A DNA stretch of 64,000 nt from Promethearchaeota archaeon. Its GTDB lineage: Archaea > Asgardarchaeota > Lokiarchaeia > Sigyniarchaeales > SOKP01. The translations under genes and the position numbers were made by a program. The stretch covers positions 1 through 64,000 of the forward strand of contig JAEOTA010000058.1 of assembly GCA_016840085.1 (NCBI GenBank), written 5' to 3'. The notes beneath the pieces are model-generated. The model made no database searches. It was not told where the DNA came from and saw only the letters and a list, made by a program, of their open reading frames with translations. This document shows positions 1 through 64,000 of this stretch, piece by piece; within the stretch, counting starts at the first letter, position 1, and every line of letters begins with the position of its first letter.

Positions 1-2
1 AT

Positions 3-452
3 GAATGGGTAAACGATTTTAAAAAAATGAAAAAGGTGTTTAAATTCATACCGGCTTTTCTATTAAGGAAGTTGATATCAAAAAAACTTATGAAATTAAC
101 CAATGAAAACAAAGAAATGATTACTGAAATTCGGGAGGAGTTTAATTTTACAATGGCATTCGCAAAAGAAAGGTTTAGTAAAATAGAGAAAAGTGTTATA
201 CTATGCCAATCAATTCTCACAGGTGAATTCAATGGTGAAAAATACAATATTGAAGATTATTACGGGTGGGATGGTAAAGTTCTTATTTTTACAGCAAATG
301 ACGATCATGGATTTCCTTATCATGAGGAATTAAGAATTCAATATCCCAATGTGGAAGAAATAATATTTGAGAATGTAGGGCATATGGGCACTTTACTCAA
401 AAGAGATGAATATCATGCTATTTTAAATAGATTTTTAGATCTATTAAATTAA
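3..452 (+). CDS. Alpha/beta-hydrolase fold protein, C-terminal part (5'-truncated by window edge)
   Basis: Frame is open from position 3 (EWVNDFKKMKK...). 'VLIFTANDD' and 'FENVGHMG' match the acid and His catalytic-triad motifs of alpha/beta hydrolases. Confidence 0.65.
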   Translation, partial: EWVNDFKKMKKVFKFIPAFLLRKLISKKLMKLTNENKEMITEIREEFNFTMAFAKERFSKIEKSVILCQSILTGEFNGEKYNIEDYYGWDGKVLIFTANDDHGFPYHEELRIQYPNVEEIIFENVGHMGTLLKRDEYHAILNRFLDLLN

Positions 453-572
453 AAAAATGTTTCTTTTTGAGATTTAGATATTTCCATGATATCTAAATAA
501 AAGTTATAGTAAATTATATATATTGGTTACACCAAAATCATTAATTAAAACACTATTAATTAAAAAATACAT

Positions 573-1025
573 GTGTTAAATGAAATGTCAAGTGAAGAAC
601 CAAAAAAGCCAAGATTGCAAGGTTTTGCTGCTTTAGTTGGTAATTTAGTTAATTCTATTTGTGATACTCAAGAATGCAAAGAAATGATTGAAGGATTGAA
701 AACCCGAGTTCTTTTAAATAACAAAGAGGGAAAATGGGCAGCTTTAATTACTATTATTAATGATCAAATTACTGTCGAAGGAATTAAAAATGAACCTAAG
801 GAAAATATAAGCAGGAAAAAACTCAAATGGTGGGGCTTTTGGGAATTCCCTAATTTGCAAAATCTTATGACTGCTCGTGATTGGGGTGTTTATAAATGGA
901 TTTTTAAAACCGCAGGAGGAAAAGTAAAAGGTGCATCACAAATAGCGATGGTCGGTCGAATTTTAGCTTTAGGCATATCTAAAAGAGATGAACCTGACAA
1001 AGAACCAATTGAAATTAAGCCATAA
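573..1025 (+). CDS. Hypothetical protein, possibly SCP2/sterol-carrier-like fold
   Basis: Clean ORF. C-terminal 'GKVKG...MVGRIL' and a beta-rich core loosely resemble SCP2 domains. Confidence 0.4.
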   Translation: MLNEMSSEEPKKPRLQGFAALVGNLVNSICDTQECKEMIEGLKTRVLLNNKEGKWAALITIINDQITVEGIKNEPKENISRKKLKWWGFWEFPNLQNLMTARDWGVYKWIFKTAGGKVKGASQIAMVGRILALGISKRDEPDKEPIEIKP

Positions 1026-1173
1026 GTTTAATATAGTATATTTTAAGTCTAGATAAGAGAGAAAATAAAAATTCAAAACCTTACATTTTTTTATGAGATC
1101 TCCTTATTAAAATTCCTTAAGTTTATTTGTAGTAATAAGTTTAGAAAAAAAAATTAAAATTTAAATTAAGAAT

Positions 1174-2574
1174 TCACGTACGAAAGAGACCTGCTTCTTT
1201 GAGCTGTTTTACCAATTCCGCTTTTTTCTCTCCCTCGAGATCATAGAACTGTCTGAATATGAAACCCATAACGATTAATAAGATCATGGGGATCAATGCT
1301 CTATGAATCCGAACGCCCCACGTTGCAAGGGCAGTTTGAGCTGCAAGCTCTTCTGTTGCGACATAACCTGTTAAAACATGGACGACTGGAAGTATAACAC
1401 CTACGACGAGAAACGCAATACGGAAGAAAAAGTTCCTCATTCCAACAAATGTTGCGTCTTGTCGCCTCCCCATCTTTAAAGCGACTTCATCATAAGTGTC
1501 AGATGCAACAGGCATTAACATGATAACCTCACCTGAGTAGCAAACACCACCAATAACTGCAAAGATAGTAGCTGAATAAATATCACTTATGAATAAATAG
1601 GGTATGTAAGAAAGACCGTGTATGATAAAAGTAACCCAATATGTTTTCTTGAACCCATGTTTCCTAGCATAACTATACCAAAATGGTATTATTACTATAA
1701 AAGCTAGTGCACCTGCTATTGAAGGTAACATTGATAATGCATAATCCAATCCATATACATCTTTAAACATGTAAATTCCAGACGCACTCGCTAATTGTGT
1801 TGCCGTCGTGGCAACAGTGTACCCAATAAGAGAAACTACAAAATTTTTTGATGAAAAGGCAGTTTTCGTAACTTGGAAAAAATTTCTTTTTTCAGCAGTC
1901 TCATATTTATTAATGAACATCTCCTTCATCTCTTTTGATTCTCTTATCCCGGCAAATTGGAATAAATTGAAAATAAGTAGTAATATAACCATAATTAATG
2001 CATTGAGGACAAATGTCTGTGGTTTTCCATATTCTATAATCGTAGCTGCTATTATACTCATAACAGTCATAAATATACCCATAATTAATGCCGCTATTGA
2101 AAATGCTCTTCTCCGTTCAAATTCAGAAGGAAATTGGTTAGTAAAACCCCCATATACGTGGGCATTATAAATTGAAAAAAATGTATCAAACACACATGTT
2201 ATGATTATAAAGTAGAAAAAGAGAATCATTGCATCCCTAGATGGGGGTGTCCAGATAAAAATAAAAAGCAATAACATCGGGAAACTGCTAAGAACTATCC
2301 ATGGAGCTCGTAATCCCCATTTTCTCGTCCATTTAATAGGCTTATCTGTCATATAGCCCAATATTGGATCGTTAACCATGTTCCATACTGCAAAAATCAC
2401 ATACGCAATCATCACTAACATTGCAGGTAAAAGCATTTCAACCTCGTAAAAGTAAATAAGACGGGATAAACCCGCACCAAGTAAATAATTGACAACAAGA
2501 TAACCAAAACCATAAGACACCATTTTCCCTGTAGATGCTAATTCCCACTCGCTTAAATCTTCTTTAATCGCCAT
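1174..2574 (-). CDS. MFS transporter, glycoside-pentoside-hexuronide (MelB/GPH) family
   Basis: About 12 TM segments; 'WNMVNDPILGYMTD', 'WGLRAPWI', 'DTYDE..GRRQ' GPH motifs. Confidence 0.9.
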   Translation of the reverse strand: MAIKEDLSEWELASTGKMVSYGFGYLVVNYLLGAGLSRLIYFYEVEMLLPAMLVMIAYVIFAVWNMVNDPILGYMTDKPIKWTRKWGLRAPWIVLSSFPMLLLFIFIWTPPSRDAMILFFYFIIITCVFDTFFSIYNAHVYGGFTNQFPSEFERRRAFSIAALIMGIFMTVMSIIAATIIEYGKPQTFVLNALIMVILLLIFNLFQFAGIRESKEMKEMFINKYETAEKRNFFQVTKTAFSSKNFVVSLIGYTVATTATQLASASGIYMFKDVYGLDYALSMLPSIAGALAFIVIIPFWYSYARKHGFKKTYWVTFIIHGLSYIPYLFISDIYSATIFAVIGGVCYSGEVIMLMPVASDTYDEVALKMGRRQDATFVGMRNFFFRIAFLVVGVILPVVHVLTGYVATEELAAQTALATWGVRIHRALIPMILLIVMGFIFRQFYDLEGEKKAELVKQLKEAGLFRT

Positions 2575-2811
2575 AACTAATTCTCCATTAAATTTTCTTA
2601 ATTTTTAGATTATTAGAAAGATTTATTTTTTAGATATTTTTGTTAAATGAAGTATTATAGCTAAGATCTATATAAAACTTTCTCTTAAATGAATAATCAG
2701 GATATGAATATTATTATTAAATATCAACAGTAAATATAATTTGAAGAAAAAAGATACTTGATCAATAGAAAAAAAAATATAGTAAAAGCAAAAAAGAATA
2801 TTAAATATAAT

Positions 2812-2991
2812 CTACTTCAAACGGTGTTTTTGGAAGAACTTCTGCTCCTTAAACTCCTCATAAAACTGCTCAATATACTCAGTAATTTGCATTCTAAAAT
2901 GCTTATATTCCTCTGTATCTTCAAAAAGGTCTACGGGTATCCGAAACGTAGTTGTTTTTGTCTTCTTTTCAAATTTAAACCCTCGTCCCAT
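2812..2991 (-). CDS. Small 59-aa protein absent from ORF track, ribbon-helix-helix-like
   Basis: Manual translation: MGRGFKFEKKTKTTTFRIPVDLFEDTEEYKHFRMQITEYIEQFYEEFKEQKFFQKHRLK*. 'TTTFRIP..L' resembles the RHH beta-strand followed by helices. Confidence 0.55.
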   Translation of the reverse strand: MGRGFKFEKKTKTTTFRIPVDLFEDTEEYKHFRMQITEYIEQFYEEFKEQKFFQKHRLK

Positions 2992-3096
2992 ACAAAATCA
3001 AAAACTCTATTCGTTTCTCAAATCAATACTATGATTAGTAAAAATGAAAAATTATAAACTCCAATATTTTACAAAAAAGAGTAACGCGCAATAAAT

Positions 3097-3148
3097 TGTG
3101 TGCTACGCAAAATCTCTATTCTCTCTCCCTCTACTTCCGACACTAATT
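3097..3148. repeat. Degenerate direct repeat copy A (TGTGCTAC box plus pyrimidine tract)
   Basis: 37/52 ungapped identity to 3827-3878; most mismatches are transitions. Confidence 0.6.
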
Positions 3149-3167
3149 TGTGTAAAATTACCTTGTT

Positions 3168-3572
3168 TCAAAAGATTACATTATTTCTCCGAAATTCTAA
3201 TTGCAATTCGATAAAACTAATAATTCCACCAATAAATAATAGCAACATTGGGAGTGAAATATAAAATGATTCAAGTAAAGATTTAAAAAAATCTACAAAA
3301 AAAGTAGAGGGATTAGGTAAATACATATATAGTAAAAATAGAGGAAAACTGATTCCTGCGAGTAAACATAAATAAGTACCGATTCTTATGCCAATAAATC
3401 CTAAAATTGCTCCAACTATAGCACCCACATTAATAAAGAGATAAAAAAGAAAACCTAGTACACCTTCCCCACCAAATTTCCACATCACATAATAATTTCT
3501 GAAAAAAAAATAAGTTAAAATAAAAAATAAAATACCACCACTCATGCTTAAAATTAATCCTATTTTCGACAA
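3168..3572 (-). CDS. Hypothetical 4-TM membrane protein
   Basis: Four hydrophobic Gly-rich segments; TTG start preceded by GGGAGAG. Confidence 0.6.
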   Translation of the reverse strand: MSKIGLILSMSGGILFFILTYFFFRNYYVMWKFGGEGVLGFLFYLFINVGAIVGAILGFIGIRIGTYLCLLAGISFPLFLLYMYLPNPSTFFVDFFKSLLESFYISLPMLLLFIGGIISFIELQLEFRRNNVIF

Positions 3573-3806
3573 TTCTCTCCCGTTTTTGAATAGTAATTAG
3601 GAAATCTTTATTTCTATAATTTCATAATCATCATTATGCTTCTAACATAGGCACTAATTTTCATGGATAGCTTCCACTCTACATAATCCAAATAGTACCT
3701 AAGGTAACTTATGAAGGGTGGATTATTAATAATTATAGTTCGAGTGTAATAAAAATTCTAGAACTCTCTACATCCAAACATCTATAAACTCAAATAATTC
3801 ACAATT

Positions 3807-3925
3807 ATATGAAACATATAATTTCATATGTGCTACATAAACTTTTTATCCTTTCCTTTTCTACTCCCCACCCTAATTCCGTAGCACATAAAAATCAGCT
3901 TTGTATTTTACTTTTGTATACAAAA
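3807..3925. repeat. Cluster of inverted repeats / repeat copy B
   Basis: ATATGAAA/TTTCATAT (3807-3829); perfect 10-bp IR TATGTGCTAC (3827-3836)/GTAGCACATA (3881-3890); palindrome TTTTGTATACAAAA (3912-3925). Confidence 0.7.
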
Positions 3926-4940
3926 ACCAACGATAAAATCGCGAAAATCCCTCAAAACCCCCAAAAAAGAGATCATTTGCATAACCCTCTTTTTCAGCAA
4001 CCTTATGAACATTTTGGTAACATTCCTCAAATGTATTCCCAGGATACATATTATCAATAAGAGTATAACATAATTGCTCAAAAACTTCATTGAATCTCAT
4101 GAGCTCAGAAGGACAAGATCCAAGAATATAATTATGACTTAGATCTCCTAAATAACATCCATATTCACTGTGCAGGTCTACGAGTAAGGATTCTCCTTCT
4201 TTAACTTCTTTATTTGTTGCAGGTGTGCATCCATTGAACGTCCAGCTTGCCCGATAGCCTGATCCAATCTCCTGACTACCTGTAAATGCCCATTCATAAT
4301 TACTACCTGCTTTTCTCATGGCTAATGTCCCTATTCCAGCAATTTCATTTTCAGTAAATACTTTCCCTTCAGGACGTTCACTCAATTCTTTCTTAACAAC
4401 TTCTTGTCCAATATCGGTAATTTCACTTGCTTTACGTAACATTGCAATCTCTTCTGGTTCCTTAATGAACTGGATTCTTTCGGTTTTATCATTGAAATCG
4501 ACTAATTCACATCCATGAAACATCTTCTTGAGTAATTCTGCTTCAGTGTAGGAAAGCATTTGACCAGTAATGCAAATATCTGTTCCCAATTCGACACCAA
4601 TTCTCGGTGGAGTACCTTTTGGGTTGTACACACCTTCTTTCTTCGCTGATTTTTGTAGTTTCTTTTCCCAATAAAACCCTTTCATCGGACCCCATCCACT
4701 TACTTTCTTTAAATTCCCCTCTGCTCTTATTCTTTCTACATCTAATAATACAGTAAATAATTCTGGTTCTCCCATTCCTTCTTTTGGTAAAAAAATATAG
4801 CTCTTCCAAGGAACAAAACAACCTGCAAGATAAGTTATAGATTTAACCCTTGAAAGTACACAGAAATCAAGGTTCAAATCTTCCATTGCTGCTTGATACT
4901 TTTTTATATGTCCTTTCCAATCTATCTGAGTTTCACTCAT
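3873..4940 (-). pseudogene. Xaa-Pro aminopeptidase (M24 family), 3'-truncated
   Basis: Creatinase N-domain, 'IKEPEEIAMLRKA' and metal-ligand Asp residues ('LVDL...GDLSH') are present. After 'GYANDL' the expected HGxGH and two Glu ligands are missing and the frame runs into unrelated sequence. Confidence 0.7.
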
Positions 4941-5062
4941 TTTAGTCAGTATATATTTTTTAGTGATAATAATTTTGATGATTGTTTATTTAAAATTAAA
5001 CAATCCGTAATAATCTTTATACTTAGTTAAAAGGAGTAGAGAGGTATAAAAAAAATATTATT

Positions 5063-7372
5063 TTACTTATAAAAATCTGCTTTAGATTCACTAATATTTC
5101 GAGATTCTGTTAATTGTTTAGCCATATTTTCATATCTATCAATGATTTCTTTAGGTAGTGTTGATTTTATCTTAGATAAAGCGAAATCAAAATGCTTATT
5201 TTCAATTCTATCTAAAGTTGTCATTTTTTCTCTAATGGCTTGCATACCTGCTTCACGGCATACATTTTCTAAATCTGCTCCACTATAACCCTCTGTTTTC
5301 TGTGCTATATTCTCTAAAGAAATGTCTTCTGATAATGGCATATATTTCGAATGAACTTTTAGGATTTTTAATCTAGCATTGTAATCAGGAGCTTCTACAA
5401 AAATTAAGCGATCAAATCTTCCAGGTCTTAAAAATGCAGGATCAACAATATCAGGACGATTAGTACTTGCTATAATTACAATTCCTTTTCTATTTTCAAT
5501 ACCATCCATCTCAACCAAAATCTGATTTACTATTGATGCGAATGTATGTGTGGTTTCATAAGCGCCTCTTCCGGAAGATATTGCATCTATTTCATCAAAA
5601 TATATTATTGAAGGTGCTGCCTGACGTGCTTTACGAAATATCTCTCTTACTGCTTTCTCGCTTTCCCCAACCCATTTAGAAAATATTTCTGGACCTTTTA
5701 TTGCTATAAAATTTGATTGACTTTCAGTGGAGATAGCTTTGGCTAAAAGAGTTTTTCCACAACCAGGGGGTCCAAAAAGAAGGATCCCATTTAATGGGCG
5801 TATACCTGCTTTTTCAAACAATTTCGGGTATTTCAATGGCCATTCTACAGCTTCCTTTAATTCTTCTTTAATTTCTTCTAGACCTCCAATATCATCCCAC
5901 GACACATCAGGAACTTCAACCATAACTTCTCGCATAGCTGAAGGCTCAATTAAATTAGTCGATTTAACAAAATCATCATCTTTTATTTTTAATTCTTGAA
6001 TAACTTCACTTGGAATCGGTTCATCCAAATTTATTTTTGGTAATACTCTTCTTAATGAAAACATCGCAGCTTCTCTACATATTGCCATGATATCTGCTCC
6101 AACAAAGCCATGTGTAATTTCAGCATAATTATCAAGATTAACATCATCCTCAAGTGGCATCCCTCTTGTATGTATTTGGAATATTTCTTTTCTACCTTTA
6201 ACATTTGGAACTCCAAATTCGATCTCCCTGTCGAATCTTCCAGGTCTTCTTAACGCCTCTTCAATTGCATTTACTCTATTTGTAGCTCCAACGCAAATTA
6301 TTTCCCCTCTACCACGCAAGCCATCCATTAAGGATAAGAGTTGAGAAACTACACGTCTTTCAACTTCGCCAGATGTATCTACTCTCTTTGGAGCAATTGA
6401 ATCGATTTCATCAATAAAAATAATTGATGGTGCATTTTCTTCAGCTTCTCTAAAAATATCACGTAATCTCCCTTCACTTGCTCCATAAAATTTACTCATT
6501 ATTTCTGGACCATTAATAGTGATGAAATTTGCATTAGATTCTTGAGACACAGCTTTTGCCATGAGTGTTTTACCTGTTCCTGAAGGACCATAAAATAAAA
6601 CTCCCTTAGGAGGATCGATGTTTAAACGATGGAACAGTTCAGGATGTTTTATTGGTAATTCAACCATTTCTCTAATCCTCTGAATTTCATCTGTTAATCC
6701 CCCGACATCATCGTAAGTGACAACTCCTCCAGAAACATTTAGGACAGCAACTCTTTTATTAACTTTTATTATAGTATCACGGGTAATTTTTACAATTCTA
6801 TCTTGTGGTTTTAGATTTTCAACGAGTAATCTTAGTGTTCCTAAAGTTGGTCTTTTTTTCCCTCCAAATTGAAAAAACTTCATTATATCAGACATAGGGT
6901 TTTCTTCATCTTCTCTATGAACAAATGTACCTAAAACTTCAACTATATCACCGATAACTACTGGTTTATCAATCAATTTGCCTTTAATCGCTTCTGCTTG
7001 TCTTTTTAAATCAATATTCGGTCTAGTAGGTGTTAATACAATTTCACGAGCAGGATATACTTCAGTAACCTTTATTGATACATATTCACCAATAGTTGCA
7101 CCTGCGTTAAGCCTTTGAAGTCCATCAAGACGTATTACTCCTTTTCCCCTATCATTAGAACTAGATACTGCAATAGCAGTAGTTTTTTTCTTACCTCTAA
7201 TTTCAATGATATCTCCAGTGTTCAATCCAAGATTAAACATTTCATCTTGATCGATATAACATAACGAGCGTCCACTCCGACTCTTTTCTAACCTTTCAAT
7301 TCTTAACTTAACAACATTCTTAATTTCTCTTTCTTGTGTCATTTTTAACTTCTTTAAAAATAAATCATGCAA
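5063..7372 (-). CDS. cdc48: Cdc48/VCP/p97 family AAA+ ATPase
   Basis: N-domain, two AAA modules ([27 protein letters not shown]), C-terminal HbYX 'FYK'. True start may be MTQERE. Confidence 0.97.
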
Positions 7373-7458
7373 ATAAATTATCTAAATACAAGTAATTAAA
7401 GTTATTATGGTTTATTTTCTTTTTCTTTAATTTTTATAAAAATTAATCATAAGAACCC

Positions 7459-8259
7459 TTAAGTTATTTTTATATTTAGATTTCTTTCTAAATAACTCTT
7501 AAAATCTTTATAAATTTTGGGTTCACTTAATACTTTATTCTTATTAATTCTTATAAATAATTTTCTCAATTTAATAATCTCATTCTTTAAATCAGTATAA
7601 TTAGGATTTTGTAAAAGCTTTCCTACATATATTCTTGTAAATTTATCTAAATTCTCATTATCTATACTTGAAAAAGTTTTTATACTTTCTTCTTTTTTTA
7701 AATTATTTTCTGCTATTTTATTTTTTTTTAATAATTCCTCTATAAGTTCTTCAATTTCTTTATCAATATCTTTGATTTGAGAAAGATCGTATTGAGCTTC
7801 GGGTAAATCCCAATAATATTTGTTAAAATAATCAAACTTTTTGTAAATTTTTTTAATAATTTTGCTTGGAATAGGTTCTCCTCTTATTTTATTCCATTTT
7901 ATACACACTTCAATAGGCGTGGCAATATGTATTATAAAAAAGGTAACATCAAATTTTTCAGCAATCTTTTTTATGTCATGTCTCATACTTGAGAAATAAT
8001 TTAGATCATCACTAATAACGATAAATTTGCTTTGCAATTCTTTCTCAATGGCTTTTAGATTTTCTGCTCTTACTATAGGTTCTTCTTTGTGATTAAATTT
8101 ATCGGGGGTTATACTTTTTCTTATTTTATCAGGATCAATTATTTTAACTGTTGATTTACCTAATCTCTTCTCAAGCAGCATTTTTAACTTATTAGCAAAT
8201 ATCGATTTACCAGAAGCGGGTAGTCCAGCTAAGCATATTATGAAATTTTTGTTATACAC
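7459..8259 (-). CDS. pstK: O-phosphoseryl-tRNA(Sec) kinase (PSTK; KTI12/PSTK family)
   Basis: 'GLPASGKS', 'DDLNYFSSMR', 'RGEPIP..IIKKIYKKFD...YYWD.P' and a helical C-domain ('LDKFTR', 'LRKLFI') match archaeal PSTK. Confidence 0.85.
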   Translation of the reverse strand: MYNKNFIICLAGLPASGKSIFANKLKMLLEKRLGKSTVKIIDPDKIRKSITPDKFNHKEEPIVRAENLKAIEKELQSKFIVISDDLNYFSSMRHDIKKIAEKFDVTFFIIHIATPIEVCIKWNKIRGEPIPSKIIKKIYKKFDYFNKYYWDLPEAQYDLSQIKDIDKEIEELIEELLKKNKIAENNLKKEESIKTFSSIDNENLDKFTRIYVGKLLQNPNYTDLKNEIIKLRKLFIRINKNKVLSEPKIYKDFKSYLERNLNIKIT

Positions 8260-8272
8260 TGATTATTTCAAC

Positions 8273-8542
8273 TTACTTAATGTTTATACTATTTATCAAT
8301 TCTCTCTTTTGACTTCTTGAAAATGATTTTATCTCTAACTCTCTCCTCATTGCTTCTTTTCTAGTTGGAAAGGTCTCAAAATACTTTATCTCAATATGCT
8401 TTTTTCCCCGACAAAATTTGGCTCCAATCCCAGTTCGATGTTCATTCCATCTTCTATACAAATTATTGGTGTATCCTGTATAATACCATTTCTTTCCTTT
8501 TTTTGAGATGGTTTCTAAAATATATACATAATAAACATTCAT
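8273..8542 (-). CDS. GIY-YIG nuclease family protein (UPF0213/YhbQ-like)
   Basis: 'YYVYIL...YTGYTNNLYRRWNEH..G.GAKF', 'EAMRRE..IK'. Confidence 0.92.
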   Translation of the reverse strand: MNVYYVYILETISKKGKKWYYTGYTNNLYRRWNEHRTGIGAKFCRGKKHIEIKYFETFPTRKEAMRRELEIKSFSRSQKRELINSINIK

Positions 8543-8786
8543 CTATTATCCTCTAAGTCATAAATTGCTCTAAGATTATTTATTTTTTTAGTTATACTCA
8601 TCATTTAGAATGATTTAATTTTAGCTAATCCTCACGTCTAAATACTATGATATTATTTTTGATTAATTAATAAGTAAAGAACTAAATTTTTATTACTAAA
8701 AACGATATTATTTTATTAATAAGTTTATTTTTCGGGTAAGTGCAATAAAAGCATATTTTTAAAAAAATAAAGAAAGCTAATTTATT

Positions 8787-9425
8787 ATGCCATCGGGTAT
8801 CTTTCTAATTAAATGGGATGAAGTATTAGGCGGAACCATTTATATGCGATACCCAGAAGACTTAGAAATCCCAGATCCTGTTGTTCAACAAATCACCATA
8901 TCCCATAATTTTACAGAATCCTATATCATTACTGAAGAAAAACAATGGAATTCTGTTTCTTATTATAATGAAAATAAAGAAATTATAATTGTTTTAGTCC
9001 TAAGGGGTAGATATGAAGATGGAAATGATTATTTGGAACTTCTAGAAGAATTCAATAAAGAACTTGATAAGGATACTCAAGAAGAGAAATTAAAGAAACG
9101 TTTGGAAAATATGTTTAATCTTAGCTTAGATGCTTTTCGCGTTACTGATCAAGTAATAACAAAATTAAGTAATGAAGTAGCTGAATTAAAGACTAAGGAG
9201 TATGATTGGGAATTAAAATTCGAAAAAGTATTAAACTCAGATCAATTAACAGTAAAAAGTAGAATTCTATTCCTATTAACAGTAAATGAAGGTTTAAGTT
9301 TTAATGATATAAAAAAGCTTACACAAACTAGTAATCGATGGTTACAGAGTGTACTTGAAACACTTACAAAAACCGATATGATTGGATATAATTCTACAAA
9401 AGATCTCTATTATTTAAACATATGA
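8787..9425 (+). CDS. uDENN/longin-like domain + coiled coil + winged helix protein
   Basis: N-term 'GIFLIKWDEVLGGTIYMRYPE' resembles the uDENN/NPRL2 start; C-term 'RILFLL..EGLSFNDIKK...LQSVLETL...MIGY' is a wHTH pattern. Confidence 0.55.
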   Translation: MPSGIFLIKWDEVLGGTIYMRYPEDLEIPDPVVQQITISHNFTESYIITEEKQWNSVSYYNENKEIIIVLVLRGRYEDGNDYLELLEEFNKELDKDTQEEKLKKRLENMFNLSLDAFRVTDQVITKLSNEVAELKTKEYDWELKFEKVLNSDQLTVKSRILFLLTVNEGLSFNDIKKLTQTSNRWLQSVLETLTKTDMIGYNSTKDLYYLNI

Positions 9426-9700
9426 AAGAATTAAGAATCATCATAAAAGTATTTGGACTTGTACAAGGGGTTTTCTTTAGATATACCACTCGAAAGGTTG
9501 CTCGAAAATTAGGGTTAACGGGGCATGTTAAAAATTTACCTGATGGGTGCGTATATATTGAAGCAGAAGGTCCTAAAGATAAATTATTCGAATTATTGGA
9601 ATTTTCTAAAAAAGGACCGAGACATGCTCAAGTAGAAAAAGTGGAACATGAAATTTTGGAGCCTAAACATCAATATAAAGGATTTGACTATGAATTTTAG
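9422..9700 (+). CDS. acyP: Acylphosphatase
   Basis: 'GLVQGVFFR', 'LTGHVKNLPDG.V...AEG', 'GPRHAQV'. ATGA overlap with upstream gene. Confidence 0.95.
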   Translation: MKELRIIIKVFGLVQGVFFRYTTRKVARKLGLTGHVKNLPDGCVYIEAEGPKDKLFELLEFSKKGPRHAQVEKVEHEILEPKHQYKGFDYEF

Positions 9701-9717
9701 CTTTAAATAATCACCTA

Positions 9718-10116
9718 GTGCATTATAATACTAGGATATTACTTTTTTTCAATAATGATATTTTAAATACATTATTTATGTCGGTATCGTTTAAGAGATA
9801 TAAATATCTGAAAGAATTCAAATTATTGCATCATAATAGCATTAAATTTCAGACTCCACTGATTTTAAGGATGTTTGGTGCATTGAATGAAGTAAATATG
9901 AGAAAAGAAAATAGATATATCTTATGTAATTTTCTTGATCAACATAGCGACCAAATGGGGCTCGATGAAAATATATATGAAGTTAATAATCAGAGAACTT
10001 TAAATCAGTTATTTATTTTAGCTTTTAATAAGGCGAAAGAATTCAAGTTACTTGATGCATTATATGATGAATATATCAATTCAATTAATGCTATAAATAG
10101 TAAGAAAGCTATTTGA
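9718..10116 (+). CDS. Hypothetical protein (probable start 9778)
   Basis: ORF with natural composition from MSVSFKRY; no family recognised. Confidence 0.6.
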   Translation: MHYNTRILLFFNNDILNTLFMSVSFKRYKYLKEFKLLHHNSIKFQTPLILRMFGALNEVNMRKENRYILCNFLDQHSDQMGLDENIYEVNNQRTLNQLFILAFNKAKEFKLLDALYDEYINSINAINSKKAI

Positions 10117-10222
10117 ATAATAATTATAATTTAAATCCATAGTATAGTTTTCACTAGACCTAATTCATATTAACTATAATGACTAATGGAAAAGAGAAAA
10201 TAATAAAAAATTTAAAAAAATT

Positions 10223-10885
10223 TTAAATAAAAGTAATATCTTGGTATTCAGAATTTCCAATGTCTTTTTTAGCCACGCCTAACTCTCTAACCTGTTGATT
10301 TAATTTTAAAACAGCATCTCTTACAATCTCTTTTCGCTTTGCACCTGTACAGACTATACGTCCTGTGCTGAATATCAAGAAAACAGTCTTAGGATCTTGC
10401 ATTCGATAAATTAATCCGGGAAATACTTCGGGTTCATACATAGCGTATTCCATCACGATTGCTGCCATGTTTAAATCAATATTCGTGTGCAGATCTCCAG
10501 AAGCCACTATATTTTGAATTGTAATCTCGGGATTAGCTAATTTTATTCCAGCTTTTCTAATATTTTTTACAACCTTCTCTACAACTCTTTCTGCTTCAGA
10601 TGCTTGTCTAAGTCCTGTTACGACCATTTTTCCAGTTGAAAATATTAAAATTGTCGCACGGGGTTTTTCTATACGCATGACTAAACCGGGAAAACGTTCT
10701 GGATTATATTCTACATCCGCATGTCGTCTTGCTATTTGATTTAGATCTATTTTTTCTGTAATTTCTACAACAACAGTAGCTACAACGTTCTCAATTTTAT
10801 AGTCTAAATCAGATTCATCCTCAAGTTCCCCTTCTTCACCTTCTTCTTCAAATTCTTCGTCAACTTCATTCTCTTCTTTTGACAT
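10223..10885 (-). CDS. tbp: TATA-box binding protein
   Basis: Two TBP repeats: 'IENVVA...YNPERFPGL...LIFSTGKMVVTG' and 'IQNIVAS...YEPEVFPGL...LIFSTGRIVCTG'. Confidence 0.99.
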   Translation of the reverse strand: MSKEENEVDEEFEEEGEEGELEDESDLDYKIENVVATVVVEITEKIDLNQIARRHADVEYNPERFPGLVMRIEKPRATILIFSTGKMVVTGLRQASEAERVVEKVVKNIRKAGIKLANPEITIQNIVASGDLHTNIDLNMAAIVMEYAMYEPEVFPGLIYRMQDPKTVFLIFSTGRIVCTGAKRKEIVRDAVLKLNQQVRELGVAKKDIGNSEYQDITFI

Positions 10886-11125
10886 AATTTAATCTTAAAG
10901 TGATAATTGGGATTTTAAAATAAAGATACAAAAAAACTTCTTTTTTGCAAGGTTCTTTTATTAATTGTATTTAAATAAATCTTCCTTTATAAAGGTGGTT
11001 GATCTAAAGAAGATTAATGCTAAAATCACCAAATCTTGATAGTTATAAATATTTATTAGAAAAATCAATTATGAAAAAATTAGTGAAGAAAAAGAATGAA
11101 TCTATTAACTCTTCCGAAATATTAA

Positions 11126-11653
11126 TTATTGCTTTGGAATCTTATCTAAAATTGTTTTTGTTAATTTTATAAAGGCATTTTCAACGTTTTCTCCAGTTTT
11201 AGCTGAAGTAATAATTAATTCCATTGTATTATTTTTAGCAAATTCTAAAGCTTCTTTCTCAGTTATTTTTATTTGATTTTTTAAATCAGATTTGTTTCCT
11301 ATTAGGATAATAGGAGCATCACCCCTTGCATTTCTAAAGTCTTGTATCCATTCGTCAAGTTTTTCAAAAGAATTTTTATCTGTCATATCAAAAATTACCA
11401 GTGCCCCATTAGCTCCCTCAAGATATAAAGATCTTAGAGATTTAAAGGATTCTTGACCTCCCAAATCCCATATCTGAGCAGAAACGCCACCATATCCACC
11501 AATATCCAATTCTTTCTTTAAAAGATTAACGCCAAGCGTGGCTTTATAACTCTCTCTAAATTTATTTTCGATATAGCGATATACAAGTGAGGTTTTTCCC
11601 ACATTCTTTTCTCCTAAAAGAGTAATTTTAATTACCCACTTATTTTCTTCCAT
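11126..11653 (-). CDS. Rab-like small GTPase
   Basis: G1 GEKNVGKTS, G2 TLGV, G3 WDLGGQE, G4 NKSD, G5 TSAK; no C-terminal Cys. Confidence 0.95.
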   Translation of the reverse strand: MEENKWVIKITLLGEKNVGKTSLVYRYIENKFRESYKATLGVNLLKKELDIGGYGGVSAQIWDLGGQESFKSLRSLYLEGANGALVIFDMTDKNSFEKLDEWIQDFRNARGDAPIILIGNKSDLKNQIKITEKEALEFAKNNTMELIITSAKTGENVENAFIKLTKTILDKIPKQ

Positions 11654-11819
11654 TATTAATCAACAAAAAGGGATTTTATATTCAAAATATAGTTTATAAT
11701 TATTAATAATTTTCTACTTATGCTTCTAATAAAATGTAAGACAAAATTCAATACTAAAATAATAGCTAAATTGAAAAAATTATTTGTAGTCGTGTAATTT
11801 TATTTAATCCTTCTGAGCT

Positions 11820-12299
11820 TCATTCTCTTTGATAAACCACCATGAATTCACAATAATTTTTACCTGATTGCAAGCTACACTCCAATTCCTGTGCAAAGCA
11901 ATGTACGTCAGACATTTTTTCCACAACTCCTGCTAATAATCCCGCTTCAAACGAACAAAAACTTCCTGTTGTTTTTATTCCTTTATTAATTAAATCCTTT
12001 ATAGAAGAATGATTTCTCAATTTGAGTTGTACTATTTCTCCCGTGCTCTCAGTAATTTCAACCTCACCAAGTTTATAATCTGAAATAAGATTTTTTAACT
12101 CATCAGGAATTTGATTAGGATCTTTAAGCTCTTTTACTTTTAATATTGTCCCTAATTCATGTCCTAAGTAATAAAATATTGCTTCTAGTTGATGTCCTAA
12201 AGCAAGTAAAGCACCTACTTTCATATCACCAATAGATTTGCCATCTTTTAAATTTTTTGTCATTTGAGCTAAAATTTTAGAAAGTAATTGTCGATCCAT
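11820..12299 (-). CDS. V4R domain protein (Bet3/TRAPP-related fold)
   Basis: 'FYYLGHELG', 'CSFEAGLLAGVV', 'ELECSLQSGKNYCEF' form the V4R C-x-F..G / E-x-x-C...C-x-F signature. Confidence 0.85.
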   Translation of the reverse strand: MDRQLLSKILAQMTKNLKDGKSIGDMKVGALLALGHQLEAIFYYLGHELGTILKVKELKDPNQIPDELKNLISDYKLGEVEITESTGEIVQLKLRNHSSIKDLINKGIKTTGSFCSFEAGLLAGVVEKMSDVHCFAQELECSLQSGKNYCEFMVVYQRE

Positions 12300-12360
12300 T
12301 TCTTTTCACTTAATTTATTATTTTTATTTTAATCAATTTCATATTTTTATATTTTTAAAA

Positions 12361-12660
12361 TTATATTTTAACAGAAGCGATAAACGCATATAATATAGCA
12401 TCTATAATTTCTTCCTCTTGTATATTTACATATAGTCTTTTATCTGCAATTATTAATGTTGGGACTGATGTGATTCTATAATCTAGCATAAATTGACGAT
12501 TCTCTTCTAATTCAATAGATATTTTTTGTATTCTCAATTTCTTTCCAAAATGTGAAATATTTATTTTTTTTAACATTTCTTCAACTGGTCTGCATGGTGC
12601 ACAATGATTTGACGAAAAAAACAAGATTTTCGGATATCCTTGATCAATATCATCATACAT
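12361..12660 (-). CDS. Thioredoxin family protein
   Basis: 'HCAPC' CxxC and cis-Pro loop 'ITSVPTLII'. Confidence 0.88.
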   Translation of the reverse strand: MYDDIDQGYPKILFFSSNHCAPCRPVEEMLKKINISHFGKKLRIQKISIELEENRQFMLDYRITSVPTLIIADKRLYVNIQEEEIIDAILYAFIASVKI

Positions 12661-12663
12661 TGT

Positions 12664-13203
12664 TTAGGCGTCTTTATATTTATTATATAAATCTTTAATT
12701 ATTGCTTGAAACGCTTTATAAACACCGGATCCCGTTTTAGCTGATGTCTTATAGTATCCAAGAAAATTTCTCTCATTTACAATTTTCACTACTTTTTCTT
12801 CGTCTAAATCTTCTTCCTTTACTAAATCTGTTTTATTACCAAACAAAACAATAGGTAATTCACCAGTGTAATTTTTAATATCCTCATACCAGTCCTCAAT
12901 ATGATTAAAACTATCTTCATCTGTATGAGAGAATACAATAATTGCTGCCTTGCTTCCCTTATAGAAAGTAGGTCGCATGAAATCAAATTCTCGTTGTCCC
13001 GCTATGTCCCAAAAGAATAATTTACAATTATTCCCTTCGATTTCTTCATCATATTTTGAAAATTGGGCTCCCAAAGTTTTTATATAATCCTTTTGAAAAC
13101 TTCCTTGAGTGTATTTTTTGATTAAACTTGTTTTTCCAACAGCCCCATCCCCTATAACGGTTATTTTGAAAACAAAGCCTTTTGCAACATCATTATTTAT
13201 CAT
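12664..13203 (-). CDS. Rab-like small GTPase
   Basis: G1 GDGAVGKTS, G2 YIKTLG, G3 WDIAGQ, G4 NKTD, G5 TSAK. Confidence 0.95.
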   Translation of the reverse strand: MINNDVAKGFVFKITVIGDGAVGKTSLIKKYTQGSFQKDYIKTLGAQFSKYDEEIEGNNCKLFFWDIAGQREFDFMRPTFYKGSKAAIIVFSHTDEDSFNHIEDWYEDIKNYTGELPIVLFGNKTDLVKEEDLDEEKVVKIVNERNFLGYYKTSAKTGSGVYKAFQAIIKDLYNKYKDA

Positions 13204-13367
13204 TTAATTCACTCTGTAGTGTTTTTTGAGAATAATATGGTTATTAATGTATTTATTTCGAAAATATAAGATATTATTTTATTATTTATTTTTATTTGTT
13301 ATTAATTTATATTTATGGTATTTTTTATAATAATAATTAATTGTTTTAAATGTTTTCATTGATATAG

Positions 13368-13817
13368 ATGTCTCAAAATCAAAACGATATGATGTTTTGT
13401 GAAGTTTGTACCATGAATTGTTATCCGGTTCGACCTAAATTCAATATTCTAATATTTGGAATTTTTGCTATTACCAATTTAGTAATATTAATTATTATTA
13501 CAATAATCTCTCTCTCTTTTTTTACTGACCTGTTCCTCTTTTTTTATTTCATGTGGGGGTTTATGGTTCTAAATCCCTACCTAATATATTATGGATTGAA
13601 AAAAAAGGAATATTGTCCAAGTTGTTATCGAAAAGTTGTTGAAAAAAATCTAGAATATCAACCATTCGGAGAGAAAAAACCAGAGATATACAAATCTCTA
13701 ACCCCTGTTAAAAAACCTCCAATAAAGTTGTTTTGTCCTTATTGTGGTAATTCCTTAATTGAAGGAACAAAATTTTGTAAGTCATGCGGGAAAAAATTTG
13801 AAATACAAAGGTCATGA
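13368..13817 (+). CDS. Membrane protein with split (LITAF-like) and C-terminal zinc ribbons
   Basis: CEVC - two hydrophobic helices - CPSC, then CPYC...CKSC. Confidence 0.7.
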   Translation: MSQNQNDMMFCEVCTMNCYPVRPKFNILIFGIFAITNLVILIIITIISLSFFTDLFLFFYFMWGFMVLNPYLIYYGLKKKEYCPSCYRKVVEKNLEYQPFGEKKPEIYKSLTPVKKPPIKLFCPYCGNSLIEGTKFCKSCGKKFEIQRS

Positions 13818-13823
13818 TGAATT

Positions 13824-14300
13824 TTGGACGTTTTAAAAAGAATTGAGAAAATAATTAAAAATTTTACTGAAAAAAGTATTCACATTGCTATCGCAGAATC
13901 ATGCACCGGTGGCTATATTTCGAATATGATTACAAATGTTTCTGGGGCTTCAAATATTTTTGAGAGAGGAATTGTGTGCTATAGTAATCGAGCAAAAATA
14001 GATTCAGTTAATGTAAATCCTAAAACAATTGTAGAATATGGTGCTGTGTCTAAAGAAGTTGTAAAACAGCTAGCAAATAATATTAGAGTCCTTTCTAATG
14101 TAGATATAGGAATTGGTATAAGTGGTATCGCTGGACCAACAGGTGGTACACCAGAAAAACCAGTTGGCTTAGTTTTTATAGGATTTTCTACAGAGAAAGA
14201 AACTATAGTAAAAAAATATAGGTTTGAAACAGAACGTATAACTTTTAAGCAAAACGTTCTAGAAAAAGTTATTCAGTTTTTAGAAAATCTTAATCTCTGA
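13824..14300 (+). CDS. cinA: CinA C-terminal domain protein / NMN deamidase (PncC-like)
   Basis: 'AESCTGG', 'SGAS', 'YSN.AK', 'GIAGPTGGTPEKPVGLV'. Confidence 0.93.
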   Translation: MDVLKRIEKIIKNFTEKSIHIAIAESCTGGYISNMITNVSGASNIFERGIVCYSNRAKIDSVNVNPKTIVEYGAVSKEVVKQLANNIRVLSNVDIGIGISGIAGPTGGTPEKPVGLVFIGFSTEKETIVKKYRFETERITFKQNVLEKVIQFLENLNL

Positions 14301-14330
14301 ATTGATAAAAATATAAAATTAATCAAATTT

Positions 14331-15518
14331 TTATTCTTCTATTAATTTACCATTTTCCATAATTGTTTTCTTAGAACCATCTTTGTATTCTACAGTAATA
14401 TTTTCTTTGGGAGCGGTTATAAAATCCCAATGCATCTGAGAGACTGAAGTGCCTCCAAATGATATATTAAACCCAAAAGCAAGATGTACACTTCCATTTA
14501 TTTTTTCATCTGTAAGAATATATCCAACTGGTTTTGTTATTACTGGATTGCAACCTATACCAAGTTCACCAACATTATAAGTCCGAAGCTCTGGAACATT
14601 ATTTTTTCTGTCAATTTCTTCTCTTTGTTTAAATGCATTAATTAATACATCCAGGTTCGTATCCGCAGACAATTTATCAATTATTAATTTTCCATCTTTG
14701 AAAAATAACTCCACATTTTTAATGAACTTATGTGTATACCTTTCTTTTGTTAGCGGAATAAATAACTTACCTTCTCCTTGTTTTTCATGAGGGGGGAAAT
14801 AAACCTCACCAGCAGGTAAATTACCTCCCAAATTTCCCATTGCAATCTGTTCATCTGATATCATTCCATCATCAAGAATTCTTGCTCGATCCTCTATTAA
14901 AACCCAAAAATCTGTTCCATTTTCATCTGTTACATACACTTTCTTAGCATTTACAAATTTATCACCTAAATTTTGTACAATGTTCTTAAATTTGTCTGCG
15001 GGAATACTCATCCCATCAACTATGAATTTTTCAAATAACTCATAATCAATATTGTAAAAATTTGCTGCTTTTTTAGAAGGCCATGCAGCATAGCACCATT
15101 TCTTTCCAGGTGCATATTCTTCCTTAAATCCATAAAGTACATCTCTTTCTGGTGCAATTGATTTTGTATAAGCATCAAGTTTTTCTTTCGGTACTTTAGT
15201 TCGAATAGATGGATCTTCGAGTGGCTCAACAACAATATATGCATCGATATTTTTTATCATCTCTAAATAATGCTTTCTTGTTTTTTCTAATGTTGTTACT
15301 TTTATTCTTTCATCTGTAAACCTTGATTCATCAAAATAATCAGATATAGATGTTATATGTGGAATTCCCCCTTTTCTAAAAACACTTAAACCTATTTCTT
15401 CCAATAATTCATGTGCGTATAAACCGCCTGAAATAAGAACACATTCACCCTCTTTTTTTATACTTATACTTTTAGCAATGTTTTCAGCACATAATTTAAT
15501 CTTTTCTTTAATAATCAT
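14331..15518 (-). CDS. Aminopeptidase, M29 family
   Basis: 'NLPAGEVY', 'GELGIG', 'DEKINGSVHLAFG', 'HWDF'. Confidence 0.92.
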   Translation of the reverse strand: MIIKEKIKLCAENIAKSISIKKEGECVLISGGLYAHELLEEIGLSVFRKGGIPHITSISDYFDESRFTDERIKVTTLEKTRKHYLEMIKNIDAYIVVEPLEDPSIRTKVPKEKLDAYTKSIAPERDVLYGFKEEYAPGKKWCYAAWPSKKAANFYNIDYELFEKFIVDGMSIPADKFKNIVQNLGDKFVNAKKVYVTDENGTDFWVLIEDRARILDDGMISDEQIAMGNLGGNLPAGEVYFPPHEKQGEGKLFIPLTKERYTHKFIKNVELFFKDGKLIIDKLSADTNLDVLINAFKQREEIDRKNNVPELRTYNVGELGIGCNPVITKPVGYILTDEKINGSVHLAFGFNISFGGTSVSQMHWDFITAPKENITVEYKDGSKKTIMENGKLIEE

Positions 15519-15730
15519 AATTTTTGAAAATTAATTATCAATAAAATTTCTTTTCAATTATGAAATATGAATATAATTCTATGAAATCTTGCTTATAATT
15601 AAGTAATAACTGAGAAAATAAGAAAGTCAAAGAATTTATTACATTAAATAGTTATATTTAACGTAGTAAGTTTAAAAATTTTTAATAAGAATATATTTAT
15701 AATTTTCTATTTGAAGAATTAAAATTAAAA

Positions 15731-16195
15731 ATGGTTGTCCGAGAAGCTGGGCTATTATTCCGAGGTTTCACATTAGTGAAGAAGACTTTTCATAAATCAG
15801 ACAAAGGAGAGATTGATCAAGACTTACGCAGTGGACTATTAACTGCTATCATTAGTTTTGCCCAGTCTGCTATTTCGAAAGATTCAATTGAATATTTTGA
15901 GGGTAAGAAGTATATTATTACTTTTTTAGAGGATAAAATTACGGCTGAAGACAGTTTCGAACCAGAAATTATAATGTCATATACTATTTTAGATAAAGGG
16001 AAAAAAATGGAGAAATACATTCGAAAAGTAATTCAACCACTATTAAAGCAGATTATTGATGAATTTAAACTTCTGAATTCAGGTAAAAATTTATCAGAAA
16101 TTTCTCGGTTTAGAGATTTTAAACGGAATCTAGATACTATATTCGGAACTGATACACAAACTGTCGATCAAAAATTAAAAGGAGTTTTTTCTTAA
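15731..16195 (+). CDS. Longin-like single-domain protein
   Basis: 'IDQDLRSGLLTAIISFA' helix motif typical of Asgard longin-like domains. Confidence 0.6.
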   Translation: MVVREAGLLFRGFTLVKKTFHKSDKGEIDQDLRSGLLTAIISFAQSAISKDSIEYFEGKKYIITFLEDKITAEDSFEPEIIMSYTILDKGKKMEKYIRKVIQPLLKQIIDEFKLLNSGKNLSEISRFRDFKRNLDTIFGTDTQTVDQKLKGVFS

Positions 16196-16234
16196 AACTT
16201 TTAAAATTCTTCTTATATAAACGATAAAATATTT

Positions 16235-17182
16235 TTAAACCCGAGACTTTTTTAAGTACCACAATATTATTGGTAATGCAATAGTTGCATCAGAGATAAT
16301 TGTAGAATATTTTGCACTTTCATTAATTTTCCCCCAAGATATTGCTTCTTTTAAGGTTGCACCACTCAATCCTCCAGATTCAGGGCGATCCATTGTAATT
16401 TGAATAGCATAAGATGCCGAATTAGGGCAAAATTGTAGAGATTGCATTATGAAGTTTTTAGGTACTCCACCTCCTACAATGCATATTCCTGCTTTCTTTG
16501 CATCCCACGCTAAATTAACCATTTCGAGCATATCTTTAAAATGATTCAAATTTATTTTTTGATGATGGAACCCAAGTTGTAACGCCAAACCAGAATCAGT
16601 AAAAGCTGGACAAAATATAGGAACTTCTTTCTCAGCGCATATCTTCAAAATAGATTGTGAACTTTTAGGTAGTTGTTGACCAAGATAATATAAAAATGAG
16701 CTCACAGTCATTTGATAATCAGGAATTTTCAATTTTGATATGAAATCTTCAATTCCCTCATACACTTTATTTGGCATAAAAACATCATATATTCTATTAA
16801 TTTCTTCCTTATGTAATTCAGAATCATCGAGATCGTTTGGATTAATATAATCACCTTGCAAATGATGATACCCCAGCGCTTCTGCAAGATCATGCGTTAA
16901 GTTTGCGCCAGTGGTTACTAAAATATCAATAAATCCCTCTTTTATAAAATCATAAATAATTCTTTGCATACCTGCTGGAACCATAGCTCCAGCTAATCCA
17001 AAAAATTTCACACACTCATTATCATTCACCATTTCATTATAGATTTCACAAGCTAGCGCTAGTCTTTTAGCGTTAAATCCTGTGCCTTTGAGAGAATTTA
17101 TAAGTTGTACAATATCCATATCATTAGCAATTTCAAATTGATTAACTTTTTTCCACAATTCTTTTAAATCTTTATTTGGCAT
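16235..17182 (-). CDS. dys: Deoxyhypusine synthase
   Basis: 'TTGANLTHD', 'GGGVPKN', 'GGLSGATLKEAISWGK' with catalytic Lys. Confidence 0.96.
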   Translation of the reverse strand: MPNKDLKELWKKVNQFEIANDMDIVQLINSLKGTGFNAKRLALACEIYNEMVNDNECVKFFGLAGAMVPAGMQRIIYDFIKEGFIDILVTTGANLTHDLAEALGYHHLQGDYINPNDLDDSELHKEEINRIYDVFMPNKVYEGIEDFISKLKIPDYQMTVSSFLYYLGQQLPKSSQSILKICAEKEVPIFCPAFTDSGLALQLGFHHQKINLNHFKDMLEMVNLAWDAKKAGICIVGGGVPKNFIMQSLQFCPNSASYAIQITMDRPESGGLSGATLKEAISWGKINESAKYSTIISDATIALPIILWYLKKSRV

Positions 17183-17196
17183 TTAACTCATTTTTG

Positions 17197-18099
17197 TTAT
17201 TTATTTACAATAAAAGACATAAATTCAACAATTAATTTAGCAGCTAAATTTAAGGTCATTCTGTTTTCTAAATCTAAATTGGGTGCTACTTCAACTAAAT
17301 CATATGCAATAATATTAAAACTTTTAGCAATTTCTCTTAGAATTCTCCACATTTCACGATAAGTAAAACCTCCGGGCATTGCATAACCAGTTCCGGGAGA
17401 AATAGAAGCATCGAAAACATCAATGTCTATTGAAACATACAGGTTTTTAATATTAGATTGTTTAAAAAAACCTATTATACTATCTATATATTTATCTAAT
17501 CCCTCCATTAATTCATAAGCATTAAGGTATTTAATGTCCTCAGATTTCGCTATTTCTAATTCAGCAATATCTATATCCCTTGTTCCTACAATAAATAGAT
17601 TCTTATTATTAATGTAATCTAAATCATAAATTCTATGAGAAAGTGTAGCATGGGAATAAACTCCTTTATCCCATTCTTGGTATAAATCCAAATGAGCATC
17701 AAATACCAGTATTCCAAATTCTTCTTTTTTATGAAAATGATCACCTACTGCTTTAACTACCGGATATGTACAAAAATGATCTCCACCTATCATAATTGGA
17801 ATAACATTGTCATTTTGTTGATAAATACCTTTTATAAATCTCTCAATTGAAAGAAGGTTTTTTTCAATATTCATTGCTTCAATACTTACGTCTCCAATAT
17901 CTACAGCTTTAATTTCTGGAATGTAATACCCTAACTCAGTTGTGTAGCCAATATCATTGGTTACTTTTCTGATATTTTCAGGAGCTATTGAAGAATTGGG
18001 CAAATCTATGGAAGTTAAGTAATCCCATGGTACACCAAAAATTACAAATTGAGTATCTTCTTTTATTTCTTCTCCAAATTCAAAAAAAGTCATGATCAT
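17197..18099 (-). CDS. speB: Agmatinase (arginase/ureohydrolase family)
   Basis: 'GGDH', 'DAHLD', 'SIDIDVFD..PGTG..PGG', 'DLVEVAP'. Confidence 0.9.
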   Translation of the reverse strand: MIMTFFEFGEEIKEDTQFVIFGVPWDYLTSIDLPNSSIAPENIRKVTNDIGYTTELGYYIPEIKAVDIGDVSIEAMNIEKNLLSIERFIKGIYQQNDNVIPIMIGGDHFCTYPVVKAVGDHFHKKEEFGILVFDAHLDLYQEWDKGVYSHATLSHRIYDLDYINNKNLFIVGTRDIDIAELEIAKSEDIKYLNAYELMEGLDKYIDSIIGFFKQSNIKNLYVSIDIDVFDASISPGTGYAMPGGFTYREMWRILREIAKSFNIIAYDLVEVAPNLDLENRMTLNLAAKLIVEFMSFIVNK

Positions 18100-18125
18100 T
18101 AATTAGAATATTATTAATAAAAGAA

Positions 18126-19841
18126 TTACATTTGATCTAAAGTTTCTATCCCTAAAATATTTAGTCCTATTTTAATTACAATCTGTACACAATAAATCAG
18201 TAATAGTCTTGCTTTTTCTAATTCTTCATTTTGAGAAATTACTTGACAAGAGGTGTAGAAAGAATTAAATGATTGACATAGAGTTAATAAGTATTGAGCA
18301 ATCAAATGAATATTATATGTTTTTTCGGCAGAATCTAAGATTTCAGGAAAATAAATTAACTGTTTTAATAGAAATAATTCTTTTTCATGATTTAATAAAT
18401 TCCAATTAATTTTAGGGCTAATTTCAATACTTGATTTTGATATAATCGACGCAATCCTTGCGTAGCAATATTGAATATATGGACCAGTCTCACCTTCAAA
18501 AGAAATACTATCCTTAGGATTAAAGACAAAACCTTTAACAGGATTATATTTTAAAATATAAAGTTTTAAAGCTGCTAATCCTATAATTTCAGCTCTCCTT
18601 TTATTTTCAGAATTAGGAAGGTTTGGATATCTCTTTTCTACCTCTTCAAAAGCTAAATTTTCAACTTGTTCAATAACATCATCTGCATCCACAATCGTAC
18701 CTTCCCTGCTTTTCATCCTACCACTAGGTAACCTTATCATTCCATAAGATAAATGATAATTATCTTCCTTGAACCCTAACATATCTAAAATGGCAAAAAG
18801 CCATTTAAAATGTTGGATCTGCTCATCAGCAACAATATATATTGATCTATCATAATTAAAATCTTCTTTCTTCTTATAAGCTAAATAAATATCTTGAGTA
18901 ATGTAAATTGAGGTTCCATCATTTCGCACTAAGATTTTATCTTTGAGATTATATTTTTCTTTTAATCTAGCGACTATAGCTCCATCTTCAATTCTTTCGA
19001 ATATTCCTTTATCTAATCCTTCTAAGATAATTTTTATACCTCTGAGATACAGATCTGATTCAAAATATTCCTTATTAAAAGAAATTCCTAACTTCTTATA
19101 TGTCTCATTAAAGCCATCTAAAGCCCATCTATTCATTTTCTTCCATAAAGCAATTGTTTCTTCATCTCCTGCTTCCCATAATTTTAATAATTCACGTGCT
19201 TCTTTTTCTAAAGCTTTATCTTGCTTTAATTTTTCACTATATTTCACATAAAAATCTCCAACAAAATGATCACTTTTTCTATTAGGATTTTTATTTTTAC
19301 CCCATTTTTTATAAGCTAACATGCTCTGACATATATGAATTCCACGATCATTATTTAAATTTACTTGGAATACATTATATCCTTTATATTCAAGTAGATT
19401 TGAAAGAGATTTACCTAATAAGATGTTTCTCACATGTCCAAAATGGAGAGGCTTATTTGTATTAGGAGAAGGATATTCGATGACAATTTTTACACGATTT
19501 TCATCTTGAAAGTCTATTTTTAACCTTAATCTGCCATAATCTTCCTTTAACTCGAAAATTTGATTAAGAATATGTTTGTTTTTTACTTTAAAATTCAAAT
19601 ATGGTCCGATTGCTTTAATTTCATCCAAAAAATTAGGTAGTTTCATTTTTTTCTTTAATTCCTCTGCAATAACCTTCGGAGGTTTTCTTTCAAAATTTGC
19701 TAATCTAAAGCAAGGAAAAGCATAAGTATAATTAATTTCTGATGGAGGGATCTCAATTAATGATTCAATTTCCTCTACTGTAAGTTCTGATATATATTCT
19801 TTTAGAAATTCAGCGATAGTCTTTTTATCGATTATATTCAT
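18126..19841 (-). CDS. argS: Arginine--tRNA ligase
   Basis: 'SPNTNKPLHFGHVRN', 'MKSREG', 'FEGETGPYIQY.YAR', C-terminal 'DQM'. Confidence 0.97.
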   Translation of the reverse strand: MNIIDKKTIAEFLKEYISELTVEEIESLIEIPPSEINYTYAFPCFRLANFERKPPKVIAEELKKKMKLPNFLDEIKAIGPYLNFKVKNKHILNQIFELKEDYGRLRLKIDFQDENRVKIVIEYPSPNTNKPLHFGHVRNILLGKSLSNLLEYKGYNVFQVNLNNDRGIHICQSMLAYKKWGKNKNPNRKSDHFVGDFYVKYSEKLKQDKALEKEARELLKLWEAGDEETIALWKKMNRWALDGFNETYKKLGISFNKEYFESDLYLRGIKIILEGLDKGIFERIEDGAIVARLKEKYNLKDKILVRNDGTSIYITQDIYLAYKKKEDFNYDRSIYIVADEQIQHFKWLFAILDMLGFKEDNYHLSYGMIRLPSGRMKSREGTIVDADDVIEQVENLAFEEVEKRYPNLPNSENKRRAEIIGLAALKLYILKYNPVKGFVFNPKDSISFEGETGPYIQYCYARIASIISKSSIEISPKINWNLLNHEKELFLLKQLIYFPEILDSAEKTYNIHLIAQYLLTLCQSFNSFYTSCQVISQNEELEKARLLLIYCVQIVIKIGLNILGIETLDQM

Positions 19842-19968
19842 TTTCAGAGCTGTATTATTTTCAATAACTTTTAATATATAGTAGGGTTGTAAATTTTATC
19901 TGTTTTAATAAATATATCTAAACTAACTCATAAAATTTATGTCATCGATTTGAGGAATTAATTAAATA

Positions 19969-21174
19969 ATGTCATTTAAACAAGATTCTAAGATAGATTT
20001 TCCGAAATGGCCTATTTATGATGAAAATGATGTAAATGCATTAGTAGATGTTATTAAATCAGGAAAATGGTGGTGTGGATCACCAGGTGTTCATGAAGGA
20101 GAAAATGTGTGGTCATTTCAAGAAGAGTTTGCACGATTTCAAGAGGTAAAAGATTGTATAGCTGTAAGTAATGGTACAGTTGCGATTGAGGCTGCTTTAA
20201 TGGCTTTAGATGTTGGTCTTGGAGATGAGGTTATTGTATCAGATTATACCTTTGTCGCATCTGCTTCTGCAATTATAGCTACAAATGCAGTCCCCATATT
20301 TTGCGATATCCATCCTGAATCTTTAGTGATGGATGTTAGCAAGATTGAATCATTAATCACAGAAAGAACTAAAGCAATCATACCAGTTCATTTAGGAGGC
20401 AATCCGGTTGAAATGGATAAATTAATGGAAATTGCCAAAGCAAACAACCTTTCAGTGGTTGAGGATTGTTCTCATGCACATGGATCGAGATATAAAGGAA
20501 AAAGAGTGGGCACTTGGGGAGATGCTGGTACATTTAGCTTTCAAGCCTCAAAAATATTAACCAGTGGAGAAGGTGGAGCAATAATTTGCAACTCTGATAT
20601 ATTAGCGGATAAAATATATTCTTATATAGACTGCGGAAGAAGAAAGAATGATTACTTTTATAATCATTATTCCTATGGTACAAATTATAGGATGGGAGAG
20701 TTTCAAGCGGCTATTCTTAGAGAACAATTAAAAAAATTACCTGCACAACACAAATTAAGAAATAAAAATGCTATATTTTTTAGAGATAAATTAATCTCGA
20801 TTGATGGGATTCAAGTAATGAAGCTCACTCCTGGGACTAACGAATGCGGTTATTATATCTTTCCAATTGCTTTTGAACCTGAAAAATTTAGAGGATTAAC
20901 TAAAGAAGAATTTTATAAAAAGTTAAATGATAACAAAATACCTACTGATGATTGCTACCCTCCTCTACATAGTCTACATTGCTTTAAAGAAATAAAATTG
21001 AAAAAAGATATCGATTATAGTAAGGCAAATTGGGGAGGAAAGAAAAGTGATGATAAAAATTTTCCAGTAGTTTCTGATATTTATTCAAGAAGTGTAGAAT
21101 TTCCCCACGAAATGCTTTTAACCTCAGATTATGAGTTAAATTTAGTAGTAGAATACATAAGATCCTTAAAATAA
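19969..21174 (+). CDS. DegT/DnrJ/EryC1/StrS PLP-dependent sugar/aminocyclitol aminotransferase
   Basis: 'NGTVA', 'EDCSHAHG', 'FSFQASKILTSGEGG', 'GTNYRM'. Confidence 0.93.
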   Translation: MSFKQDSKIDFPKWPIYDENDVNALVDVIKSGKWWCGSPGVHEGENVWSFQEEFARFQEVKDCIAVSNGTVAIEAALMALDVGLGDEVIVSDYTFVASASAIIATNAVPIFCDIHPESLVMDVSKIESLITERTKAIIPVHLGGNPVEMDKLMEIAKANNLSVVEDCSHAHGSRYKGKRVGTWGDAGTFSFQASKILTSGEGGAIICNSDILADKIYSYIDCGRRKNDYFYNHYSYGTNYRMGEFQAAILREQLKKLPAQHKLRNKNAIFFRDKLISIDGIQVMKLTPGTNECGYYIFPIAFEPEKFRGLTKEEFYKKLNDNKIPTDDCYPPLHSLHCFKEIKLKKDIDYSKANWGGKKSDDKNFPVVSDIYSRSVEFPHEMLLTSDYELNLVVEYIRSLK

Positions 21175-21269
21175 CCCTAAAATCTTTTAAAATTAAGCAT
21201 AAATTATTTCAAATAAGTTAATTGGTAACTCCAAGGAAGAAATGAGATTGGATACCTGAATTATATATT

Positions 21270-22316
21270 TTAATAGATAACTTCCTCAATTTTTTTGGTT
21301 TCGGCGCTTTTATACATTGCTTCAACAATTTTCAGTATTTTCAGTCCATATTTTCCATCTGTTAAAGCATCTTTATTTTCAACTATACAATCAACAAAAT
21401 GTCTCATTTCTTGAGGATACCCAAAAGTCCAAAACTCGGCAGGTACAGGAAAAGTCCAGCCTTTTGTATTTCCTGCTTTTTCAACTGCATAACTATACCC
21501 CTTCTCACTGTAGACACTTATCAAATTAGAGAAAGTTGGGGCTACTTTAATTTGACCTTCTGTACCAAATAACTCATAACGGATATCATAACCTCCTGGA
21601 GATGTCCATGATTCTTCAATAACCACCTGAGCATCATTCTCAAAATATAATATTCCTAAAGCATTATCTTCAACTTCACATTTACCAAATTTCCCCCTAT
21701 CTGGATACACTGTTTTTGTTTGACAAAATACCTCTTTAACATCATAACCAAGGAGCCATACTAAACAAGCAATATCATGAATCCCTAGATCAATTAATGA
21801 CCCTCCCCCTGCTGTATCTCTTTTATAAAACCAAGCTGAATGAGGTCCAGAATGTTGTTCCTTTCCACGTCCCATATATATTTCACCAAGCCCCCCCTCA
21901 TCTATTATTCCTTTTGCTTTATTAAAAGCAGGAGCATACATATTATTCTCACAGTAAAATATTTTTTTATTAGCTGATTTCGCAACATCTATCATTTCAT
22001 TGCCTTCTTCTACATTATTAGCTAAAGGTTTTTCTATTAATACATGTTTTCCTGAGTTTAATAAATCTATTGTAATATCTTTATGCAAATAGTTCGGTAG
22101 ACAAACAGATACAGCATCACATTCTAATTTTATTAGTTTATCATAATCTATAAATTTATTATTAGGAATATTGAATTTCGCCAATAATTCTTTTGCTGTT
22201 TTTTCATTTCTCGAACTTATGCCTACAATATCTACTCTAGGCAGCATTTTAAGAGAGTATAAATGAAACTCAGCAGAAAAACCAGAGCCAATTATTCCAA
22301 CTTTCACTTTTTCCAT
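21270..22316 (-). CDS. Gfo/Idh/MocA family oxidoreductase
   Basis: 'GIIGSG', 'KHVLIEKP', 'GGGSLIDLGIH'. Confidence 0.93.
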   Translation of the reverse strand: MEKVKVGIIGSGFSAEFHLYSLKMLPRVDIVGISSRNEKTAKELLAKFNIPNNKFIDYDKLIKLECDAVSVCLPNYLHKDITIDLLNSGKHVLIEKPLANNVEEGNEMIDVAKSANKKIFYCENNMYAPAFNKAKGIIDEGGLGEIYMGRGKEQHSGPHSAWFYKRDTAGGGSLIDLGIHDIACLVWLLGYDVKEVFCQTKTVYPDRGKFGKCEVEDNALGILYFENDAQVVIEESWTSPGGYDIRYELFGTEGQIKVAPTFSNLISVYSEKGYSYAVEKAGNTKGWTFPVPAEFWTFGYPQEMRHFVDCIVENKDALTDGKYGLKILKIVEAMYKSAETKKIEEVIY

Positions 22317-22370
22317 AATATCATCCTAAAAATTTATTTTAATTTTAAAACAATTAATTGAACTATATCT

Positions 22371-23498
22371 TTATTTCATATTCCAAAATTCAGTTGGTGT
22401 CAAGAATCTTTTAATTTTAGAAAAAGGGCAAGCAGCAATACAATTCCCACAATCACTTGAATTTTCAATCCAAAATTCTAAACACTTTTCTACATTAACA
22501 TAATATTTCTTGACACCAGGATTATTAGAAATTGTCGGAGAGTTAAAATTTGGTTCTTTATCTTTAGAAATTGCGTCTGTTTCACAAGCTTCGGCACATT
22601 TATAGCAATTTTTACATTTTTTATCAACTTTCTTTATGAATTCTAAGTTTGGAGTATCTGAAACTAAAGGTAAATCAGTAAATACTTTACATATCCTTAC
22701 TCTTGGGCCAAACTCTGGAGTAATTAATAAACCATTCCTACCTAATGCCCCAAGTCCCGCATCAATTGCTAATGGGATACTAAGTGCTGTATCATTTCCA
22801 CATTGAATAGCTCTATATCCCAGATTTCTTATAAACTCTCCCACACATGAAATTATGAAAGCCATTTTAGAATATGCTATAGCTACCGCTGCTGCTTCTG
22901 GTTGAGCAGGTGCGGTTGAAATGGCATCCGGATTCATCTCAACTGCCATTACAATTGCCTTATTGATGCCTTTTGGCAAATTAATCGGTTGTTCTAAAAT
23001 TGAATTTGTTATATTACCTATTCGTATTTTTTCTTTTGCATCAGACTCACTAGATTGGTCAGGTCTCTTAAATCCTGTTTTATAAATCCATTTTTCATTA
23101 ACATCAGCAATACCCACTAAGGATGCGCCATAAAACATTGTCACTTTCTTAATAGTAGCAGTAAAACTTTTTATATCTTCAATTGAGTATTTGGATTTCA
23201 TCCAATTTACTCCATATCCTATATCTATCTGCTTATCTCTCTCCCAAGAGAATGCGTATGGAAATTTCTCATAAACAGTCCATCCTGCTGCTACCAGAGC
23301 AAAATCTATTCTTGTATATCCATCTTTATGTGAATTAATATGTTTTTCTATATTTGTATCTAAAAAACTGCCAAAATTTGGCAATGTTTTATCCCAGATT
23401 CTTCTAAATAACATATTATATTTCTCATCGAAACGTTTGTAAGCAGCTTCATCAATTTGATAAGAAGAACCGTTATTATTCTCCATTAAAAACCCCAC
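22371..23498 (-). CDS. rdhA: Reductive dehalogenase-like protein (cobalamin, 2x[4Fe-4S]), no Tat leader
   Basis: 'YGASLVGIA', 'FIRNLGYRA', 'IPLAIDAGLG.LGRNGLLITPEFGPRVR..KVFTDLPL', CxxCxxCxxxC and C-x10-CxxCxxxCP. Confidence 0.88.
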   Translation of the reverse strand: MGFLMENNNGSSYQIDEAAYKRFDEKYNMLFRRIWDKTLPNFGSFLDTNIEKHINSHKDGYTRIDFALVAAGWTVYEKFPYAFSWERDKQIDIGYGVNWMKSKYSIEDIKSFTATIKKVTMFYGASLVGIADVNEKWIYKTGFKRPDQSSESDAKEKIRIGNITNSILEQPINLPKGINKAIVMAVEMNPDAISTAPAQPEAAAVAIAYSKMAFIISCVGEFIRNLGYRAIQCGNDTALSIPLAIDAGLGALGRNGLLITPEFGPRVRICKVFTDLPLVSDTPNLEFIKKVDKKCKNCYKCAEACETDAISKDKEPNFNSPTISNNPGVKKYYVNVEKCLEFWIENSSDCGNCIAACPFSKIKRFLTPTEFWNMK

Positions 23499-23634
23499 GT
23501 TAGTTTTTATGAATTTTTTTTAACTTGTAGATATAATCATTAAATATAATTTAAAAATAATAAATAAAAATCTTTAACAATGAAAATATATATAAAAAGA
23601 TTTTTTGATTTATTTTGATAAAGGAAAGTAAGAA

Positions 23635-24015
23635 ATGAATGATCAAAGGTTTATTGTGCAACTGGGTTCTGGAACTGACCAACATGGCCATACGAATAAT
23701 TGTACTAATGCTGCAATTAAAGCTGTTAAAGACGCAATTTCGAATAATTGTTTAACGGGATTAATTGAGATTTGTGGCCTTAAAGAACCTAAAGATTTAT
23801 CGAAAATGAAAGTTAGTGTGAAGATTGGGGCTCCATATCCAGAAACCATTAATGAGAAGAAAGTCTTGAATGCTATTCCTTTTGGGGAAAAAACAATTGA
23901 AGTTGTAAAAGGCGGTTTAGTTGCTCAAGGAATAATGATAAAAGAATTAGATGATACTTCAGATATGATTATTGTATGTAATGCAGCGGTAACTGTTTCT
24001 ATCAAATCTTCATAA
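23635..24015 (+). CDS. Lin0512 family protein
   Basis: 'QLGSGTDQHG...T.AA.KAV.DAI..N', 'PFG', 'GG', 'NAAV.V'. Confidence 0.85.
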   Translation: MNDQRFIVQLGSGTDQHGHTNNCTNAAIKAVKDAISNNCLTGLIEICGLKEPKDLSKMKVSVKIGAPYPETINEKKVLNAIPFGEKTIEVVKGGLVAQGIMIKELDDTSDMIIVCNAAVTVSIKSS

Positions 24016-25329
24016 TTTTTTTTTATTAAATTTCAAATTTTCCAACCCAATTTCTTTTTCAGCATACTCTTTTAAAGCTTCCCATTGTTTTTCTGAAGTT
24101 CCAAAATACTTAAATACGGCTATTCCTAATCCAAAATCAAATCCTCTTATTTGCTTAAGCATTTCGTGGATATTGCATTCCACTGAATTTGTAACTGTTA
24201 AAGCTGGACTTTTAAACTCATATGCTCTTTTTTTCATATTTCTAATAAAATACCAATAAAAAAACCCGCCAACCTTACCCCAATACCATCCATCATCTCT
24301 AGTACCCATCAAATATGGGTATTCCATAGGAGACGCAATATCGAGAATTGAAGATAATTTCGTCCAATCCTGCCCTAATCGCTTTTGAGAAAACATCTTT
24401 TTAGGTCCAGGAAGGCAAAACCAACCCGAAAAACAGGCACTATTTACAGATTTTATGGTCTGATGAAGTCTTTTTGCATAATTCGCTATGGTGCTTGATT
24501 TAAATTCATACCATTCCTTACTTTTTAGCAACTTTGCTTTATTACTATAATTTGCTCTAAATTTTTCAACACAACGATGACAAGCACATAGATCTGTGAA
24601 TGATCCATCATATCTGATGTAATCCGCAAAAAAGCTTTCGATTGGATAATTCTTAACCACTTCTTTAGTAAGTTCTAATAGATAATTAACGTGATCACTA
24701 TTCGGACACATGAAACTTGTTAGTGGAATGAAGCCTTTACCCCGTGTGTCTCGTGCTTTACCTTTCTTTTCATCTCTTTTATCAGTCAAAAAAGGGATTT
24801 TTTTCTGATAGTCTTCAAATGATAGATTTTCAGGTAAATCTATCCTCATTTCTCCTTCAAGATGGGTTGACACATCTCCTTTTTTGTATTCTTTTCCAAA
24901 TTTTTTACCATCTCTCCCATGGACGCTCACTCTTTCAGGATGTAGATATCCTTGGTAGGCGTCATTCATGCTCGTGAATGAAACATTAATTTTAATGTTC
25001 CTATCTTTTCCAGCATCACAAAATTCTCCTAAAATATCTCTACCTGTAGGGTTCCATCCAACCTTTGTATTCCATATACACGCTCCATCTGTATCTTTAA
25101 TTACAACGCCAAGAACGTTGAAATGGGTATCTTCAAGTTTGTCCATAATCTTATTAACATTTAGATATTTTTCAGCAAACTCATAATCTAACTTTCTGAA
25201 GCCTTTTGGACCTCTAATAGGCATTATGCCCATTCCAAAAATTTTTTTGGCACCAAATGCTTTTCGAAATTCCTCATTTTTTTCTGTGCCAAATGTAAAG
25301 TATTTTGACCAATCTACTTTTCTTTTCAT
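24010..25329 (-). CDS. Putative glycoside-hydrolase-like TIM-barrel protein (GHL6/GHL10-like)
   Basis: 'MCPNS', 'FFADYIRY', 'CACHRC..KF', 'GQDW', 'SPMEY' pattern. Confidence 0.6.
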   Translation of the reverse strand: MKRKVDWSKYFTFGTEKNEEFRKAFGAKKIFGMGIMPIRGPKGFRKLDYEFAEKYLNVNKIMDKLEDTHFNVLGVVIKDTDGACIWNTKVGWNPTGRDILGEFCDAGKDRNIKINVSFTSMNDAYQGYLHPERVSVHGRDGKKFGKEYKKGDVSTHLEGEMRIDLPENLSFEDYQKKIPFLTDKRDEKKGKARDTRGKGFIPLTSFMCPNSDHVNYLLELTKEVVKNYPIESFFADYIRYDGSFTDLCACHRCVEKFRANYSNKAKLLKSKEWYEFKSSTIANYAKRLHQTIKSVNSACFSGWFCLPGPKKMFSQKRLGQDWTKLSSILDIASPMEYPYLMGTRDDGWYWGKVGGFFYWYFIRNMKKRAYEFKSPALTVTNSVECNIHEMLKQIRGFDFGLGIAVFKYFGTSEKQWEALKEYAEKEIGLENLKFNKKKL

Positions 25330-25664
25330 GATAAGTATAATAAAATTTTGACAAAAATTTATATTATTTATGATTAAACATAATATCCTCTTTAATGCAT
25401 AATTAATTTTTAATTACAATAAAATTTTAAACTAATATTGCAATGTCTTTATTATAAAATTTTAAAATATTATATATATATAAGAAGATATTAATTATAG
25501 AAATCTTAAAAGTAAACAGATCAATAAATCATAAATCCTTTAAAATTCAATCCATTAGCTCAAATAGTACGATAAAATAAGACTAAAAAAATACCAAATT
25601 TAATAATTTATCCCGAAATTAAATAAATCTTTCTAACCAAAATCCCGAACTGGTCGATAATATA

Positions 25665-26198
25665 ATGTATGATGCAACATATAAGGTAGTTATATTCGGT
25701 GATGCTGGTTGTGGGAAAACCACTCTCACACAGAGGTTTCTTACTAATCTGTTCAAGTCAGATACAAAAATGACTATAGGGGTAGACTTCGAAGTAAAAA
25801 GCTTAGAAATCAATGGTAAAAAAATTAAGCTTCAGATCTGGGATTTTGGTGGAGAGGAAAGGTTTAGATTCCTATTACCAACATATGTGAGAGGTGCTAA
25901 TGGAGCTCTTTTTATGTTTGATGTTACAAATTACTCCTCATTAGCTCATATTGATGATTGGTTATTGGTTGTTCGTAAAGAAATAAAATCTGAGCAGGAT
26001 GCATTCCCTATTATTGCTGTTGGGGGAAAAGCAGATCTCATAGATAATCGTGAAATAACAGGTGATGAAGGTCTTAATATCGCAAGATCGAGAGGCGTTG
26101 ATGGCTTTATTGAATGTAGTTCTAAAACAGGTGAAAATGTAGAGGTTACTTTTGATGCGTTAACTAAATTAATGATGCAGAGGTCAACTTTACTATAA
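25665..26198 (+). CDS. Rab-like small GTPase with variant G3/G4
   Basis: GDAGCGKTT, TIGVDF, KLQIWDFGGEERFR, YVRGA (Rab family motifs); G4 is GKAD, G5 is CSSK. Confidence 0.95.
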   Translation: MYDATYKVVIFGDAGCGKTTLTQRFLTNLFKSDTKMTIGVDFEVKSLEINGKKIKLQIWDFGGEERFRFLLPTYVRGANGALFMFDVTNYSSLAHIDDWLLVVRKEIKSEQDAFPIIAVGGKADLIDNREITGDEGLNIARSRGVDGFIECSSKTGENVEVTFDALTKLMMQRSTLL

Positions 26199-26276
26199 AA
26201 CAAATTTAGTATTTAATATAATTAGCTGGTTTTTACCTAATAAAAAGTATTATCTCTTTAATAATTTAGAAGAGAT

Positions 26277-27215
26277 TTACATCTCCATATTTTCATTTTC
26301 TAAAGTTTCTCTTTGTTTCAACCTTAAGCTTTCTCTTCTGTTTGAAACCATAATTTGAAAATCAAAATCTTTCTTATAATCATCTGCATATTTCAAGATT
26401 AATTCGATTATTTTATCATTATTTTTTTCTTCGATTAGATTAGTTCCATTGAAATTAGGTATTTCTGAATGTTTTTCAATCAATTCAGTTATCATTTCTT
26501 CGGGTAATACGTCAGATCTGTCTTTAATAGCTATATCTATGATTTCTTCTAATCTTGTATACATCTCTCGTTTACTAAATTGACAAAGAACACATTTTGA
26601 AACTCTATTCTTGAAGATATTTAATATTATTAATCCTATAAGAAACTTGAAATTTCTTATAAGAATATCTCTATCTCCTCTGTGAAATCTTTTAATATAT
26701 TGTTTAACAAATTCTTCTGCTCTAAAATAGAAATTGGAAAAATACAACGCTCTATCGAAATATGCAGGGACTATACAGAAAAGTCTGGTAAACCAAAATG
26801 GTTTAATATTTTTCGGAGGGTCTTCATAGAAGATATAATAAACTATTCTACCATCTCTTTCTTTATATAAGGTAGATTCTTTTTTTAACATATTTAAATA
26901 AGTTGATATTGTAGATCGGGCAATTCCCTTGAAATATTTCTTATATTCTTCTTCTACTTCACCTGTAGTTATCTTTTTTTTACCTTCAAGATAAAATTCT
27001 AATACTATCCCTAAAATACGGTTTTCATGAAGTCTTCCTGTCTTAATCTGTTGTTCTTCTGATTCATCTTCTCTAATTTGATATAAATACGCTATTTCTG
27101 GAGCAAAATCTTGTACTACTCTGTCTATTAATAAAAGTTCAGAATCTGTTATTTGAATACTTTCTAACTTTGCACTTTCGATTAAAATATCGTCTATTTT
27201 TGATTTTTCCGACAA
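26277..27215 (-). CDS. Winged-helix DNA-binding protein with unknown C-terminal domain
   Basis: 'ITTGEVEEEY...IARSTISTYLNMLKKE..LYKERDGRIVYY' wHTH; CxxC in C-terminal half. Confidence 0.6.
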   Translation of the reverse strand: MSEKSKIDDILIESAKLESIQITDSELLLIDRVVQDFAPEIAYLYQIREDESEEQQIKTGRLHENRILGIVLEFYLEGKKKITTGEVEEEYKKYFKGIARSTISTYLNMLKKESTLYKERDGRIVYYIFYEDPPKNIKPFWFTRLFCIVPAYFDRALYFSNFYFRAEEFVKQYIKRFHRGDRDILIRNFKFLIGLIILNIFKNRVSKCVLCQFSKREMYTRLEEIIDIAIKDRSDVLPEEMITELIEKHSEIPNFNGTNLIEEKNNDKIIELILKYADDYKKDFDFQIMVSNRRESLRLKQRETLENENMEM

Positions 27216-27532
27216 ATTTTAGAATCTCTTCAAATTAATTGTAATTTAAATACACTATTAAAAATTATTCGATCTTTTAATAATTATTTATTTTCCTTAA
27301 TTACACTTTACACATTTATTTAATTTTCTATGTTGAACTACTATTTTTTAAAATATAGTGAATTGTTTATTATTTTGCTCAAAATTATTTTTGAAAAGAG
27401 TTTTTCAGAAATCAATTGGTTTTTTGATTTTGCATTAAGTTTAAAATTATATTTTAAAAGAACTAATTCTCTAATTTTTCCAAAATTTATTTTAAATAAG
27501 ATTTTAATTTTATTAGGCTTAAACGAGTCTTG

Positions 27533-29305
27533 CTATTTTTTAGATAATAATTCTTTTTCTTGTAGAACGCGTCTCTGAACTTTTCCAATATAATTCTTGG
27601 GTAATTCACCAATAATTGCTACGTTGTGAGGAACCTTATAATGAGCCATATTTTCAGTAGCCCAATCCTTAATTTTTTGAGGGGATAAATCACAATCTTC
27701 ACTGATTGAAATCCATGCTTTAACTATTTCTCCATATTCTTCATGAGGTACCCCGGCAACGGCAGCTTCAATAATATCTGGATGTTTCATAAGAAGTTCC
27801 TCAATTTCTTTTGGAAAAACAGAATATCCCCTACACTTAATCAATTGTTTCTTTCTATCCCTTATTACTATAGTCCCATCCTCATTCATATAACCAATAT
27901 CTCCTGTTAAAAGCCAAATCTTATTATCATATTCTCTGAGTGTTAAGTCTGTTTCCTCTGGTTCATTCAAATAACTTTTCATAATCTGTGGCCCAGAAAT
28001 ACAAATTTCACCTGTATATTTAATCCCAAATTTTGTATCTTCTGGATTTCCTAGGCAAATTGCACCTTCATTAAAGTTATCAATAGGCCAAATTCCCCAT
28101 TCCGTTCCAGTAAAAGGCATTCCAATGCTTCCGATAGGGCTTTCTCCAAATAAATTTCCCGCACTTACAGCAGGACTAGCTTCTGATAAACCATATCCTT
28201 CTACAATTCTTCCTCCAGTGTTCTTAATGAAAGCATCGTGAACTGGCTTATGAAGTGGCCCTGCACTTGAGATACAAAGAATAAGTTTTCCCATTACTTT
28301 TGGATATCTTCTTCTAAGATTTTTCAGTTCCGATAATCTTTTAAATAACATTTCAGTTCCTGCATAAATTAATCCCTCTTCGCATGGTAAATTCTCAATC
28401 TGCGCACATAGTTCAGTTTGGGAAGGGGGATATGGAAAAAGCATTATCCAACCTCCAATTGCTATGGTAGTTATCATTACTACAGTATGAGCAAAACTAT
28501 GAAATAAAGGGAGTATTCCAATATTCCCAATTCCTGGTCTTTCTCCTCCTAACCATAATTTACATTGTGTAGCATTAGAAATTACATTAAAGTGTGTTAA
28601 TATTGCTGCTTTCGGAATACCAGTAGTTCCTCCTGTTATTATATACGTCGCTGGATCATTTCTTACATCAATTTTCACTTGAGGAACATTATGTTCAGTT
28701 TTTATTAAATCCTTGAACTTTAATGCACCTGAATAATCAACTTTCCCTGTGGGGATTTTCTTCACAAATTTTCCTATTGCTTTTTTTACTCCCATCAGAT
28801 CTGTTAAATCTGCTAGATTTGTATGAACAATTAACTCTATATCTAAATCATTTATAATTGGTTTAATATATGGTTTATATAAAGCATCTAATACAATCAG
28901 CATTTTAGGTTTGATAATATCTAGTTGGTGAAGAATCTCTATTGGCTGATAAGTAGGGTTAATTCCACTAGCTATTGCTCCAATTCTTGTAATTGCATAA
29001 TATCCTACTATATATTGAATACAATTAGGTAAATGCATTGCTACAACATCTCCTTTTTCTATACCTAAATTTGATAATGCTGTAGCAAAAGATTTTACAT
29101 AGTCTTGAAATTTTTCATATGTAATCCATGTATCTAAGAACCATATTAGCTTCTCTTTACCATATTTCTTTACTTGCCCATCTAAAAAGTCATTTATTGT
29201 GATTTCTTCAAATTTTTTGTTAAAAGGAACACCTTCAGGCCACCATTTTTTAAACCAACGCTTATCCTCTTTAATATAAAAAGGATCTTGCATATCAGAT
29301 AACAT
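27533..29305 (-). CDS. Long-chain fatty acid--CoA ligase (AMP-binding)
   Basis: 'TGGTTGIPK', 'EGYGLSE', 'TGDIG', 'DRKKQLIK', 'GKVQRR'. Confidence 0.95.
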   Translation of the reverse strand: MLSDMQDPFYIKEDKRWFKKWWPEGVPFNKKFEEITINDFLDGQVKKYGKEKLIWFLDTWITYEKFQDYVKSFATALSNLGIEKGDVVAMHLPNCIQYIVGYYAITRIGAIASGINPTYQPIEILHQLDIIKPKMLIVLDALYKPYIKPIINDLDIELIVHTNLADLTDLMGVKKAIGKFVKKIPTGKVDYSGALKFKDLIKTEHNVPQVKIDVRNDPATYIITGGTTGIPKAAILTHFNVISNATQCKLWLGGERPGIGNIGILPLFHSFAHTVVMITTIAIGGWIMLFPYPPSQTELCAQIENLPCEEGLIYAGTEMLFKRLSELKNLRRRYPKVMGKLILCISSAGPLHKPVHDAFIKNTGGRIVEGYGLSEASPAVSAGNLFGESPIGSIGMPFTGTEWGIWPIDNFNEGAICLGNPEDTKFGIKYTGEICISGPQIMKSYLNEPEETDLTLREYDNKIWLLTGDIGYMNEDGTIVIRDRKKQLIKCRGYSVFPKEIEELLMKHPDIIEAAVAGVPHEEYGEIVKAWISISEDCDLSPQKIKDWATENMAHYKVPHNVAIIGELPKNYIGKVQRRVLQEKELLSKK

Positions 29306-29442
29306 AAATTCTATTCACCTACTATAATAATAATTGTTTTTCTCTTTATATCACTTAGGTATATCTTAATTTAAAACTTTGTAAGTATAATATAAAAAAG
29401 AAAATAAAAAAAAAGATTAATTTGAAAAAAGTTTTTTAAATC

Positions 29443-31542
29443 TTAAAACAATCTTCCATCCTTTTTCCGTTTAATTAGGATGGTAGCAACTCCTACTAAT
29501 CCTATTCCGGCAATTAATACGATCAATGCCCAGAAACCTTCACTACCAGCAATCATGTAAACAGAGAAACTAGGGTCGTGCCAGATACCACTTCCATCTT
29601 CAAATTGAGGGTAACAGACAGCATATACTAATACGTTGAATTCAGCTTGAACCATGATATCACTTGAATATGTACCAACAGATTCACCACCTTGTATAGT
29701 ATATTCATCATGTTGTTCCATCTCACCTGTCCATAAGGCAACTGGAATTATACTAGTAATAGCGGGTGCTGTATTTCTGCTTGATTCACTACCATATTCA
29801 TAATCAGGTCCAGCAATATCGACAAAATCGAGATCATCTTCAGCACCAGGACGTAAATAATTACCAATCTTTAATTCATGGCTCGATTTATTGTAATGCT
29901 TCTCATCTAATAACTCCTGAGGATCGTCCGGAACCTCTCCTTCCGTTTTAATATCCAAGAGGAAATGTAAAACTGTAGAAACATATATAATTGTCATATC
30001 TAAATCTGGTATGGGTGAATTTGCTCCATAAGTTCCATCATTATCATTCCATGGGGCAAAAAATTGATCAAGTTTCACCATAGCATGGAGTGCTTTTACT
30101 TCTTTATCTCTTCTTGGTTCAAATGTAAAACCAAAATAGATATAATCAAGATTTTCTTGTGGTGCATCAAGATATGAGTTTAAATCGACACCGACAGGAA
30201 CAGCTGAAATATTAACGTCTCTGATATTAAGACCCCATGATATACTTTTATTTCCCTTATTAATTGTTGGTGGCTTGAAATCAAATTCACCTACAGTACC
30301 TAGAATCAATCGATGAGATATTTCAGTACTATGAGGTCTTTCATACATTGTACCATTAATTTCGATTGGTATATACTCTGCAGATAAATTTTGATCATTA
30401 TTTGTATCATTATAAAGGAAAGCTCCAGCTAAATGGTGAGTAAACAAGAAAAATTCAATATTACATCCATGAAATGCATTAGCTATCGTTGCATCTGGTT
30501 CCTCTCCCTCACTCCCTTCTTGTAAAGCACCGAGGATTTCCTCTACGTCAATATGAATCTCGAAATTTTTAATCCACAATTGAATTAAATCGAAAGAGAA
30601 TTGGGTCCACACAGTTTCTATAACTTCTCCCGCAGTAGGTGTTAATAGCCATTGCATTCTATTATCATTCCATTTATCAGCAATAAGTTCCCATGCAATT
30701 CTCACATTAGCTCCATTTGTTAGATTATCCAGTGGTTCATCATCTTTATCAATTGCATAATCATCACCAGTAACCTTCCAAGTTTTAGTGATTTCAAAAT
30801 CTTCACTAGGTATTATATCTAGTCTTTGCCATGTAATTGGATTTAATACAAATAATTCATCACCAGTGAAAATATCATTAATATGAATCAAGAACCATGT
30901 TAATAAGGATATTCCCTCTTTAACAAGCTCTTGAGATACTACTTGTTGTGCCTGTTGCATTTCCATAATTCTCTTAAAGAAATTAATCAATTTATTAACA
31001 GCTGTAATGAATGATTTATCATTATCCCAAATAACGAGTGTAATTGCGGCTCCAACTTCTATTTCATAGGAAATAGAACCATTTTTATAGATCTCGCAAT
31101 AAGCATATCCATAATCGGTTTCTTTGGTAATATTTTCAATAAGATCATTATATACTGGAGGAGCTAGTACAATTTCTCTTTCATCACGTTCATTATAGAA
31201 ATTATATTCCGCTCGTTTTACTCGATGGGTTGTATTAGCGCTAAGTACAAACACATTATCTAACATTTCATGCTTACTAAGATTCAATCCTTGCAGAAAC
31301 ATCGTTTGGAATAAATATCCTAACATATTGCCGCCATATCCTAAACCTCCAAATAATCCTCCGAATCCTCCCTGAAAGCCTTCGAAAATACCGGGACCGC
31401 CATCTGCAAATTGATCAAGATCAAAAGCATCATCAGTGTTATTTTCCTGCCCTACAACTAGCATTGGCATTGTAAAGATAGAGACAAAAATAATGGTACT
31501 AACCATTAGGGATTTTGTATTTATATTTTTCATATTTAACAC
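29443..31542 (-). CDS. Large acidic secreted protein with C-terminal TM anchor
   Basis: N-terminal signal peptide, acidic beta-rich body, 'IWHDP' before a C-terminal TM helix with basic tail. Confidence 0.7.
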   Translation of the reverse strand: MLNMKNINTKSLMVSTIIFVSIFTMPMLVVGQENNTDDAFDLDQFADGGPGIFEGFQGGFGGLFGGLGYGGNMLGYLFQTMFLQGLNLSKHEMLDNVFVLSANTTHRVKRAEYNFYNERDEREIVLAPPVYNDLIENITKETDYGYAYCEIYKNGSISYEIEVGAAITLVIWDNDKSFITAVNKLINFFKRIMEMQQAQQVVSQELVKEGISLLTWFLIHINDIFTGDELFVLNPITWQRLDIIPSEDFEITKTWKVTGDDYAIDKDDEPLDNLTNGANVRIAWELIADKWNDNRMQWLLTPTAGEVIETVWTQFSFDLIQLWIKNFEIHIDVEEILGALQEGSEGEEPDATIANAFHGCNIEFFLFTHHLAGAFLYNDTNNDQNLSAEYIPIEINGTMYERPHSTEISHRLILGTVGEFDFKPPTINKGNKSISWGLNIRDVNISAVPVGVDLNSYLDAPQENLDYIYFGFTFEPRRDKEVKALHAMVKLDQFFAPWNDNDGTYGANSPIPDLDMTIIYVSTVLHFLLDIKTEGEVPDDPQELLDEKHYNKSSHELKIGNYLRPGAEDDLDFVDIAGPDYEYGSESSRNTAPAITSIIPVALWTGEMEQHDEYTIQGGESVGTYSSDIMVQAEFNVLVYAVCYPQFEDGSGIWHDPSFSVYMIAGSEGFWALIVLIAGIGLVGVATILIKRKKDGRLF

Positions 31543-31838
31543 ATAATTTTTCTTAGTGAAATTAAATTCAATATTAAGGTTACATACAAACTCTAACTTT
31601 TTAATAATTTATATTCTATTATAATAGAATCTGTAAAAATTAGAGCTTTAACGATAAATTTATGTATATTATTGGTGAGATCGGTTACTCCGTTTGAATC
31701 AACATGAATATCCAAATTATCTTGGATCTAAGCAAATTTAAACCTTAAATAATTTGAGAAATTTATAATATTAAGAAATTTGATTTAAATTTAAATAGAA
31801 GTAAATAACAGACAATATTTTTAATTAAATATTAAAAT

Positions 31839-32843
31839 CTAATCTAATCGCAAGAAAGTATAGAATAGCACAAATATATATAATACAGCTGAAATAACCA
31901 AACTCCAGACTTTTAAAAATTCAGAGATTACCCCCGTAGAGAAAAGCACATTAGATCCTATGAATACTACTGCTATAATGTATCCTACAAAATGGCTTTT
32001 AAAGCCACGATATTTTGATTTACCACGAAAAAAGTTAACAACTGAAGTGATTATTATAATGATAAAACCTAATATATAGAAAAACTCAATTACTCCAAAT
32101 TGATAAAGATCTAAAATTAAAAAAAATCCAAAAAGAAATAATTCTAATATTCTAACATTCCAATAACTCCTCTTTTCAGTTGGTTCAGCAAAAATTTGCT
32201 CATATTCGCTTATACCTGAGTTATAGACCAAGATTATTAAAGAACCGATAGCTAACGCTGTGAATAAAGAGTAAGAAACTGAAAAAAGTAAATCTAGATA
32301 TTCTAACCATATATCATTCCATAAAAAATCTGCTAAAATAAAATATTTAGGTAACACGACAACTGAGCAGAAAATTGGAAGTAGCGCAAATAACCCCATC
32401 ATGACCCATGTTGTTACTGCTATTTTTGTATCGTCTTCCCACCTTTTTTTCTTGAATGTGGTTAATCTCCACGCAAATGAAGCAAAACTCAAAATGGCAA
32501 CTACGGGTGTAATCAGAGGAAAAATAAAGATAAAAAGAATGTATACCGCATTGATACCATAAAAAAATTTCAACCTAGAAGGAACTACACTTATCTTTTT
32601 ATCAAAATCATCTAATGTGTTTGAAAAACGTTCAGCGAATAAAATTAAAAAAAACACCCATGAAACACTAAAAACTATAGGACATATAATATTCATAATT
32701 AAAATTTCAAGTTTTTGATCATTTGAAAACCATAAATCAAAACCAGCGAAATTATATATTAAAAAAATAGCTATAGGTACTAAAATGATAGAAAATAATA
32801 CAATCAAGCGACTTAATAAAATTCCTTTTATTTCTTTGGACAT
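31839..32843 (-). CDS. Hypothetical polytopic membrane protein (about 9-10 TM)
   Basis: Long hydrophobic ORF; no family recognised. Confidence 0.75.
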   Translation of the reverse strand: MSKEIKGILLSRLIVLFSIILVPIAIFLIYNFAGFDLWFSNDQKLEILIMNIICPIVFSVSWVFFLILFAERFSNTLDDFDKKISVVPSRLKFFYGINAVYILFIFIFPLITPVVAILSFASFAWRLTTFKKKRWEDDTKIAVTTWVMMGLFALLPIFCSVVVLPKYFILADFLWNDIWLEYLDLLFSVSYSLFTALAIGSLIILVYNSGISEYEQIFAEPTEKRSYWNVRILELFLFGFFLILDLYQFGVIEFFYILGFIIIIITSVVNFFRGKSKYRGFKSHFVGYIIAVVFIGSNVLFSTGVISEFLKVWSLVISAVLYIFVLFYTFLRLD

Positions 32844-33000
32844 GATTACTATAAATAATGATTTCTAGTGATGGTTAATAATGATTTCTATTTATAATAA
32901 TTAATAATGATTTCTATTTATGATGAAGTTATTCTTATTACATAACATTTGAAAAATATAATTATGAAAAATAAATAAAGTAGATTTAAAATTTTATTTT

Positions 33001-33771
33001 TTAAGTTCTTTTAGCTCCACAATTCAGGCAAAACATATCATCTGCTTTAAGTTTAGCTCCACAATTACTACAAAAAACATCCATCGAAGTAGCGGGAGCA
33101 GTAGTTTCTATCTCCTGTGATGGAGGGAACATTTCAGTAGGTGCTTCTTCTTCTTTAGTTTTAACTCTTTTGATTTTCTTTTTTTTCCCTCCCTCAGGTT
33201 TATACTTTAAACTACCTACAAATCCGCCAAATACTGCTCCAACTAAACATCCTTCTAAGATTGCTGTAAGAACCGCAAGAATATACGGTAAATCTGTTAA
33301 TCCTGATATGATACCATCTAATATTGCTGGTCCAAATGGTACTAATGCAACTAATATAAAATATATAATAGATAAAGGAATAACATATCCAATTCCAATA
33401 GCAAGACTTGTATGGATACCACCTCGAGGTGAGTGAGCAAAAAGACCACTGGTAATAGCACAGCACAAAATCCATGGAACTGTTACAGCTATAACCAATA
33501 AAGCATCATCAGGTCGATAAAAAATACACCAGTGAATAGGAAATAGAAATATTAAAGCAAGTCCTATGAATGCACCCGCTATTATTTCTATAAATGTGCC
33601 AGCACCTCCACCTATGAATCCTGTTATAGCACTCAGAGCATCTTCTAAATTTTCAATTAATCCCCCCGTAATAAGACTTGTTAAATTCAAAAATCTAAAA
33701 GAAATCCACGCCATAGGAATTAAACATAACATCCCTGCGCATCCTGACCCAATTACTCGTTTCCATCCCAA
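33001..33771 (-). CDS. Membrane protein with C-terminal zinc ribbon
   Basis: Gly-rich TM helices, Lys-rich linker, 'FCSNCG...FCLNCG'. Confidence 0.8.
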   Translation of the reverse strand: MGWKRVIGSGCAGMLCLIPMAWISFRFLNLTSLITGGLIENLEDALSAITGFIGGGAGTFIEIIAGAFIGLALIFLFPIHWCIFYRPDDALLVIAVTVPWILCCAITSGLFAHSPRGGIHTSLAIGIGYVIPLSIIYFILVALVPFGPAILDGIISGLTDLPYILAVLTAILEGCLVGAVFGGFVGSLKYKPEGGKKKKIKRVKTKEEEAPTEMFPPSQEIETTAPATSMDVFCSNCGAKLKADDMFCLNCGAKRT

Positions 33772-34015
33772 TTTGCATCCCTCTAATATTCCATAGAATT
33801 TAACTTCATATTAATTTTTTAAATATCTATTAGTATTTCAAAAGCTCTTTACCTATTTATAATTATGTCTCAAACAAAAACTAATATTTATAAAAATAGG
33901 ATTTCCATCGTTAAGGTTAAAATTATTATAAATTCCTTATATTATTTATGGAAAAATAGGAAAAACAATAAAAAAATAATATTAAAAAATTGATGTAAAA
34001 TTAAGGTTAATGAAT

Positions 34016-34726
34016 CTATTGTATTTTTGTAATTCTACCATTATCCATACGAATTGTTTTTGTTCCATATTTAGATAAATCTCTATGAGTTACAACAATA
34101 ACAGTAGTCTCCATCTCTTTATTTATTTTTGTCAATAGGTCCATAATTTCCTTTTCGGAGGTTGGGTCCAAATCACCACTAGGTTCATCTGCTAAAATTA
34201 CCCTTGGACGATGGATGATTGCTCTAGCGATTGCACATCTTTGTTGTTCTCCGCCAGACATTTGAACAGGATAATGGTCTTTTCTAGCAAGTAGATTTAC
34301 ATCTCTTAAAGCAGTAATACCTCTGTTTTCAATTTCTTTTTGTCGTAATACAGTTGGCCATAAAACTGCTTCTACATTCTCAATTGCAGTCAAAGTATTA
34401 ACTAGATTAAAATCTTGAAATACAAATCCAATTTTTTGACGTCTAAGTCTGCTTAATCTGTCTTCTGTTGCTCTAGCGATATTTTCTCCATCAAATATGA
34501 TTCTACCAGAATCTGGTAAGTCTAAACCCGATAAAACATTAAGAAGTGTAGATTTACCGCACCCTGTAGGACCTTGAATAATAACAAATTCTCCTGATTT
34601 AATTTTTAAATTAACATCTGCTAAAGCTCGAATAATTGCTCCAGCTCTTCTATATTCCTTATTTACGTCAATTGCGTCAATCATAATATTTTTTTCTGAC
34701 ATTTTTTTTAATCCCTCTTTACTCAC
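34016..34726 (-). CDS. ABC ATP-binding protein, LolD/MacB/FtsE type
   Basis: GPTGCGKS, 'IGFVFQ.FNL', MSGGEQQR, 'ILADEP.G.LD', VTH. Confidence 0.95.
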   Translation of the reverse strand: MSKEGLKKMSEKNIMIDAIDVNKEYRRAGAIIRALADVNLKIKSGEFVIIQGPTGCGKSTLLNVLSGLDLPDSGRIIFDGENIARATEDRLSRLRRQKIGFVFQDFNLVNTLTAIENVEAVLWPTVLRQKEIENRGITALRDVNLLARKDHYPVQMSGGEQQRCAIARAIIHRPRVILADEPSGDLDPTSEKEIMDLLTKINKEMETTVIVVTHRDLSKYGTKTIRMDNGRITKIQ

Positions 34727-35261
34727 CTACTTTTTTAAGTGCAATAATTGGTCTTACTTTCAGTACTTTCCTATATGCTACAATAAATGCGAGTATTTGA
34801 ACTACAATAAATAACGCACTTGTAATTATAACTGGAAGTAATCCAACTAGGATTTCATTAATATTTAGTAAAAAATCAGCTGAGTGTAAATAAGCTAGAG
34901 CCGCAGTATAATGAAACAATACTTCAATTACAACGAAAAAACCTATAAAAGTAGTAAATAAGATCATCCCTGATACAAGAGCCAAAATATTTTTATTAGT
35001 GTAACCTATACATTTGAACGTTGCCCATACACGTCTTTTTCTGGAAACTAGAATCCATGCATAAAGTAATGAAAGAAATAAAGAAGTACCAAAGAAAATA
35101 GCAAGGAAGTATTCTGCTCCCACTAGCTCTCCATTAACTGCTAATTCCCAGAAGAGACTCGTTAAGAATATTAATATCGTATATATAAGTGTAAATATTG
35201 TAAAAACTTTCTTTTCTCGTAATGATAAAAGAATCGCCTTTCTCCACATTCTTAAAGCCAA
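34719..35261 (-). CDS. Minimal FtsX-like (type VII ABC) permease
   Basis: 'RKRRVWATFKCIGY' corresponds to the FtsX/MacB coupling motif; C-term 'KVRPIIALK'; overlaps ATPase start. Confidence 0.75.
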   Translation of the reverse strand: MALRMWRKAILLSLREKKVFTIFTLIYTILIFLTSLFWELAVNGELVGAEYFLAIFFGTSLFLSLLYAWILVSRKRRVWATFKCIGYTNKNILALVSGMILFTTFIGFFVVIEVLFHYTAALAYLHSADFLLNINEILVGLLPVIITSALFIVVQILAFIVAYRKVLKVRPIIALKKVGE

Positions 35262-35369
35262 ATATCTTCACCGTGATTTTTTCATTATTTATTTTTAAAT
35301 TATATTTAAATTTATAATTGATTTTATTTATTTTATTATAACAATTTAATAATAAATAATTTGGTCATA

Positions 35370-35774
35370 ATGTCTGCTAATATTGAGAATATTATTGATG
35401 AGTTATTGAATGAAGAACAGAACATTTTTGGTATAGCAATTATAAGTAAAAGTGGTGATTTACTCACTCAAACTGAAAATTGGAATTTAACTAATAATCT
35501 TAGCCAAATCAATGAGCTTCTTAACCAGAAGTTGGAACTTGGTGAAAAGGGAATCACAAGTATCACAATTCAAGGAATTAAGTATATGATCGTTGAAAAT
35601 ACAGAAGAAAGAAAAATTGGTACTAATATAACGGGTCAAGGGCATTTAATTATTTGCCCGATTCCGATTGGCGGAACAGGAGCACTTGTATGTTACATAA
35701 ATCCAAGGATAGGACCGAGGGATGCACTTTTCAATGTGCAAGAATATGCTAAGAAATTAAATGATTTAGTATAA
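35370..35774 (+). CDS. Profilin (Lokiarchaeal type)
   Basis: 'GIAII...G.LLTQTENW', 'KGITSITIQGIKYMIVENTEERKIGTNITG.GH..ICPIPIGG.GAL..Y.NPR.GPRD.LFNVQEYAKKL' closely match Loki profilin as I recall it. Confidence 0.92.
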   Translation: MSANIENIIDELLNEEQNIFGIAIISKSGDLLTQTENWNLTNNLSQINELLNQKLELGEKGITSITIQGIKYMIVENTEERKIGTNITGQGHLIICPIPIGGTGALVCYINPRIGPRDALFNVQEYAKKLNDLV

Positions 35775-35791
35775 ATCTTTTTATAATTCCT

Positions 35792-36907
35792 TTAAATAAA
35801 ACTCCAGTGATCTGATAAAAGCTTTTTCAATGCAGATTTAATTTTTTTTATATCATGTTTTTTTGAATTATTTGAGAATTGTAGGTTTTCAAAGGACGGA
35901 GGTCTATAACTTTCCTTTAATAAAGCTTTAAAAACAGAATAAATACAAACCGGTAAACCAATTAGGCTATACCCTCCCTCAAGAATATAGACTAATTTTC
36001 CTTCGCATATCTCTTCAGCAATTCTTAATATAATTTCAGAGAACCGATAATATGACACTGACGTTAATAGACAATTTCCTATAGGATCATCAAAATACAT
36101 ATCAAATCCGGCAGCAATAATGATTAGATCTGGCTGAAATTCTTTCAAAAGGGGGTCAACTATTTCTATAAACTCTAGAAATTCTTGATCTGATGTGTTC
36201 ATGGGGAGTGGAAAGTTAACATTTCTACCAAGGCCCTCTCCTGCTCCCAATTCATTAATAAACCCAATATCTCCTTCAACAAAATCAAATTCATGAATAG
36301 AAAAATATAATACATTAGGATCCTCATAGAAATATTGAGCAAGCCCATCTCCAAAATGAGCATCTATGTCAATTATAGCAATTTTTTTATTATATTGGAG
36401 TTTTTCCCGAAGATATATTATAGAGTTTGCTATGTTATTAAAGATACAAAGTCCTGAAGCTTTTTCTCGCAAGGCATGATGACCAGGAGGTCTTATAAGT
36501 GCAAAAGCTTGATTTACTTCATTTTTAATCACACTTTCGATTGATTTGATTGCTCCTCCGACTGCTTTTTTAGCCAATTCAAAAGTATCTTCAGTAATAA
36601 ATACTTCTTCACCTAACAATCCATTTCCTCTATTTGAGAGATTTCTGATTGAGTCTATATGATATTTAGTATGTGCTAAACGAATTATTTCTTCTTCCAC
36701 TTTCATAGGCTCAATCTTGACAATTCTCTCATTTTCAAACACTGCTTTTTCTTTTAAATAACTTAAAATTGATTTTATCCTTAAAGGGGTCTCATAGGAG
36801 AGAAATATGGGATATGGATAAGGTGGCATGTTTTTAGTGGCAAAATCATCATCAACAATTATTCCAATTTTATTATTTCTTCTCATCTTAAAATCATCAA
36901 AAGTCAA
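35792..36907 (-). CDS. Histone deacetylase family protein (class II-like)
   Basis: 'RPPGHHA', 'G.CIFNN', 'DIDAH.GDG', 'GFD', 'LEGGY'. Confidence 0.92.
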   Translation of the reverse strand: MTFDDFKMRRNNKIGIIVDDDFATKNMPPYPYPIFLSYETPLRIKSILSYLKEKAVFENERIVKIEPMKVEEEIIRLAHTKYHIDSIRNLSNRGNGLLGEEVFITEDTFELAKKAVGGAIKSIESVIKNEVNQAFALIRPPGHHALREKASGLCIFNNIANSIIYLREKLQYNKKIAIIDIDAHFGDGLAQYFYEDPNVLYFSIHEFDFVEGDIGFINELGAGEGLGRNVNFPLPMNTSDQEFLEFIEIVDPLLKEFQPDLIIIAAGFDMYFDDPIGNCLLTSVSYYRFSEIILRIAEEICEGKLVYILEGGYSLIGLPVCIYSVFKALLKESYRPPSFENLQFSNNSKKHDIKKIKSALKKLLSDHWSFI

Positions 36908-36983
36908 AAATACCTAAATTATTATAATAACATTGACATACATTTATTTTAAATAAATTTGAATTTTAATACTCAAGAAAAAT

Positions 36984-39209
36984 GTGATTATAATGGAAGC
37001 TATAGAAAGTTTCTTTATGATATTTTTAAATGCACTGCCTATTATAGTTCTAATTATTCCCTTATTCTTCATATGGAAAAAAACTATAGGTAAATTGTAT
37101 TTTAGAGTAGCCCTAGGAATTGTAGTATTTTATTTGATTTATTGGGTCCTCCCAATAATTTTTCAGATAGGTGACACTCCTAATGAATTAGTGACATCAC
37201 CATCAGAAGAAGGGGATATTGTGTGTGGGATCGGCTATATTTTCGCACATTTTGGCTCACTTATAGCACAATTTTTTTCCTACCCAATAATAACATTACC
37301 ATTTATCTTTTTTATTGCTCCATTCATTTCTTTAATCTTCTTTTGGAACCGATTAAGGAAGGAAGAAGGAACATTAATTTCAAATTTAGAACAAGTAAGT
37401 TATGAAATAAAAGAAAGTCCATTAGAAAGAGCTAAAAATGGATTGATTAGAAACAACTGGTCCCGAGAAAAAGAAATTCTGAAATTAATGATAGTTCTGT
37501 TGCCTATTTCTCTCTACCTTTTACAAGTCATACTTGAAATTTCTAATTTACAAAACGAATCATTAACTACTGGTGAAACTGCTTTAGGATGGTTTTTAGA
37601 AATACTCTTTGTATATATAGCAATCTTCATTTTTAGCATTGAATTATTATTTTCAAGTCAAATTGCTTTAAAGGGTAGATTTTTTGGTGAACAAATTAGA
37701 GATCAAATCTACAAAAGTTTATATACAATTGGAGCACCAATGTCAATCTTTTCTATTATTCTATTTGCCATCCATTATGAAGCATCAATTGTAATAATTA
37801 TCTACTTTTTCGCTTATTTCATAATGGCATCTATAATATTTATTTTATTCCTTGATATCTTTGAACCTATCTCGATTTTAATCTTCATCAAGATGATTAA
37901 TTGGTGGAAAAATAGAAAGAAAAATAAAATTAATACCCAGAATTTTTATTATATATTAATCTTTGGTGCGTTGGGGCTGGTAGTTTACTTTATATCAAAT
38001 TTAATATTAACCAATTTTGTCTATACTCCACTTTTTGGAGGACCTGGTTCTTTAGAAGAAACAAGAATCTATACAGCAGGAGAATATACCACAAATAATC
38101 CAGAATTTTCTCATGTTTTACAATTTGATTTATTAATAATTTATGGAATTTTAATAACTGAAATAATCCCTGCCATCATTCTAACCATATTTTTGGTTTA
38201 TGGGTTAAAATTCTTGAAGAGTATAGGAGTAGGTATAATAGTTTATCTTCCTGTAGTAATAACACTTTCCATTCTTATTGTCATTGGTAGCGGGGATATT
38301 TATTGGTTAACAGGACAAACTAGTTATACTAGAGTTTTTGGATTTGATTTCTATACTTTAAGAACTGCGAGTTTACAAGCAAATCTACCAGATTTATTAA
38401 ACATATTAGCAACACCTTATTTATACACACGTTATATCTTTAACATTATACTATGGAGTTTGTTAATTTATTATTTTAGAAAAGAATTCAGAATCAAAAA
38501 TATCCCTATAGGTGAAGAACGTATCGAAAAAATAGTTTTTTCTAATGTTAGCGATTTTCTTTCTTATGATGCTTACACTGAAAATAAAGAAGACTATTTA
38601 GTTTCTAAGAAAGAAGATGTTGTTACAAAATACATAGATCAAGAACGGGAAGAAATAAAAACCATAATAAATAAAATTGAAAATGATAGATCATTAGAAG
38701 AAATTAAACCAGTTGATGATAATGAGAAAAAGCGATTCTATTTTACTTTAAGATATCTTTATCAAAATAACTTCATTACAATCTGGAAGCCAGAATTAAG
38801 CTATATTTATGAACGTGTTGAAAAACAAGGACTTTATATAATATACGATGATGGGCGAGGAGTTTATAATTATACTTTTCAAAAAGATGTTGATCAAGAT
38901 CCTGGTTTAGTGTCTGGAATGTTTTCTGCTATTACTTCATTTGTAAAAGAAATGACTAAGTCTACTGAAGCTTTGAAAAAAATAGACCATGGAGACATTA
39001 CAATTCTTTTAGAGTATGGTAATAAAATATTCGGAGCTCTCTTTATAAAAGGGACTCAAAGTTCAGAAGTACGATCACCCTTAAAAGAATTAGTTAGCAA
39101 ATTTGAAGCACAATATTCAGATATATTAAAAGACTGGACCGGATCACTCGATCACTTTAAAAAAGATGTTAACGATAAACTAGTAGAAGATGTTTTTAAA
39201 GAAGAATAA
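36984..39209 (+). CDS. Polytopic membrane protein with C-terminal wHTH-like and longin-like domains
   Basis: About 11-12 TM helices, then 'GLYIIYDDGR...DPGLVSGMFSAITSFVKEM...LKKIDHGDITILLEYG..IFGALF...FEAQY..ILKDWTG'. Confidence 0.75.
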   Translation: MIIMEAIESFFMIFLNALPIIVLIIPLFFIWKKTIGKLYFRVALGIVVFYLIYWVLPIIFQIGDTPNELVTSPSEEGDIVCGIGYIFAHFGSLIAQFFSYPIITLPFIFFIAPFISLIFFWNRLRKEEGTLISNLEQVSYEIKESPLERAKNGLIRNNWSREKEILKLMIVLLPISLYLLQVILEISNLQNESLTTGETALGWFLEILFVYIAIFIFSIELLFSSQIALKGRFFGEQIRDQIYKSLYTIGAPMSIFSIILFAIHYEASIVIIIYFFAYFIMASIIFILFLDIFEPISILIFIKMINWWKNRKKNKINTQNFYYILIFGALGLVVYFISNLILTNFVYTPLFGGPGSLEETRIYTAGEYTTNNPEFSHVLQFDLLIIYGILITEIIPAIILTIFLVYGLKFLKSIGVGIIVYLPVVITLSILIVIGSGDIYWLTGQTSYTRVFGFDFYTLRTASLQANLPDLLNILATPYLYTRYIFNIILWSLLIYYFRKEFRIKNIPIGEERIEKIVFSNVSDFLSYDAYTENKEDYLVSKKEDVVTKYIDQEREEIKTIINKIENDRSLEEIKPVDDNEKKRFYFTLRYLYQNNFITIWKPELSYIYERVEKQGLYIIYDDGRGVYNYTFQKDVDQDPGLVSGMFSAITSFVKEMTKSTEALKKIDHGDITILLEYGNKIFGALFIKGTQSSEVRSPLKELVSKFEAQYSDILKDWTGSLDHFKKDVNDKLVEDVFKEE

Positions 39210-39245
39210 AAATTAGATTCCTCTTTTTTCCAAATTTTTTTTAGA

Positions 39246-39269
39246 ATTATTCAGGAATAGGAGCAACTG
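39246..39269. repeat. Direct repeat of the cyclase gene 3' end (att-like scar)
   Basis: ATTATTCAGGAATAGgaGCAACTG matches 46144-46167 ATTATTCAGGAATAGttGCAACTG at 22/24. Confidence 0.6.
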
Positions 39270-39326
39270 TTCACTTTATTATGTTTTTTTTATTAAATTT
39301 TTTTACATTATTTTTCATTTATTATT

Positions 39327-39794
39327 CTAATGCCTGAAAACAGATCTAATACGATCATCTATTTTTAATCTTAGATCTCCAAGAATCTCATCAATTTGAG
39401 GTATAAAATTTTTAAAGTATTTAGGTTTTTTCGAAAAAAAATCATTTATAGCATAGTGATTGAGAAACTCAGAATTTATTTCTTGTAAATGTTTTTTTAC
39501 AAAACTATGATTTGTACCCTTCTCAATAATGGCAAATGATAATAATGGCTCAGGTTCACTAGCTAGTTTACTTGGTAATTGAACCATTTTGTAATAACAG
39601 ACAATTTCAAAACTCGAGAGTGATATTACTTTAATTTTATCACCAAATACTTCGCTAATGAAATCTTTTAATCCAGCTAGAAATCTAGCACGTATGTTAG
39701 GATCTAATATCTTATCTGAAGATGAATAATACTTAATATCAACTAAATTTTTCAAACCGAGGTTAATTCCAACTTCTAAAACCGCCATACTCAA
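39327..39794 (-). CDS. Longin-like single-domain protein
   Basis: 'LDPNIRARFLAGLKDFISEVFGDKIKVISL' motif; resembles 15731..16195 in layout. Confidence 0.6.
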   Translation of the reverse strand: MSMAVLEVGINLGLKNLVDIKYYSSSDKILDPNIRARFLAGLKDFISEVFGDKIKVISLSSFEIVCYYKMVQLPSKLASEPEPLLSFAIIEKGTNHSFVKKHLQEINSEFLNHYAINDFFSKKPKYFKNFIPQIDEILGDLRLKIDDRIRSVFRH

Positions 39795-40044
39795 ACTTTT
39801 AAAATCTTTCCAATAATTTTAATATTAGACTTTTTAGTGGATCCATAAAAAATGCATATATAATTCATTTCTTCTGGATTTATGATAGGAATTGATAAAT
39901 CAAGAAATTTCAATTTATAACTTTATTATTTGATTAAGTTCTTAAAATTTTACGTAGACAATAGTTGAATAACTATTTATTTCAATCTAATGAATAGACT
40001 GATTTAAAAAATAAATAAAAAGGAAAAATTTAGGAAATATAATT

Positions 40045-42660
40045 TCAATCTTTCTTTATTTTTTTGCTTAAAAGGATTGATACAATGGATAGAATACCAA
40101 GTAGAATGAAAAGATTATATCCTGGAATTGCCCCATCTTTTTTTCGTTTTGGTTCTGGCTCTGGCTCTGGCTCAGGCTCAGGTTCAGTTTCTGGTTCAGG
40201 CTGGGGATCTGGACCATCATCCCAAATTGGAAACCTATCCTGACTTCCTGCTTTACCATCAATAATATATGGAGTATCTCCTATACCGTCATCATTAGCA
40301 TCGACACCACCATAATCATCCCAATAATTTCCTATCGTTCCATTATCCCAACGATTATTTGAACCATCATCATACGCATTGAGAGTATTATTAAAATAAT
40401 TAAGATAAATTGCATTCCAAGAACTACCCTCATCTAAATATATCCCTGAGTCTATATTATTATTAACGCTGTTTCCCGAAATGTCGTTAAATTCACTATT
40501 ATTTAAATATATCCCATAACCATTGTAGTTTACAATATTTTCCGAAATCTTTTTACAATCACTATAATATAAATATAAACCATATTCGTTATTATTTACT
40601 GTATTTCCTGAAACAATGTGATTATACCCCCTTAAATATATCCCATGTGTGTTGTAATTTGCGGTGTTTCCTAGAATGATATTATTATATCCCCCTAAAT
40701 TTATCCCACGTGTGTTGTAATTTACGGTGTTTCCTGTGATGGTATTCCAGTCACAATCATAATATAAATATATCCCCTGCGTGTTGTAATTTGCGATGTT
40801 TCCCGAAATGTTGTTATTATCAATATTTTCCCTTAAATATATCCCTACGTTAGTATTATTATTTACGGTGTTTCCCGTAATGGTATTCCACTCACAAGAA
40901 TACCGTAAATATATACCATATTCGTTATTATTTACGGTATTTCCTGAAATATTGTTATTATCACTGTAACCTAAATAAATACCTGAATATCTATTATTAT
41001 TTGCGGTATTTCCCGAAATGTTAGTATTAATACAATTATCTAAATGTATCCCTGAGTCGGTATTATTATTTACGGTGTTTCCCAAAATGATGGTATTATC
41101 TCCCCCTAAATATATACCATATTCGTTATTGTTCACTATATTTCCTGAAATGTTGTTAGTATTGCTATTTTCTAAATATATCCCTGAGTCTGTATTATTA
41201 TTTGCGGTATTTCCCAAAATGTTATTAGTATTACTATTATTTAAAAAAATCCCATTCCAATTGTAATTTGCGATATTTCCCGAAATGTCATTATTAATTC
41301 CCTCTAAATATATTCCATATGCGCTGTTATTATTAGCAATGTTTCCCGAAATGTTGTTATTATTACACCCAGAAAAGAAGTACATCCCATATTCGTTATT
41401 ATTTACTGAATTTCCCGAAATGTTGTTAATATTACTAGTACCTAAATATATCCCTGAGTCTGTATTATTATTTGCGGTATTTCCCGAAATGTCGTTATCA
41501 TTACACCCATAATGTAAGTATATCCCGGATTCTGTATTATTATTTGCGGTATTTCCCGAAATGGTGTTATTATCGCTATTACCTAAATATATCCCATTTT
41601 TGTTGTTATTTACGATATTTCCTGAAATGTTGGTAGTATGACTAGTACCTAAATATATCCCTGAGTCTATATTATTATTAACAGTGTTTCCCGAAACAAT
41701 GTTATGATCATTATTTCCCCCTAAATATATCCCACGTGTGTTGTAATTTGCGGTGTGTCCCGAAATGTCGTTATTATTATTATTTTGCATTAAATGTATC
41801 CCATTTTTGTTATTATTTACGATATTTCCTGAAATGTCGTTATTATTATTATTTTGAAATAAATATATCCCATAATCATTGTCATATGCGATGTTTCCCG
41901 AAATATTGTTATTATTACTATTCTCCCATAAAGTTATCCCATAACCATTGTCATATGCGATGTTTCCCGAAATGTTGTTAGAATCACTATGATATAAACA
42001 TATCCCACTCCCACTATTATTATTGGCAATATTCCCTGAAATTGTATTCGAATCGCAATTGTCCCGTAAATATATCCCCCTCCAGCTATAACTTACGTTA
42101 TTTCTTGAAATGATATTCCCATTGCAACTAACAAATAAGTGTATTCCAAAATTTATGTTATTACTAGCAATGTTTTCCGAAATGTTGTTATTATCACTGT
42201 TATATAAATATATCCCATTAGCAGAGTTTCCCGAACAATTGTTTCCTGTTAAAATTCCGTTAGTAGTGTTGTATAATCTTATTCCTTCTGCATAATTATA
42301 GACTGTGCAATTTCTAAGTGTAAAATATTCATTAGAATCTTCAATGCGTATACCAGAACCACTACCACCAATTATCGTAACATTTTCAATAATATAAACT
42401 CCATTATCAATATAACACCAATCAAAGTTTGAAGCAGTAAAAGACCAATTTTTATCAGGATCACTATCATCAATATGTATATTTGTTTCAATATAACCAC
42501 CCGTTGTTTTCGGACTTTTGAAATTAGTTTCATCTCGAAATTCTATAGGTCCCTCATTTTCCCCTTGAATATTAAAGATATTATAATTGTAGATACTCAA
42601 AAATACAAAAACTATCCCAAAAGTTATTATAATTATTTTTATTTTGCTTTTTTTTCTCAT
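40045..42660 (-). CDS. Right-handed beta-helix (NosD/CASH-like) surface protein, 28 repeats, (PE)n stalk, Loki-CTERM-type anchor
   Basis: Signal/TM N-term; repeats GI-x-L-x(3-6)-N-x-ISGN-x-x-N-x-N; 'GNYWDDY.GVDANDDGIGDTPY'; 'IPGYNLFILLG...KKIKK'. Confidence 0.9.
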   Translation of the reverse strand: MRKKSKIKIIIITFGIVFVFLSIYNYNIFNIQGENEGPIEFRDETNFKSPKTTGGYIETNIHIDDSDPDKNWSFTASNFDWCYIDNGVYIIENVTIIGGSGSGIRIEDSNEYFTLRNCTVYNYAEGIRLYNTTNGILTGNNCSGNSANGIYLYNSDNNNISENIASNNINFGIHLFVSCNGNIISRNNVSYSWRGIYLRDNCDSNTISGNIANNNSGSGICLYHSDSNNISGNIAYDNGYGITLWENSNNNNISGNIAYDNDYGIYLFQNNNNNDISGNIVNNNKNGIHLMQNNNNNDISGHTANYNTRGIYLGGNNDHNIVSGNTVNNNIDSGIYLGTSHTTNISGNIVNNNKNGIYLGNSDNNTISGNTANNNTESGIYLHYGCNDNDISGNTANNNTDSGIYLGTSNINNISGNSVNNNEYGMYFFSGCNNNNISGNIANNNSAYGIYLEGINNDISGNIANYNWNGIFLNNSNTNNILGNTANNNTDSGIYLENSNTNNISGNIVNNNEYGIYLGGDNTIILGNTVNNNTDSGIHLDNCINTNISGNTANNNRYSGIYLGYSDNNNISGNTVNNNEYGIYLRYSCEWNTITGNTVNNNTNVGIYLRENIDNNNISGNIANYNTQGIYLYYDCDWNTITGNTVNYNTRGINLGGYNNIILGNTANYNTHGIYLRGYNHIVSGNTVNNNEYGLYLYYSDCKKISENIVNYNGYGIYLNNSEFNDISGNSVNNNIDSGIYLDEGSSWNAIYLNYFNNTLNAYDDGSNNRWDNGTIGNYWDDYGGVDANDDGIGDTPYIIDGKAGSQDRFPIWDDGPDPQPEPETEPEPEPEPEPEPKRKKDGAIPGYNLFILLGILSIVSILLSKKIKKD

Positions 42661-42693
42661 TACATTTCACAGAAAAATTATCAGATTATGTAA

Positions 42694-42727
42694 AAAATTG
42701 ACAATTATGTATTTAACACTTTTGTAT
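42694..42727 (-). promoter_or_regulatory. Conserved 34-bp promoter/operator, copy 1
   Basis: Minus strand ATACAAAAGTGTTAAATACATAATTGTCAATTTT (BRE/TATA-like plus palindrome AATTG-N-CAATT), identical at three loci. Confidence 0.75.
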
Positions 42728-42996
42728 ATAATTTATTGCAATTTTCGCAATATCGGAAAACTACATTCAGAAGAGAATTAGAATTCTATTAAATATTCAG
42801 TTCGAAATAATTGGACAATTTTAAAAAATCTTAAAAATAAGAAAAGTATTATTTTTTTAATTATATAACTTCACTTGTTTAATTAACTAATTTTTAAGAA
42901 TTTACTTAGACAATAGTTGAATACCAATTTATTTTAATCTAATGAATAGACTGATTTAAAAAATAAATAAAAAGGAAAAATTTAGGAATTATAATT

Positions 42997-45816
42997 TCAA
43001 TCTTTTTTTATTTTTTTGCTTAAAAGGATTGATACAATGGATAGAGTACCAAGTAGAAGGAAAAGGTTATATCCTGGAATTCCACTAGGTTTTGACTTTG
43101 GCTCAGGTTCTGGTTCAGGCTCTGGCTCAGGTTCTGGTTCAGGCTCTGGCTCAGGTTCTGGTTCAGGCTGTGGATCTGGACCATCATCCCAAATTGGAAA
43201 ACTATCCTGACTTCCTGCCTTACCATCAATATAATATGGAGTATCTCCTATACCGTCATCATCAGCATCAACACCTGAATAATCCGACCAAAAATTCCCT
43301 ATCTTTCCATTATCCCAATGATTATCCGAACCATCATCATACGCATTGAGTGTATTATTAAAATAATTAAGATATATATTATTTTGAGTACAACTATCTG
43401 TTAAATATATCCCATTTAGGTTATTACTTACGTTATTACTTGAAATGGTGTTATAATGACTCCACTTTAAATATATCCCATATTCGTTATTATTTACAGT
43501 ATTTCCCGAAATGACGTTAGTATTACTTCCCTCTAAATATATCCCATAATAAGTGTTAATATTAACAGTGTTTCCCGAAATGTCGTTATTATTATTATCT
43601 TGCAATAAATATATCCCATTCCCATTGTAATTTGCGGTATTTCCTGAAATTCTGTTACTATCACTCCATTTTAAATATATTCCATAACCATTGTAGTTTG
43701 CGATGTTTCCTGAAATGGTGTTACCATCACTCTCCTGCAAATATATAGCAGATATGCTGTTAATATTTACAGTATTTCCCGAAATGTCGTTATAATAACC
43801 ATTATCTAAATATATCCCATTCCCATTGTAATTTGCGATATTTCCCAAAATGTCGTTATAATCACTATTATCTAAATATATCCCATTCCCATTGTAATTT
43901 GCAGTGTTTCCCGAAATGTTGTTAGTATTACTATAATATAAATATATCCCTGAGTTTGTATTATTATTTGCGGTGTTTCCCGAAATGTCGTTAATAAGAC
44001 TATTATCTAAATATATCCCTGAGTCTGTATTATTATTCACGGTGTTTCCTGAAATGTCGTTATAATCACTATTATTTAAATATATCCCATATTCGTTATT
44101 ATTTACAATATTTCCCGAAATGTCGTTAGTATTACTATCTTCTAAATTTATCCCATATTCGTTGTTATTTACAGTGTTTCCCGAAATGTTGTTAATAAAT
44201 CCCCCTAAACGTATCCCATAACCATTGTAATTTGCAATATTTCCCAAAATGTCGTTATGACCACCAGAATATAAATTTATCCCTAAGTCTGCATTATTAT
44301 TCACGGTGTTTTGTGAAATATTATTATAATTTCCATCTAAAAATATCCCGTTCCCGCTATTATTGTTTGCATTATTTCCCGCGATGATGTTATTATTTCC
44401 CCCTAAATCTAGCCCATTCCCGCTATTATTGTTTGCATTATTTCCCGCGATGATATCATTACTTCCCCCCTCTAAAAGTATTCCATTCCCGCTATTATTG
44501 TTTGCATTATTTCCCGAAATGTTGTTATTATTTCCATATAAATCTAGCCCATTCCCGCTATTATTGTTTGCAATATTTTCCGAGATGATGTTATTATCTC
44601 CCCCTAAATATAATCCATTTCCGCTATTATCGTTTGCATTATTTCCTGAAACGTTGTTATTATTTCCATATAAATATATGCCAGATATGCCATTACTATT
44701 AGCAGTGTTGTCCGAAATGTTGTTATTATTTCCCCCTAAATATATCCCTGAGTTTGTATTATTATTTGCGGTGTTTCCCGAGATGATGTTATTATCTCCC
44801 CCTAAATATATCCCGAAGACAGTATTATTGTTTGCGGTGTTTCCTGAAATGCTGTTATTATTTCCCCCTAAATATATCCCTGAATCTGTATTATTATTTG
44901 CGGTGTTTCCCGAAATGCTGTTATTATTTCCCCCTAAATTTATCCCGAAGAGAGAATTATTGTTTGCGGTGTTTCCCGAAATGTTGTTATTATTACACCC
45001 ACTTACTAAATACATCCCCATCCTGTTATTACTTACATTATTTCTTGAAATAGTATTATCATCACTCCCCATTAAATTTATTCCAAAATCGTCGTTATCA
45101 TTAGCAGTGTTTCTCGAAATGTTGTTAGAATTACACCCACTGTCTAAATATATCCCCGTCAAGCTATTACTTACGTTATTTCTTGAAATGGTATTATTAT
45201 CACTCCCCTCTAAATATATCCCACGTGTGTTGTAATTTATGGTGTTTCCCGAAATGTTGTTATTATTATTTCCCGATAACCATATCCCAATACCAGTGTT
45301 ATTATTAACAATGTTTCCCGAAATAGTGTTATTATAACAGTTGCTATCTAACCATATACCTCTGTCATTGCTGTTTGAGCAATTATTTTTGGTAAAAATT
45401 CCGTTAGTAGTGTTGTACAATCTTATTCCATTGACAGCATTATACACTGTGCAATTTCTGATTATAAAATACTCATTTTTGGAATTTTCTATACAAATTC
45501 CGCTTCCCCATTGCCCACCGATTTCGTCAATAGTCACATTTTCAATAATATAAACCCCATTATCAATATAACACCAATCATAGGTTGAAGCAGTATAAGA
45601 CCAATTTATAGCAGGATTACTATCATCAATATATATATATTGTCTAGTATAGCCATCCGTCATTTTAGGACTTTTGAAATTAGTATCATCTCGAAATTCT
45701 ATAGGGCCATCATTTTCACCTTGAACATTAAAGAGATTATAATTATAGATACTCAGAAATGCGAAAATTATCCCTAAAGTTATTATAATTATTGTTTTTT
45801 TTGCTTTAGATTTCAT
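42997..45816 (-). CDS. Right-handed beta-helix surface protein, 31 repeats, (PE)n stalk, Loki-CTERM-type anchor
   Basis: Same caps and anchor as 40045..42660; different repeat array. Confidence 0.9.
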   Translation of the reverse strand: MKSKAKKTIIIITLGIIFAFLSIYNYNLFNVQGENDGPIEFRDDTNFKSPKMTDGYTRQYIYIDDSNPAINWSYTASTYDWCYIDNGVYIIENVTIDEIGGQWGSGICIENSKNEYFIIRNCTVYNAVNGIRLYNTTNGIFTKNNCSNSNDRGIWLDSNCYNNTISGNIVNNNTGIGIWLSGNNNNNISGNTINYNTRGIYLEGSDNNTISRNNVSNSLTGIYLDSGCNSNNISRNTANDNDDFGINLMGSDDNTISRNNVSNNRMGMYLVSGCNNNNISGNTANNNSLFGINLGGNNNSISGNTANNNTDSGIYLGGNNNSISGNTANNNTVFGIYLGGDNNIISGNTANNNTNSGIYLGGNNNNISDNTANSNGISGIYLYGNNNNVSGNNANDNSGNGLYLGGDNNIISENIANNNSGNGLDLYGNNNNISGNNANNNSGNGILLEGGSNDIIAGNNANNNSGNGLDLGGNNNIIAGNNANNNSGNGIFLDGNYNNISQNTVNNNADLGINLYSGGHNDILGNIANYNGYGIRLGGFINNISGNTVNNNEYGINLEDSNTNDISGNIVNNNEYGIYLNNSDYNDISGNTVNNNTDSGIYLDNSLINDISGNTANNNTNSGIYLYYSNTNNISGNTANYNGNGIYLDNSDYNDILGNIANYNGNGIYLDNGYYNDISGNTVNINSISAIYLQESDGNTISGNIANYNGYGIYLKWSDSNRISGNTANYNGNGIYLLQDNNNNDISGNTVNINTYYGIYLEGSNTNVISGNTVNNNEYGIYLKWSHYNTISSNNVSNNLNGIYLTDSCTQNNIYLNYFNNTLNAYDDGSDNHWDNGKIGNFWSDYSGVDADDDGIGDTPYYIDGKAGSQDSFPIWDDGPDPQPEPEPEPEPEPEPEPEPEPEPEPKSKPSGIPGYNLFLLLGTLSIVSILLSKKIKKD
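43100..43169. repeat. 24-bp tandem repeat (about 3 copies) encoding the Pro-Glu stalk
   Basis: GGCTCAGGTTCTGGTTCAGGCTCT at 43100, 43124 and (partial) 43148. Confidence 0.9.
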
Positions 45817-45849
45817 ATTATTCTCATAAAAATTAATTGGATTAAGAAT

Positions 45850-45883
45850 AAAATTGACAATTATGTATTTAACACTTTTGTAT
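45850..45883 (-). promoter_or_regulatory. Conserved 34-bp promoter/operator, copy 2
   Basis: Identical to 42694-42727. Confidence 0.75.
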
Positions 45884-46144
45884 GCAAATCATCAGCAATT
45901 TTCCCAATATCGGGAAACTACATTCAGAAGAGAATTAGATTTCTATTAATAATTAAGTTCGAAGTACTTGGACAATTTTATAAAATCTTAAAAATTAAAA
46001 AAATATTATTTTTTCAATTATATAACTTCACTTGCTCAGTTACTTTCACGCAATAGAACTATTATAACTCCCGCTGCTCCTAATAAAAGAAAATATCAGA
46101 GTGTTTTAAATTGGATGAAAGCATATTTTTTTTTAATTTTCTTA

Positions 46145-46930
46145 TTATTCAGGAATAGTTGCAACTGCGCGAACCCACCCTGCGCTAGCTCGAGCAATTT
46201 TTATCGGGAAACAATAAATTGTAGCACCAACAGGTGGAACCTTTTCTAAATTTGTTAATTTTTCCATTTGAAAATAACCTAACTCAATTCCAGCGAAGTG
46301 ACCTTCCCAAATAATAGAAGGATCCTGGCTTTGCTCCCATTTCTGAGCAGTAATAGAAAAAGGAGCATCCCAAGACCATGAATCTGTTCCTACAATATGA
46401 ACTCCTTGTCTGATTATATGCAAAGTTGCCTTTTTACCTACTCCTATTCCATGATGTACAAACTCATTAGTTCCATAATAGTTGGAAGCATTAGTATGAA
46501 CACATAAGATATCCTTTTCTTTTAGACTATAATTAATCTCATTTAACTTTTTATCAATATCTTCTGGTAATAATACATATCCATCCTCATAATCAGTGCA
46601 ATCCAGAACAATAAGAGGAGCAATACACCACTCTAAGGGAATCTCATCGATTGTCATTGCTTTCCTTTGTCCAATTTCTTTATCTTGAATAGAGGCAAAG
46701 TGCCATGGGGAGTCCATATGAGTTCCATTATGAGTGCTTAGTGTAATCCTTTCTGTTGCCCAACCTGTACCAAGAGGTAAATGTTTTTCTGGTATTAGAT
46801 TAAATATAGCGCCCATTTGTTCAGCACCTTTCTTATGATCATTGTAGTCTATATGTAGCTCTGTTCTTTCTGGATCAAAAATTAATTCCTCAGGATTAAT
46901 TAATGGAATAGACAAATCAATAAATTTCAT
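46145..46930 (-). CDS. Cyclase family metal-dependent hydrolase (kynurenine formamidase-like)
   Basis: 'DLSIP', 'STHNGTHMDSPWH', 'VGTD', 'EKL.NL', 'P.KI..AS.GW.RAVA'. Confidence 0.92.
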   Translation of the reverse strand: MKFIDLSIPLINPEELIFDPERTELHIDYNDHKKGAEQMGAIFNLIPEKHLPLGTGWATERITLSTHNGTHMDSPWHFASIQDKEIGQRKAMTIDEIPLEWCIAPLIVLDCTDYEDGYVLLPEDIDKKLNEINYSLKEKDILCVHTNASNYYGTNEFVHHGIGVGKKATLHIIRQGVHIVGTDSWSWDAPFSITAQKWEQSQDPSIIWEGHFAGIELGYFQMEKLTNLEKVPPVGATIYCFPIKIARASAGWVRAVATIPE

Positions 46931-47015
46931 TTTTCACCACTTATGGTCAAATTGTATATAAATAAATAATAATTAAATTAGAGTTGAGAAATAAAAAGAG
47001 ATATACTTAATTAAT

Positions 47016-47876
47016 TCATAGGTTTAATAATTTAGCTGCATTTAGACCTAAAATTTTCTCAATCTCCTCATCGGTTAAAAAATCAACATCGTCAAAATAA
47101 TTCACAGCAATTTCTATCATTTCTGGTGTATTGCCATCTGAACCAAATAGGATTTTATTTACACCGATAACTTCATTTGCTTTAATTAATAATTCCTTTA
47201 AACGAGAAGGCATCATATACGCAAGATTGCTAATGTCTAAATGTATGTTCGGATATTGAGCTGCTAGTGCAATTGCGATATCAGTGAAAGGATACCCCAT
47301 ATGAGTGATTATAATATTAGCCTTCGGAAATGAACTAGCATACTCATCAATAACAATTGGATTTGAGTATGTTAATACGTTTTTTCTTGTTCCTGGTGGT
47401 GGATATCCGCAATGCATTACAATAGGGATTTTATATTTTTGAGCAGCTTCTAATACCGGAAAAATTAACTGATCGTTTAGTCTTTTTTTACGGAATGTAA
47501 GCATTATTTTAAATCCTTTATAATTCTCCTCTACAATTGCCTTTTCTATTTCTTCTTTAACATTTACATCAGCATCGGATTTTTCGGGAGGATTATAGAA
47601 AGGTATGAAAATATCAGGGGCAAACTCAACCCATTTTTTTACTTCTTGATTTTCTTTCATATTTACCGGTAATAATACCACCTTGTCAATGTTAGCACTA
47701 TTCAAATGAAAAATAGTCTTTTCCATAATATTCTTTGTTTCAATGGATTGTATTTCACTAAATTTTTTTACCATTCTTTCATAAAATCCATATCCCTTAA
47801 AGATCATTGGACCAACTTCAACCATTCTCCTTGTATCAATCGGTTGAAAAAGATGACAATGAAAATCAATTCTCAA
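47016..47876 (-). CDS. Amidohydrolase family protein (Amidohydro_2)
   Basis: 'IDFHCH', 'MHCG', 'THMG', 'DIS', 'LFGSD', 'ILG.NA.KL'. Confidence 0.9.
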   Translation of the reverse strand: MRIDFHCHLFQPIDTRRMVEVGPMIFKGYGFYERMVKKFSEIQSIETKNIMEKTIFHLNSANIDKVVLLPVNMKENQEVKKWVEFAPDIFIPFYNPPEKSDADVNVKEEIEKAIVEENYKGFKIMLTFRKKRLNDQLIFPVLEAAQKYKIPIVMHCGYPPPGTRKNVLTYSNPIVIDEYASSFPKANIIITHMGYPFTDIAIALAAQYPNIHLDISNLAYMMPSRLKELLIKANEVIGVNKILFGSDGNTPEMIEIAVNYFDDVDFLTDEEIEKILGLNAAKLLNL

Positions 47877-47928
47877 ATTTTCTCACTTATTTAACAAACT
47901 TAATTATGATAAATCTTATGTCTAGTTT

Positions 47929-48050
47929 AATTAGAATCTTATGAAATACGGATTTTTTAAGAAACAAGGTTTTTTAATTTAAAAATTTCTTTAGAAAAAT
48001 TTCATCTCTTATTCATAAAATAAATTAGGATCTGTTTCCAGATTCTAATT
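47929..48050. mobile_element. Possible MITE-like relic (122 bp, 11-bp terminal inverted repeats)
   Basis: AATTAGAATCT (47929-47939) ... AGATTCTAATT (48040-48050); related sequence at about 53414-53510. Confidence 0.35.
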
Positions 48051-48152
48051 GATTAAACGGTATAGTAGCTAAGTATATTAAAATATACAATAATATTAAA
48101 TAGTTAATCATGATCTTTTACATAATAATCTAAACTATTTTGGCGAAAAAAA

Positions 48153-49127
48153 ATGAAATTAAATACAAAAATAATGATATTCATTTTATTAGCTTTAGGA
48201 ATCGTTTTTGTATTATCACCAATAATTAGCAACAATCTCAATTATGATGCAAGAAATAATGATAAAAGTTCGGAATATAGCAAAGATATTAATTCAGTTA
48301 ATAAAATATTGAAATTCTCAAAAATATCTGGAAAAATTCATATTGATGGCGATTGGTCTGCTGCTAAGGCTGGGGGTATATGTTCAGGTTCAGGCACTTC
48401 CTCCGATCCTTATATCCTAAAAGATTTCATAATAGATGCAGATGGTCCGGGAAGTTGCATACTAATTGAAAATTCTGATGTGTATTTTAAGATTGAAAAT
48501 TGTACCCTCTTCAACAGTGGAACTTCTTATATCTTAGATGGAGGAATTACATTAAATAATGTAACAAATGGAGTAGTAATTAATAACACTTGTTATTCTA
48601 ATTTCAGGGGAATTAATGTAAGAAAAAGTTATAATAACATTATTTCGGGAAATATCGCAAATAATAACATTGAGGATGGGATATATTTATGGTATAGTAA
48701 TATTAACACCGTTTCAGGAAACACGGCAAATAACAACGGTGATAGTGGAATAATGTTGCACGATAATAGTAATAATAATATAATTTCGGGAAATACCGCA
48801 AATAACAATTATGAAAATGGAATATACTTATGGATCTGTAATAACAACACCATTTCAGGAAATACCGCAAATAATAATACCGAAGCTGGAATAAATTTAA
48901 GAAGTAGTGATAATAACAAAATTTCAGAAAATATCTTAATGGGAAATGATAAGTGCATCCTAGAAGAATATTCCCAAGGAAACAAATTTAAAGATAATAA
49001 GTCCTGCAATTATGGAGAAGGTGATGAAATAATTCCAGGATATAATCTATTCTTTCTACTTGGTATTCTATCCTTTGTAGCAATCCTTATAAGTAGAAAA
49101 ATAAAGAAATCTTCAAATTTAAATTAA
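48153..49127 (+). CDS. Beta-helix (NosD-like) surface protein, 6 repeats, Loki-CTERM-type anchor
   Basis: 'IHIDG.W...GSGT.SDPYI', ISGNTANNN repeats, 'IPGYNLFFLLG...RKIKK'. Confidence 0.88.
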   Translation: MKLNTKIMIFILLALGIVFVLSPIISNNLNYDARNNDKSSEYSKDINSVNKILKFSKISGKIHIDGDWSAAKAGGICSGSGTSSDPYILKDFIIDADGPGSCILIENSDVYFKIENCTLFNSGTSYILDGGITLNNVTNGVVINNTCYSNFRGINVRKSYNNIISGNIANNNIEDGIYLWYSNINTVSGNTANNNGDSGIMLHDNSNNNIISGNTANNNYENGIYLWICNNNTISGNTANNNTEAGINLRSSDNNKISENILMGNDKCILEEYSQGNKFKDNKSCNYGEGDEIIPGYNLFFLLGILSFVAILISRKIKKSSNLN

Positions 49128-49154
49128 ATTCTATTTTTTTTCTTTAGTTTTTTA

Positions 49155-49445
49155 TCAACTTTCATTTTCCTTAGGGTTAAATAGTAAAATTTTATACTTC
49201 CATAATAGCCCTATTTCTCTTTCTTTAGAAGTAAGTTCAAATTCAATACGATTAGTGGAAAAAGTAGGCATCACTACAGTTCCCTCATTCCCTACAACTT
49301 CGAGTAAAGCATTTATAACTGTTTTCGCGCCTCCTTTGACCTTACCAAAACTCTGTAAAGAACTATGCACTCCAAGATGAAATCCCGTGTTTATCCCAAG
49401 ATTTCTTAATCCTTTCTTAATATCTTCTTTAATTACTATATTCAT
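49155..49445 (-). pseudogene. Aminoglycoside 3-N-acetyltransferase (AAC(3)/YokD) family, N-terminal fragment
   Basis: 'VHSSLQSFG.V.GGA.TVI.ALLEVVG.EGTVVMPTFS' is the family N-terminus; only 96 aa, ending in TGA TAA. Confidence 0.8.
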
Positions 49446-49886
49446 GTGATAATTTCTAGTTTAGATAATCTGAACTTAATTAGATATCAATCTATTTTAA
49501 TATTTGGAATATTATATGTGATAACTCCTTCAAATAGCCTCATTCTTATATAATTAAGTGAAGGAAGGAATAGAAAAAAAGCTAACTTCTCTTCGACATT
49601 CATCTAAATAATCCCCAAACCAAGAATGATTATTGAAAACTAATTTTCAATTAGATGGATAAATAAAGAATTAGAATTATAATAATTTTCTTACACTGCA
49701 AAATTTATTTATGTTTACAGCTCTTATTTTTAATTCATTTTTCACTTTTTTTGGTTAATAATAGTATTTTTATTAAAAAGAAATTTAAAGATATTAATGA
49801 CTATTTTTAGTATATTATCTATTCTTATTGAATTTTAAAAGTGTAATAATACAAAATCTACCAAATATTTAAAAAGAGGAATTATA

Positions 49887-51365
49887 ATGAGGACAAAAGA
49901 AGAATTTATGAAAGATTTAGGTAAAATGAAGAATAATATCTACTTTAATGGTGAAAGGATTAATCGTTTAGATGAACGGCAATTACCATGTATTGATACA
50001 ATTGGTACAACATTTGACGTAGTTGAGGACCCAGAATATGGTGATTTAATCCTAGCAAAATCTCATCTTACAGGTGAAATAATTAATCGTTTTACTCATA
50101 TTCATCAAAATACAGATGATCTTCATAAAAAGCAAGATATGACCAGAAAAATCTGCCAGAAAGTTGGTGGATGTGTTCAACGCTGTATGGGATGTGATGC
50201 AGCTAATGCCGTTTATAACGTGAGTTATGAAGCAGATAAATCAAATAATGGTGAAACTAACTATCACGAAAATTTTAAAAAATGGTTAGAAAGATTTCAG
50301 AAGGAAGATTTAATTGCAGCTTGTGCTCAAACTGATGTTAAGGGTAATAGAATAAAACGACCTGCGGATCAGGAAGATCCAGATATGTATGTTCATGTTG
50401 TAGAAAAAAGAAAAGATGGTATTATAGTTCGAGGTTGTAAGCTTCATATTTCAGAAGCCTCTGTATCTGATGAAATTATAGTTGTCCCTACTAGAGCATT
50501 AAGACCAGAAGATAAAGATTATGCAGTTGCATTTGCATTGACTGGGGATTATGAAGGAGTTAAACAAGTAATTACAATACATAATTTACGTGAAAGAGAA
50601 TATTTTAAACGTGGGTTCATGCCTGGAGCTACAGATTCATATATTATTTTTGATGACGTGTTTGTTCCATGGGAAAGGGTTTTTCTTTGTGGTGAATATC
50701 AACATGCTGGTACTCTTGCCTTATTATTTGCTTTATTTCATCGCCACAGTTATTCAGGTTGTAAACCTGCTATTGGAGATTTAGTAGTTGGAACTGCTGC
50801 TCTAGCAGCAGAATATAACAATATCCATAGAGCTTCTCATGTAAGAAGTAAATTAGCTGAATTAATCCTGGTTACAGAACTTGGGTATGCCGCAGGATAT
50901 ACTGCTTCAGATTTAGGTAAACCAGAGGTATATATGCCTGGTGTAGGTTTTATTCCTTATGGCCCTGGCAGTTATATTCCAAATTCGATCTATTGTAATG
51001 TCGGAAGATGTTTATCAGGAGAAAATGTATTTCATGAAGCTGAGATCATAACTGATCTTTGCGGTGGTATTCCAGCAACTTTCCCTCATGAAAGAGATTT
51101 TGTTAATCCGGAACTAAAGGACCAACTTTATAAATACATCACTAGAAACCCAATGATTTCTCCAGAAAATGCTGCGCAATTCTGGCGATATGTTGGTGAT
51201 ATATATTGTTCTGCTACAGGTGGAGTTCATCTCTTTGGAAGTTATCATGGTGGCGGTTCCCCAGTAATGGAAAGTATAGCAATTACAACTCAATATGATA
51301 TTGAATCCAGAAAAGATATGGTCAAGAAAATTGCAGGAATTAATGATGAGTTAAATAAAACTTAA
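49887..51365 (+). CDS. 4-hydroxybutyryl-CoA dehydratase (AbfD)/HpaB superfamily flavoprotein with Fe-S ligands
   Basis: 'CVQRCMG' and 'HRHSYSGCK' supply the 3 Cys + His [4Fe-4S] ligands of 4-HBD; 'TDVKG.R', 'HGGGSP'. Confidence 0.88.
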   Translation: MRTKEEFMKDLGKMKNNIYFNGERINRLDERQLPCIDTIGTTFDVVEDPEYGDLILAKSHLTGEIINRFTHIHQNTDDLHKKQDMTRKICQKVGGCVQRCMGCDAANAVYNVSYEADKSNNGETNYHENFKKWLERFQKEDLIAACAQTDVKGNRIKRPADQEDPDMYVHVVEKRKDGIIVRGCKLHISEASVSDEIIVVPTRALRPEDKDYAVAFALTGDYEGVKQVITIHNLREREYFKRGFMPGATDSYIIFDDVFVPWERVFLCGEYQHAGTLALLFALFHRHSYSGCKPAIGDLVVGTAALAAEYNNIHRASHVRSKLAELILVTELGYAAGYTASDLGKPEVYMPGVGFIPYGPGSYIPNSIYCNVGRCLSGENVFHEAEIITDLCGGIPATFPHERDFVNPELKDQLYKYITRNPMISPENAAQFWRYVGDIYCSATGGVHLFGSYHGGGSPVMESIAITTQYDIESRKDMVKKIAGINDELNKT

Positions 51366-51490
51366 AACTAAATCAATTGGAAAGTTAATTTTTTTTTTTT
51401 AATTTAATTTTAATTTTTTTAAATGTATAAATTTTTCATCGATTTAAATAAAATTATATAATTTTTTAAAAAAAATAAAATAAAGGTTAA

Positions 51491-52252
51491 TTAAACGTCT
51501 CGAGTTTTAAATCTCAGGTAAGAAAGTATAAGACAAGGGATAAGATACGAAAGTGCTATGTAGATTGCTAATAATAAATCTATGTTCATCTCAGACATTG
51601 CTGCCTCTCCTATAAAAATAGCTTGTCCGACTATTTCTAGATAAATGAAGGTTGGATTTGGAACACTTGGATCAATAAATAGTAAAATTGCAAACAATAT
51701 GGCCGAACTTGTGAATATAATAAATCCTATTATCATAGCTTGACTGCCTGATCTAAATATAGCACTAAATAGAAGATAAAGAGAGGTACACGATATACCA
51801 ATTAAGCAATAATATCCAAACCATAAAATTAATTCAACAGGTATGGTATTGTACTCTATTAAACAAATAATAGATGTTACTATGAATGCAGGAGCGATCC
51901 AGACTAAGACACTAGTAAAAGCAGCAAAAGTTTTTCCAATAAAAAAATTATTGCGTCCAGTTTTCGTAAAATTAGTTAATGCTGTCTTTCTATCAAATTC
52001 ATTCGCTATAATTCCGCCAGCAAAAAATAGAGTTAAAAGGTAGGAAAATGTACCTATTTGACTAAGAGTACTTCCACAAAAAAGCTTTGCATTAGGCATT
52101 GATAAGGACATTAGAGATGTCAAAATGACAGCTACTACCGATAATAAAGCAACTAAAATATATCTCTTTCTCTGGAGAAAAATTTCGAACCTGTAGACAT
52201 TGAAGATTTGCTTTAAATTAAAATTTTCTTCTATAATTAAATTGGAGTTCAC
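51491..52252 (-). CDS. ABC-2 type permease
   Basis: 6 TM, 'IANEFDRKT', 'FFIGK', C-term 'FKTRDV'. Confidence 0.88.
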   Translation of the reverse strand: MNSNLIIEENFNLKQIFNVYRFEIFLQRKRYILVALLSVVAVILTSLMSLSMPNAKLFCGSTLSQIGTFSYLLTLFFAGGIIANEFDRKTALTNFTKTGRNNFFIGKTFAAFTSVLVWIAPAFIVTSIICLIEYNTIPVELILWFGYYCLIGISCTSLYLLFSAIFRSGSQAMIIGFIIFTSSAILFAILLFIDPSVPNPTFIYLEIVGQAIFIGEAAMSEMNIDLLLAIYIALSYLIPCLILSYLRFKTRDV

Positions 52253-53274
52253 TCTTTCAATTCACCTCCATTTTTGTTATCATCTTCATCTACTAGACTT
52301 ATATACAAATCTTCTAACCGAGAAGTGCGGTCTTTGCTAAATCCGACAATTGGAAGTCTCATGTCTATAGATAAAATTTCGTGAATTTTCTTAAGAGATA
52401 ACGGTGTCCCATTGTAAAATATATTGAAACCAGGAAGAACTTCATCGTATGTGACAAAATTTTTAGCCCCATTTTCGCAATATTGTTCAATTTTATTCCT
52501 GATTTCATTTACTACTTTATCAACTTGTGAAAATTCGAGTGGCTCAAAAAGTTCGCATTGGATTTGCTTTTTAGTCATTTTCTGTTCTAAATTGATTAGA
52601 GTGTCCGCTGCAATTAAATTTCCACGATTAATTATGACTATTCGATCACAGACTTCTGATATTTCATACAATAGATGAGACGAGAGAAAAATTGTTTTCC
52701 CCATTTTTTTCAATTTTTGCAAGATATTTCGAACTAGAATGCGTCCTGAAGGATCCAAACCTGTTTGAGGTTCGTCAAGAACAAGCAAATCAGGATCATG
52801 TACTAGTGCCTGTGCAAGTCCTAACCTTTGAACCATTCCTTTTGAAAATTCTTTTATGATTTTGTTTTTCCATTTTGACATTTCAACAACATCAAGCGCC
52901 CAGTCTACTCGTTTTTCAATAATATCTTTAGATAATCCTAATAAACGACAATAATAACGAAGTATCTGATTTGGGGTTACTTGTCCGTAAAAGGCGGGCA
53001 AATCAATTAAAAAACCAATTTGTTTAAAAAGATCAGCTGGTTTTTTCTTTATATCAATTAAGTCCCCATTATGATTATATATTTCGATTTTGCCACTCGT
53101 CGGTTTAATTAATCCGCCTAACATTTTCATAGTTGTTGTTTTCCCTGCTCCATTGGGACCGACAAATCCTAAGATTTCACCTTCATAAATTTCCAAATTT
53201 AAATTATTTACTGCCATTAAATCATGGAACCTTTTACTAAGGTTCGTGAACTTTACTATAGTTTTATTTGACAT
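52249..53274 (-). CDS. ABC-2 type ATP-binding protein
   Basis: GPNGAGKTT, FSKGMVQR, LDEP.TGLDP, SSH. Confidence 0.95.
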   Translation of the reverse strand: MSNKTIVKFTNLSKRFHDLMAVNNLNLEIYEGEILGFVGPNGAGKTTTMKMLGGLIKPTSGKIEIYNHNGDLIDIKKKPADLFKQIGFLIDLPAFYGQVTPNQILRYYCRLLGLSKDIIEKRVDWALDVVEMSKWKNKIIKEFSKGMVQRLGLAQALVHDPDLLVLDEPQTGLDPSGRILVRNILQKLKKMGKTIFLSSHLLYEISEVCDRIVIINRGNLIAADTLINLEQKMTKKQIQCELFEPLEFSQVDKVVNEIRNKIEQYCENGAKNFVTYDEVLPGFNIFYNGTPLSLKKIHEILSIDMRLPIVGFSKDRTSRLEDLYISLVDEDDNKNGGELKE

Positions 53275-53529
53275 ATTTACTACAAATCGTTATTTTTAAT
53301 TTTGAATACTATAGGCTTGTATTTCCAAAAGAGAAATTAGAAGTATCGTAATATTTAACTTATGGAATCCAATTTTTCTATTTTCAGTTTTGTGAATTAA
53401 ATCAATTAGAACCTTAATTAGAATCTTAGGAAAACAAAATTTCTAAAAGAGAATTTTTAGAGTTAAAATTTCTCTCATGAAATTTAAAATTTTTCTGAGA
53501 GGTTGATTAACTTTTCTTCAATTAGCAGA

Positions 53530-53564
53530 AAAGGTAAATTCAGAGTCTGATTTCAATGAAAATT
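53530..53564. repeat. 35-bp direct repeat, left copy
   Basis: AAAGGTAAATTCAGAGTCTGATTTcaATGAAAATT; 33/35 identical to 54553-54587. Confidence 0.85.
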
Positions 53565-53648
53565 CCTATGAAAAAAAGAAACTCACATTTTTTCATGAAA
53601 TTTTTGCTTAATAAATGGAATAATTATTAAAAATGATGTTACATAGGT

Positions 53649-54479
53649 ATGAATATGAACCGTATCCAAATCAAAGCTCGCGGATTTACGTTTGATGCCT
53701 GGTCAGATGGGCCGGAAGAGGGGCCCTTGCTACTGTTATTGCATGGTTTGCCCCGAACGAGCTGGGAGTGGCACCATCAACTGCCGAAATTAGCTGAGGC
53801 TGGGTTCCGAACTGTTGTGCCTGATCTGAGGGGTTATTGTCCGGGTGCGCGACCTGAAGGTGTGGAGGCATATGTTGTAGATGAGTTTGTCGAAGATATA
53901 CTGGCAATTGCCGATCAGCTTGGATGGGGGGATCGACCATTTCATCTTATGGGTACCAGTATCGGCTCAGTGGTTGCATGGTGTATTGCCGGAGAGTATC
54001 CACAGCGGGTAGCGACGCTGGCTTGCATCAACATTCCACATCCTATGGCAATTGTTGAGGTGATGGCGACAGAGGCGGCGGATAAACAACGACAAAAGAT
54101 GAGTTATTTTTCTAATTTCAGAAAAGAGGGCAATCAATTGAAAATGTTTGAGTCTACCCTTAAACGCATGGAATTGCCGGCCGAAGAGACCGACCCGTAT
54201 CGTGAGGCGCTCAGCAGCGAAGAAGCGCTTCGGGCCATTTTTCACTGGTATCGGGTACTTAAAATTCCACCACTAAAACCGGTTGTCATGCCCACTCTGT
54301 ACATTTGGCCCCGAAAGGCAGGTAATGTTTCCCGGGAGGCGGCTGAAGCAAATGCGCATTATGTTGAAGCACCGTATCGATTCGAGATCCTCGAAGTTGC
54401 GCGCAATTTCGCACTTCAAATGGAGCCTGAAAAGATAACCCATCTATTGCTTGAGCATCTGGCTGAACACGCTCAATAA
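53649..54479 (+). CDS. Epoxide-hydrolase-like alpha/beta hydrolase, GC-rich (recent HGT), atypical triad
   Basis: 'LLHGLP...W.HQL..LA.AGF..V.PDLRGY', nucleophile elbow GTSIG; about 50% GC versus about 30% in flanks. Confidence 0.88.
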   Translation: MNMNRIQIKARGFTFDAWSDGPEEGPLLLLLHGLPRTSWEWHHQLPKLAEAGFRTVVPDLRGYCPGARPEGVEAYVVDEFVEDILAIADQLGWGDRPFHLMGTSIGSVVAWCIAGEYPQRVATLACINIPHPMAIVEVMATEAADKQRQKMSYFSNFRKEGNQLKMFESTLKRMELPAEETDPYREALSSEEALRAIFHWYRVLKIPPLKPVVMPTLYIWPRKAGNVSREAAEANAHYVEAPYRFEILEVARNFALQMEPEKITHLLLEHLAEHAQ

Positions 54480-54526
54480 AACTATGCGTTGAACATTGGC
54501 TTGGTTCGAGCCTTTTTAAATTTTGT

Positions 54527-54548
54527 CCCAATTTCATAGGAAATTGGG
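54527..54548. other. Perfect 9-bp hairpin downstream of the GC-rich gene
   Basis: CCCAATTTC-ATAG-GAAATTGGG. Confidence 0.6.
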
Positions 54549-54552
54549 TTGG

Positions 54553-54587
54553 AAAGGTAAATTCAGAGTCTGATTTTCATGAAAATT
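54553..54587. repeat. 35-bp direct repeat, right copy
   Basis: AAAGGTAAATTCAGAGTCTGATTTtcATGAAAATT. Confidence 0.85.
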
Positions 54588-54678
54588 TATTTGAAATAAA
54601 TCTTATTTTCTTGGATGGCAAAATCAAAGTCTGACACTAAAATTTTTAAATTTACTTATATCATAGAAATTTAGTGAG

Positions 54679-55650
54679 ATGATATTTTCAGAAAGCGAGA
54701 TTGAAAATATTTTAAGATATTATGATGTTGGTTCATTGGTTAAATTCAAGGGAAAATTAGACAATGGGTTTCAGAGTGAAAATTTTCATATTTTGACTGA
54801 GAGAGGGGATTTTGTCGTCAGAGTTATATATGATACTGAAAAAAACATAAAGATATGCATGAGAGTATATGAATATTTAGCTAGAAATGGTATTAAGACA
54901 CCAAATCCTATGAGTAACAAAGAAAATGCTCTCTTTTTGTCATATAAAGAGCAGTTTGTCGTTATCCAAACTTTTCTGGAGGGAAGCGATGAATCTAATA
55001 TCAAAAAAATAAATCAACTGCTACCCTTTTTTGGAAAAAAATTAGGAAAAATACACTATATCTCAAAAAAAATGGTTGATGAGCTCGGAAAAGAAATTTT
55101 CGTTAGAGATCAAGATACCATAACAGCTGTTAGAAATATGGCAAGGAGATATATGGTAAAGGATGATTATATCTATAACCAGTATAAGGAATGGGAGAAA
55201 GAAATAGAAAAGTTACCAGCTCATTTATTAACTAAGGCGGTTATTCATGGGGATATCGGACCTAAAGACTTTTTCTTTAAAAAGGGAATCTTTACGGGAA
55301 TAATGGATTTTAATGCTGCGGGATATGACTGTTTGCTCTTTGACATCGCTCCGATGATGATGTATTGCGGATTATATCATCCAAAAAGAATTGAAGATTA
55401 TATTAGATTTGTTCACGCTTATTTGGAAGAGTCTCCTGTCAAAAAAGAAGAATTTAAATGGTTATATCTTATTCTTAAGACAAGATGGTTAGGGCAAATT
55501 TTTTATCATCAGTATAGATATGCAGAGGGAATCACAAGAGGTCTGGATACAAATAACAGAGAAGAGAATCTACAAGGAGTGGAAGATGGGAAGTATTTTT
55601 TAAAAATATTAGAACAATTTTCACATGATGATTTTTTTACAGTATTATAG
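54679..55650 (+). CDS. APH/type II homoserine kinase family phosphotransferase
   Basis: 'G.QSENF...T..G.FV.R', 'LGKIH', 'IHGDIG..D', 'GIMDF', 'FDIA'. Confidence 0.85.
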   Translation: MIFSESEIENILRYYDVGSLVKFKGKLDNGFQSENFHILTERGDFVVRVIYDTEKNIKICMRVYEYLARNGIKTPNPMSNKENALFLSYKEQFVVIQTFLEGSDESNIKKINQLLPFFGKKLGKIHYISKKMVDELGKEIFVRDQDTITAVRNMARRYMVKDDYIYNQYKEWEKEIEKLPAHLLTKAVIHGDIGPKDFFFKKGIFTGIMDFNAAGYDCLLFDIAPMMMYCGLYHPKRIEDYIRFVHAYLEESPVKKEEFKWLYLILKTRWLGQIFYHQYRYAEGITRGLDTNNREENLQGVEDGKYFLKILEQFSHDDFFTVL

Positions 55651-55732
55651 AACAGGGTTAAAAATTTTTAATTAATTGAATTTCGAATAAGAAAAGGTTC
55701 AAAAAAAAAAATACAATTTAAGAATTACATTT

Positions 55733-56902
55733 TCAAGATTTCTTTATTTTTTTGCTTATAAGGATTGCTACAAAGGATAGAACACCAAGTAGAATGAATA
55801 CATTATATCCTGGAATTATACCATCTCCATTATCATCTCCTTCTTCAGGAAGAAGTGGACACTTCATTAGTGGAAAATTATCCTGAGAACCTTCTGTACT
55901 TGTAACATTATATGGCGTATCCCCTATACCGTCATCATTAGCATCTACACCATTGTAATCATCCCAATAATTACCAATAGTTCCATTGTCCCATTGGTTA
56001 TCTATTCCACTATCCCTAGCATTTAATCCATTCCCGATAAAACAGTTTTTGTTTACAAGGTTTTCATCGCTCCTATCTGATAGGGATATCCCAGTTTCAC
56101 TATTATCGTTTGTGATATTTTCCGAGAGGGTATTATTATTGCAATAATCATCTAAATGTATCCCTTCATTAGAATTCTTATGTGCGGTGTTTCTCGAGAG
56201 AGTGTTGAAATTACATCTTAACCATAATAATATTCCACGATCTCTATTGTCATTCACGATATTTCCTGAGATGGTATTATAACTACAGCGATCTTTAAAT
56301 GTAATTCCTACATTATTATTTTTTAAAGTATTTCCTATAATAATATTAACATCACAATTTGAGTCAAGTCTAATCCCCGCCCAGACATTGTCGTTTACTC
56401 TACAATTCGAAATTGTATTATTATCACAATCATTATAGAGAAATATTCCATGCCTGTTGTTATTTGAACAGGTATTATTTATCAAAATTCCGTAATTTGT
56501 GTATTCCAATCGGATCCCTGCGTCATTTGTCTCATTACCCGCATTGTAAACAGAGCAATTTCTGATTATAAAATCCTCATTTTTGGAATTTTGTATAAAA
56601 ATCCCACTTCCCGTCGGTGAACCATTGGCGTCAATTATAACGTTTTCAATAACATAAAATCCATTGACAAAAGTACACCATGGTTTTATAAGAGTTTCTG
56701 TCCAATTACCATCAATATGTATAAAAGATTCGATATAAGTTACAGATAATTTCAGGCTTTTTAAATTAGTCTCATATTGAATTTCTATGGTTCCATCATT
56801 ATTCCCTTGATCGTCAATGATATTAAAATTGCTAATGGTCGATACTGCGAAAATCATCCCGAAAACTATTATAGTCATTTTTATTTTGTTTTTATTTCTC
56901 AT
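55733..56902 (-). CDS. Beta-helix (NosD-like) surface protein, 7 repeats, Loki-CTERM-type anchor
   Basis: Same N-cap ('YVIENV.ID'), C-cap ('WDNGTIGNYWDDY.GVDANDDGIGDTPY') and 'IPGYNVFILLG' tail. Confidence 0.9.
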   Translation of the reverse strand: MRNKNKIKMTIIVFGMIFAVSTISNFNIIDDQGNNDGTIEIQYETNLKSLKLSVTYIESFIHIDGNWTETLIKPWCTFVNGFYVIENVIIDANGSPTGSGIFIQNSKNEDFIIRNCSVYNAGNETNDAGIRLEYTNYGILINNTCSNNNRHGIFLYNDCDNNTISNCRVNDNVWAGIRLDSNCDVNIIIGNTLKNNNVGITFKDRCSYNTISGNIVNDNRDRGILLWLRCNFNTLSRNTAHKNSNEGIHLDDYCNNNTLSENITNDNSETGISLSDRSDENLVNKNCFIGNGLNARDSGIDNQWDNGTIGNYWDDYNGVDANDDGIGDTPYNVTSTEGSQDNFPLMKCPLLPEEGDDNGDGIIPGYNVFILLGVLSFVAILISKKIKKS

Positions 56903-56935
56903 TATATTTCACCCAAAATTTATTGGATTAAGTAT

Positions 56936-56969
56936 AAAATTGACAATTATGTATTTAACACTTTTGTAT
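56936..56969 (-). promoter_or_regulatory. Conserved 34-bp promoter/operator, copy 3
   Basis: Identical to copies 1 and 2, at the same 33-nt distance from the start codon. Confidence 0.75.
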
Positions 56970-57313
56970 GTAATTCACATATTAAATATTCTTGCAGAAA
57001 ATCCAAAAACACCCATATTAAAAGTATAAGTGGTATATTTCATATATGAAATGCCTAACACTTATCTTGCTAATATTTAATAGAATAGGTGTGTGAATTT
57101 ATTTAAATCCAATACCTAAATTTTGTAACCCCCCAAATTTTAAATGTTGAATGTGAACTCGCCCAAAATATCGCTAAAAAATTAAAGGAAATATAACTTT
57201 AAAAATAGAAAGAATAATCCTTAGGAATATATAAATGTCTCAAACTAACTAAAATTCTGATTAGATAAATTAAATGAATAAAAAGAAAAAATAAATTAAA
57301 AAAATGTTTAGAT

Positions 57314-58999
57314 TTACATCATACCAGGAGGAAGACCTCCCATCCCTCCCATACCAGGCGGCATACCGCCCATCCCTCCCATCCCTCCACCAGGAGGCAT
57401 TGGGGGCATTGCAGACTTCGCGCTAGCGATGATATCATCGATTCGCAAAATCATGGAGGTTGCTTCGGTGCTACTTTTAATAGCTTGAGCTTTGACGATG
57501 GTTGGTTCGACAACACCAATTTTCATCATATCAACAATAACATCTCCAGTATCTAAGTCGTGTCCCGCGAATTTATTTCCTTGTTGATGAGAAGCTCGTA
57601 ATTTCATTAATGTATCAATTTGGTCTAGGCCTGCGTTTTCAGCTAAGGTTTTTGGGATGATATCAAGTGAATCAGCAAATACTTCAACCGCAAGTTGTTC
57701 ACGTCCACCTAATGTAGAGGCATATTCTCTTAATTGAATCGCAGTCTCGATTTCTGGAGCGCCACCACCGCCAACAATTTTTTGATCTTCTACCACATCT
57801 CGAATTACGCAAAGTGCATCGTGAATTGCTCTCTCAACTTCATCAACGACAAGTTCAGTTCCTCCTCTAATGAGAATTACAACTGATTTCGGATCTTTAC
57901 ATTCTTCAATAAAAATCCAACTGTCGTTCATTATTTTTCGTTCTTCTACCACTCCAGCATATCCTAGCTTTTCTGGAGTCACATCATCAAGATTTGTAAA
58001 GATCATACCACCAGTAGCTTTTGAGAGTTTTTCTATATCTGATTTCTTAACTCGCCTTATTGCCATAATTCCCGCTTTTGAAAGAAAATGTTGTGCGAGA
58101 TCATCAATTCCTTTTTGACAAATGACGACGTTAGTTTCAGATTTTTCAATTTTTTCAACCATAGTTCTTAACATTTTTTCTTCTTCATCTAAGAATTGCT
58201 GAATTTGCTCTGGACTGGTAATTTGAAGTTTAGCATCGAATTCTGTTTTTTCTATTTCAATCGCGCTTTGTAAGAGTAAGATTTTTGCGTCTTTTACGAT
58301 TTTTGGCATTCCGGGACTTACAACCTCTTTGTCAAGAATAATACCTTTGATTAATCCCGTATCATCAATTGAATCTCCCTCTTTCTTCTGAATTTGGACT
58401 TTATCAATGTCGGCAACCCATTTACCATTATCATCTTTTTCGGCAATTGCTTTAATAGCATCCATACAAATTTGAGCTAACATTTCTTTTGATTCTGAAA
58501 CGATTTTAGACGACATACACGTCATTGCTACGTTTTTTAATCCTTCTTCGTCATCAATACCGCTTTTTACAGACATATTATCAAGTATTTCAATTGCTTT
58601 ATCTGCTGCTTTACGAAAACCTTCAGTGATTACTGTAGGGTGAATCTTTTGCTCTATAAGTTTCTTGGCTCTTTTTAATAATTCACCAGCAAGAATAACT
58701 GATGTTGTTGTTCCATCGCCAACTTCAGAATCTTGAGTTTTTGCGACTTCAACCATCATTTTAGCAGCAGGGTGTTGAACATCGATTTCCTTTAATATAG
58801 TAGCGCCATCGTTGGTTATAACAACATCTCCGAATTGGTCAACTAACATTTTATCCATTCCCATAGGCCCAAGTGAAGTTCGGACAGCTTCTGCAATTAC
58901 AATAGCAGCTGCAATGTTATTCGACATTGCATCACGCCCACGTTGTCGTTCAGTTCCTTCTTTCATAATAAGAACAGGTGTTCCACCAAGTTGTGCCAT
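57314..58999 (-). CDS. Thermosome (group II chaperonin) subunit
   Basis: '[10 protein letters not shown]', 'TNDGATIL', 'GDGTTTS', GGM-rich tail. Confidence 0.98.
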
Positions 59000-59200
59000 T
59001 TTTAATTTTTCACCTTGTTTGTAAATTTTATTTTGAATATTTTTTTTGAATTTAAAATTATACTTATTTATTTATATAGATCTCTAAGTCATAAAATTAA
59101 AAAAGTTTTCGTATTTTTTAAAATTTAAGGGAGCAATAGCAGTTAAATTGTCTTTTCTTAATAAGAAGTAATAATCTTTAGTTATGAGGATTGTATTAGA

Positions 59201-59362
59201 TCATTTAGTAAGTTCTCTTCTTTTTAGTCGTATATCTTTTCCATGGCATCTTCTACATTTTTTGGCTCTAATTGGGTTCAAGGCACCACATCGTCTACAA
59301 ACTGATTTTTCCAATAGGTGGTATCTCGCTATTCTGCGTTTCACTGGATCGTCAATCGGCAT
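59201..59362 (-). CDS. rpl40e: 50S ribosomal protein L40e (not in ORF track)
   Basis: Manual translation: MPIDDPVKRRIARYHLLEKSVCRRCGALNPIRAKKCRRCHGKDIRLKKRELTK*. Confidence 0.93.
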   Translation of the reverse strand: MPIDDPVKRRIARYHLLEKSVCRRCGALNPIRAKKCRRCHGKDIRLKRRELTK

Positions 59363-59550
59363 TTTTACTCAGTCTTTATGTTTTTTACTTTGAAATGTAA
59401 CTTACTTATTAACCTATCAAGAATGATTTCTAAAACATGCGATTCCAAATAAAATTTATGATTAAATAAATGTAGAATAAGATAAAATTAAAATTCTATA
59501 ATGAATAGATCTATCTATCAATTATCATGTCTAAATTTTATTGAAAAATT

Positions 59551-59745
59551 ATGCCTAGAGAAATATTTGATGAAGAAAAGTTCTTAGAATTATCAGAATA
59601 CGCGATTCATTGTCGTGTAAAGCGGTTAAAAGATTTTGTGAAATTGAAACTAAGGACAAAGAAAATTCTTTATACATATAAAACAGATCCACTATCCGCA
59701 GAGAGATTATTACGAAATATTAGTTGTGATATAATAGAATTATGA
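59551..59745 (+). CDS. rpl38e: Ribosomal protein L38e
   Basis: 'MPREI.D..KFLE...RVK...VKLKLRT...LYT.K....AE.L' eL38 pattern. Confidence 0.85.
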   Translation: MPREIFDEEKFLELSEYAIHCRVKRLKDFVKLKLRTKKILYTYKTDPLSAERLLRNISCDIIEL

Positions 59746-59847
59746 AATTATGATTCTACGAATTATAATACTTTTTATTTTCTATATAATTGGAGAAAAC
59801 TACACTAATTAACAAAGTTAATTTAAATAACCTTAAACTGAGAAATC

Positions 59848-60768
59848 ATGATTCAATCTCTCTATATTTTTCAAAGCGCTTCGAAAAATATCTTATATAA
59901 TAAGAATTTCCAGAGCGATGAAAAGATGGAAATGTTTAGTTCTTTTTTTTCAGCATTACAAACTTTTGTGTCTGAGTTAACATTGAGTCGCACAGATTCA
60001 TTAAACACAATTGAATTAGGGGAATATTTTGTTCTAATTACCAGCATTCCTGAGATAATGTCTGATTTGGTAATAATTGTTGATAAAGCAGATATAAAGG
60101 AGGTGCAAAAACTAATCCCAAAAATAATAAATATTGTATTAAGTCATCAAGATTTATTTATTAATTGGGACCAAGAGCCAGAAAAGCTTGAAATGTTTGA
60201 TTTAAAGATAATACAACTGATTCTCTCAAATAAAAAATTGATCTCTGAATCTTCTTTAACTGCTAACCAAAGTGCTATATTAAAATCAATCTGGGAACAA
60301 AAAGGAACCTTATCTGAGCAATTACGAGAGAATTTGTTAAAAGAAATGGAAGAACTTAATGAAAAAAATTTAACTGAGGAAAATTATCTAAATAAATACA
60401 ACATTTCTATGAAATTAATTGATATTTCGGAGAAACTTAGGGATGATGAAAGATTTATTGAGTATCAAACAGAAGCAAAATCGATTAAAGATGAGATTAA
60501 AGATCGAAGACTTAGGTTACAATACTATTTAGACAAACTTAAAGAATCTTTAGAATATTCTAAGTATGCAGAAACTTATTCTTATCTTTATTCTTTTTGT
60601 ATGAAACTCCAAAATTTTGTTGAACCTGAAATTATTGAAAACTATAAAACACTTGCGAAAACCTTGTTTAATAGAAAAAAAATTCCTAGAGAAGAATTTA
60701 AGAAAGTGCTTAAAGAAATTTCAATGATAGAGGAAAATATTACTCAGGTGTTTTCTTTAAACCTATAA
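59848..60768 (+). CDS. Longin-like domain plus helical (TPR-like) region
   Basis: 'MIQSLYIF...ILY.K.F...MFSSFFSALQTFVSEL...LNTIELG' followed by amphipathic helices. Confidence 0.6.
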   Translation: MIQSLYIFQSASKNILYNKNFQSDEKMEMFSSFFSALQTFVSELTLSRTDSLNTIELGEYFVLITSIPEIMSDLVIIVDKADIKEVQKLIPKIINIVLSHQDLFINWDQEPEKLEMFDLKIIQLILSNKKLISESSLTANQSAILKSIWEQKGTLSEQLRENLLKEMEELNEKNLTEENYLNKYNISMKLIDISEKLRDDERFIEYQTEAKSIKDEIKDRRLRLQYYLDKLKESLEYSKYAETYSYLYSFCMKLQNFVEPEIIENYKTLAKTLFNRKKIPREEFKKVLKEISMIEENITQVFSLNL

Positions 60769-60983
60769 TTCCTTTATTAGAAAATTTCTATAACATTTGG
60801 TTTTTTTCATATCACCTAATGCGTTAATTATTTAGATTCAAATCTTATTTAAATAAGGAGTTATGAATTGATAACATAAAATTAATTAAATATTATTAAT
60901 AGAGATCAATTACATCACGCTAAATCAAAAACAATATAAAAGAATATTATTAAATCCGATTAATTTAATCTGGTCTGTTAATA

Positions 60984-61496
60984 ATGAAAGTTCTTCCTGC
61001 TGATAAGACATGTATTAATTCTGGATTTTTATGTTCTAATTGTCAGGCTAGACTTGATGCTGGTGAAATAACAGAATTTGAGATTGATTTAGCAAGAGGG
61101 TTAATTGAATTAGAGGAAGAAAATGAAAAATTTGCTTTCTTAAAGGATATTTCTTTCTATAAAGCAATAGATTATGAAGACGTTATTATAATTGTCATTG
61201 GGAAGAAGGATAAGCTAAAATTTACCCCGGAATTAATAGATTGGATAAAGGAAACATACGAAATAGATGAAATAATTTTAGTTGAGAAAACAAATAAACC
61301 GCGACCTGTTGTAGAAGCGTTAATCGCACCTAATAAACTAGTCTCATTAAATGAAATCTTCTTAGCAACTGGAGATATTCAATTTAGAGCAGTGCTATGG
61401 GAAGAGGATAAAGAAAATTTTTTATTTACTAAGGAAGAACTTGAAGAGTTAATTCTTGAATTAACTGGGAATATTACTAGAGTAGAATTTGAATAA
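60984..61496 (+). CDS. Archaeal NusA-like KH-domain protein
   Basis: N-terminal '(D)xxC..SG.LC..C...L..GEI' Zn motif and 'ALIAP'; upstream of pth2-truD as is common in archaea. Confidence 0.7.
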   Translation: MKVLPADKTCINSGFLCSNCQARLDAGEITEFEIDLARGLIELEEENEKFAFLKDISFYKAIDYEDVIIIVIGKKDKLKFTPELIDWIKETYEIDEIILVEKTNKPRPVVEALIAPNKLVSLNEIFLATGDIQFRAVLWEEDKENFLFTKEELEELILELTGNITRVEFE

Positions 61497-61543
61497 TTAG
61501 TAATATTTAATTAGCTAAATTCTTAATATTTAATAGATTTACC

Positions 61544-61900
61544 GTGGAAGAATATAAACAAGTAATTTTAATAAGAACAGATCTTAAAATGGGAACTGGT
61601 AAAAAATGTGCCCAATCATGTCATGCTAGTGTTTCTGCTTCAGATCTAGTTCGAATCCATAATAAATCCGCTTGGAAGAATTGGAAGAATTCTGGACAGA
61701 AAAAAGTTGTCCTTAAAATTCAATCCATGGATCAATTAAAAGAATTAGTAATGAAACTTGAATCAACTAAAATCCCACATTTTATTGTTAATGATGCAGG
61801 ATTGACTCAACTAACCCCCGGAACAACAACAGCTGTAGGTATTGGACCTGTCTTATCGAAAGAGATTGATAAAGTAACCGGAGAACTAAAATTATTATAA
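61544..61900 (+). CDS. pth2: Peptidyl-tRNA hydrolase Pth2
   Basis: '[15 protein letters not shown]', 'GQKKVVL', 'DAGLTQL.PGT.T.VGIGP', 'TG.LKLL'. Confidence 0.97.
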
Positions 61901-61923
61901 TAGTAAAAGTATAGGCTAAAAAT

Positions 61924-63309
61924 TTGTCTAAATTAGAAACTGATACTTATTCTTTTAGGGAAAATAACGAAATAGATGTAGAAAGGTTTGTTGGAATTCA
62001 AACTTTTGCTACACATCATATGGGAGTTATAGGTGGAGAATATAAAAAAGAATTTAAAGATTTTATTGTTAGGGAAATTGATAAAAATGGAAAAATCCTT
62101 GATATAAAAGAAGATTCTAGTGCTCACTCGTTTTCTAAAGAATTAAAAGATCGATATACCACGTTTAATTTGATAAAAATAAATAAAGATACATTTGAAG
62201 CAATAAGAAAAATTAGAAAAGTATTACAAATTCCTTATAATCTTATTAAATATTCTGGATTAAAAGATAAATTTTCAATTTCAGTTCAAAAGATTTCTAT
62301 AAAAGGAGACTATATCGAAAAATTAAGGAATTTAAAAATTAAGAACATTTTTATTAGAAATATTATTCCATCTAAAAAACCTGTTAAATTGGGAAGTCAT
62401 TGGGGTAATAATTTTACAATAGTGCTAAGAAACATCAAAGATGATAAAAATTTAAGAAATAAAATAGAAGAATATATAAAATTTTTAAATAATTTTGGAT
62501 TCCCTAACTATTTTGGGCTTCAAAGATTCGGAAAATATAGACCTAATTCACATATAGTTGGTCGTTGTCTTTTAGAGGGTAATTTTAAGAAAGCATTTGA
62601 AGAATTTGTATCAACAACATATTCAACTGAGTCTATGGAATCAAAATTGGCAAGGAGAGAGTTTCGAAAAACTGGAAACCTTGAAAAGGCTTACAAAGAA
62701 TTTCCAAATAGATTGAATTACGAAAAAAATATAATTCATCATTTGATTGAAAATCCAGAAGATTATGAAGGTAGTATTAATACACTACCCTCTGATTTGA
62801 AGAAATTATTAATTAGTTCTTTTCAATCATATTTATTTAACAAAATGCTTTCAAAAAGAGTTGAAAAAGGTTTTTCTTTATTTAAACCTATGAAAGGTGA
62901 TGTTATTAGCATATTAGATGACTATAATGGAAATTTAACACAAGTAAAATACATTTATGGGAATTCTTATGATAGTTATCTAAAGAAAGCATTAAACTTA
63001 AATCGAGCTACTATAGTATTTCCTATCATTGGTACTAATACAAATTTAGATGAATTTCCATCTGTAAAATTATTATTCGAAGAAATCATAAAAGAAGAAG
63101 GGATTGATAAACACATTTTGACTAATAAATTAGTAAATGGGCAAGAATTTAAAGGTTCTATTAGAGCAATAATAGTAAAACCAACAGCACTAAAAGTTTT
63201 AGAATTAGCTGATGATGATCTTAACTTAGGAAAAAAAAAAATCAAATTTGAATTTTCTCTTCAGAAAGGTACTTATGCAACAATGTTGATTAGAGAGATT
63301 ATCAAATAA
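61924..63309 (+). CDS. truD: tRNA pseudouridine(13) synthase TruD/Pus7
   Basis: 'DFIVRE', 'GLKDK', 'GNNFTI.LR', 'FPNYFGLQRFG', 'QSYLFN', 'F.L.KG.YAT'. Confidence 0.96.
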   Translation: MSKLETDTYSFRENNEIDVERFVGIQTFATHHMGVIGGEYKKEFKDFIVREIDKNGKILDIKEDSSAHSFSKELKDRYTTFNLIKINKDTFEAIRKIRKVLQIPYNLIKYSGLKDKFSISVQKISIKGDYIEKLRNLKIKNIFIRNIIPSKKPVKLGSHWGNNFTIVLRNIKDDKNLRNKIEEYIKFLNNFGFPNYFGLQRFGKYRPNSHIVGRCLLEGNFKKAFEEFVSTTYSTESMESKLARREFRKTGNLEKAYKEFPNRLNYEKNIIHHLIENPEDYEGSINTLPSDLKKLLISSFQSYLFNKMLSKRVEKGFSLFKPMKGDVISILDDYNGNLTQVKYIYGNSYDSYLKKALNLNRATIVFPIIGTNTNLDEFPSVKLLFEEIIKEEGIDKHILTNKLVNGQEFKGSIRAIIVKPTALKVLELADDDLNLGKKKIKFEFSLQKGTYATMLIREIIK

Positions 63310-63973
63310 CATTAATAATATATGACTTTACAGTTTCAATTCCAAAAATATCAATTGTTTTCACTGAAATAATATAAGTACCGGATTCATTGTAATGATA
63401 TAAGTCCGATTTTAAAGAAAGCGTCCTACTTTTGGGAGTTCTATAAGAAAACCACAAGTTTCTAAAAGAGTCATTTTGAGCATCAAAATCAATTGCCCAA
63501 TAATCAATCCAATCGGAAAATGATTTTATATTTTCTTTAACTTTTTCTGAAATCACGTTTTTAAAAGGTATTAAGTAATTAAGTAATTCTATAGAAATGT
63601 TATTATTGTTTTTATGAATTTTTACTTCAAAATCAGGACTTTCCTTAATTTGAAATTTATTTTTATTTTGAATATTTTCATGTAAAAACACATTTGGGAT
63701 TGAAGTTTTTTTATCATTGTTTTCAAAACATAGGATTTTGAAGGAATGAGAATCTTTATTGTATATATTTTTCCAATTTATCATATCATTACTATTCTTT
63801 ATGCTGAGAATTCTTTTTTTAGACATATTTATCGCATGTCCGTTTGAGTCGCATCCAATCCAGTGTCTTCCTAACTTTTCTGCTACAGCTAATGTAGTAC
63901 CTGAACCGCAAAAGAAATCTGCTACAATATCTTTTTCATGTGTAGAAGCTAATATTATTCTTTTCAAAAGACG
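63302..63973 (-). pseudogene. Amino-DNA methyltransferase (type III Mod/N6-N4 class), C-terminal part only
   Basis: 'RLLKRII.AS..E.D.VADFFCGSGTT..VAEKLGR.WIG.D' and 'DWIDYWAIDF'; in-frame TAA at 63974-63976 where 'TQKPE' is expected. Confidence 0.7.
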
Positions 63974-64000
63974 TTATAGCAATGCTTAATGAAAAATTAG

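What the first reader, a model, noticed from the sequence alone, without database searches (positions are those of the whole stretch)
39942..46034. Constant-cap / shuffled-repeat / stalk / anchor surface proteins: a variable-receptor-like beta-helix system
Seen: two tandem paralogs share closely similar non-coding flanks, N-caps, C-caps, (PE)n stalks and IPGY anchors, so the duplication is recent. Their arrays of about 22-aa beta-helix coils (28 versus 31 by my count) are not collinear. The same junction modules (NNNTDSGIYL, NNNEYGIYL, ANYNGNGIYL/GYGIYL, NYNTRGI) recur in different orders and are joined to hypervariable segments after 'GIxL'. Two more paralogs carry 6 and 7 coils. Inference: the coil array is being recombined much faster than its flanks diverge, giving combinatorial diversity on one face of a solenoid. 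The layout parallels lamprey VLRs (cap - variable repeats - cap - Pro-rich stalk - anchor) by analogy only. Possible roles are partner adhesion or virus evasion.
Basis: partly seen in the sequence, partly recalled or inferred. Interest (0 to 1): 0.82.

Follow-up and report, generated by a model that had tools for sequence, protein, structure and literature searches.

The report
Tandem Lokiarchaeal beta-helix surface rods
Two neighbouring genes of a Lokiarchaeon (Asgard archaeon) encode long, membrane-tethered beta-helix rods of a very large known surface-protein family; their ends are alike and their repeat arrays are scrambled, which ordinary repeat duplication and gene conversion explain without any dedicated variable-receptor machinery.

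Summary
Genes A (40045-42660, 871 aa) and B (42997-45816, 939 aa), both on the minus strand, share flanks (87-90% nt), N-cap (85%), and C-cap, PE stalk and anchor (90%). Their 27 and 30 regular 22-24-aa coils show no collinearity beyond chance.

Both are NosD-like/PbH1 right-handed beta-helix proteins. The 'IPGY anchor' is the curated Loki-CTERM sorting signal, and the genome encodes archaeosortase H. Every genome searched in the genus carries 13-77 matches to protein A.

The VLR-like 'fast combinatorial shuffling' reading is only partly supported:
- No shared multi-coil block is more similar (at most 82.5% nt, dS 0.31-0.67) than the flanks.
- Like coils occur in runs (SSSS, GGGG, RRR, TETETE), the mark of local tandem amplification.
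- Exposed turn columns evolve near neutrally (dN/dS about 0.9-1.0).
- No donor cassettes, reverse transcriptase or recombinase were found.
- Identity steps sharply at both cap/array borders, and the ends look homogenised. B's promoter and N-cap are shared with another species at dS 0.086, against a genome background of 1.4.

Within-population variation could not be tested. The scan saw the same pattern before on other DNA (e1-2767495, a DPANN archaeon). Verdict: a new member of a known kind, of moderate interest as a candidate Asgard surface structure.

The parts
40045..42660 (-). Gene A, 871 aa: NosD-like/PbH1 beta-helix surface protein with Loki-CTERM
   Evidence: ORF. Pfam Beta_helix E 3e-106, NosD E 2.4e-101. 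TIGR03804 E 9.8e-103; Loki-CTERM 27.9 bits against a cut-off of 19.9.
42997..45816 (-). Gene B, 939 aa: tandem paralog of A
   Evidence: ORF. Pfam NosD E 5.5e-101. Loki-CTERM 26.3 bits.
42586..42660 (-). A: N-terminal hydrophobic helix (signal peptide or signal anchor), aa 1-25. The equivalent in B is 45742-45816.
   Evidence: AF2 helix 4-25, followed by a disordered linker 22-53. Coordinates.
42253..42501 (-). A: N-cap, aa 54-136 (two irregular cap coils). The equivalent in B is 45397-45657.
   Evidence: Collinear with B at 85% nt; dS 0.44, dN/dS 0.34. Identity falls from 0.87 to 0.56 at the first regular coil.
40411..42252 (-). A: array of 27 regular 21-24-aa coils, aa 137-750
   Evidence: Coil split and alignment. 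Three strands per coil in the AF2 model. TRF periods of 66/69, 132-141 and 198-207 nt.
43378..45396 (-). B: array of 30 regular coils, aa 141-813. It includes the B-specific run B12-B16 and the two-coil duplicate B07-08/B09-10.
   Evidence: Clade B12-B16 has SH-aLRT 98. B07-08 versus B09-10: 92% nt, dS 0.11.
40213..40410 (-). A: NosD-type C-cap (GNYWDDY...DDGIGDTPY), aa 751-816. The equivalent in B is 43180-43377.
   Evidence: Covered by the end of the Pfam NosD profile. Matches PDB 2kzw_A, E 2.2e-8. 90% nt to B, dS 0.22.
40129..40212 (-). A: (PE)n spacer, aa 817-844. The equivalent in B is 43081-43179, five PE units longer.
   Evidence: Sequence. pLDDT below 50 in the model. TRF 24-nt period in B.
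40048..40128 (-). A: Loki-CTERM sorting signal (IPGYN, TM helix, KKIKKD), aa 845-871. The equivalent in B is 43000-43080.
   Evidence: NF033507 over its cut-off. The coding DNA is conserved, synonymous sites included, among six genes of the genome.
42694..42727 (-). 34-nt promoter-region box, identical upstream of A, B (45850-45883) and paralog D (56936-56969)
   Evidence: Exact matches. Alignment of the upstream regions, also with the G001 ortholog.
42661..42996 (-). B-A intergenic region: the 3' flank shared with A's downstream (39908-40044) runs into the 5' flank shared with B's upstream (45817 to about 46042). A motif of about 20 nt, AAGTGAAGTTATATAATT, marks the unit borders.
   Evidence: Local alignments at 87% and 90%. 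Sliding identity stays at 0.84 or above up to about +110 nt past the stop.
55733..56902 (-). Paralog D, 389 aa: same N-cap type, C-cap, Loki-CTERM and promoter box, with about 5-7 coils
   Evidence: Pfam and NCBIfam. Sequence. N-cap 53% aa identical to A and B.
48153..49127 (+). Paralog C, 324 aa: a different N-cap, no NosD C-cap, Loki-CTERM, about 6 coils
   Evidence: Pfam and NCBIfam. Sequence.

Best explanation
A and B are tandemly duplicated members of the large Lokiarchaeal family of NosD-like (PbH1/CASH) right-handed beta-helix surface proteins.

Architecture:
- Each protein is exported through an N-terminal hydrophobic helix.
- It folds into a straight three-sheet solenoid of about 29 (A) or 32 (B) coils. 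At the usual 4.8 Å per coil this is roughly 14-15 nm (inferred).
- The solenoid ends in the ordinary NosD-type C-cap.
- A disordered (PE)n spacer tethers it to a Loki-CTERM signal, which archaeosortase H presumably cleaves and lipid-anchors (inferred).

Evolution:
- The whole unit (promoter, gene and 3' flank) was duplicated at a neutral divergence of about 0.2-0.5.
- Since then the arrays have been restructured by ordinary repeat dynamics: unequal crossing-over or slippage that duplicates and deletes blocks of 1, 2 or 3 coils. Exposed turn residues drift near neutrally.
- The promoter box, caps and anchor are kept alike by structural and sorting constraints and by gene conversion or exchange, even between species.

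Most likely role: a member of the non-crystalline surface coat that binds glycans, partner cells or particles (inferred).

This is not a programmed diversity generator.
For: Family and anchor:
- Pfam Beta_helix and NosD at E about 1e-100; TIGR03804; Loki-CTERM over its cut-off.
- 35 Loki-CTERM ORFs in the genome and an archaeosortase H gene (NF041736, 323 bits against a cut-off of 200).
- AF2 model with pLDDT 89.6, a continuous helix over residues 56-810, and a disordered stalk.
- The best structural superposition is NosD 7osf_A (TM by target 0.66, rmsd 3.4 Å).
- 13-77 matches to protein A in each of 30 related genomes. More than 1,600 database relatives, named only 'NosD domain-containing / parallel beta-helix repeat'.

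Whole-unit duplication:
- Both flanks are shared, and the same motif of about 20 nt sits at all three unit borders.
- A and B coils are closer to each other (mean 0.66, best-match mean 0.81) than to paralog D (0.56, 0.65) or C (0.60, 0.70).

Local amplification:
- Runs SSSS, GG..GG, RRR and TETETE.
- TRF periods of one, two and three coils.
- A B-only clade B12-B16, and B07-08/B09-10 at dS 0.11.
- Intragenic blocks about 80% identical at shifts of 22, 46 and 159 aa.

No fast shuffling:
- The best A/B blocks are at most 82.5% nt identical, with dS 0.31-0.67.
- Variable columns have dN/dS 0.9-1.0 and conserved columns 0.27.
- No cassettes above 74% nt identity elsewhere in the genome.

Homogenised or exchanged ends:
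- Sharp identity steps at both cap/array borders.
- The 3' module has dS 0.12-0.22, against 0.44 for the N-cap.
- Anchor DNA is conserved at synonymous sites in six genes.
- B's N-cap against G001 has dS 0.086, while the cyclase ortholog has dS 1.42. Homology ends at the promoter box.
Against: - Complete loss of collinearity across about 600 aa while the flanks remain 87-90% identical needs many rearrangement events. That is a high turnover rate, and selection for variation is not excluded.
- Coils next to the caps, which should be positional orthologs, are only 67-70% nt identical. This fits replacement of the array, or homogenised ends, better than simple internal duplication.
- dN/dS estimates rest on short, non-independent coil pairs chosen for their similarity.
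- No ortholog with a complete array was found, so the turnover rate was never measured directly.
- Surface location, sortase processing and ligand binding are inferred from family membership, not shown.
- In Promethearchaeum syntrophicum no beta-helix proteins were reported among the glycoproteins (PMC11284389), so expression level is unknown.
Confidence: 0.68

Rival explanations
1. The locus is a variable-receptor-like system in which coil modules are actively and frequently recombined, within and between the paralogs and anchored on constant DNA boxes. Under selection for partner adhesion or virus evasion, this produces combinatorial diversity on one face of the solenoid.
For: - Arrays are non-collinear between 85-90% identical ends.
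- Coil types are intermixed between the paralogs on the tree.
- Variability is concentrated on the two turns that flank sheet PB3, next to a conserved Tyr ladder.
- Exact repeats of 25-47 nt inside the arrays could seed homologous recombination.
- N-cap dN/dS is about 1.3 between B and its G001 relative.
- The family is greatly expanded in organisms that live in syntrophic contact (PMC9834061).
Against: - No shared block is more similar than the flanks (at most 82.5% nt; dS 0.31-0.67).
- Only one intragenic duplicate is young (dS 0.11).
- Runs of like coils point to local amplification, not reassortment.
- dN/dS is at most about 1 at the variable columns.
- There are no donor cassettes, and no recombinase, DGR reverse transcriptase or invertible promoter among the neighbours scanned.
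Confidence: 0.12
2. Module swapping. The arrays of A and B are not descendants of one duplicated array. Whole middles, or whole ends, were replaced by homologous recombination with other family members or alleles from related species, with crossovers in the conserved promoter box, caps and anchor. The constant ends are the mobile or homogenised part.
For: - B's promoter box and N-cap are 90% nt identical (dS 0.086) to a gene of another species whose genome background is 75-76% nt (dS 1.42). Homology stops abruptly about 57 nt upstream.
- Identity steps sharply at both cap/array borders.
- Cap-adjacent coils are only 67-70% identical.
- The 34-nt box is identical in D, whose N-cap is only 53% aa identical.
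- Anchor DNA is homogenised across six genes.
- An earlier follow-up on a DPANN locus reached the same reading (e1-2767495, not independent evidence).
Against: - A and B coils are clearly closer to each other than to any other paralog in the genome.
- No candidate donor array exists in this genome or in the public data searched.
- The same border motif at all three unit junctions fits one whole-unit duplication.
- The G001 contig is 2.9 kb long and comes from a MAG with 9% contamination.
Confidence: 0.17
3. Assembly artefact: the arrays are chimeras produced by short-read assembly of a repetitive region.
For: - The source is a 89-contig MAG with 7.6% contamination.
- The related G001 contig breaks exactly where the array begins.
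Against: - No 55-mer is repeated anywhere in 39795-46144, and the longest exact repeat within the arrays is 47 nt.
- Both ORFs are open over 2.6-2.8 kb with regular 21-24-aa coils.
- Protein A, the one modelled, folds into an uninterrupted high-confidence helix.
Confidence: 0.03

Closest known systems
NosD-like / PbH1 (CASH) right-handed parallel beta-helix repeat proteins of archaea (Pfam PF05048, PF13229; TIGR03804)
   Same: - Strong profile matches over the whole array and the C-cap.
- Three-strand coils with Asn ladders.
- The best structural superposition is NosD 7osf_A.
- The same generic annotation is carried by more than 1,600 Promethearchaeota relatives.
   Different: - Much longer and more regular than NosD: about 29-32 coils, against an NosD chain of about 400 aa.
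- Scores below the NosD subfamily cut-off (172 against 300 bits).
- No nosZ found in the genome and no adjacent nos genes.
- Carries a (PE)n stalk and a Loki-CTERM anchor.
Loki-CTERM sorting domain (NF033507) with archaeosortase H (NF041736); by analogy PGF-CTERM with ArtA of Haloferax
   Same: - A C-terminal tripartite signal (PGY motif, TM helix, basic tail) preceded by a low-complexity acidic/Pro spacer.
- Scores over the cut-off in A, B, C and D.
- The cognate-type sortase gene is present in the genome.
   Different: - Processing and lipid attachment have not been shown for any Loki-CTERM protein, as far as the searched literature goes (one search found no paper using the term).
- That ArtH is the cognate enzyme rests on my recollection of the NCBIfam curation.
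Viral and cellular 'nosD-like' proteins of sediment communities, proposed to act in adhesion (PMC13452462)
   Same: NosD-like beta-helix proteins without nos gene context, found in anoxic sediment organisms that live attached or in consortia, with an adhesion or sugar-binding role proposed on the same indirect grounds.
   Different: - Those are mostly short viral ORFs.
- None is described with a cap, array, stalk and Loki-CTERM layout, or as tandem paralogs.
Lamprey variable lymphocyte receptors (VLRs)
   Same: The order of modules: N-cap, variable number of solenoid repeats, C-cap, Pro/Thr-rich stalk, membrane anchor. Variable residues lie on one side of the solenoid.
   Different: - Different fold (LRR horseshoe against beta-helix).
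- VLR diversity is made somatically by copying from hundreds of flanking cassettes with cytidine deaminases. Here there are no cassettes, no such enzyme nearby, and no evidence of variation within a lineage.
Tandem beta-helix surface paralogs with homogenised ends in a DPANN archaeon (earlier scan finding e1-2767495)
   Same: Neighbouring archaeal beta-helix surface genes with an archaeosortase-type tail. Their promoters, export ends and anchor ends are kept alike while the middles differ.
   Different: - A different phylum and sorting signal (PEF-CTERM-like).
- That note is an AI report and I did not re-examine its DNA.

Membership tests
Right-handed parallel beta-helix repeat (PbH1/CASH; PF13229, TIGR03804) | Repeated profile matches over the curated cut-off | tested here: met
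   PF13229: 352 and 284 bits against a cut-off of 25.9. TIGR03804: 336 and 328 bits against a cut-off of 19.45, in 20 and 16 stretches.
Right-handed parallel beta-helix repeat (PbH1/CASH; PF13229, TIGR03804) | Three-strand-per-coil solenoid fold | tested here: met
   AF2 pLDDT 95-98 over residues 56-810, with strands at coil columns 23-2, 5-7 and 12-17. Foldseek hits are all beta-helix proteins.
Canonical NosD (nitrous oxide reductase maturation; TIGR04247) | Score over the subfamily cut-off of 300 bits | tested here: not met
   171.8 bits (A) and 139.8 bits (B).
Canonical NosD (nitrous oxide reductase maturation; TIGR04247) | nos gene context (nosZ, nosF, nosY) | tested here: not met
   - The neighbours are a cyclase, an amidohydrolase, HpaB, ABC ATPases of other kinds and a histone deacetylase.
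- No NosZ (TIGR04246) match in a genome that is 98.8% complete.
- nosF and nosY were not searched separately.
Canonical NosD (nitrous oxide reductase maturation; TIGR04247) | His-Met-Met copper-site motif (as described in PMC13452462) | not tested
   No residue-level alignment to 7osf was made. A has only 3 Met and B has 5.
Loki-CTERM sorting-signal proteins (NF033507) | C-terminal domain match over the cut-off, at the extreme C-terminus | tested here: met
   27.9 and 26.3 bits by hmmscan and 34.4 and 32.8 bits in the genome search, against a cut-off of 19.9, on the last 26 residues. The model also rings in methanogens that have PGF-CTERM (control).
Loki-CTERM sorting-signal proteins (NF033507) | Cognate archaeosortase in the same genome | tested here: met
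   G000:C24 ORF of 293 aa: NF041736 archaeosortase H, 323 bits against a cut-off of 200.
Loki-CTERM sorting-signal proteins (NF033507) | Cleavage and lipid anchoring of the tail | not testable with these tools
   Needs mass spectrometry of the mature protein.
Programmed surface-variation systems (VLR, pilE/pilS, vlsE, DGR types) | Silent donor cassettes or a template repeat with near-identical segments | tested here: not met
   The best match to the arrays anywhere else in the genome is 74% nt over 310 nt.
Programmed surface-variation systems (VLR, pilE/pilS, vlsE, DGR types) | A dedicated enzyme nearby (reverse transcriptase, recombinase, deaminase) | tested here: not met
   None among the 17 neighbouring ORFs scanned against Pfam between 31.8 and 56.9 kb. 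Several ORFs had no Pfam match.
Programmed surface-variation systems (VLR, pilE/pilS, vlsE, DGR types) | Different alleles within one population or lineage | not testable with these tools
The exact protein B is not on record elsewhere.

The most novel reading that the evidence does not exclude
These Loki-CTERM beta-helix rods are the 'complex surface proteins' seen by cryo-ET on Lokiarchaea, which lack an S-layer. On this reading the family is a recombination-driven surface repertoire. The conserved promoter box, caps and anchor would serve as crossover points through which arrays and ends are exchanged among paralogs and even between species. Rod length and the PB3-face surface would then vary between strains, for partner recognition or virus avoidance.
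Probability: 0.12. Interest if true: 0.7.

Novelty: new member of a known kind. Interest (0 to 1): 0.36.

Why it matters
Cultured Lokiarchaea have no ordered S-layer. They display 'numerous surface proteins' that are thought to mediate the cell-cell contacts relevant to models of eukaryogenesis (PMC9834061), and the genes behind those structures are not identified.

This family is abundant, with dozens of matches per genome. Its members are predicted to form rigid rods of about 14-15 nm on flexible tethers, which makes them concrete candidates.

The locus also gives a clean, quantified example of how such genes evolve: constant, homogenised ends and a repeat array that turns over by local amplification. 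It carries a hint of exchange of the promoter and N-cap module between species.

It does not reveal a new diversification mechanism.

Tried and rejected
- Search for an ortholog with a complete array, the decisive comparison. None was found in 30 relatives, 54 genomes of the genus, JGI metagenomes (best N-cap 63%) or the 5.8-billion-protein set. The exact protein B is not on record. The only close relative, G001:C57, ends at the first coil, and no other G001 contig continues it.
- Canonical NosD function: rejected (below the cut-off, no nos context, no NosZ).
- PF09721 exosortase search: no hit. The sortase was then found with TIGR04178 and NF041736.
- 'Integration scar' idea from another note (a duplicated cyclase 3' end): only a 22/24-nt match. 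The 155-aa ORF at 39327-39794 is not cyclase-like. Not pursued.
- Heavy N-glycosylation ladder: there are 28 and 34 N-x-S/T sequons, about one per coil. However, the Asn and Ser positions are also structural, and the only Asgard glycoproteome found few glycoproteins (PMC11284389). Left as speculation.
- Two rows (overlapping intragenic segments showing 100% identity) are alignment artefacts and were ignored.
- Literature: no paper uses the term 'Loki-CTERM', and none describes this family in Asgard archaea.


Full report
**What is there**

The stretch holds two tandem minus-strand genes: A (40045-42660, 871 aa) and B (42997-45816, 939 aa).
- Both match Pfam Beta_helix and NosD at E about 1e-100. 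Both match the TIGR03804 parallel beta-helix repeat in 16-20 stretches.
- Their last 26 residues (IPGYN, hydrophobic helix, KKIKKD) match NF033507, the curated Loki-CTERM sorting domain, above its cut-off.
- The window has about 30% G+C. It lies in a 4.68-Mb, 89-contig genome whose relatives are annotated as Promethearchaeota or Lokiarchaeia.
- The genome has about 35 Loki-CTERM ORFs and one archaeosortase H gene (NF041736, 323 bits).
- There is no NosZ match, and the NosD subfamily score is below its cut-off. These are therefore NosD-like surface proteins, not nitrous-oxide reductase maturation factors.

**Check of the observation**

Similarity of flanks and ends:
- The upstream flanks are 87% identical over 220 nt and the downstream flanks 90% over 137 nt. 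The same motif of about 20 nt sits at all three unit borders.
- The N-cap is 85% nt identical. The C-cap, stalk and anchor together are 90%.

The arrays:
- I split the arrays into 27 (A) and 30 (B) regular coils of 21-24 aa, plus two cap coils each.
- A 14-mer dot plot has diagonals only in the caps.
- The best collinear chain of coil pairs is no better than with permuted coil order (p = 0.89; interior coils 0.99).
- Two short paralogs, C and D, exist in the window.

An assembly chimera is unlikely, because no 55-mer is repeated in the region.

**Structure**

An AF2 model of A, built with a 22-sequence alignment, has pLDDT 89.6. It shows an N-terminal helix (4-25), a disordered linker, an uninterrupted three-sheet helix from 56 to about 810, a disordered PE stalk and a C-terminal helix.
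- Strands fall on coil columns 23-2 (PB1), 5-7 (PB2) and 12-17 (PB3).
- Column entropy is low at I1, N4, N7, N9, G13, I14 and L16. It is high at columns 10-12 (turn T2) and 17-22 (turn T3), the two turns that flank PB3. PB3 carries a mostly conserved Tyr at column 15.
- The best superposition is NosD (7osf_A: TM by target 0.66, rmsd 3.4 Å). Alginate epimerases, alginate lyases and phage tailspikes follow.
- By sequence, PDB gives NosD (E 9e-12) and 2kzw_A for the C-cap.

**Is the array being shuffled quickly?**

Several results argue against it.
- The best A/B blocks inside the arrays are 80-82.5% identical over 250-290 nt, at shifted positions. That is below the flanks. Their dS (0.31-0.67) equals or exceeds that of the N-cap (0.44) and the C-cap (0.22), and dN/dS is 0.26-0.54.
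- Only one intragenic event is young: the two-coil duplicate B07-08/B09-10, at 92% identity and dS 0.11.
- Like coils stand in runs. TRF finds periods of one, two and three coils. B12-B16 form a B-only clade. Intragenic blocks of about 80% identity lie at shifts of 22, 46 and 159 aa. These are the marks of local tandem amplification by unequal crossing-over or slippage.
- On a coil tree the gene label needs 16 changes, against 19.3 for shuffled labels (p about 0.06-0.1). The coils are nearly fully intermixed. This is expected if the coil types predate the duplication, and it does not by itself show continuing exchange.
- Across 43 nearest-neighbour coil pairs, variable columns have dN/dS 0.90 (T3 1.04, T2 0.67) and conserved columns 0.27. 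That means relaxed constraint on exposed turns, not clear positive selection.
- Nothing elsewhere in the genome matches the arrays above 74% nt, so there are no donor cassettes.
- The neighbours are ordinary metabolic and transport genes.

**The ends**

Identity drops sharply at both cap/array borders.
- On the N side it falls from 0.87 to 0.56 at A residue 137.
- On the C side it rises from 0.64-0.73 in the last coils to 0.82-1.0 from residue 748. It stays high through the C-cap, stalk, anchor and about 110 nt of 3' flank.
- Cap-adjacent coils, which are positional orthologs, are only 67-70% identical.

Other signs that the ends are kept alike:
- A 34-nt box upstream of the start codon is identical in A, B and D, although D's N-cap is only 53% aa identical.
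- The Loki-CTERM coding DNA is conserved, synonymous sites included, in six genes of the genome, and each is followed by a T-rich tract.

The most telling result concerns another species of the genus, G001. It has a gene whose promoter box and N-cap are 90% nt identical to B (dS 0.086, dN 0.109). The cyclase ortholog of the two genomes is 76% identical (dS 1.42), and the gene upstream on that G001 contig is 73-75% identical to its G000 homologs. Homology to B stops about 57 nt upstream of the start codon. The constant ends are therefore partly the product of gene conversion or exchange, apparently even across species. The caveat is that this rests on a 2.9-kb contig of a MAG with 9% contamination, and the contig ends at the first coil.

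**Are the arrays related at all?**

Yes. A and B coils are closer to each other (mean 0.66; best-match mean 0.81) than to D (0.56; 0.65) or C (0.60; 0.70). About half of the coil columns evolve near neutrally, so a best-match identity of about 0.8 is compatible with the age of the N-cap.

The most economical history has three steps:
1. One whole-unit tandem duplication at a neutral divergence of roughly 0.2-0.5.
2. Array restructuring by local duplication and deletion.
3. Later homogenisation, especially of the 3' module.

Replacement of whole arrays by recombination at the conserved ends remains a live alternative.

**Function (inferred)**

The proteins are predicted to be rigid rods of about 29-32 coils on flexible PE tethers, anchored through Loki-CTERM and archaeosortase H. 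The family is very large:
- 13-77 matches to protein A in each of 30 related genomes.
- More than 1,600 database relatives.
- 80 metagenome loci with the same N-cap type, at 36-63% identity.

Lokiarchaeum ossiferum lacks an ordered S-layer and shows complex surface proteins protruding from a single membrane (PMC9834061). NosD-like proteins without the copper-site motif have been proposed to act in adhesion in sediment consortia (PMC13452462). A role as glycan-, partner- or particle-binding members of the surface coat is the best guess. It is not shown.

**Comparison and verdict**

The genes are members of the PbH1/NosD-like beta-helix family and of the Loki-CTERM protein set. They are not canonical NosD, and they fail the tested criteria for a programmed variation system. 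The VLR likeness is one of module order only.

The same pattern, homogenised ends with diverged middles in tandem archaeal beta-helix surface genes, was noted earlier in this scan on a DPANN genome (e1-2767495). The NosD-type C-cap was found to be an ordinary end-cap in a Thermoplasmatota case (e1-967930).

Novelty: a new member of a known kind. Interest is moderate, mainly as a candidate Asgard surface structure and for the hint of module exchange between species.

Noticed in passing
window 42694-42727, 45850-45883, 56936-56969 (minus strand): A 34-nt box (ATACAAAAGTGTTAAATACATAATTGTCAATTTT) is identical upstream of three beta-helix genes (A, B, D). It ends about 33 nt before each start codon. 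It is also present in the ortholog of another species, G001, and looks like a shared promoter or operator that implies co-regulation.
   Followed up: partly
L031 (G001:C57) 1444-1968 versus window 45337-45873: Another species of the genus shares B's promoter box and N-cap at 90% nt (dS 0.086), while housekeeping orthologs are about 76% identical (dS 1.42). Homology stops abruptly about 57 nt upstream. This suggests recent exchange of this module between species, or a misbinned contig.
   Followed up: partly
window 39246-39269 and 46144-46167: A 24-nt direct repeat (22/24 identical) brackets the block holding the 155-aa ORF, A and B. One copy overlaps the stop of the cyclase gene. This is too short to call an integration scar, and the 155-aa ORF (39327-39794) has no Pfam match and is not cyclase-like.
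   Followed up: partly
window 40048-40128, 43000-43080, 49032-49109, 55739-55816; L150 (G000:C18), L151 (G000:C51): The roughly 80 nt that encode the Loki-CTERM tail are conserved at the DNA level, synonymous sites included, among six otherwise different genes. Each is followed by a T-rich tract. This suggests concerted evolution, or a constraint at the nucleotide level on the anchor-coding segment.
   Followed up: partly
L133/L144 (G001:C431) versus window 42997-46930: In G001 the cyclase gene is also next to a beta-helix family gene (907-aa frame, about 50% aa identical in the N-cap), but in the opposite relative orientation. The position next to the cyclase is therefore a conserved site for family members whose content turns over.
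   Followed up: no
G000:C24:3239-7219 (L134, L135): Three tandem paralogs of a different Loki-CTERM protein family, homologous to the 428-aa gene upstream of the G001 B-like gene and 68-75% nt identical to it. This is another tandemly expanded surface-protein set in the same genome.
   Followed up: no
window 36984-39209 (+) and 39327-39794 (-): A 741-aa ORF and a 155-aa ORF directly downstream of gene A have no Pfam or NCBIfam match at E of 0.001 or lower.
   Followed up: no

Follow-up and report, generated by a model that had tools for sequence, protein, structure and literature searches.

A bacterial-type hydrolase gene between direct repeats points to a candidate cassette system in a Lokiarchaeia family

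Asgard genomes carry many bacterial genes, and the ways in which such genes enter and circulate bear on the origin of the eukaryotic gene set. A single locus in a Lokiarchaeia genome (here G000; 4.68 Mb in 89 contigs, mean GC 29.5%) raises this question on a small scale: in the window, by which we mean the whole 64,000-nt stretch that was analysed (positions 1-64000 of contig C53), an alpha/beta-hydrolase gene of foreign composition stands between two direct repeats. What are these repeats, how did the gene come to lie between them, and which enzyme may have been at work? The original prediction, made from the letters of the window, favoured a single-gene acquisition at a repeated recombination site (integron- or dif-module-like, or MITE-mediated) with the recombinase acting in trans, and named a duplicated operator as the alternative. 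By comparing the locus with related genomes we arrive at a reading that we consider likely to be correct: the repeat, a site of about 48 nt termed REP, would be the attachment site of a lineage-specific, Xer-like tyrosine recombinase (Int_REP) co-transcribed with a ribbon-helix-helix (RHH) partner, and the hydrolase gene would be a non-autonomous cassette of that system.

The hydrolase gene has a GC content of about 50% against the genome mean of 0.295, and in 200-nt windows the GC fraction is 0.44-0.54 across 53600-54500 and 0.22-0.31 on either side, which bears out the earlier description of a GC-rich reading frame in AT-rich DNA. The direct repeats (53530-53577 and 54553-54600) are spaced 1023 bp apart and agree at 88% of 48 nt, the first 24 without a mismatch, in keeping with the 33 of 35 matching positions first reported; their 23-nt core has two exact matches in the window and none in 100 shuffled sequences. 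The dyad TCAGA-G-TCTGA in the repeat core, the inverted pair inside the repeats (53563-53573 and 54532-54542) and the perfect 9-bp hairpin (arms 54527-54535 and 54540-54548, loop ATAG) were all found at the places given for them. A degenerate third core had also been proposed; its letters exist (54620-54633), but a profile built from 89 copies of the site finds nothing there even at E<=10, and this core near 54621 is probably not a member of the REP family. The open reading frame at 53649-54479 contains an in-frame second ATG at 53655, and because homologues elsewhere begin at this second ATG, behind an AGGAGG, the true start of the hydrolase is likely to be 53655 and not 53649. An Rfam scan at the gathering threshold gave no match at the repeat or elsewhere in the window, and a tRNA scan of the window found no tRNA gene; a thermosome gene is present in the window. 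The features of the locus are collected in Table 1.

Table 1. Features at and around the hydrolase locus (positions in the window)
Feature	Position	Strand	Evidence or remark
ABC-transporter ATPase, conserved left flank	52249..53274	-	Pfam ABC_tran; permease at 51491-52252
REP_L, left site copy, short form (without upstream hairpin)	53527..53575	+	nhmmer 52.8 bits, E=1.4e-13; fits 89-copy consensus -6 to +42
Variable linker after REP_L	53576..53624	+	Unalignable with the same cassette in G067:C179
Promoter/RBS stretch travelling with the hydrolase gene	53625..53654	+	Kept in the G004, G018 and G067 gene copies in unrelated contexts
Alpha/beta-hydrolase gene, 274 aa, GC ~0.50	53655..54479	+	Pfam Abhydrolase_1, 88 bits
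Remnant of RHH-recombinase operon promoter and 5' leader	54503..54525	-	Aligns to the interval from REP to RHH start of intact modules (G018, G042, G059) and to ~30 long-form REPs
9-bp hairpin/palindrome of the long-form site	54527..54548		Fold calculation
REP_R, right site copy, long form, travels with the hydrolase cassette	54550..54598	+	nhmmer 49.1 bits
APH-family phosphotransferase gene, right neighbour, itself accessory	54679..55650	+	Pfam APH

The hydrolase gene is distributed patchily within the genus, being present only in G004 and G018 among the 24 genomes first sampled, and additionally in G067. Among its best ~80 database matches (67-96% identity), those with a name are labelled Loki or Promethearchaeota, except for one partial Methanomassiliicoccales record, and homologues from proteobacterial MAGs come next at about 50-67% identity. 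At 13 archaeal loci the gene has a GC content of 0.44-0.52 against flanks of 0.31-0.39, an excess of 8-20 points, and since the contrast recurs in this way it is not an assembly artefact; on the proteobacterial contigs the gene equals its flanks (0.53-0.62). Because its GC matches the flanks in bacteria and exceeds them in archaea, the direction of transfer was likely from a GC-rich bacterium into the archaeal lineage, a reading based on identity ranking together with GC content. The prediction that the gene is foreign is thus supported by bacterial homologues of 50-60% identity in proteobacterial MAGs whose GC matches that of the gene. The protein itself is of a generic alpha/beta fold, with every NCBIfam match far under its cut-off.

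The repeat is not confined to this locus. A search of the genome for it, which the original prediction had named as a check, found eight significant copies in G000 (two each on C53 and C56, and one each on C49, C57, C1 and C9). With a 32-nt core and up to three mismatches allowed (a reversed-pattern control gave 0 matches), the site was detected in 51 of the 54 genomes of the genus, at 1-34 copies each, and in 100 of 134 genomes of one Lokiarchaeia family, representing nine genera; none of 19 genomes from other families of the same order contained the core, and IMG/VR viral contigs gave no match to it. When 89 copies are stacked without gaps, strong conservation extends over about 48 positions (-6 to +42 relative to GGTAAATT), with one freely variable base in the dyad (positions 7-17) and a variable tail from about position 32. 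In 31 of 118 copies, including REP_R and a copy on C56, the site has a long form, in which a T-rich stretch and a hairpin extend it on the 5' side; the arms of this hairpin vary yet keep their pairing, the loop is reverse-complemented in the C56 copy, and the inner inverted pair at the hydrolase locus is the long-form hairpin matching the REP tail. We considered the upstream hairpin as a general feature of REP and rejected it, for it accompanies only about a quarter of the copies and its folding energy differs weakly from controls (p=0.09, p=0.02). The core itself folds no better than shuffles (z 0.13 and -0.04), and as single-strand folding is not significant, it is simpler to assume that the site is recognised as duplex DNA.

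Where REPs lie close together they form arrays of a strict polarity: all 54 neighbouring pairs less than 10 kb apart, drawn from 14 fetched loci, are co-oriented, at a median spacing of 1.36 kb (range 0.28-9.3 kb). Between successive REPs there are one to three genes, in either orientation, and linkers of 50-100 nt behind the sites are common. One contig carries up to 10 sites (at the threshold of three mismatches) and the largest number per genome is 34, in G002; contigs often end inside arrays, the species-representative genomes being fragmented exactly there. The cargo includes a large family of TPR proteins (600-690 aa) as well as LVIVD-repeat proteins, acyltransferases, a carboxylesterase, and CoA-ligase-like, MBL-fold and GyrI-like/flavin-reductase genes. 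The recurrent neighbours of 600-690 aa were considered as possible enzymes and ruled out, as these TPR proteins are cargo, and the genes that flank the arrays (thermosome, radical SAM, LVIVD, ribosomal protein S11) include no recombinase. The hydrolase locus is a clean example of a bacterial-type gene with foreign GC at a defined, oriented site that recurs family-wide at the joints between accessory packets, which upholds the proposal of acquisition at a repeated recombination site; strand exchange at that site is suggested by comparative anatomy.

An all-against-all comparison of REP loci from different genomes uncovered many shared packets whose ends fall on REPs in both genomes and which stand in differing orders. 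One packet of 970 bp, for example, is 93.6% identical between G042:C186 and G001:C392 and has REPs at both ends; others ending at REPs are shared by G041:C13 and G051:C48 and by G002:C25 and G049:C19, and positions 15340-16293 of C56 in G000 are shared with G002:C25. Counting against the cassette model, the homology of several shared cassettes begins 50-120 nt from the REP and not inside it. The same hydrolase (96% identical in both amino acids and nucleotides) occurs in G067, on contig C179, between two co-oriented REPs and among other neighbours; homology between the two loci begins about 25 nt upstream of the ATG, spans both gene and hairpin, and ends within the right REP, at about position 20 of that site. 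The cassettes that flank the hydrolase in G067 (CoA-ligase-like and MBL-fold) sit in G000 on C56, a small REP array. The point at which the 3' end of the hydrolase unit is fused to the RHH leader is common to G000 and G067, which indicates that the unit spread as a whole.

Differences in what follows a given REP were found as well. The ABC operon and adjoining intergenic DNA of the window (51399-53577) are 96% identical to contig C38 of G067, where one REP, matching REP_L exactly as far as about position 33, closes this flank, and behind it lies unrelated DNA with neither the hydrolase nor the APH gene; the same REP behind the same gene carries different content in two close relatives. Empty-site alleles had been named earlier as a check; G067 has the same left flank with one REP followed by other DNA and holds the hydrolase packet in a different array. 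It is not a strict empty site, since the right flanks differ, and a precise empty allele of the C53 locus was not found: the route through the right flank failed, the APH and NosD-like genes to the right of the locus being themselves patchy (each in 3 of 53 genomes of the genus); where APH orthologues occur, they adjoin a methyltransferase gene, without a REP. A cleaner contrast between a filled and a single site comes from another locus: G074:C514 has a single REP, flanked on the left by DNA that matches the sequence to the left of the first REP in an array of six (7.2 kb) in G073:C171, and on the right by DNA that matches the sequence to the right of the last REP in the same array; the duplicated segment comprises the REP and about 145 nt, and homologous recombination explains this case equally well. 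The hydrolase gene of three other genomes has a REP about 100 nt upstream of it in the opposite orientation, and in one of these (L063) REPs bracket the hydrolase that way round, an arrangement not expected of a single fixed cassette and one that counts against it; we tentatively read the oppositely oriented hydrolase as a separate capture.

The position of the putative crossover within the site can be approached through polymorphisms of the REP. In a set of 124 REPs with flanks, excess identity at polymorphic core positions disappears by about 11-21 in pairs with only the left flank in common and persists from about 12-21 onward in pairs with only the right flank in common, the numbers being small (35 and 10 pairs). 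In one cassette the REP tail shows a rare variant beginning at position 24, with position 10 differing. Because the linkage to the flanks switches at about 11-21, the data point to a crossover in the dyad (positions 7-17), putatively at about positions 8-20, and such a location fits the core site of a tyrosine recombinase.

A candidate for that enzyme was found beside the site. The strand opposite the long-form extension bears a TATA-like box, an SD-like GGAGG and the gene start MSEKSKPNK; when intact, this gene has a 172-aa product whose N-terminus is RHH-like (NikA-like, 26 bits, just below the Pfam cut-off), and the gene overlaps the start of a 302-aa tyrosine recombinase, Int_REP. The recombinase matches PF00589 with 81 bits, and the six catalytic residues R151, K175, H242, R245, H268 and Y278 are invariant in six homologues. 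Its best solved relative is XerA (5HXY, E=1e-14), although it scores below the NCBIfam XerA cut-off (90.6 vs 220 bits), and it likewise falls below the cut-offs for integron integrases (TIGR02249, 48.5 vs 265 bits; PRK15417, 19 vs 435). At G018:C29, G042:C168 and G042:C193 a REP stands about 85 nt upstream of the operon and divergent from it, and G059:C122 and C129 have the same arrangement with a diverged site. A module of 1.75 kb containing Int is conserved between loci; it starts exactly at the REP edge, continues for about 240 nt beyond int and has a REP-like core at its end. Larger units are visible as well: in G042:C168 the REPs at 13568 and 4248 have the same rare variants in common and bound a 9.3-kb stretch in which Int and RHH lie on the 4248 side, and in G059:C129 two tandem modules lie 12.4 kb apart. 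In complete elements the REP core forms the first codons of a gene of 415-590 aa, gene X, reading away from the RHH-Int operon. Beside the REPs of arrays the RHH gene is usually truncated to 20-63 codons, and elements without int retain the site together with remnants of the RHH promoter and truncated RHH starts, as at REP_R (54503-54598) and at 16628 of C56 in G000.

The operon is sporadic and multi-copy: it occurs in 23 of 135 family genomes (~17%), fragments are numerous, and G059 has as many as four copies. G000 yielded none, tblastn returning only XerA, 24% identical to Int_REP, and a PF00589 search of REP-rich genomes returned only XerA, in G002 with its 34 REPs. That most REP-bearing genomes are without Int_REP, the site being strongly conserved there too, counts against the proposed link between the two; no long array was seen directly beside an intact Int_REP, and contigs often break in arrays. 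Two Int copies of G103, 67-71% identical, are accompanied by a variant site at those two copies only, and a test of co-variation between site and Int in this genome spoke neither for nor against the link. The early suggestion of a recombinase acting in trans agrees with these observations, in that an operon of RHH and tyrosine recombinase adjoins the site in relatives and was not found in G000. We infer its action, the cutting and rejoining of REP by Int_REP, from sequence comparison.

We hypothesize that a complete element would be laid out as REP, gene X, cargo, Int, RHH, hairpin and REP, and that most REP-bounded units have lost Int, RHH and gene X while retaining the site and one to three cargo genes. 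After such decay a REP would have the RHH promoter and hairpin to its left, as the long form, and a variable stub of gene X to its right, which would account for the unalignable linkers of 50-100 nt; the linker at 53576-53624 is possibly a remnant of the first codons of gene X. The hydrolase unit would accordingly run from REP_L through the linker, its own promoter, the gene, about 30 nt of foreign 3' sequence, the remnant of the RHH leader and the hairpin to REP_R. If REP_L and REP_R recombined, the product would be a 1023-bp circle carrying one REP, and this putative circle could insert at any other REP. Reduced units of this kind may behave as integron cassettes or as cis-mobilizable remnants stacked at one attachment site. 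As no Int_REP gene was found in G000, its cassette would be movable only in trans: it may be fixed, or mobile only when an Int-bearing element, or possibly the host XerA, is present.

Other explanations of the repeats have to be weighed against this one. REPs may be scars of the control region of a decayed integrative element, with packets reshuffled by homologous recombination between repeats of 50-170 nt and no site-specific enzyme at work today. The remnants of RHH and gene X, of varied length beside REPs, are what such scars would look like, Int_REP is missing from most REP-bearing genomes, and the polymorphism between G073 and G074 is bounded by the REP plus about 145 nt, its breakpoint falling at the distal limit of this segment. 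Decay is what one would expect of scars, whereas 32 nt have persisted (with at most three mismatches) across nine genera between unalignable flanks; scars would hardly explain why every one of the 54 neighbouring pairs has the same orientation, and the homology of shared cassettes and of the Int module often ends at or inside the 48-nt core, so that we regard this explanation as unlikely. MITE-mediated capture, part of the original prediction, is unsupported because the site is an oriented direct repeat and has no terminal inverted repeats.

A regulatory role for REP, as an operator for RHH or another factor, a promoter or an insulator copied before co-regulated genes, would generalize the duplicated operator first named as the alternative. 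RHH proteins usually autoregulate, intact modules place the site beside the RHH gene promoter, the core has a dyad, and both C53 copies lie about 120 nt upstream of a start codon. Copies are found, by contrast, directly after stop codons at the 3' ends of genes, between convergent genes and beside genes of either orientation; the cargo is functionally unrelated (TPR, LVIVD, esterases, CoA-ligase-like, MBL-fold), no RHH gene is present in most REP-bearing genomes, and packets that change place at REPs are left unaccounted for, which makes a regulatory site very improbable. We give still less weight to the view that REP marks a conserved coding junction (one frame reads VNSESDFNENSFEK) in large polymorphic proteins, with arrays storing displaced C-terminal tips in the manner of CDI/Rhs orphan arrays. 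The core does form the first codons of the 415-590-aa gene in complete elements, and in G042:C168 one REP lies in frame inside an open reading frame with 1008 open codons upstream that resemble giant proteins, the other in frame with a 576-aa reading frame that has a weak toxin-deaminase match; even so, 122 of 127 REPs fall outside any long open reading frame (median 19 open codons), cargo genes are served by promoters of their own and lie in either orientation, and the hydrolase cassette has no coding continuity.

If REP is instead the attachment site of Int_REP, a comparison with known cassette systems becomes instructive. The attC sites of integrons are imperfect palindromes of 57-141 nt, recognized as folded single strands, conserved in structure over sequence and bearing a GTTRRRY core. 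Like integrons, especially sedentary chromosomal ones, and integrase-less attC clusters (CALINs), REP arrays are co-oriented, with one type of site separating small packets of accessory genes that are common to several genomes in other orders, and many arrays stand without an enzyme; as in integrons, a tyrosine recombinase is divergent from one copy of the site. Unlike attC, REP is conserved in sequence and not in structure, with no significant fold, R/L boxes or GTTRRRY, which agrees with the original observation that the repeats do not fit the attC consensus: the core folds no better than shuffles and the consensus of the copies is without the motif. Further differences are that Int_REP lies below the IntI model cut-off, has an RHH partner and resides on a mobile element and not on a fixed platform, and that REP cassettes hold one to three genes with their own promoters in either orientation. 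No IntI-type integrase gene is present in G000. In layout the REP system is thus integron-like, and with neither attC structure nor a recombinase of the IntI clade it is not an integron.

We put at about even chances the broader proposition that this Lokiarchaeia family runs a cassette system evolved independently of integrons, in which a mobile Xer-like recombinase with RHH would act on a 48-nt, sequence-defined site and elements that lose the enzyme would shrink to single-gene cassettes moving in trans, stacked as arrays that admit and shuffle bacterial genes. If true, it would constitute a route of entry and shuffling for bacterial genes in close relatives of eukaryotes, and it would suggest that cassette systems may arise through the shrinkage of integrative elements. 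A candidate enzyme pair, Int_REP and RHH, can now be named for the 48-nt site and its 1-kb substrate. Integrons of the attC/IntI type have been reported as enriched in Asgard MAGs (Ghaly et al. 2022, PMC9668308), and like these archaeal integrons the REP system would carry genes from bacteria into Asgard archaea; those in the literature rely on attC and IntI, and the REP system does not. In a limited literature search, the REP site was not described in Ghaly et al. 2022 or in the papers on aloposons or Atabeyarchaeia mobile elements. Aloposons (PMC8813620) were considered as relatives and set aside, being giant-gene, tRNA-targeting elements unrelated to the REP system.

Two further systems resemble the REP arrays in other respects. 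Int_REP is Xer-like, and as in Xer/dif systems short conserved sites bracket small accessory modules; in the dif modules of Acinetobacter such sites alternate in orientation. Unlike these, REPs are direct, and no convincing 11-6-11 layout is apparent by eye. Int_REP also differs from the housekeeping XerA, being a separate Xer-like protein, and XerA may still act on REP. Integrase-less derivatives stacked at an att site are known from the CIMEs of streptococcal ICEs and from tandem islands at tRNA genes. Like CIMEs, REP units are bounded by direct copies of the site, stand in tandem and have remnants of int-side genes at their joints; they would likewise derive from elements that lost int and could be mobilised in trans by a related integrase. 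By origin the REP system looks like stacked integrase-less derivatives of an integrative element. Unlike CIMEs, REP units are smaller (0.3-3 kb, often one gene), with up to 34 sites per genome in several arrays, have no recognisable conjugation or virus module, and their site is not a tRNA gene. Integrase genes classically adjoin tRNA genes, and one RHH-Int module, a 45%-identical version in G043, lies 195 nt from a tRNA-Gly gene.

To the right of the cassette that carries the GC-rich alpha/beta-hydrolase gene lie an APH-family kinase gene and a gene for a NosD-like beta-helix protein, each found in only three of the 53 genomes of the genus, and everything from the ABC operon as far as the thermosome gene has the look of variable DNA. 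On the G067 contig that carries the left flank, the start of the ABC gene and the adjoining intergenic region recur as a 196-nt duplicate (95% identity to the window), about 10.5 kb from the original and about 3 kb beyond the contig's second REP, the putative recombinase attachment site. A partial hydrolase copy (81% identity) is present in the chromosome of a Methanomassiliicoccales MAG; it also includes the 3' hairpin of the cassette, reaching approximately REP position 7, and is immediately preceded by a run of N. This copy represents either a cross-phylum transfer or a Loki fragment misplaced in a scaffolded MAG.

The hairpin of the long-form REP has an identical stem in the window and on another contig of the same genome (C56), while its 4-nt loop is reverse-complemented (ATAG in the window, CTAT on C56); it looks as if the entire structure had been inverted between the two copies.

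The most common array cargo is a family of MalT-like TPR proteins of 600-690 aa (loci L044, L045, L046 and L047; arrays of G002 and G064), with several paralogues within a single array and, in one case, an ORF whose open reading frame continues in phase from the REP. In the 9.3-kb element on G042:C168, too, a long ORF contains a REP in its reading frame, and the 1008 open codons upstream of this REP share 31-38% identity with portions of giant ORFs of 3,000-20,000 aa in relatives; the element's second REP shares its frame with an ORF of 576 aa, which weakly matches a toxin deaminase. This element may exchange a giant protein's C-terminal end.

Conservation of the recombinase module extends about 240 nt beyond the int stop codon and terminates in ACTCTGTGAATT, a short motif similar to the dyad of REP that could be a partial second site or an arm-type site. 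In several distant RHH-integrase modules, the RHH gene is preceded at a distance of about 100 nt by a common motif, TTTCACGA, and one distant module (45% identity) adjoins tRNA-Gly(TCC).

Coordinates of the features described in the text
Sequence	Position	Feature
Window	53214-53409	ABC-gene start and intergenic region
Window	54536-54539	Hairpin loop
Window	54679-56902	APH-family kinase and NosD-like genes
G000:C56	~16560	Hairpin, second copy
G067:C38	8612-8807	196-nt duplicate
G067:C38	11736	Second REP
L062 (CP070739)	4001-4810	Partial hydrolase copy with 3' hairpin
L115 (G042:C168)	12138-16619	Long ORF containing REP
L115	2467-4197	576-aa ORF
L115	5786-5983	Conserved stretch 3' of int
L116	1522-1760	Conserved stretch 3' of int
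L117	3833-4046	Conserved stretch 3' of int
L107 (G043:C79)	1234-1944	Distant RHH-integrase module
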